Assembly (NCBI GenBank): GCA_051047955.1
Contig: JBPGPT010000003.1
Coordinates: 806,001-839,066 of the forward strand
Length of the DNA: 33,066 nucleotides
Reading direction: 5' to 3'
Source: Cystobasidiomycetes sp. EMM_F5
Taxonomy: Eukaryota
Under the pieces are notes generated by a model. The model did not search any database. It was not told the DNA's origin and saw only the letters and a program-made list of their open reading frames with translations. Positions 1-33,066 of this stretch are shown here, piece by piece. Position numbers and translations under genes: made by a program. Each line of letters begins with the position of its first letter. The stretch's first letter is position 1.

Positions 1-1732
1 ACGCCAATTGCGAGTAAATACCGCACTTGGCATACACTACACGCAGCCGGGCGGTTTCACTGGTCACATCATGTTGATTATCATGGTCCTCATGTACGTC
101 AAGTGGTTATGTCTATATCTGCGAAGCCTCACTATCAGTTACAGGTATACGACGGCGCATAGCAAGATCCGGCACCAGAACTTTGAGCTGTTCTGGTATA
201 CTCATCATCTGGCGTGAGTCGGGCTTGATGGCCAATACTAGGTGGACCTTAGGAGACCTTCTATATACACAGATTCTTCTGGTTGCTGGGCCTGTACACG
301 CATGCATCCGGCTGTTTCGTCCGCGGCGCCCTTCCTGGACAGCCAGTACAGTGTATAGGGTACTTCACCAACCGCTTCACGATCGTCAGCGGAGTGTTAT
401 ACTTCCTCGAGCGACTATTGAGAGTGTACCGGGGGAGTCAGGACACCAGCATCGTTGGAGTATTGATGCATCCCAGCGGAGCGATGGAGATCCGCTTCAA
501 AAAGCCGAGCATGAAGTACAAGTCCGGACAATGGCTGTTCATCAACGTGCCAGAAGTCTCTAAATTTGAATGGTGAATATAGATATTCTTTTGAGGGGGG
601 ACCATTCACATTGGACATCATCGCAGGCACCCTTTTACGATTTCTAGCGCCCCTGCGGATCCGTTCATTTCGATACACGTTCGCCAAGCAGGAGACTTTA
701 CTAAAGCCCTCGGTGAACGACTGGGCTGCACGGCAAATCTTGCATCCCAACTGACCCTGCAGGCCAAACAAGGTGTCGAGAAGAAGGACACTCGCGCTAC
801 CTACGGTCAAGGACAATTCTCAGATGTCACAGCCCGGAACGGATCCCTGCCTAGTCTCAAAGTGGATGGGCCGTTTGGTGCGCCCGCCGAGGACGTCTTC
901 AAGTGCGAGATTGCTGTGCTTATTGGCACCGGTATCGGTGTTACGCCTTGGGCATCGGTTTTGAAAGACATTGGGTTAGTGTTCAGCCACATGACGGCAA
1001 CGTTTCGAAGCTGATGGTCAATGCTGTGTAAGCTATCGAGCTCGTCAAGGCAAGCTTGGAGGTTTGCGTAGAGTGGAATTCATCTGGAGTACGCTTTTGA
1101 CCTCGATCTGGGCTATACCACACTAAGTTCCCGAATCCAGTCAACCGAGATAGCGGAGCTTTCGAATGGTTCGCATCGCTACTGTAAGATCCATGCGCGA
1201 GTATCAAGGCTTGCGATATTGATTTAATCATTGCAGCAAAGATCTTGAAGAGTCATTTCCTGGCGACATGCTGCGAATTAATACATACATCACGTCAAAG
1301 ATGGACGAGGATACAATGTACAACATTGCCATCAACGACGTAGGCGCTCAATATGATCCTTTGACGAATCTCCGTTCGCGTACACATTTTGGTCGACCTG
1401 ACTGGGATCATATCTTCGGTTCCATGAGAAACAGCATCGAATTGGGCGCATACCTTCCCGGAATCGAGTCGACCCTCAAGACGACAGTATCAGTATTCTA
1501 CTGTGGACCGGCCGCACTGGCAAAAGACCTCAAGGCTAAGACTCAGCAAGCAAAGTCTTCGACGGTCGACTTCAAATTTTTGTAAGTTCACCTTCGCCAG
1601 ATATTCAGCGGAGAGCGAGACCTGACCTTATAAATCTTTTCGATGTTTCAGCAAGGAGCATTGTAAGTCTGGCCATTTCGCACTTCAGCCTCTCGTACCC
1701 AGTGCCGACCTGGCTTTGTCTTCACAGTTTAG
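1..1732 (+). CDS. noxA: NADPH oxidase, NoxA/Nox1 (gp91phox-like); 5'-truncated, multi-exon
   Basis: Spliced translation gives IHYTQPGGFTGHIML, FWYTHHL, LYTHASGCFVR, KYKSGQWLF, FEWHPFTISSAP, VDGPFGAP, LIGTGIGVTPWAS, RRVEFIW, THFGRPDW and VFYCGP. The C-terminus FFKEHF* is completed by micro-exons 1652-1662 and 1728-1732. Confidence 0.95.
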
Positions 1733-1947
1733 CGTAAGTTTAGCCGGCCTGTTAGACAGCCCCGATGCGTATTCGGACACGAAAAGCGTCCTCGCTCCTC
1801 GATCTCCGAAATATCATCAGTCGTTGTTGTGACAGTCTTGCTTGCCCCCGCTCTAAGCCCATGTAATCTGCCAACCGGCGAGCCCGGCACAATTCGCCTT
1901 TGCTACACACTTTGTCCGCCAGCGAGACGGCAATTGCGCACTCCAGA

Positions 1948-3302
1948 ATGCTGTCGTCTCGCTTGCAGCATCCACACCTCTGGGCGGACAAGGAGAATGG
2001 CACGGCCGGCGTCTCGACGAGGAAACCGGGCAGCGCCTACCTATCAAGCGCTGCTACGGCTGCAAAGACCCCAGCTGCCATATCGTCCAAGGTCTATCGA
2101 GAGGGCAGCAAGACGGCATCACGGCCTTCCCAGTCCAAGGCTGGACCAACTGGACTGTCACGCACTGTTGCAATGGAGCCTGGAGCTCGTGTCCTTGGTG
2201 CCAAAGACCTGAACAACAAGCAGCGTAATGCTCAGACTGCAAAGAAGTCAGACGCGACGAGCAAAGCTAGCCTTGACCCTGATTGCAAGGCTATCGGTAA
2301 GTGATGCGCGCCTGGTTGCTGATGATCGATTGTTGACTGAAGTCACCTGTAGGACCCAAAGTACTGTTCAAGTCGTGCTCCACGGCCATTCAATCTGTCC
2401 AGCGCTCGACATCGCTCGCAAACCAAAACGCGCTCGGCCGCTCGAAGGCTCTTGATGCAAAAACTCCAGGCAAAGCCAGCGGATCGGCTTACAGGACGCC
2501 GGCGAAAGCTACGAGGACGAACGTCTTGAAAACCCCAGCAGCACCTTCGCAGATGCCTTTCAGCATGTACAAAACTCCTTCTCCCAATTTATTGAATCGG
2601 CGCAAGCCAGGACAATTCAGTCCGCCAATTGATTTTGGCAGTATCCTAGCCAAGACAGTTGTTCAGGAGCCGACTTTACTGGAGCTCTTGGAGGCACGAT
2701 TGGAGCAGATTGACGAAAGCCAAGAGGTTGAGTATGCCGGTGCAAGCGCTCGAGATTACGGTAGGACTGTACCGATAGACGGAGGACATAGCAGTGCCTG
2801 ACGTGTGCTCATTGCAGATCCGCCCTATCAGCCAGACTTCGACATGCCCAATTATGACGAAATTAAGCTATCGGACGCTTGCTTCTACAACATGACAGCC
2901 GCCTTTGCGGCTCCCTTCTTAGACGACTATGACGAGCCTGCCTTTTCCCCCTTGGAGTACAATGAAGCCGAGCTGGCTCGACCTCTGCTTGAACCGATAC
3001 AGGAGCCGCTGTTCCCCGACTTGCATCGGGCAGCTGCGTCTGCTGCAATGACATCCGGCTCGAGCTTTCGGAAATCCACAAAAACCCCTTCCACCATTTC
3101 TGCCACGCCGCTATCAAGACTATCTGCCTTGAGCACTCGCACCTCTGGCCAGCCAGTTCAGCGAAGGCGTCCACCGGTTGCAGCACCCACCCGGCAAGGA
3201 GCGTTGTTGACTGCACCCGCTCCGAAAGCAGGGAGTGCATCGCTTGAAATTGTTCCTCATGTCGATGAATTTCGCTTGCCACGCCTCACATTATCTTTGT
3301 AG
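1948..3302 (+). CDS. Disordered 413-aa protein, candidate securin (separase inhibitor); exons 1948-2296, 2353-2760, 2818-3302
   Basis: Two GT-AG introns join three ORF segments in frame. Basic N-half with a KEN box (1990-1998) and several TP sites, followed by an acidic segment containing EVEYA...PPYQPDF. Confidence 0.6.
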
Positions 3303-3511
3303 CCCTATTCAGAGAGTGCATTCTCTCATATCATATGTTGTTGACAACGCGCCTGGAATGACGGAATATCATGAAATTGGGCGATGCTATAGCCAAACGA
3401 CCTTACATTTACATGCTCTTCCGCTAGACACTTTGCGTCAAGTATGAACGAAGCAACAGTTGCGGTCGAGAAAAACGAATATGATACACCCAGCTAAGAC
3501 CATATATACGC

Positions 3512-6089
3512 TCATTGTCGCTCTAGTGTCCGTAAAAGCTGTAGCGAAAAGCTGGTTAGATTCTTAAGGGGCATACAGAATCCTGAGGCTTACTTCGTCG
3601 CGACCTTCTGCCACTTTGCGTCTCCAAGTTTCCAAGATTTGACGGGATTGTATAGTGAAAATCTCTATCTCCTTGCGAGTGAGCTCCTCTACCCATTCCT
3701 GCACCGTCATGCTAGCCTCGGCTTCAGAAAGCAGCAGAGAGGGTACGTGTGTCACTTGCGCAAAATCTGGTTCTTTAGTGGGGGCCGCAGGTTTGTCGGA
3801 TGTTTCCGGTATCTCTACGGCAGACATAGTCTTTTCAGGAGAGAACTCGGGCATCGCTTGGGCAAGCAGAGAATCCAGCGCAGATTGCGACCGCGTTGGT
3901 TCGAGTTGCCCGTATCGCATGCCATCCACCGCTTTTGGGGGCATCGCTATGCCCTGAGTCTGAGCGGATTGAGGCGAGACCGAAGAACGCGGCATCTTCC
4001 GAATCACGCGTCCGTCTTGCGCGAGCGGTGTACTCGTAGATAGATTACCTGCGCTCTCGGTGGTAACACGGCTTTCGGGGGCGGTAAATTGCGGTCGATG
4101 ATGATGAGCAGGGCAATCCAGCTGCTTGGCAGGTAGCGCTTCCGAGGTACGATGTGTTTTCGAGGCGTCTTGCTCTACCTCTAGCGCCGCAGATGTTGTA
4201 GGGGCCAGCGATGCGCGGCTCGGCCTGCCGCGGAGTACTGGAGAAGGTGCCTTGTCGAGGGGAGTCTCAACAGTGCTATGATTCGATGACTGCACAAGAG
4301 GGATCGGTCTCTGTTGGTCCAGGAGTGGTAGAGTTGGTCCGGGAAATTTGAACAACGCTGTCGCATCCAATTTCGCAGCTTTAGGGGTATTTCGATCTTC
4401 GAAGGCATCTCCTGCCTCTCTTTCTGACTCCTGCTCCCCTACAGACCCGTGTGCGCTCGTCTGTGAGGCATCGTCCTGTAAGTCGGTATGGACGGAGCGG
4501 TCAGTAGTGTCAAGACTTGACGATGCTATGGAGGCGGTCGAAGCTTTCGGTCTTTTGGTTGAAGTTGACTTCTTTGATCTGCTTTTGCTGGGTTTACTCG
4601 CCGCTGCTATAGGCTTGACGACCTGGGATGTTGCTTTGCTCTGCCTGCTACCGGCGCGGGTAGGTTTGGAAATTGTTGTCCTCGCATCTTGTTCTTGATC
4701 TTCGTTATCGTCGGGAATTACTGTCACGGATGCTATTGTGTCCAGTAGTGGCTGCACAGACTCTGCTCGTGTCCTGACTGATCGCGTAGATGCCCTCACT
4801 TTAGCTTTTGGAGCTTTGGATGTCCGTCCCCTGGCGGTCTTAGGTGGCGGGGACTCGACTGCCTGTACGCTTTCCGCATCATCTTGTCCGCCATCCTCCG
4901 CAGCCGTATTGGCCTCGCTGGCGAGAACCGACTCCGAATCGCTGGGTGGTGCGACTGTCGTCCTGGCTCTACTAGCTCTTGCCTTGACACTCTGACTCTT
5001 GCTGCCCTTGGTCACTTTCGGTTTAGCAGAGGTTGTTGCTCGTAGAGGTTCTTGATTCTCGTCGACGTCGGAAGTAAGTGACAGCTCGACAACCTGCTGT
5101 GCAGCACCTCTGTTACGGATTCCAAGTCAGTAGGTATTCGCGATTGCATTCAACATGTCGTACCTCTTGCCCTTCTTGCCATCTACGGTCGAGGCTCGGG
5201 CAGCTGTGGAGTTTGCACGAGCTGTATTGCCGTCTTTCGCGGGCCTTGTCGATGCCTGTAACTACCATACAGGGAAATTCAGCCCGCATTCCGCTATCCC
5301 GCAGTGGTGTACAATTACGATATTCTTGCTCGTACTTGGTCTGAGTTGATCGTGGGTGAAGAAGTAGCAATCCGGACGACGAGACTGGTGCTCTTCGCTG
5401 TGTAGTCGCGTATATCAGTAGAGGGCGTGATTTGGGGACGCGGTAGCGTGGAATTTTGCAACATACACTGGATCATCATTCTTGCTCCATCCGTCTAGCT
5501 GAATATCGCAGTATATGCATGCGCATGTATCTGTTGCGCCATCTGGTAAGGGAGTATTGTAGAAACCAGCGGCTGCCAGCTGCACAACTCCGGATTGTTA
5601 ATCGGAGCATGCATCAAGTCAAGCAAGTCATACTCAACGCACCCTCCCGCTCGTAGGCTTCCAATTCTTCTTGCCATCAAATGTCCACCACTTCCCAAAT
5701 GTATTTCGACGAGCATTCTCGAGCCTGGACGTTGTCGGCTCTTCTAAGGTGGCCAGACTCGTGCCCCTACTTCTCGCCGCCTCATAGTCGCGTTTTGCGC
5801 CCATGACTGTAGCCCACGGACACTGTTCGCCCGTGAACGAGTCGTGCCGCTTGAGATGCTCATCGAGTGCATCGTCTCCCTCCTCCCACCCTTCCAGGCC
5901 GCGACTGCAGTAGACGCAAGTCACATTGTCGTCGCCGGACGGAGTGGGATCGTAGCGAAACCCTGCTGCGGCAAGGGTAGCTGGGGTGACGCTAAAGTCT
6001 AGCCCGTGCGGCCAGGACGAGGGTACTGGATGGTGACGCCGTCGTGGTTGCGCCGCAAACGTCGCGAGACGCCCTTCGTACGTTTCCAT
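3512..6089 (-). CDS. BIR1: Bir1/survivin-like chromosomal passenger protein with two BIR zinc-binding domains
   Basis: BIR1: RLATF..WPH..LAAAGF..CVYC-x16-H-x11-C. BIR2 (spliced): LAAAGFY..CIYC-x16-H-x6-C. These are followed by a long S/T/K-rich linker and the C-terminal helix MTVQEWVEE. The last intron (GTAAGC..CTAAC..TACAG) leads to LLRTLERQ* ending at 3512. Confidence 0.92.
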
Positions 6090-6808
6090 GAGTGCAGCTT
6101 GGTCGACGCAAACACAGGGATAGCCAGACGGACAGAAGTCTGCTATTGCATGATGAGAAGGTGCAGACTTGTAAACAGCATCCTCAGCTCGGTCGCTGTG
6201 CAGCCATGTTGGGAGCTCTGTACGATCATCTCTATCCGGATCCCGATCAAGTACGCGACTTTGTTTACTACCTTCGCGCCGACTCTTGCGGCAGCACAAC
6301 GCAATACTGAGCCTGCTGTGAGCACTGTTACGGAACTTACGGCGGTTGTAGACTATGCCGCACGTTATTTGCGCTCTGGATACACTCAACGTCAAAGGCA
6401 GCCCCGACAAAGGACGGTCCACTAACGGACAACTCGCTGCAGTCAGGACCGAGGCTACTGTTCTTGACATAATCTGCTGATGATGTAGCAGCACTCATCC
6501 GCAAACCTCTCACGGTACAAACGCTGTCCACCCAGACTAACCTGCTGGGAAATGAACGCCTTCGAGGCGCCGAGGTCAAAGCAAACGGCGTCTTAAGGCT
6601 CGCCATGCGGCCCTTGTACACCGACGTGCGATACGTGATACGGCTCCTATGCTCAGCTCTGTAGAGCTGCTCAGTAGCCAGCCCCCTCTCGCGTACGCGT
6701 GCTGCACTGGCTTAGCTCTGTGCGCCGCTTGCCTCTTTGGGAGGGGGCAGGCGTAAAGAGGGAGGCGGGTCGAAAAGAAGAATAGTCTATCGGCAACGCC
6801 AGCTTGCG

Positions 6809-6880
6809 TATAAAGAGAGACTCCTGAAGCTCACGGTCCCTCTCTTCTCTCTCTTCTTCAAACTCTCCTTCCCACACTTA
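6809..6880 (+). promoter_or_regulatory. Putative core promoter of the secreted-protein gene (TATAAA plus CT-rich tract)
   Basis: TATAAA at 6809-6814, followed by a pyrimidine-rich stretch (about 6837-6880) upstream of ATG 6934. Confidence 0.45.
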
Positions 6881-6933
6881 ACAATTCCTCTACCACCACA
6901 ATCACTGAAAACACACCTAACCTACGAATCGAC

Positions 6934-7793
6934 ATGTTTGCAATCACCGCAGCTGCAGCCATCCTTGCTGGATCTGCAATCATGGCAGCACCACTACCTG
7001 CGCCAGCACCCGAGCCAGTCGTCGGTCATCAGAGCGTACCCAAGAAACCAAACGAAAAGCGATCCATTGATATCGATTTCACCGCTTCATCTTACAATCC
7101 TTTTCAAGCGGAAGCTGGACCCTCAACCGCAGTTACAGTGTCCTTTCGCCCAATTGTATCCGAAACTATGCGAACAATGTCGCATGATGAATTCAAGTCT
7201 GCAACAGTGAGCTAGGTGTACGTATTCTCATGGGAATTACCATTCTAAAACAGTCATTCTCTCAGATTGCAAACAATGCAGCCTACCAGGCGCAACTTCG
7301 GGCTATCCGTCAGCATCGCGCAGATAGCTTGATTGAAGAGGCGCAGCGCTTCAATGGAGATCTGAGCGGCTTCCAGCGAATTGCAGACATGCGACTCGAG
7401 CACGCAAATGTAAGCGACTTCCCACCATTCATGCCCCAGCCGGAGTATTGATCTGTCTCGCCTGTATAGCACGGTTTTACTGCTGCCTGCACAACCAAAG
7501 TTTTCGCAGATCTCGAAGATATCAACGCGTACCATCGCAACCAAATAAATGCAGCCAATACTGATTTCCACCAAGCCATGTCGAGTGCAGACTCGCACAG
7601 AACCGACCTCTTCGAACTTCGTCAAGCTCGCCATCAAGCAAATCAACTGCAAATCTATTCCTCGTCCGATATCCTCATTGCTGCGGAAGAAGAGTGCGCC
7701 GGGGACTTGTTTGACGCGTACAAGTGGACAAGCATGGATGTTGCTAGATTGGCCCACCGCATGGAAGGCGATGCGGATGATCTGCTCGATTAA
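6934..7793 (+). CDS. Secreted orphan protein, 246 aa; exons 6934-7206, 7266-7409, 7470-7793
   Basis: Hydrophobic signal peptide MFAITAAAAILAGSAIMA-APLPAPAPEP and a Kex2-like EKR site. Two canonical introns keep the frame through to TAA 7793. Confidence 0.85.
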
Positions 7794-8098
7794 ACGCGGT
7801 CGGAAGTGGATACTTTTGGTATATTAATAAGGGCTTTCGTTGGGATAGAGGGAATAGTGGAAGGTCCTGTCATGTAGCCATAGGTAGCCGTTGTGGAATC
7901 AGTAACAAAGCCGTCATACCATTACTCGCGATCGAAACTGTGGGCCGTCTCGAGTTGCATTTCCCTAGTCGAATGAAGAACATCTCGCCCTCCTGCTGTC
8001 TCACAATTGATCAAGTGCACGACATGCTGTAACATGTCTCTCGTTTGCTCTCCTCGTCAACATAGTGCTGCTCCGCCTTTGCCAGCAGAGTACTCGAG

Positions 8099-9754
8099 AT
8101 GGCCAGGATAAGGCTCACATCGGGTCTACGTACGCCAGCTTTAGCTCTCGTGATGCTGGTCTTATGCATCTACTACCTCCCTACCGCCTCGAGGATATAT
8201 CACAATAGCGCAGTCAAAGGACTACGACTTCGCAAGCCGACTTATCAAGGCAGACGAGATCCACCCGTTCTCGGCTGTCCTGCAGACGACTTTTCCAGTC
8301 CTGTCAAGCACCTTACCAGACTCGACACAAAGGAAAAAGCGTGCGTTCTTCTCCTCGCGCGGGAAGATGACCTTTCAAGCCTGGTCGACACGCTCGGGAA
8401 TTTCGAAGATACATTCAATGCCAAGTTTCGCTACCCATATGTCTTTTTGAAGGAGGACAACATGTACTCGGCTACCTTTCAACACAGGATACGTCAAGTA
8501 CTTCCTGCAAGTGCTGTTGCTGAGTTCGGCGTCATTCCGAAAGAACATTGGAGTATACCAGACTGGCTGAATCCGGAGGAGATTCGTAGGGGTTTTGCCG
8601 CAATGGGACAGCAAGGCATACAGTATGCCGACAGAGAGAGCTATCATCACATGTGTCGGTACTATAGCGGACTCTTTGCCCTGCACCCATTATTGCAGAA
8701 GTACAACTACTACTGGAGACTGGAACCAGGTGGTGAGAGTAGCCTTGACCTTCTAGCGAAAACAAGTATACTGAGAGCCTCTCTTCCGAATTCCAGTTCG
8801 CTTCTATTGTCAGCTCCAGTATGATCCGTTCAGATATATGGCTCAACACGACAAAGTCTATGGATGGGTTATTACGATTGTCGAAACGCCAAACACGATT
8901 CCTACCCTATTTGATAGCGTCTTGGACTGGAGAACGCAGACTGAGCACAACAACACCATGTCTGGCCAGTTTGGCGCCAAAGTCCCATTGGCACCATGGA
9001 ATTCGAAGGATGACTTGTGGGACTTCTTCCTCGAGAATAAGGACCGTCACTGGACAGGGAGACTTCTTCAGCAGGAGAAGTATAGTAAGTAGAGGAGTAT
9101 AGACACGATGGGCACATGCTGAAATTCCCTGGCCAGATCTATGCGTAGGTTTCCTACTTTAGGCTGCATGACACAAAACATTGGTCTGCTCTGCTGAATA
9201 CACATGCTTATTTTGCAGCACTTTTGGACCAACTTTGAGATTGGCGATTTGCGATTCTTTCGCAGTCTGGAATATCAGTCTCTTTTCGACTTTCTTGACC
9301 GTAAAGGCGGGTTTTACACCGAGCGGGTGCGAGAATCGTCGGCAAACTACGTTGTGTCATAGTCAGCTAACGTTAAAGATTCTGACTGTGTTCCAGTGGG
9401 GAGACGCTCCTATTCGCAGTCTGGCTCTTGGACTGCTCGCTGGGTTTGACCGTGTGCATTAGTGCGTGCAAGCACAGGCTCAACGAATGATCGGGGCTGA
9501 AGCAGAAGCTCGCCTTTGCAGCTTTGAAGACATTGCATACAAGCACGACTGGTTTATGCACAAGCCCACTGCGGCCAAAGTTGGCTGCAAATGCGTGGCT
9601 CCAAACTTTGATGACTCAGCTAGGGATATCGGTAAGCTCGTTCATCATACCCTCCTGGCCAGACGTCTGATGCGTAGTATGATTACGCCATCAACTAGAC
9701 AACGATGGATGGTACAGCTGCTTGCCACGATGGCGTGCGCTGGATGTAGCTTAG
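8099..9754 (+). CDS. Glycosyltransferase family 15 alpha-1,2-mannosyltransferase (KRE2/KTR-like), multi-exon
   Basis: N-terminal TM anchor. Motifs FNAKFRYPYVFL, ESYHHMCRYYSG, YYWRLEPGV, YDPFRYM, YNLCHFWTNFEIGDL and GGFYTERWGDAP; the NLC residues come from the 8-nt exon 9137-9144. Confidence 0.95.
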
Positions 9755-9859
9755 CGTGAGAAAAAGACGCGACTTGACGCACAGGGGGAGCAGGCAGTCA
9801 TCATTTGCATATTTTGCTGAAGCGCACAGCTAAAAAATTCTGCACTTGCGCGTTGCTTC

Positions 9860-9871
9860 ATATATATATAT
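9860..9871. repeat. (AT)6 microsatellite
   Basis: atatatatatat about 100 nt downstream of the GT15 stop; possibly a 3'-end formation element. Confidence 0.6.
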
Positions 9872-10107
9872 CATCTCGCGTTGAAGATCCGCGCATAGAA
9901 AGCCTAAAAAACATGAGTGACGCGTGTGACGGGTCAGGGGATCTGCGGCGCGTTTTGCCACCAGGATGACCTCATTCAGGGAAAAGAGGGGAGTAAAGGA
10001 CATAATAATTGCTGATTGGTGAGGAAAGGCTTGTCTCCCTACCATTCACAGCAAAACTTCATCCTTTACAATCTATTTATCCATCAAAACTTCTACACAC
10101 CACAAAC

Positions 10108-11077
10108 ATGGGTATCGTGAGCGCGCAATGACCGGAGAGCGGAGGCTCAACTTTTGCTTCGTGCTGACGAACGTGTCTCGTTAACGTCTATAGGTCGACA
10201 AGATCACTGGAGCTCTCGGCAGCCACGAGACCCGCAAAGAGTACAACTCTGGCCATCACAACACCACGTCTACAACTGGCCCAGAGGCTCTTGCTGACGG
10301 ACGCCCATCCGAGACTGTCGTCGATGACAGGATTGGCGGAACGCACACTCGCAACGTCAAGGATGCTGTGACACACGAGGCTGTCGACCGTCATGCTCAC
10401 CACGAAGTCACTCCTGTTGTGAACCGAACACGCGATGAGACCGAAATTCACCAAAGTATGTCCCACATTGTTTCTTGCCTTTACGGTAGTCTAAACACCA
10501 AGCTGATTGTAATGTTCTCACAGAGGTCCAGCCAGTTCTTGACGAGCAACACAGGCAGACCCGCCACGAGCACCAAGCACCTGCTGTTCACCGAGAGCGT
10601 GGCGAAGACATCTCCGACGAGGCAGCCACCAAGTACCGCTCGCAAGCCCACCACGAGCACTCTCGTCAAGTCGGCGAGCAGACCCACTCGACTTCTGTCA
10701 ATGCTCCAAAGGTTCACGAGCACGTCAACAAGCACATTGTTGAGGAGGTAAGAGGATTGGCAACCGCAATGCACACATATGCTGACGCATTTTCTTCCCC
10801 ATGCAGATCCAGCCCGTCATTGAGAGACGTACGCACGAGACTGAGCATCACCACACCATCCAGCCAATCTCTGAGCACCATACTCATGCTCCCCGCATTC
10901 ATGTATGTGGTTTGACTATTTATCTACATTAGCCTGAAGAATGTTACTAATTCGAAAACTATTCAGGACACAACTGTTAATGCTCCAATCCATCTCTCCG
11001 AGTTCACGGGTGGACAAGGACACGGCGGTCTGTCCTCGCACACCGCGAAGGACGTCATCACCGACAAGCGCACATAA
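10108..11077 (+). CDS. His/Thr/Glu-rich hydrophilic 'allergen-like' protein, 233 aa; exons 10108-10116, 10194-10455, 10524-10747, 10807-10902, 10967-11077
   Basis: Five exons splice in frame (702 nt). Internally repeated HHEVTPVVNR..HQKVQPVLDE and HIVEEIQPVIER..HHHTIQPISE units resemble fungal proteins commonly annotated as 'allergen'. Confidence 0.85.
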
Positions 11078-11544
11078 AAGACCAGTCATCTGGTCCCATT
11101 AGTGCAGTAAAGGCATAAAACAGCAACAAGGAGTTCGACGGCTCTCACAGAGTCCGGCATGTACCGTATACATTTCTGCAAACCCAGGAAACGTCGCCTC
11201 TGATACTTTTAGTTAGCATAGTAGCTGCACCCCCGCACATTTTTGGGCAGCGTTGTCTATTCATATGGTGCAAGCAATGATCTTATTACATCTGCGATTG
11301 TGTATGGCCCGTGCGTCACTAACAAGTGGTATTGTGTAGACGTTTGCTGTGCCGTGGCTGTCTTGCACAGTCTGTTCTCTGTAACGCGAAACCCCTCTCA
11401 ACACCCCTCTCAATTCGCCTTCGCAGGCAGTCTGCAGTCACAACATTATCTGCCTTGTCATAGAAGCGGTGGAAATCATGGGATATCGGAAGTCGTATTG
11501 CCGCGCTTAAATCTGCACTTACGTTGGAACAGAATATTTGTCTC

Positions 11545-12696
11545 TCACAATGCTTCTGGATCTATCGTTGGACCTTCATCCTCCTCACCCTCCTCTCTAG
11601 CTGACGGGCTTCCACTCCTGCTCCTACTTCTCTGTAATCGAGCAGATTGAGGCGGTTGACGCACTTGATCAGGACCTTCTTCAACATCAACATCCATATC
11701 AGCTGGAGCAGCAGAAGAGTCCTGCTCTTTCTCCAAGTCACCCGCATCACTCTTCACGCCATTTTGTGCTGGATGTATCAGAGTTGATGCGTCGTCGAGT
11801 ACGGTTTGTCGAAGTGGAGACGGCTGAAACACTTTTGCGGAGGGATTCAGTTTTGGGAGCTTAGAAGAATCTACGGCCATTGATGAGATGGCTTCTACGC
11901 TTATGGGCAAGTCGGTGGTCTGATGATCACCCTCCATCACATCGATAGTCGTATTCGCTGATGCAGCATCGTCCTGCACATCATCGTCCATCGCCTCTCT
12001 TCGTTCCTGCTCGGCCTTCTCCTCCTTGATGCGCTCTCCAAGGTCTTCTAGACTTTTCACAACCGCACTAAAAGCAGTTTGCCGTGCAGACCAGGTTTCG
12101 GCATATCGCTCCTGTTCTGCTTGCAGCTCGCGTAATTCAGTCGTCAACCGGTTGATGTTTTCGGAAGAGTGTGCTCTCGATGGCAGCTTCAGAGCCTCTT
12201 TGGCGATACTATCGTAGACGATCTTGTTTTTTCGACTCTGTTGTGCTTGCTGTAATTGCTCTTTTAGGTCGACGATGCTCTGCTCAGAGGTCGCTGTTTC
12301 ACGATCTATTCGAGCCATCTCTTGCTCGTAGCTGCCAATCTCAGCAGCGGCTACGATGCCAGAGCGACCCTTGGCAATATTCACAGTATCCTGCCCGTCC
12401 AGTTCCAGGATCAGCTGGGCATACGCTGCATCTCTGCTCTCAGAAGCGACATGTTATTCCATCAGTATACTTGAGATGACCAAGATAGCGGTGTCAGGGT
12501 GTGCACTCACACTTCTTCTACAGAGCAATTAGCTATCGCATAGAACTTCTTAATGAGCCGCTTCAACGGCCTTTCGTCAACTTGTAACCGTGCTCGTATA
12601 ATTTCTGCATGCGGGCATTAGCATAGATTGCTGGTTAGATCCACGCTAGACGGCGTCCTCATATACCAATATCTCACCATCATCAGTCAAGGTCAT
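11545..12696 (-). CDS. THOC7: THO complex subunit 7 (Thoc7/Mft1-like), 333 aa; exons 12696-12678, 12604-12511, 12433-11545
   Basis: Spliced N-terminus MTLTDDEIIRARLQVDERPLKRLIKKF, then a coiled coil with RKNKIVYDSIAKE..LPSR typical of Thoc7, and an acidic disordered tail. Confidence 0.9.
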
Positions 12697-12775
12697 GTTT
12701 TGCGGTTGGGTCGGACGCAAAAAGCCGACATCGAGCTCAAAGAACGTCTTCATGAGACCAACATGAAGTGACACC

Positions 12776-13249
12776 ATGCTTCTAGATCAGGACGACCATC
12801 CTACATACAAGCCAGTGAGTGCTCGGAAATTGCTGCTTGATGTCGCTGATAGTTTTCGTTGTCCAGGCTACTATCGATGCCATATTCCGCACGATGTCCA
12901 AAGACAGCCCTCAGCTAAAAAGTCGGTTTCTTCAATGCAGTAGGCAAACATGTCAGCATGTCGGCTGACGCGTAAGGTGTCCCAGTCAGCAACACCGCTA
13001 TGTCATTGTCTGCTGAATACATTCGGTTATTTACTCTAGAGGCGTACGCGCGAATGGCTCTGTGATATACACTACACCCCACGACTGACACCTTTCAACT
13101 ACGTGTTCCGTATTGCATACAGCATCCACCGCTCAGCGTCTACAGCAAAGGCCGAACAAAATCAATCACGGGCGACCGAAAGCGCGCAAATGGATGTCCA
13201 ACACCTCGAAGCTAACGCTGCTGCTGTTATTCTCGACTATGGAGCATAA
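12776..13249 (+). CDS. MHF2: CENP-X / MHF2 histone-fold protein, 92 aa; exons 12776-12814, 12867-12921, 12986-13043, 13123-13249 (not in ORF track)
   Basis: Three introns with GT donors, CTGAY branch points and CAG acceptors give MLLDQDDHPTYKPATIDAIFRTMSKDSPQLKISNTAMSLSAEYIRLFTLEAIHRSASTAKAEQNQSRATESAQMDVQHLEANAAAVILDYGA*. This matches the CENP-X pattern IS..A..LSAEY.RLF..EAI.R...HLE.....LLD(F/Y). Confidence 0.88.
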
Positions 13250-13513
13250 CATAAGATGAGACGATAGGTTGTCACTGTCGCCTGCGGCTGCAAGACATGC
13301 TGTTCTTCCTACTCAAGCGGTACTGAGAGGAGAAGGGCCAGGATACGGATACAATCCGGGAGCGTATGCTGTCGAAGAATGAGCGGCACCCATGACAGAC
13401 ACATATGACTTTTCTCCGATCCTGCGTCAGAACTATGCTTATAGCCCAGTAAAACTTCCACGACAAGTAGCAATACATATCGCTTCAATCTGACTTATAG
13501 CTATCATATACCC

Positions 13514-14694
13514 TCAATCGGCCTTCTTCATTAAAAGAATCCCCAGCGGCCAAGAGCAATCGATAAGGCGGCCGTCAGTGGGAAGGTCCTGTTGTAGGTC
13601 TTGTATGCATTCATCCGCAATATGAATACTTGGGTTGTGTTGCTCCATATAAGTATGTACAGACGACCACGTCCTCAGTTGACTTCGGAGACCTTCCACG
13701 TCCAGCCGTTTGTGCATCAAAACAGGATGATGTGTTGTCTCCGGCGGAGCAGGATTGTCCCGTGTACGAGTTTCATCGATGGTATTCTCGCCTTGATCAT
13801 ACTTTTGTCTTATGAAGCTTGGCCTATTCCATCCGTCTCCTGAAGGAAATGGAACGAGGTCATAAAGGCTCTCTGGTCCCCTCCGGCCAGGTTCCCAGTA
13901 ATCCTCTGAGATCCCTGCGTCAACAATGCCTCGTAGCGTATGGCGAACTTGCATTGCACTCACTGAGTTTCTCGAGGCCAAACTTGGCGACCTTCACGCT
14001 TGCTTTTGGGTAAGCGGGAAAATAGAGGTATGAGTAACCCCAGTAAGCGACAGTGCCGCCCGGCTTTAGTATCCGCTGTATTTCTTTATAGACGATCTCA
14101 TGGTCGAACCAGTGTGCCGCTTGCCCTGTATCGTTCGTCTTAGTCGGTGACTTGGGAAATGTAGGTGTACGCGGGCTTACCAGCAGTGACTAAATCAACG
14201 CTGCCACTCTCCAGCCAGCTCAAATCCTCAGCCGCGCCGACGCGGTACTCAGTGGCAGCGAGTCCCGATGCCTTGGTACCAGCTTCGAGCAGTGCTTGCG
14301 GATCGTGCTGTAAAGTGGTCTTGGCCGCTTCTATCATGCCCTTCCCCGGGTCAGTTCCAATGACCTTTGAAAAGGAACCTGACGCTGCAAGAAGGACGGT
14401 CGCCTGTCTGGGAACGATTTGCAGACTCATCAATCACTGTCGCAACCGAAAGCGAGAGTAATATCCGGCATACCCTGGCCCGCAACCTAAATCTACGGCA
14501 GTTCCCTGGCCATCGATGTTAGCGTACTTTAGGATGCTGTTGATCAGAGTAGAGGGGTATGCTGTGTTGTGTGCACGTTAAAAATCTTGTCATTTGGCAT
14601 ATCTGGACATCATCTTGCTGTTCGTCGTCGGCTCACTCGGTCGGTGCTTCAGATAAGCAGCCGCGTCAAACGACTTCTTCGCGAAAGTAGTCAT
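13514..14694 (-). CDS. Class I SAM-dependent methyltransferase (Tmt1/Crg1-like small-molecule methyltransferase), multi-exon
   Basis: [22 protein letters not shown]; motif [66 protein letters not shown]. Confidence 0.92.
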
Positions 14695-14953
14695 GTCGAT
14701 GTCTTGAGACGCAAAACAGAAAAGAGGGGCGGCATCGTGCTTCTATTAGCGAGACATGCAGAGCGGACTTTGTTGAAGGGGCGATTACATGGCTGTGTCC
14801 AAGACACGTGAGATGGCACAGATCAAAAAAGGCACGGACAGAACACGGATCCGCCGACCGTCGGGAAAGTGCAAATTACTGTAAGCGCTGCCTATATACA
14901 TGTTAGACTGCGCCATCTCCACCACACCTTCTACTTTGTACATGACGACTGCC

Positions 14954-17481
14954 TCAGAAAATCGGACCGGCCGCAAGGCACAAATTTCTAGGAGTGAACT
15001 TTGTAGTAAAGATTGGTGTTCGTTTTGTGGGTAAGGTTAGGAGGAGGTCACTGCCATCATTATCTTGCACGCGTTCGTTGCCACGCTTGCCTAGCGTACC
15101 ATTTGCTGTCGACCCGCCTTGCGACGAGCCCAGTGAATGTCGGTGAGCCGAAAGGACGTCCCATACCTTCATTGTGCAATCAGCAGCTCCAGAAACCAAC
15201 AGAGATGATTCGACACTGAAGTTGAGAGTATGGACACGCGCAGAGTGACCTGCCATTGACTTGACCAGTCTGCCAGAGCCGAGATCCCATAGATTCACAT
15301 TGAGGTCATCGCCGGAAGATGCTAGATATCGTCCATCTGGAGACAGGGCGATGGCAGAGACCGGTCCCGCATGTCCAACGAAGACGCGAACGCAGGAACC
15401 CTTCTGCACATCCCACAATCTACATGTACGATCACTGGAACCAGTTGCGAGGTACAAGGTGTTCGGATGGAAACGGACACACTGTATTGGAGGCGAAGCG
15501 AGCGAAAAACGTGAGGGAGATCAGTCCGCTTTTCTACACACATGGGGGCTTCCGTGTCGCCTTACATCAACATCGCTGAGATGACCAGCGAAAATCCGGA
15601 CTGCAGCTACTCGCTCGGTAGTCCATAAGCGTGCAGTCCGATCTCGAGAAGCTGTCGCAAAGTATACTCCTCGAGGACCCCACTCTACGTCCCACACCGG
15701 GTCCCTATGACCTCGATACGATACAATGGTCGAATAAGATTCCATGCTCCACAGGCGCACGCTGGTGTCTTGTGAGGCGGAAAGTAGGTATTTTGGCGGT
15801 CCACTCGGCCCAGGCAGCGGATCAAAGGACATTGAGTAGACTGGTCCACTGTGACCAACAAGTTTGCGCGACGTCGGGGCATTGAGCGAATTTTCTTTCA
15901 GACTTTGCAAATCGCGCGATGTGGTCACATCGCTAGCGATAAAGTCAGAACGTATTCCTGGCATACGCTCGCCTTTGAGGTTCCATAATCGGATATGTGA
16001 CTCGGAGAAGCCTGCAGCCAGTAGCGTAGAGTCATCTGAGAATTCGGTAGCAGTCAACCTATTTCGAAGTCCGGCAAGTCAGCGCCATTACTTTGCATTG
16101 GCAATATAATTACACACGTATCGCCAGAGTCGTGTACAGTGAACATGCACACGCTTGGTAACGAAAAGCGGGCTTGCGACTGATCTGTTGTACTGCTGAC
16201 GAGAGCTCGAGGGGAATTGTCGTCAACCAGTGGACCCAGTCGTATTCGCTTGCGAGCCTCTCGGACTTTCTCGACCTCTCGTCGAACATCGACAGTCCGA
16301 AAGGATGGTGGGTATGGAGGTAGGTCACTTTGGGCTATGGGGGATAATGTCGATGTAGACGGTTTTGACTCGTTGTCGGATGAGTCTATGAGATGCAAAG
16401 TACCATTTGCTTGGGGTCGAGCAGCTTCGGAGCTTAGTATGCGCTGCACTTCTCTATCCAATTTTGGATCGGCTGGCATTGGTCCTAGCTTCAGTGGAGG
16501 GACGGGTGTGGCAGCTGAGGTCGAAGCAATAGCCGTTGATGCATCGGCAGTCGCATCCACTACGAGTTCGCTCTCCAAGCCGCCATCCGTGATTGTGTTG
16601 CTTCCGCTGGATGCACTGTGTGCGCCAGAGGCGACTGCCCGGTTATGTGCTGCGAGTGCTTTTGCATCGACAATATCGACTCTGACGCGCTCGTTGATGA
16701 TGCCTAGCATTTTCTCTCTGCCTCTTTCGTGCGTCTCTTGGCTCGCAGCAGCTCCATGCCCGCCGATAGCACCGCTTAGACCCTGTGCTTGCACGACACC
16801 ACCCTGCAACCAGCCCAATAGCAGTGACCAACCCCGCCTGGTCATTCGAATAATGTACCTCTCCCTCCTCCATCTGACTGCTTGCTCGTGCTCCATGATT
16901 GCTGGAGGTGTCTTGCACGCTGCCAGTAGACGGACCAGACTGGGGTGGGAAACGCCATAGTCTGTAGAAAAGGTGTTGAAGATGGACTCGGCTTGGTCTC
17001 GATAGCTGAGGATGACGAGGTCGAGATAGGAGTGGACGAATACGGGTAGCAGGATGGGCAGGAGCTCTGGTCTGTGGATGTCGAGAGAGCCAAAGACAAA
17101 TTCGCGTAGTCCCATGAGCCCGTCTCGAAACGGGGCAGGATCCTCGCGAATGCCCGCCAGACCACCTCCAGCTCCTCCAGCTCCTCCACGCTTGTTGCCC
17201 TGTCCCGATGGCCCGGATCCGCCTAGATTTCTCGTTGTAAAAGTCTCCTGCGGGACTGCTCTTCCTGCAGCTTGCTGCTGCTGACCGGACCCGGTACCCT
17301 CCAGCTCATGCCGCAGAGCACTGGCTGCTCCATGGTAGCCGCGCTTGAGCAGGTACTCGAGGACTATGGTGTTGTGCTCTGCGTTGCTGTTTGCTGCAGG
17401 GTTGCCGCCGTTGCCGCCAGACGGGGCAGCACTCCCGTTTGTGTTGGCAGCGGATGCTACCGACGCAGCCTTGTTGGACAT
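14954..17481 (-). CDS. TAF5: TFIID/SAGA subunit TAF5 (LisH + NTD2 + WD40 repeats), three exons
   Basis: LisH IVLEYLLKRGY; NTD2 SLDIHRPELLPILLPVFVHSYLDLV; LPSVCMFTVH; WD40 repeats (LVGHSGPVY, YRGHRDPVWDV, FAGHLSDVD, FHPNTLYLATGSSDRTCRLWDVQKG); C-terminal TKRTPIFTTKFTPRNL. Confidence 0.97.
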
Positions 17482-17635
17482 GAGAGCATGAATGGCGACA
17501 CAGAGTTGGGGCAGAGCGATAAATCAAGTCTGTGAATTGATTGCATGTACTCGATCACGGGTGCTGGGACTGACTGAAACGACGAGTCCCTGCACGCCTG
17601 CTCCCAGCCAACAGTACTGCACTCCGAACAATGAA

Positions 17636-20600
17636 ATGCACACGGACAATGGCTCGTCTACGCCCAAAGAGCAGCAGCAGCAGCAGCAGCAGCGAACCCC
17701 CGTTGCAGCATCGTCATTGCCGGTGAAGCAGCCTGTAATGCGGTCAGGGCAGCAGCAGGTGCAGACAGAGGCACAGACCGGCACTGCAAACGGTATCGCG
17801 CTCGTAAAGGACAGTGGTCCAAAGCACGCGAGTGCCAGGATACCCACCGTTACAAACGCCTCTTTGAACGACGAACAGCCGGTTCCTGTCAAGAGCCCAT
17901 ACAGGCACAGAAGCGTGTCTGGCAATGCGAGATCCATTTCTCCAGAGCCACGTCTGTCAGATGCGTCAACGTCCGTTTACTCACCCACCGCTGCAGAGAG
18001 GACGACAGCAGCCGCGTTGCTTGCCGAGCCTGCCGAACAAGTAGGGATAGGCGAGACGCCAGGCGCAACAGGCAAGGCAAAGCGGCATATCGAATCAACA
18101 AGGACTCGCGTACCGGTGCGCAGTATTCTCAAGGCTGCCCCCGCGCCGTCGCCCAAATTCAGTTTCAGGCGAGACGTCATCAACTATGTAGGCGAGTCTA
18201 TCGTAGCTGCCGCATCCTCGGGCGGCGTCGCAGGCATTGGAGTAAGACACACGCCAAATGCTAGTGCCTCCACATCTGTGCCTTCCGACGCTGCTTCACC
18301 TGCAGCATCAGCATCATCGAATCCCGATAGCAGCATCACCCGAAGCGCGTTTTGGAAACGCATAGGGGGTGCAGTGACGGCAGTCGCCGCTCAGGTGCCC
18401 GTCCCCCAAGCAGCAGCTCGAAGTCTGACCTCTCTAGCGGAACGACACGCTCACGCAAAATACAGCGGATCAAGCAGTATCAGCAATGTCATTTCGCCCC
18501 TCCTCTCAAGCGCAGATGCTAAGACGGGACTACCGAACGAATCAAATCCACACAGCTCGACCACCTCTACAAGCAGATCCGCGTCCGAGACTGACAATCT
18601 AAACTCACTCAAAGCCGTCTCATTTGCCATGTCTACGCTCACCGTCGTCTACCCCATCAGCACGCCCCAGCCGCCTGGCAGTGAAGCTGCAACTAGAAGG
18701 AGGGTCAATAAGGAATATCATAGACGACAGCGCGAAAGGCACAAGTCAGGCTGGTCTATCGAAGACTTGCGCAGACTCTACAACGATTGCTGCAGGACCC
18801 GAGATGAACCAGGAATACCAGAACTCGGAAGACTGTTGGCGGTGAGCGTTGTCTATCAGAAATCGCGGTCACACCTGAGAATGAACATATGTCTTAAGGG
18901 AAACGCGTTGCCGAAGGCCATCGACTTGAGCAATGTTCCCCTTACTGCTGGATCAGTCCTCGTTCTCTCAGATTTGCTATCCGTCAAGTTCGGTTTGAAG
19001 CGACTGATCTTAGAGAACTGTGGGCTGGATGACGAGACAATCAAGCCCATACTGCACGCACTCCTGGTGTCGGGCTCTCCGCCAACACTATCAATTGCCA
19101 ACAATAAAAGGTTAAAAGCCAAAGGCTGGAGAATGATATCAAGCTTTATGTCACGAGCTTCTTTTCTTCGATATCTCGATGTATCCGAAAATCTTGTCGA
19201 CAAACGTACAGCCGAACTGTTGCTCCAAGCTGTGACAGCGAGCCACGACTCGTCCTTACCATCAGCGAACGCTGGCGGAGATCTAAGCCCTGGTACCTAC
19301 CATGCGACCAGCCGGGATAGGCGGGACGGCGAGACGTCTCGCGACCGCATAGCACCCAATGTTGAAGAAGCCGTTTCTGCTACTGATTCCGAAGATGCTT
19401 TACCACCCATGGCAACCGCACCGCTTCTCCGTAAACATGTAAAATCTGCCAAGCGCAAAACCTCTGATTCTGCAGTCACGTCTCTCCGGCTCGAAGCTTG
19501 CTCGCTTAAAAATCCTACTCTAGACATCATTGCACACGCCGTGAGACAGTCTGATATCAAGCACATCTCGTTGCGTAAGAATCGCATCAACCACATGGGG
19601 GCAGTCGCTTTAGCCCTCCTTATACGAGATTACGAGTTATCAGCACCTAGCGCAAATATGATCACATCGGCTCAAAGCTTTTCCGATGTCGATAGGCTGC
19701 AAGATATAAGCAATAATGGAACATACCCGTTAACAGAGGGCGGCTATCCCGCAGAAAAAGGTCTGTGGGTTCATATTTTGCCGACTTGACCACAATGCTT
19801 ATTCAGACCAAAACAGCACATCGTCCTGCTCCTGGGTCTCCTGCCAATTATCATCTTCCTGGAAACAGTGTGACTGCTCGTCTTGAAGCAGCTGCTATGA
19901 AAGGTGCACAACGGCGACCGTCATCCCCCCTTGAAAAGACAGGATTACCTGAAGGCATTCACGGTGCATCGCCGACGACTACGCTCGAAGACTACGACGA
20001 AACGTACTCTAGTTTTGGACCGGAACGAAATCGCGGCCGTGTTCAACTCGCTAGCGAACGAGAGGCCATGCGGCATGCCGAGCATAAGTTGCGCCTTACG
20101 AAACAAATCGAAGCGCTGCCACGGATTGGCAATCTACTGACGCTTGATGTGCGCGGGAACGATATTCGCGTATGTTTAGCCTTGAATACGAACGGAGGGA
20201 GCGTACTGACACACGTGAACGCAGCACGGAGTATCATACATTGCTCAAGTCTTGAAGCGAAATAGAACGCTACGAGTACTGAATCTCAGCGAGAACAGGA
20301 TTGATGTTCAGAGTCTACTCGCCATTGCAGAAGCATTGGTGCGTGTTGTTGCCCGTATATTATGGGCTCTCGACTAAACTGATGCAACATATCAGAAATA
20401 CAATTCTACGCTGGAAACGCTTGATCTGTCTCTGAACCCTTGCTGTGGGCCAGAAACGGATGGGGTTTTAGCATTGCGTTCGGCATTCTCTTTCAACACG
20501 AGTTTGAAGCGGATCTACCTGAACGCCACAGACGTATCATCTCTGGGTGCGATATCTCTGGCCGAGTTTCTGCCCGAGGTTCATAATCTCATTCATCTGG

Positions 20601-21826
20601 ATTTGACAGATAATCATGAGGTAGGTGCTTCGGGCTTGATCATCCTGAGCCGCGGTCAGTGTGAGGACGAATCGTGATTCTAAAGTGGGCTTTACGATAT
20701 GCTTTAGATCGATATAGCTGCGGTCATGGCAATGGCTGCCGCTCTGAAGCTCAATACCTCAATTCGATGCCTCGATCTCAGTATACCGCCTAACGAACCC
20801 GAATATGCTCGTCTTTCTCAGGATATTATGCAATCCTGCATCCGGAACACCGAACTTGCACAAGACCATGCTTCAAACAAGGGCCTAAAAGTCGCCCGAC
20901 CGATATATAAGTCTGGACTTGCTAAGGACCTAAAGGAGCTGGAGAACGGGTCGATACCGCAGCACATTGCCGAACGCTCTTTGGCAAGCCTCCCGCCTGT
21001 CTGGCAGATGATGGCTCAAACAGCGCAGGAGTGCATTGGCCTACTGATGCATCATCTAGAGTCTATCGATGAAAAGCGCCGAAATCTGGAAGGTTTCGTC
21101 GGCGAACCCCTAGACAGCGTGATCAATCGCAAGGTCGCGGCGAGCTTGGAGGAAATGCAAAGCATATTCCGTCAATTGCAACCAGGAGAGCAGAAGGATG
21201 TTGTTGGGGCGCTCAACAGCCAACTGGCTATCCTCTCGCAGCGATCAATATTTCTTGACGACTCATCGCCTCACGTTTCGCAACACTCACGCACGGCCTC
21301 CAGATCGTTCACCACGATGACGCCGATCGGACCGGATATGCCATCCAATTCGCAATCTCCGGCGGAGCTTTCCAACCAAGTCCCTTCTCCCTCCTTTTCT
21401 ATCGCCGACTCCGACGAGTCGGAAGGTGACACAGGTCAAGATCACGTTGCGCCGACAGTATTACTGAGCAAGGGCAAAGCTCCTCGCTCCCTCCGACTTT
21501 CGCCGTCAAAGGGCGAGCCACCCGAGCTTTACGATAATGCGGATTGCACTTCACCACGCTCACCGGTTGAACATCACTCTCGCTCGCTGACGCTCGAAGA
21601 GGGCGAGGTCTTCCGGAAAGGCACCTCGCGTATCGGACAAGACAGGAGTAAGACTCTGCTTGACGTTTTGGATCAGAGTCACGATGCATCTGGCGATCTA
21701 CTGAAATATGAGATACTGGATACTCCAGTTGAGCCGCGTCCCAGGAGAGCGAGCATTGTAGCAGAAGCGGACGTGATGGCAGCGACTTCATCGCACGTTG
21801 ACGAATATGTTTCGTCTGTCGAATAG
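17636..21826 (+). CDS. RNI-like leucine-rich-repeat protein, Mhp1/PPP1R37-like putative PP1 regulatory subunit, multi-exon
   Basis: LYNDCCRTRDEP; LRRs (LKRLILENCGLDD, LRYLDVSEN, IKHISLRKNRI, LLTLDVRGNDIR, LKRNRTLRVLNLSENRI, LKLNTSIRCLDL); SILK and KAVSF motifs. Start placed at ATG 17636 rather than 17492. Confidence 0.85.
17672..17692 (+). repeat. (CAG)7 polyglutamine tract in the LRR gene
   Basis: Seven consecutive CAG codons. Confidence 0.9.
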
Positions 21827-21987
21827 CAGGGAGTACTCTTGTAGCGCCAGGGTTTTAGGAATTGCATCAGCCGATGAGTGCCGTTGCCTGTTATCTGTTA
21901 CGCTCTGTTGACCTCGACATAACTAGTGCCGGGTTCTCGGTACGGTAGAGCGGCTTACAATCGGTGCGACTCTATGGCAGAAAGACA

Positions 21988-24500
21988 ATGCACTCCCCAA
22001 TCCTGGACAACACCGCACCCAGTATTGTTGCACTACCTGAACCGTACTGGGCATCCAAACCATCTGTAACGGCTATAAAACCAGAGTGCGAATCTGTTCC
22101 AGAGGGCGGTATCGCTAAGAAAAACCTGCTGAATAGGGAGTATTACTAGATTCGTGCTATGGAACGAGGTGCAGAGGTCACACCTCGGTACAAGCGCACC
22201 GTTGTCCACTCCCGTTGATTTTGACGACGAGGCCGAAAGTCGAACAGGACCTAGTGCTAATGGTACACTGGCTGCCCAGCCTCGCGGGAGCGCGCAGGAA
22301 CCTCCGCGAAAGCGAGTCAAGGGCTCCAATAAAGGACGTCAATTTGCCCGTATGCAAGACGAAGGTGTCAAGCTGTGTTTTTCTACCGGAAAGGGCGAAG
22401 CGTGCGCCAAACAGGCTCGAGGTGAGGAGTGTCTCAATAGCCACGACTTGAAGAAGTACCTCAACGAGAACAAAGATGAAGATATAAGCGTCGACGTTCG
22501 CAAACCCTCGGAGCACGAAGACGCCGTGCAATGCAGAGTAAGCCCAATAACATTCTCGGCCTCCAGTGCTCATTGCTTTCTACATCCTCTCGCAGTTGTT
22601 CGACGCACTTGGAATGTGTCCATTTGGCTATCGTTGCCGTTTCATGAAGGCTCATCTCGAGACGCTTCCGGAAGGAACTGGGTTTCAAGGCCTGGGCCTG
22701 CAAATGCGGATTGACTATGCAAAATTGCGCTCCGTAGCACCACTGTCATCACGGGAAGCAGTCACTGATGCAGATCTCGTTCAATGGGCCTACGAAACGC
22801 GAGGCGAATTGAACGTAGTGACGCAAGACCGTATCGCCAGAATACGCCGAGAAAAGTTTGACAGCCTACCGATCACTCGGGCTTACTTGGGCAGTATCAA
22901 TGAGCCGCTCGATACGAGGGCCGACCCGGGATCTTTCAACCGAGGAAAGGGGCGTGGCCGAGGCGGTCGAGGTCGCGGACGAGGCGGAGCTCCTCGACCC
23001 AGTCGCGAATCGGATTCAGTCACGTTAGCAACCACTTCAGATACCCTCATCGGACAAACAGACGAGCATCAACAAGATGCTCAGCCATCAGAGCATTTCG
23101 CTCAAGTGATTGAGGGGAACAGTAGCTCACCACTCGAGGCAGTCTACGAGACTGTCGCATCTCCAGATGACCCCGATGTCCAGCTAAGGCACTTGGAAAA
23201 ACGGCGCCTGCGCTTTGAGGGTGGCATGTATCTAGCCCCGTTGACCACTGTCGGGAATCTGCCTTTCCGAAGGCTTTGCACACAGTACGGAGCCGATATC
23301 ACCTGCGGTGAGATGGGTCTCTCGCAGGAGTATATGGTTGGTAATAAGGGCGAATGGTCATTAGTACGACGCCATCCAAGCGAACGCACATTCGGCATCC
23401 AGGTATGCGGCAGTCGACCTCAGACTATGGTCGCAGCAACCGAAATGCTACAGCGCGAATGCCCATCCCTTGATTTCATCGATGTGAATCTTGGATGTCC
23501 CATAGACCTCGTTGTGCGCAAGGGCGGTGGATCCGCGCTTCTGGATCACTCCGCCAAACTCGGTAGAATCTTGAAGGGCATGAGCTATGCATCGGGTGAC
23601 ACACCTATAACTATCAAGATGCGTACCGGCGTTAAAACCGGTGTCAACACCACGCATAAACAAATGCCGAAAGTTGTCCGTGAATGGGGCGTAGGTGCGG
23701 TCACGGTAAGCTTTAAGTACCGAGCTTTAATGTGTGTACTGCTAAAACTTTGTGACACTTTAGATACATGGCCGAACACAACAACAAAGATACTCGAAGT
23801 CTGCTGACTATGACTACATCAAAACATGCGTAGATACGCTCCGCCAGACTGCGGAGGAAATAGACGTTCCTTCGATTCCTATCTTCGGCAACGGCGACGC
23901 GTACGATTATAGAGAGTATTGGCAGCATGTCGAGGAAACCGGAGTGGATGGAATCATGGTCGCTCGCGGCGCTCTCATTAAACCCTGGATATTTACCGAG
24001 CTGAAGGAGCGACGCGACATTGACATTTCATCTCGGGAACGCTTGGATATGATTGGCCAATTGGCCAGCTACGGGCTCGAACACTGGGGTAGCGACACTG
24101 CCGGTCTCAACACTGCCCGTCGGTTTCTTTGCGAGTCCCTGTCCTTCATGCATCGCTACGTTCCGGTTGGATTACTCGAGCGACTTCCTGCCAGAATGAA
24201 TGATCGCCCGTATCCATATCGAGGAAGGAATGAGCTAGAAGTACGTTGCGCAGTGCTTCGTAAGCTGCCGTACAGGTGCTTACCATTGATTTTCTGTCAT
24301 TGCCATGACTAGACACTACTGGCCAGTGATAATTCAGAAGATTGGGTGAAGATCAGCTCAATGTTCCTTGGGCCCCCTCGTGAGCGATGTGGATCACCGA
24401 TTTTCTTCCCGCATGTTGACTTTGCGCTTCAGCTGTCGAATTCTCGTTCATTCCGAAACACAAGGCAAATGCAATAGGCAAGGAGGAAAGCAATGGCTAG
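21988..24500 (+). CDS. DUS3: tRNA-dihydrouridine(47) synthase 3, multi-exon
   Basis: AIKPEF N-terminal motif; two CCCH-like fingers; [66 protein letters not shown]-terminal [13 protein letters not shown]. Confidence 0.97.
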
Positions 24501-24541
24501 CCAGTTACATGCTCAAAGAACAGTATTCATAACTGACACCA

Positions 24542-26393
24542 TCATGAGGAGAGTGCGCCATAATCAGGAGGCGGTCTCAGGCTGTTTGACTGCTCTGCCA
24601 GTGAACGTGTTTCCATGGGCGGTATGCTCACCAATTTGATGGGAATGGAAACCAGTCGATCCTGCACGCGATTGATGTTACTACTGCTGACCAGGTTGCA
24701 TACAAGCCAATACTAAAGTCGTATCAGCTTTATCCACCTTGCTGTTGAAAAGCCTTACCGTTACGTTCACAATGTGAGTGTGGAAGGTCACGCTCGGGGC
24801 CGAGCGGAGCTTCATGCTGCCCTTGAGCTGGAGGGCGTTGGTATCCGATCTTTCAGGATCTAAAATCGTGATGCCATGTGCAACGGCAATTTCCTGCGAT
24901 CCCACTGCACCCTGAGCAGCTGACAGAGACTTTGAGATCTACCGTTGCTTGTGCGGATCAAACATCTAACATACTTGCACGGGTCCTCTGGAGCAGTAGT
25001 ACGGATATGTTTTCAGGACCAAACAAGACCAGGGTACTAGGTGCGGCTGCAATCTGGATGTAATAAGGCAACGTTTCGATTTCTACCACAGATATAAGTC
25101 TGCAGAGCGTAACAAGCCCGGGATAAATTGTCTCACTGCCGAATACGCTGGGCTTTGGGATGAGGATTCTGAAACTGTAATTTGCTTGCTTATTCCCGAA
25201 AAGACCACTTTTCAGTATCTTGTTCTCCGAGATCTGTTGCCAAGAGTCGCCTGCGTCATTCGGAGCCGCTAGATTGCCATCACACAGGATCGCGTGGCGT
25301 CGTGGCTCAGAAAGAAACGACAGGCTAAGCTGTCGCGGCAAATATATAATTGGGGCAAGCAGGCGTTCATTAGACTTCAAAAGTCCTCTTCGTGCAAGGG
25401 TGACTTTGACCACACTGGTATAGCATTAGCTTGATTGCTGGAGCATCTGCCAGTCGGCATGTCACATACTATCGAATCGAAGCCGAGAATACCCCGCCAA
25501 CCGTCACATTTTCCGCCGATGCGAAGCTGGGCGGCATAGCGACTAGCACGATGCTTGTCAGTACTACAAAACTCTGGATTAGCGCCTGCCAACCCACCGG
25601 TCTGTGGTAGCCTTGCTGAGGGTGAAGTTTCTTCAGGGATCGTGACGGTGAATGGGAAGACACATTCTTGCGATTGCTGAGCTGTCAGTGCTTCGCTAGC
25701 TGTCCAGAGGGTTACAGAATCCTGCCAGAATTCGACTGAACAATCGTCAAATCCGATTGCGCTCGACTTGGGGGATATGGTCGTTTGCGCAGACTGCTGT
25801 AGCTCACCTTCGTCCGAAATGACTTTGTACACTTGACCGCGTTGCGGTCGTAGGACATGTGTGGTCATCAGCCCTACGGTCTGGGAATTTTAGCGCATCT
25901 CGATTCTACAGACTGCTAGACATTCACCCATGACCCGCAAGCGGAGACTCTCAGCCGATTTTTCATACCCCTGTAAACGTAACACGACTTTGCCGGAAAT
26001 AGTGGAACATGCCGATTGTACGTAGATAGGATGGCTGCGTGATCCTAAGCTGTCGAGAAGGAGTTCAAGCCTTTTATTCGGACTGTCGATTGCGTGGCGA
26101 TACTTCTGAATGAGACCGGCATCTCGAGGAGCGTAATGGGGCAGAGACTCTGTAGAATTAACAAGCGAGCTCGTTCCTCGAAGAGCGAAGCCTGGATTGA
26201 TTCCTGTCGAGCTCGAAAAACGCGATTCGAACGTGGTGCCAACACCTTCGTTTAATAGAGTGGCAGCGGCGTCAGCGGTCGCAGGACGGAGTTCCGAAGA
26301 AACGGTGCGCAAGCTGTATGACTGTGTGATGTGCGATGGAGCTGGTCCAAGTTCGCGATAAGTACCGCCTCGTGGTGGTGGTAATAGACTCAT
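24542..26393 (-). CDS. Alpha-arrestin / arrestin-related trafficking adaptor, multi-exon
   Basis: TISGKVVL..SLRLRVMG; FPFTVTIP; MPPSF; SIRYVVKVTLARRGLLKSNERL; PY motifs LPHY (N-terminal) and PPDY (C-terminal, just before TGA at 24544-24542). Confidence 0.82.
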
Positions 26394-26692
26394 CACGGCA
26401 AGGCGCCGGCGTTATATTCGCTGATATGGAGCAGCCAGGACGGTCATTCTTTTGAGAGGTTGTGTCAGGTTTGCATCCAATGTCATAAATGTGTCAAGCT
26501 TTTCATGAAATGCTTGCACGCTGCACTGACAGCTGCATAGGGGCTGATCGCGCGCGACACCGTGACCAATTCATACGTATGATGTATCGTATATAATTGC
26601 TGCAATTACAACCGGCCAGTACAAGCGTCATCACAAGATTCTAGAGACAATGTTATAATCTGGATGTGACAATCATGACACTACAGCGGCAC

Positions 26693-28291
26693 TCAGAAAA
26701 ACAGGATGGTACGTATCTCGCAACTTTCGCGCATAGGCGCCTCTGGAGACGATGTTGGATCGATGAACGCTGTATGACCCACAAACCTCGCCGTTCCGTC
26801 AGTAGCGCTATCGTATGTCTTCAAGAGAATCACTTGATCTGGCTTCATCCTGGGAAAGTAGTACCATTTCTGCGATTCGGAATACCTCAAGACATAGTTT
26901 TCTCCTATTCGGTCACGATAGTGGAGATAGAGTTTCAAAAAGTCGGCATCTGGAGAGCTGGTAGCATCGCACATCGCAAGCGGGCGTTCCTCCACGACTC
27001 TCCGAATCGGTTTCCAGACGTTGATAAAAGCGGCTCGGGCCTTGAGTAACTCTTCAGCTTCGTCGCCCAGTAACTGTCTGATGCGAGTCGGTCCAGATTC
27101 TGCTGTGTAATCGCAGTGCACCAGAAGTACGGGGCTTCTCTGGGTTGTATCCGTTTCCTGTGTGAGCTTTTTGACCTCGTTGCGGGCTGCTCGTATAGTA
27201 TGGTCGAAAACGAGGACCCGCCTAGCGCCTGTTGCTGCTTTAAGGAACTGGACGACTTCTGGGTAGAAGTGGGCCTTTACTTTTTCTACGCTCTCCCAAT
27301 CGTCGAACTTCGTTGCAAAGTTCTTCAAAGCGAAGCCTTCCCTATCTACCGAAAAATTCGCTGCTTGTGGCCAGCCATTGTGAATTGTCTGTTGTACGGC
27401 GTGGTCACCGGGTGCTCGCACTTTATCGGCTTTGGGATCGTCGTAGAAGTACAGAGTCGGTGGATCATCTATTATGTCTTTGGTGTAATTAAAGACGGCT
27501 TGCACTGAGTCGCTGTTACCAAAGTGTGGCCCGTTGCCTGCTGATATAATCGATATGGGTATATCAGCGGCAAAAGGCCTGTTACAGTCTGGCACAAGGC
27601 ACATCACGTCCTGTAGAGTATCGGTCCAGGCTTTGATATTTTCCATTTCCTCTTTCTGCCAGCGGAGAAGATGTGGATAGGTCTGCAATGGGAGTTTGCT
27701 TTCGGCATACAGATGCATAGGAGCAGCTACGGCAATGTCTGCGATAGTGACATGGTTGCCTGTGAGGAATCTTCTGCCGGCAAGCTGATCATCAAGAATC
27801 TTGCATAATCGATGCATCCGCGGAGCTTCACCTTCGACAATAGATTGGTCAGGCTGGGCTTTCAATAGAGGCTTGACAACGTGTTCGACCAGGTAGACGT
27901 AGCATGATGCAAACCAAACCGAAGACTCCCATAAAAGCCACCTGTTCACTTGGGCTCTAGCTAGTAGATCTTTGGGATAGAAAGCCTCGTCATTTTGTAG
28001 ATCAGCAGCGTATTGCAGGATTGCGTTGGACTCGGTGATTGCCTGTTGATCTCCTGGAATGATTGCGAACGGGAGTGTGGCACACGGGTTCAACTTGACG
28101 TATTCTTGCTTTTTCTGCTCGGCGGTGAAATAATCGACCTTGACCAATTCGTATGGCACTTGCATCATCTGTAGACCACCCAATACCTTGTGACTGCAGG
28201 AATCTCAATCGCCAATGGGAGATGACGGAAAGCAGCGCACATACCAATTAACGGTACATGGATCGTCGTAGACTATCATTTTCTGGGACAT
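26693..28291 (-). CDS. Fusion of glutathione S-transferase (N and C domains) and AsaB/CmcJ/NvfI-like Fe(II)/2-oxoglutarate oxygenase, 515 aa; exons 28291-28245, 28193-26693
   Basis: GST part: MSQKMIVYDDPCTVNCHKVL, LNPCATLP, ITESNAILQY, FLTGNHVTIADIA. Oxygenase part: SVDREGF, FYPEV, VFDHTIR, VHCDYT, FINVWKPI, PLAMCDA, WYYFPRM, GHTAFIDP, RESCEIR. The two domains are joined in a stop-free 1.5-kb stretch. Confidence 0.9.
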
Positions 28292-29039
28292 TGCTGTGGC
28301 TTGCAGAGGGCGAATGTAAAGGTACGATGAATTACTTTTGGGTTACATGAAGGCAAAGAACCAAGCCCATCGCTGCTCCAAGAGCCGTTGGCTGGATCCG
28401 TTTGCGGAGACGCCTGTTCCCGCGCGGGCCGCAAGCGACTGTCAAATGACCTACGACGATGCCCGCGCAGTCGAGCCACGAATATCTGGGAAGCGAGCAG
28501 TGGCTCAATCGACCGTGATTCTCGACGTTACATCACCTTCATCTTTTTGGCAGCGCGCGTTTGTCATGAGCATGATCACGGTCACGAGATAGATGGAGAC
28601 GGGTGGCGAGATTATGTAGCGTACCGCACTGACAACGACCTGTGCGATGTAGTATAGAAACTGATGCCGTAACTGTGTTGAGTTACCGCTTCTTTCGATA
28701 GGGGCACGGCTTTGACTGCAAGGCGGGAGATTCGGTCATGAATAACATTCAGCGCGGCATGCCATGATTTGAGGTGAGATAGCAAGTAGCGGGCGTAACA
28801 GCATCCGCGTCGCGAAGTCTCAGTATGTGAGCAGAAAAAGGACATATAGCAGCAGCAGACCAGCCTTAATTCCACGAGGTCGCGTACGGCGGGTGTAAGT
28901 GATTGATGAAGTCTCACTAGCTCGCCCCGGACACGGCCTCCCAGTGATACATTTATTACGACATGAGGGTAGCGATTTGTAAACGTGAAGAACGCAAGTC
29001 GCGCATTTAATGCACTGTGCAGCGCAAATCATATTTGAA

Positions 29040-31220
29040 CTAAGTGCGATAGAACCAGTCTTGACGAAGTGGCATGGGTGTATAACTGAAGCCATACGGA
29101 TAGCCATACTCCTGAGGCAACATTTGAGCGCCATGCCAATCTTGGTCGTATGAGCCCTCGGGTGGAGGAATTTGGCTGAAGACCAATGGGTGAGGCTGAA
29201 AGTAAGTGGTGCCGTTGATTTCTTGTGGTTCGTAAGCTGTATAGGAGGAGCTATGTGTGGAAATAAATACAGGCGGTATCGATGAGAGACTGCTCGGGGC
29301 GATGGACCGATCGCGATCATGAGGGGAATACGGAGGAGAATCGTAGGGCTGGATGAGGCCGGATGGCATATTTCTCAATGCTTGAGCGGACTGGAGACCA
29401 TACAGCGGAGAAAGCACACTGCTGGTCGCGCCATACCGAAGAGCCGCACAGGGGTTTCCAGCGGGTAATCCGGATTTGTGGGAAGGCTGACGAAGTAGTT
29501 GAGACTGTTCAGACACGTTGAGAAGAGAGATATTATCGCGACTCGGCAGGTCTATGGTAGGTGTGCTGCTGCTGCCATACAGAGCATTCATTGGCTGGAT
29601 GCCCGAATTCGGATGGGAGTACTTGGCAACGTTACGGGACAGAGCCTCGAAATGATGAGCCAACGTAGAAGGCGAGGGCGCTTCGCTCGAGTACGCAAGC
29701 GGAAATGCCGGTACAATACTCTCTGACGCTTGAACAACTGTTACTGCATCAGGATGCGCCAAAAGTAGCTCACGTGCAGTGACATCTGCAGTCTCTTCGA
29801 CCTGGATGGCTGCTGGAGCAGACAAATTCCTTGAGAGAGGGGGTCGAGCGACCGATACTTCGGCAGTACTGTGTTGATGGACAATAGATTGTACCGCAGG
29901 TGCACGGAAGGCCTGCGCACGATGCACGTTAACTGCAATATCGGGAGCAGGCGCCCAAGACGGCGCGGGACGTATGGACGATGTTGACCTGCGCTGGGAG
30001 GCGAGATCCAGTGACAGCGATAATTCAACGACACCACATTTTTGACGGTACTTCCATCTAGATGTTCCGTTCCGAGAAAGTTTACCCAGACCAGGAAGGG
30101 GGCGGAACGATATGCGCAAAGTCATGACGGCTGTGGCGGAGCGCAACAGCGTATCAAATCTTGACAACGTGCGCGATCCGGGCTCATTGTACAGCTCCCG
30201 CAAGTCACTGCTAGCCGTGCTAGCAAATGCGGCCGACAAACCGTGAAGAGCGGTACATTCAGAATGTGGAACTTTCCGAGCCTCAGCCTGCCCGATAGAG
30301 TGATCTGAGCCGTTTCTCTCTCGGTTGACACCACCAATGCACGATCTTATTGTATCTTGTGCCTCGTAGGTCGTCTTGGAAACAGTAAGCCCTGACTCTA
30401 GAATTTGAGGGTTGAGTGTAGATTGTGATCTATATGCGACAGCAGTGTCGTCATTGTCATCATCCTCGTACCATGCCGAAGTCGAGGGCGTCTCGCTAGA
30501 GACAGCAGCAGATGCTGAAGTGGAAGCTCGGCTGGTAAATGTGAGTGCTCTGGAGCTAGATCGAGAAGACGACTGAGCAGATGGCGAACACTCCAGTTGT
30601 GTGAAATTTCCCCGGGATTCTTCACGAGCTGACAATGACGTTGCGCCGGTGGAACGGGCATGATGGATTGAACCAGTGACACCGGCATGGCTGCGTCCGT
30701 GCAGGGGTTGTTCGGCAGGCTTGATTTGTCGATCTTGTGCATTTTCGGCGACGGCTTCTGCCTTGACAAGCCTCCGCCTCTGATTCTTGAGCTGCCGTTT
30801 CAGACGCTTGTGTTCTGCCTTCTTGTCTGGTTCAAAAGCGCTGGTAATTGTAGTGTTTGCCACATCAATGGGTTGCGCACTCTGGTGCTGGCAGATGATG
30901 GAAACAGATGAGCGGCCAAATACGGTCAATATGAATGAGCGTTCTCCCACCACAAGTTTTACCGACGGAGCGACGCTTGTCCCTTGAGCACTCGCTACAT
31001 CCCTTTGCAATCTGCCAGTGGCGCTGGTCGATTCGGTAGGTGCGCCAGACAAGACGCTGTCATGTGTACTGACGCGGTCATCGACAGCCTTGATCTTTGT
31101 ATGCTGAGCTTGTTGCTGCTGCTGCTGCTGAATGAACTTGTACTTTGGCAGCCAGACTCGTTTCGCCTTCTTTCCTACAGGTTGCTGATTCGACGTAAAC
31201 TGAGTGGGTTGCTGGCTCAT
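29040..31220 (-). CDS. Low-complexity hypothetical protein (about 700 aa), probably with an in-frame 75-nt intron at 30888-30962
   Basis: 726-codon ORF with polyQ, a basic helix (KRLKRQLKNQRRR), S-rich linkers and a P/Y/Q-rich C-terminus. No family recognised. Confidence 0.75.
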   Translation of the reverse strand: MSQQPTQFTSNQQPVGKKAKRVWLPKYKFIQQQQQQQAQHTKIKAVDDRVSTHDSVLSGAPTESTSATGRLQRDVASAQGTSVAPSVKLVVGERSFILTVFGRSSVSIICQHQSAQPIDVANTTITSAFEPDKKAEHKRLKRQLKNQRRRLVKAEAVAENAQDRQIKPAEQPLHGRSHAGVTGSIHHARSTGATSLSAREESRGNFTQLECSPSAQSSSRSSSRALTFTSRASTSASAAVSSETPSTSAWYEDDDNDDTAVAYRSQSTLNPQILESGLTVSKTTYEAQDTIRSCIGGVNRERNGSDHSIGQAEARKVPHSECTALHGLSAAFASTASSDLRELYNEPGSRTLSRFDTLLRSATAVMTLRISFRPLPGLGKLSRNGTSRWKYRQKCGVVELSLSLDLASQRRSTSSIRPAPSWAPAPDIAVNVHRAQAFRAPAVQSIVHQHSTAEVSVARPPLSRNLSAPAAIQVEETADVTARELLLAHPDAVTVVQASESIVPAFPLAYSSEAPSPSTLAHHFEALSRNVAKYSHPNSGIQPMNALYGSSSTPTIDLPSRDNISLLNVSEQSQLLRQPSHKSGLPAGNPCAALRYGATSSVLSPLYGLQSAQALRNMPSGLIQPYDSPPYSPHDRDRSIAPSSLSSIPPVFISTHSSSYTAYEPQEINGTTYFQPHPLVFSQIPPPEGSYDQDWHGAQMLPQEYGYPYGFSYTPMPLRQDWFYRT

Positions 31221-31935
31221 ATGGCGGGTGATAGACGTTGTTATACACAGCTCGATGTGCGTGGGACACAGAGGCTGCTAGCGCGGTGAGCGTTTGATAG
31301 GTAAGGTGGAATGGCTACTGCCCGAAATTCAGATTGAAAACCGAGAATTTGTCAGGAGTGGCGTTTATACGCAGGTTGCTTCAGGCTCAGCGACACGCTT
31401 TGCTCAGCTAGACGGAGGCTTCAACCCGGCTGTCACACCTGTCACTATCTGCTTTCTTCACTGTAAGCAAGCATCGCATTGTGTAAGTTGGGCTTTCAAG
31501 TTTGATTCTCACCGTGACGTCCTGTACATCACGCGGCCGGTCTACATAGTTCGTGACACTCGCAAGCCCTAATGAGATTGCCGTACCTACAGCCGACCAA
31601 CATTGCGGTGTCTCTCTTTCTGGAATATGGCCAGGCGTCACTGCAACTTGTGTTGCTAATGGGCAGCTCATCTCCGTCTGTATAACATACTAAGGTGTCA
31701 CGATGTTGTTCAGTAGGCAGATCAAACTTTATGCTCAGCACCAGATCAACAGAGCGGATGCGGCTTGCTGTCATCCTCTGCCTCTTTTTGTCCTGCGCGA
31801 CTTACTTGCCGCGTCTTCCCCCTGCTCACGTGTCACTTTGGCCATTTGCAAATCTCCGATTCGACGTTGCCTTTGACTCAACAGTCCGAACCTGTCCGCT
31901 CTCTGCGTCTCGCCAAGTCTACGCAAATTGCGACC

Positions 31936-33066
31936 ATGCAGACTGAGCAATACGCACCTGAGAAACACGCTGGAAAGCATCCCAACGGTGATCACCATGG
32001 CCAAACTGTCGGCAATTTGCTGTCCAGCCAGGCCTGCATCAACCTTGAAGACGAGTATTCTGCACACAACTACCATCCGCTCCCGATAGTTCTGGCCAAG
32101 GGAAAAGGCGCCCACGTGTGGGATGTTGAAGGCAAAGTTGCCTACATTGACTGTCTGAGTGCCTATGGCGCGGTGAATCAGGGACACTGCCATCCCAAGA
32201 TCCTGGCTGCAATGTATGAGCAGTGTCAGCGTCTCACGCTGTCCAGTCGAGCGTTTCACAATGATATGCTAGGCGTCTATGCAGAGAAAATAACCAAACT
32301 GTTGGGGTAGGCAAGACACGATATGCGCAATGATAAACATCGCTAATTTATCAATCCTTGGGTTCTTCCAGTTTCGATATGGTGTTGCCTATGAACACAG
32401 GTGCTGAGGCTGTCGAAACTGCAATTAAGCTGGCTAGGAAATGGGCGTACCGCGTAAAGGGGGTTCCAACGAACAAGGCAATTGTTCTGAGCGTTACAGA
32501 AAACTTCCACGGCCGCACCATCGGCATTGTATCCATGTCGACAGATCCAGACGCGACAAACGAGTTTGGCCCATTCCTGTCAAGTGTTGGGCCATCGTGC
32601 CCCGTCAAGCCGGCTGAACGCCAGATTCGCTACAACAACGTCAACGATCTAGAGCAAGCCCTTGAGGCGCATGGCAAGAACGTGGCTGCTTTTCTTGTGG
32701 AACCTATTCAGGGCGAGGCGGGCATTATCATTCCCGATGAAGATTACCTCGAGCAATGCCAGGCTTTATGTCGCAAACACAATGTACTGCTCATTTGCGA
32801 CGAGATACAGAGTGGATTGGGTCGGACTGGAAAGATGTTGGTTGATCATACATCCGGCTTTGTTCTATGTAAGGCTGATCTCCGCCGACTCAGGCTGTGT
32901 TTCCAACACAACCCTCGTGTGCAGCCAGACATAGTGACCCTCGGCAAAGCCTTGTCAGGTGGTGTTTACCCTGTTTCGGCAGTCCTGGCCAATAAGGAGG
33001 TCATGCTTACGATCAGAGCGGGCGAGCACGGCTCCACTTACGGAGGTTGGTGTATGCTGGCGATAT
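31936..33066 (+). CDS. CAR2: Ornithine aminotransferase (class III PLP enzyme), 3'-truncated
   Basis: YSAHNYHPLP, YIDCLSAYGAVNQGHCHP, LTLSSRAF, LPMNTGAEAVETAIK, FHGRT, VEPIQGEAG, DEIQSGLGRTG, PLP-lysine LGKALSGG and GEHGSTYGG. Confidence 0.97.

Follow-up and report, generated by a model that had tools for sequence, protein, structure and literature searches.

Isoprene IsoH/I/J and lignin LigD/E/F/G are catabolic modules that combine a glutathione transferase (GST) with a short-chain dehydrogenase (SDR). In these systems, glutathione serves as a temporary carrier and the SDR acts on or before the conjugate, as in the enzyme pair proposed below, whereas their GSTs belong to other classes and they contain no CmcJ/NvfI oxygenase. 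Fe(II)/2-oxoglutarate (Fe/2OG) oxygenases of the AsaB-like family, also labeled CmcJ/NvfI/EfuI (NCBIfam NF041278, Pfam PF27522, and IPR044053), are described in a preprint as hydroxylases and as oxidases that contract rings; they share an HxD/E...H triad and one invariant Arg, and the members treated there act on natural-product carbon skeletons, not on thioethers (bioRxiv 10.1101/2021.10.26.465875).

Here, we analyzed a 33,066-nucleotide stretch of DNA from the yeast Cystobasidiomycetes sp. EMM_F5 (the window), in which a single gene joins a GST to an oxygenase of this family. The oxygenase half shares its fold (target-normalized TM, 0.79 to 0.88), the HxD...H triad, and the C-terminal Arg with NvfI (PDB 7de2, 7emz, and 7enb) and CTB9 (7eus, 7eut, and 7euu), but is only 23 to 27% identical to them, is fused to a GST with no backbone synthase found nearby, and, unlike them, falls in a bacterial/fungal subclade defined by GST linkage. 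The GST half has the GST_N plus GST_C fold of phi GSTs (maize GST III, 1aw9, and GST I, 1axd; poplar GSTF), from which it differs in a Thr replacing Ser, in an identity of 18 to 26% to solved GSTs, and in the attached C-terminal oxygenase; by score, this domain is about as close to insect epsilon/delta and human theta GSTs as to phi.

Gene model and predicted domains

The fusion gene, like all of its features given below, lies on the minus strand and runs from an ATG at position 28291 to a stop codon at 26693, encoding 515 residues after removal of a 51-nt intron; a second ATG at 28279 fits the starts of homologues more closely. The DNA of the window is fungal and its introns are short, and intron 1 (28194..28244, GTATGT...CTGCAG), placed from splice signals and homologue alignment, splits codon 16 and contains the sole in-frame stop, which interrupts the 5' end of the unspliced reading. 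Exon 1 (28245..28291), delimited by the homologue consensus, carries the start codon and the GST N-terminal motif (Cys12, Thr13, and Asn15), and splicing yields DPCTVNC, in agreement with the consensus DPCTVNSRK. Exon 2 (26693..28193) comprises the remaining GST, the linker, the oxygenase, and the stop codon in a reading frame without an internal stop. The two halves are thus joined in frame, as an earlier note on this DNA had stated, the stop at the 5' end being intronic.

A candidate second intron of 45 nt (27541..27585), with a weak donor (GTAACA) and a branch-like CTGAT, is in frame and stop-free, so that the fusion would be kept whether it is spliced or retained; three weaker donors upstream of 27585 use the same acceptor, and splicing there would shift the frame. 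An intron-motif scan of the window returned 36 matches against a shuffle mean of 28, which is not clearly above the shuffles, and the scan therefore cannot score this linker intron. By our own measure, the linker length is 50 and that of homologues is 27 to 70 (median, 42; n = 107), compatible with the 45-nt intron being present or absent. In an AlphaFold model built on a 120-row alignment (mean pLDDT, 91.4; pTM, 0.60), both domains are confident and the sole low-confidence stretch is the linker (exon-2 residues 204 to 225), whose predicted flexible core (27518..27583; pLDDT under 50) varies in length and sequence among homologues. A complex prediction for a bacterial GST dimer with its oxygenase, run without alignments, scored 0.00 and is not evidence either way.

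Profile analysis placed GST_N, GST_C, and CmcJ/NvfI above their cut-offs, giving the domain architecture that had been read from the translation. The predicted Fe/2OG oxygenase domain (26696..27508) was delimited with NF041278, PF27522, and Foldseek; the NF041278 match scores 261 bits (cut-off, 80) and covers profile positions 2 to 263 of 263, confirming that the domain is complete, and PF27522 was found on homologues of the fusion protein. In Foldseek, NvfI/CTB9 folds occupied ranks 1 to 10 (E = 2e-26), followed by delta, phi, and theta GSTs. Alignment to NvfI and CTB9, together with conservation, identified His375-x-Asp377 (27110..27118), within the HCDYT motif (27118-27104), as predicted iron ligands, and alignment and conservation likewise the distal His489 of GHTAF (26774..26776). 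The presumed 2-oxoglutarate-binding Arg lies on the RESCEIR strand (26711..26731), which bears Arg504 and Arg510 and was assigned from conservation and as a family feature, its last Arg being at 26711-26713. None of His375, Asp377, His489, Arg504, and Arg510 varies among the 120 rows of the fusion alignment, and the HxD, distal His, and C-terminal Arg singled out in the earlier note are therefore all retained. Judged by profile match, facial triad with Arg, and modeled fold, the domain is a CmcJ/NvfI (AsaB-like) family member. Two more distant family loci (33 to 39% identity) occur in the same genome, at G000:C24:261377-262006 and G000:C188:612773-613000.

The GST domain (27596..28291) is phi-like by Pfam, Foldseek, and comparison with bacterial orthologues, and its GST_N plus GST_C composition with cis-Pro and ESxAI motifs is that of a cytosolic GST. 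A bacterial orthologue matches maize GST III with E = 3e-27, its best solved matches being phi class, and through this orthologue Thr13 can be matched to the catalytic Ser in the SPN motif of the maize enzyme. Among the 119 homologues listed, the motif was found in 114, all with the Thr and the Asn; bacterial orthologues carry Thr (20/25) or Ser (5/25) at the catalytic position. Cys12 is present in 109/114 fungal motifs versus 5/25 bacterial ones (Ile instead in 19/25), and Cys16 in 22/114 fungal motifs (Ser instead in 92/114). Because Thr and Asn are constant and both cysteines vary, the window GST is of the hydroxyl type and not a Cys-GST. The cysteines of DPCTVNC, previously noted near the catalytic position, are indeed restored by splicing, but they flank that position, which Thr occupies. 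The Cys-GST classes (omega, beta, lambda, and GHR) are ruled out by this Thr, and a Nu-class/Ure2pA glutathione lyase was rejected on the grounds of a T-V/I-N rather than TPN motif, 27% identity to a TPNG-type GST, and PRK11752 and PRK13972 scores below cut-off.

Pfam-matched neighbors of the fusion gene encode NOX-like, BIR, Ktr mannosyltransferase, THOC7, TAF5, DUS3, and class-III aminotransferase proteins. Among named organisms, DUS3 is matched best by Cystobasidium minutum, at 400 bits against 296 for the runner-up, which agrees with an origin of the DNA in a Cystobasidiomycetes-like basidiomycete yeast. No polyketide synthase, nonribosomal peptide synthetase, or terpene synthase was found among the 14 window open reading frames (ORFs) scanned with Pfam, which are housekeeping genes or without a match, in line with the earlier statement that the window holds no backbone synthase; the fusion gene is outside any secondary-metabolite cluster. 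Flanking ORFs without a Pfam match (24958-26396 and 29040-31220) include three short ones downstream and one of 726 amino acids and low complexity upstream.

Distribution and origin of the fusion and the bacterial gene pair

A homologue search yielded 779 proteins at E ≤ 1e-10 among 8,000 scored candidates, of which 120, including the window's own, were listed. Both domains were detected with a strict motif pattern in 115 of the 119 homologues listed (54 to 65% identity), and the 27 named ones are all ascomycetes, namely lichens, black yeasts, Dothideomycetes, Leotiomycetes, and one member of the Hypocreales. The fusion is widespread in ascomycetes, with both domains from known families, and its supposed rarity is thereby set aside. 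The earlier note had weighed a common, already characterized architecture against its reading: the architecture is common, but our literature search, with most subscription journals outside its coverage, found no published characterization of the fusion or of the gene pair, in accordance with the view that the pathway is not known as characterized; nor do the accessible parts of a study of Exophiala GSTs (PMC4401685) mention such a fusion. Stand-alone fungal matches of 250 to 300 amino acids were rejected as split forms, several of the 12 examined beginning within the linker or GST and looking like exon or contig fragments, and the longer models, which add an ATP-grasp or FSH1 domain to the fusion, seem to be merged adjacent genes. 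With the whole fusion protein as query, the ESM Atlas gave no usable match.

The window protein clusters with five relatives (support, 99/96) and is placed among ascomycetes. An ascomycete grouping appeared in 0/200 bootstrap trees, and its monophyly was not rejected by the AU test (p-AU = 0.203); the tree thus suggests transfer of the fusion gene from an ascomycete to a basidiomycete without establishing it. For the copy in this basidiomycete yeast (window positions 26693-28291 versus 22566-23807), the named relatives are all ascomycetes.

In bacteria, homologues of the two halves are mostly separate genes and, as the earlier note had proposed checking, they proved to be neighbors. Across 401 genomes of the proteobacterial order of genome G029, close GST places (E ≤ 1e-70) numbered 32 in 31 genomes and close oxygenase places (E ≤ 1e-80) 23 in 22 genomes; 22 of the latter lie within 1.1 kb of an orthologous GST place, and the remaining one is cut by a contig end. 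The 22 pairs, one of which is in an unpublished genome (G675) on which no conclusion rests, comprise 7 tandem, 9 head-to-head, and 1 convergent arrangement as well as 5 with a gap of about 0.8 to 1.05 kb, the gap being an SDR gene in all 4 of these 5 that were examined. Nine of the other 10 close GST places were examined (the tenth is at a contig edge): 2 pair with an oxygenase of 32% identity and a different SDR, and 7 have no oxygenase within 1.5 kb. The GST was found in 6/126 genomes of the order of G276, always with a tandem oxygenase (6/6), and in 13/401 genomes of the class of G058, all 13 of which have a family oxygenase somewhere; in 7 it belongs to a more distant subclade and is no more than 0.9 kb away, and 6 lack an adjacent one. 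In the phylum of an alphaproteobacterial bin (401 genomes), 20 genomes matched the oxygenase, and in the two that stood out (50 to 52% identity) the orthologous GST gene immediately precedes it, so that the order is that of the fungal domains. Related genomes make these counts non-independent, whereas altered layouts and swapped partners are independent, and the same GST pairs with more than one oxygenase subclade. The 7 close loci and 6/13 G058-class loci without an adjacent oxygenase indicate that the GST can also occur apart from it.

A divergent LysR regulator was present in 10/38 loci, which fits an inducible catabolic module, where such a regulator is expected. Beyond SDRs, LysR, and lineage-specific flanking genes, no neighbor recurs widely beside the bacterial pair, and no recurring synthase was seen there. 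In two head-to-head loci, an RraA/HMG-aldolase-family gene follows the oxygenase (L107:5091-5780 and L110:2598-3287). Four loci (L116 to L119) place the same GST clade beside an SDR and an acyl-CoA dehydrogenase, some with a CoA transferase and a dehydratase-like gene and none with an adjacent oxygenase, and one GST match (G1243:C158:42623-43234) falls within an open frame of 1,491 codons, which may represent a larger fusion in bacteria. When plasmids were searched with the GST domain, none of the 30 records listed, of 722, exceeded about 33% identity, and a single-query scan of genome contigs gave only two loci, with no GST among their ORFs listed.

Quick trees placed the fungal oxygenases in one clade (support, 100), nested in the GST-linked bacterial clade (99), with tandem and GST-SDR-oxygenase loci nearest to them (99 and 97); in one oxygenase tree, the other-bacterial set was subsampled after four of its rows had been omitted. 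Fungal GSTs likewise form one clade (100) within the bacterial set, with weak inner support. These quick trees suggest that a tandem pair of bacterial genes probably gave rise to the fungal gene by fusion.

Searching representatives at 50% identity brought to light another type of fusion, with a different GST and a separate oxygenase clade (96). The GST comes first in P0571 from the haptophyte alga Prymnesium parvum and the oxygenase first in P0476/P0584 and P0537; these Prymnesium-type fusions are predicted gene models that recur in distinct sources. Their GSTs are 49% identical to each other and 26% identical to the window GST over 160 residues, and their oxygenase clade stands in a loose sister relationship (93) to the distant bacterial oxygenases found paired with the window-type GST. 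The Prymnesium-type GST (P0571, P0476/P0584, and P0537) also carries an HSNNAAR motif.

Bacterial gene neighborhood together with independent fusions ties the two halves functionally, as the earlier note had supposed, and the genomic evidence for GST-oxygenase coupling is strong.

Candidate reactions of the enzyme pair

From these comparisons, we infer that the GST and the oxygenase act sequentially on one intermediate. Our tentative preference is for a two-step, glutathione-carried oxidation. The phi-like GST would form a conjugate of glutathione with an alkyl donor or small electrophile, or bind a ready-made S-alkyl-glutathione; the oxygenase would then hydroxylate the carbon adjoining the sulfur of this conjugate, and breakdown of the resulting hemithioacetal would yield a carbonyl compound (aldehyde or ketone) and release glutathione. 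That a thioether hydroxylated next to its sulfur releases the thiol is established chemistry. The adjacent SDR of many bacteria might take over the carbonyl or the hemithioacetal, and the net role would be housekeeping detoxification or catabolism with glutathione recycling rather than natural-product tailoring. With mostly separate genes in bacteria and a flexible linker in the fungal model, a tunnel would be unnecessary; the tether may raise the local concentration. A wider version, which we consider quite doubtful, would make this a cross-kingdom system of glutathione repair and recycling, in which the Fe/2OG enzyme would dealkylate S-alkylated glutathione in an AlkB-like manner and alkylating agents (methyl halides, methyl donors, and small epoxides) would become aldehydes with glutathione as catalytic carrier, assembled at least twice as a fusion (fungi and algae) and present as a gene pair in proteobacteria.

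The reverse order is the next most plausible, although somewhat doubtful: the oxygenase would desaturate, epoxidize, or hydroxylate a hydrophobic plant, algal, or lichen compound, the SDR may give a ketone, and the GST would capture or cleave the product. Such an order would account for the SDR recurring next to the pair, and in lignin beta-ether cleavage an SDR (LigD) precedes the GSTs (LigE/F). The GST is, moreover, closest to phi-class conjugating enzymes, the linkage evidence is compatible to an equal degree, and AsaB-like enzymes hydroxylate and rearrange carbon skeletons (bioRxiv 10.1101/2021.10.26.465875). However, the identity between proteobacteria and fungi (50 to 54% for the oxygenase and 48 to 57% for the GST) points to a single small substrate that has stayed fixed, and not to a variety of xenobiotics, and neither transporter nor ring-cleavage genes recur beside the bacterial pair.

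Sulfur scavenging, in which the pair would release sulfur from a thioether, sulfonate, or sulfate ester and hand it over in the form of a persulfide or glutathione adduct, is unlikely, although sister-group oxygenases (about 40% identity) do adjoin organosulfur genes. All four informative plasmid loci of this group are among organosulfur-scavenging genes (two further loci were uninformative), and in 11 genome loci, with 35 of 82 ORFs scanned, the sulfur context was clear in 3, doubtful in 2, and absent in 6; the neighbors encode SsuA/SsuC, SfnB-like, SfnG/SsuD-like, TauD, CysB, MetQ, and encapsulin cysteine desulfurase proteins. This context hints at carbon-sulfur chemistry, an indirect point in favor of the GST-first reading, and one sister-group oxygenase even has a Nu-type GST directly downstream, but that GST belongs to a different class, at 27% identity. 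Sulfur-starvation genes never recur beside the GST-linked clade, so the hint rests on the sister group; their absence argues against plain sulfur scavenging and leaves the oxygenase-first order close behind the GST-first one. On a Variovorax plasmid (L008:7635-14551), a CmcJ/NvfI oxygenase gene lies in a run with genes for a PLP aminotransferase, rhodanese, serine acetyltransferase, and family 2A encapsulin with cysteine desulfurase, a context that suggests a sulfur-mobilizing role for that distant clade.

Very unlikely is a role in peroxide handling, in which the oxygenase would form a hydro- or endoperoxide (compare NvfI) or leak reactive oxygen and the GST would reduce the peroxide with glutathione. 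The endoperoxidase NvfI is, with CTB9, the closest solved fold, phi GSTs can have peroxidase activity, and Cys12 is frequent in fungi; yet identity to NvfI is only 23 to 25%, other family members function without a GST, and Ile mostly replaces Cys12 in bacterial orthologues. Least likely of all are co-regulated but chemically independent stress enzymes whose fusion is an accident inherited from a transferred operon: one transfer of a tandem pair accounts for all fungal copies, the modeled linker is flexible, one gene model shows a fungal relative of the oxygenase fused to an amino-acid permease, and Prymnesium-type oxygenases also occur fused to a tautomerase domain (P0498), but the pairing survives four layouts, swaps of oxygenase-subclade partner, and a separate fusion, seen in both orders, to a GST of another family.

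The GST and oxygenase described here constitute a conserved, apparently unstudied enzyme pair, which databases label only "glutathione S-transferase" or "methyltransferase" and which should be easy to assay, since it exists both as separate bacterial genes and as a single fungal protein. It offers a handle on the role of the many stand-alone bacterial CmcJ/NvfI proteins outside natural-product clusters. Should the oxygenase act on glutathione conjugates, as in the GST-first reading that we tentatively prefer, the pair would represent a new route to recover glutathione from thioethers.
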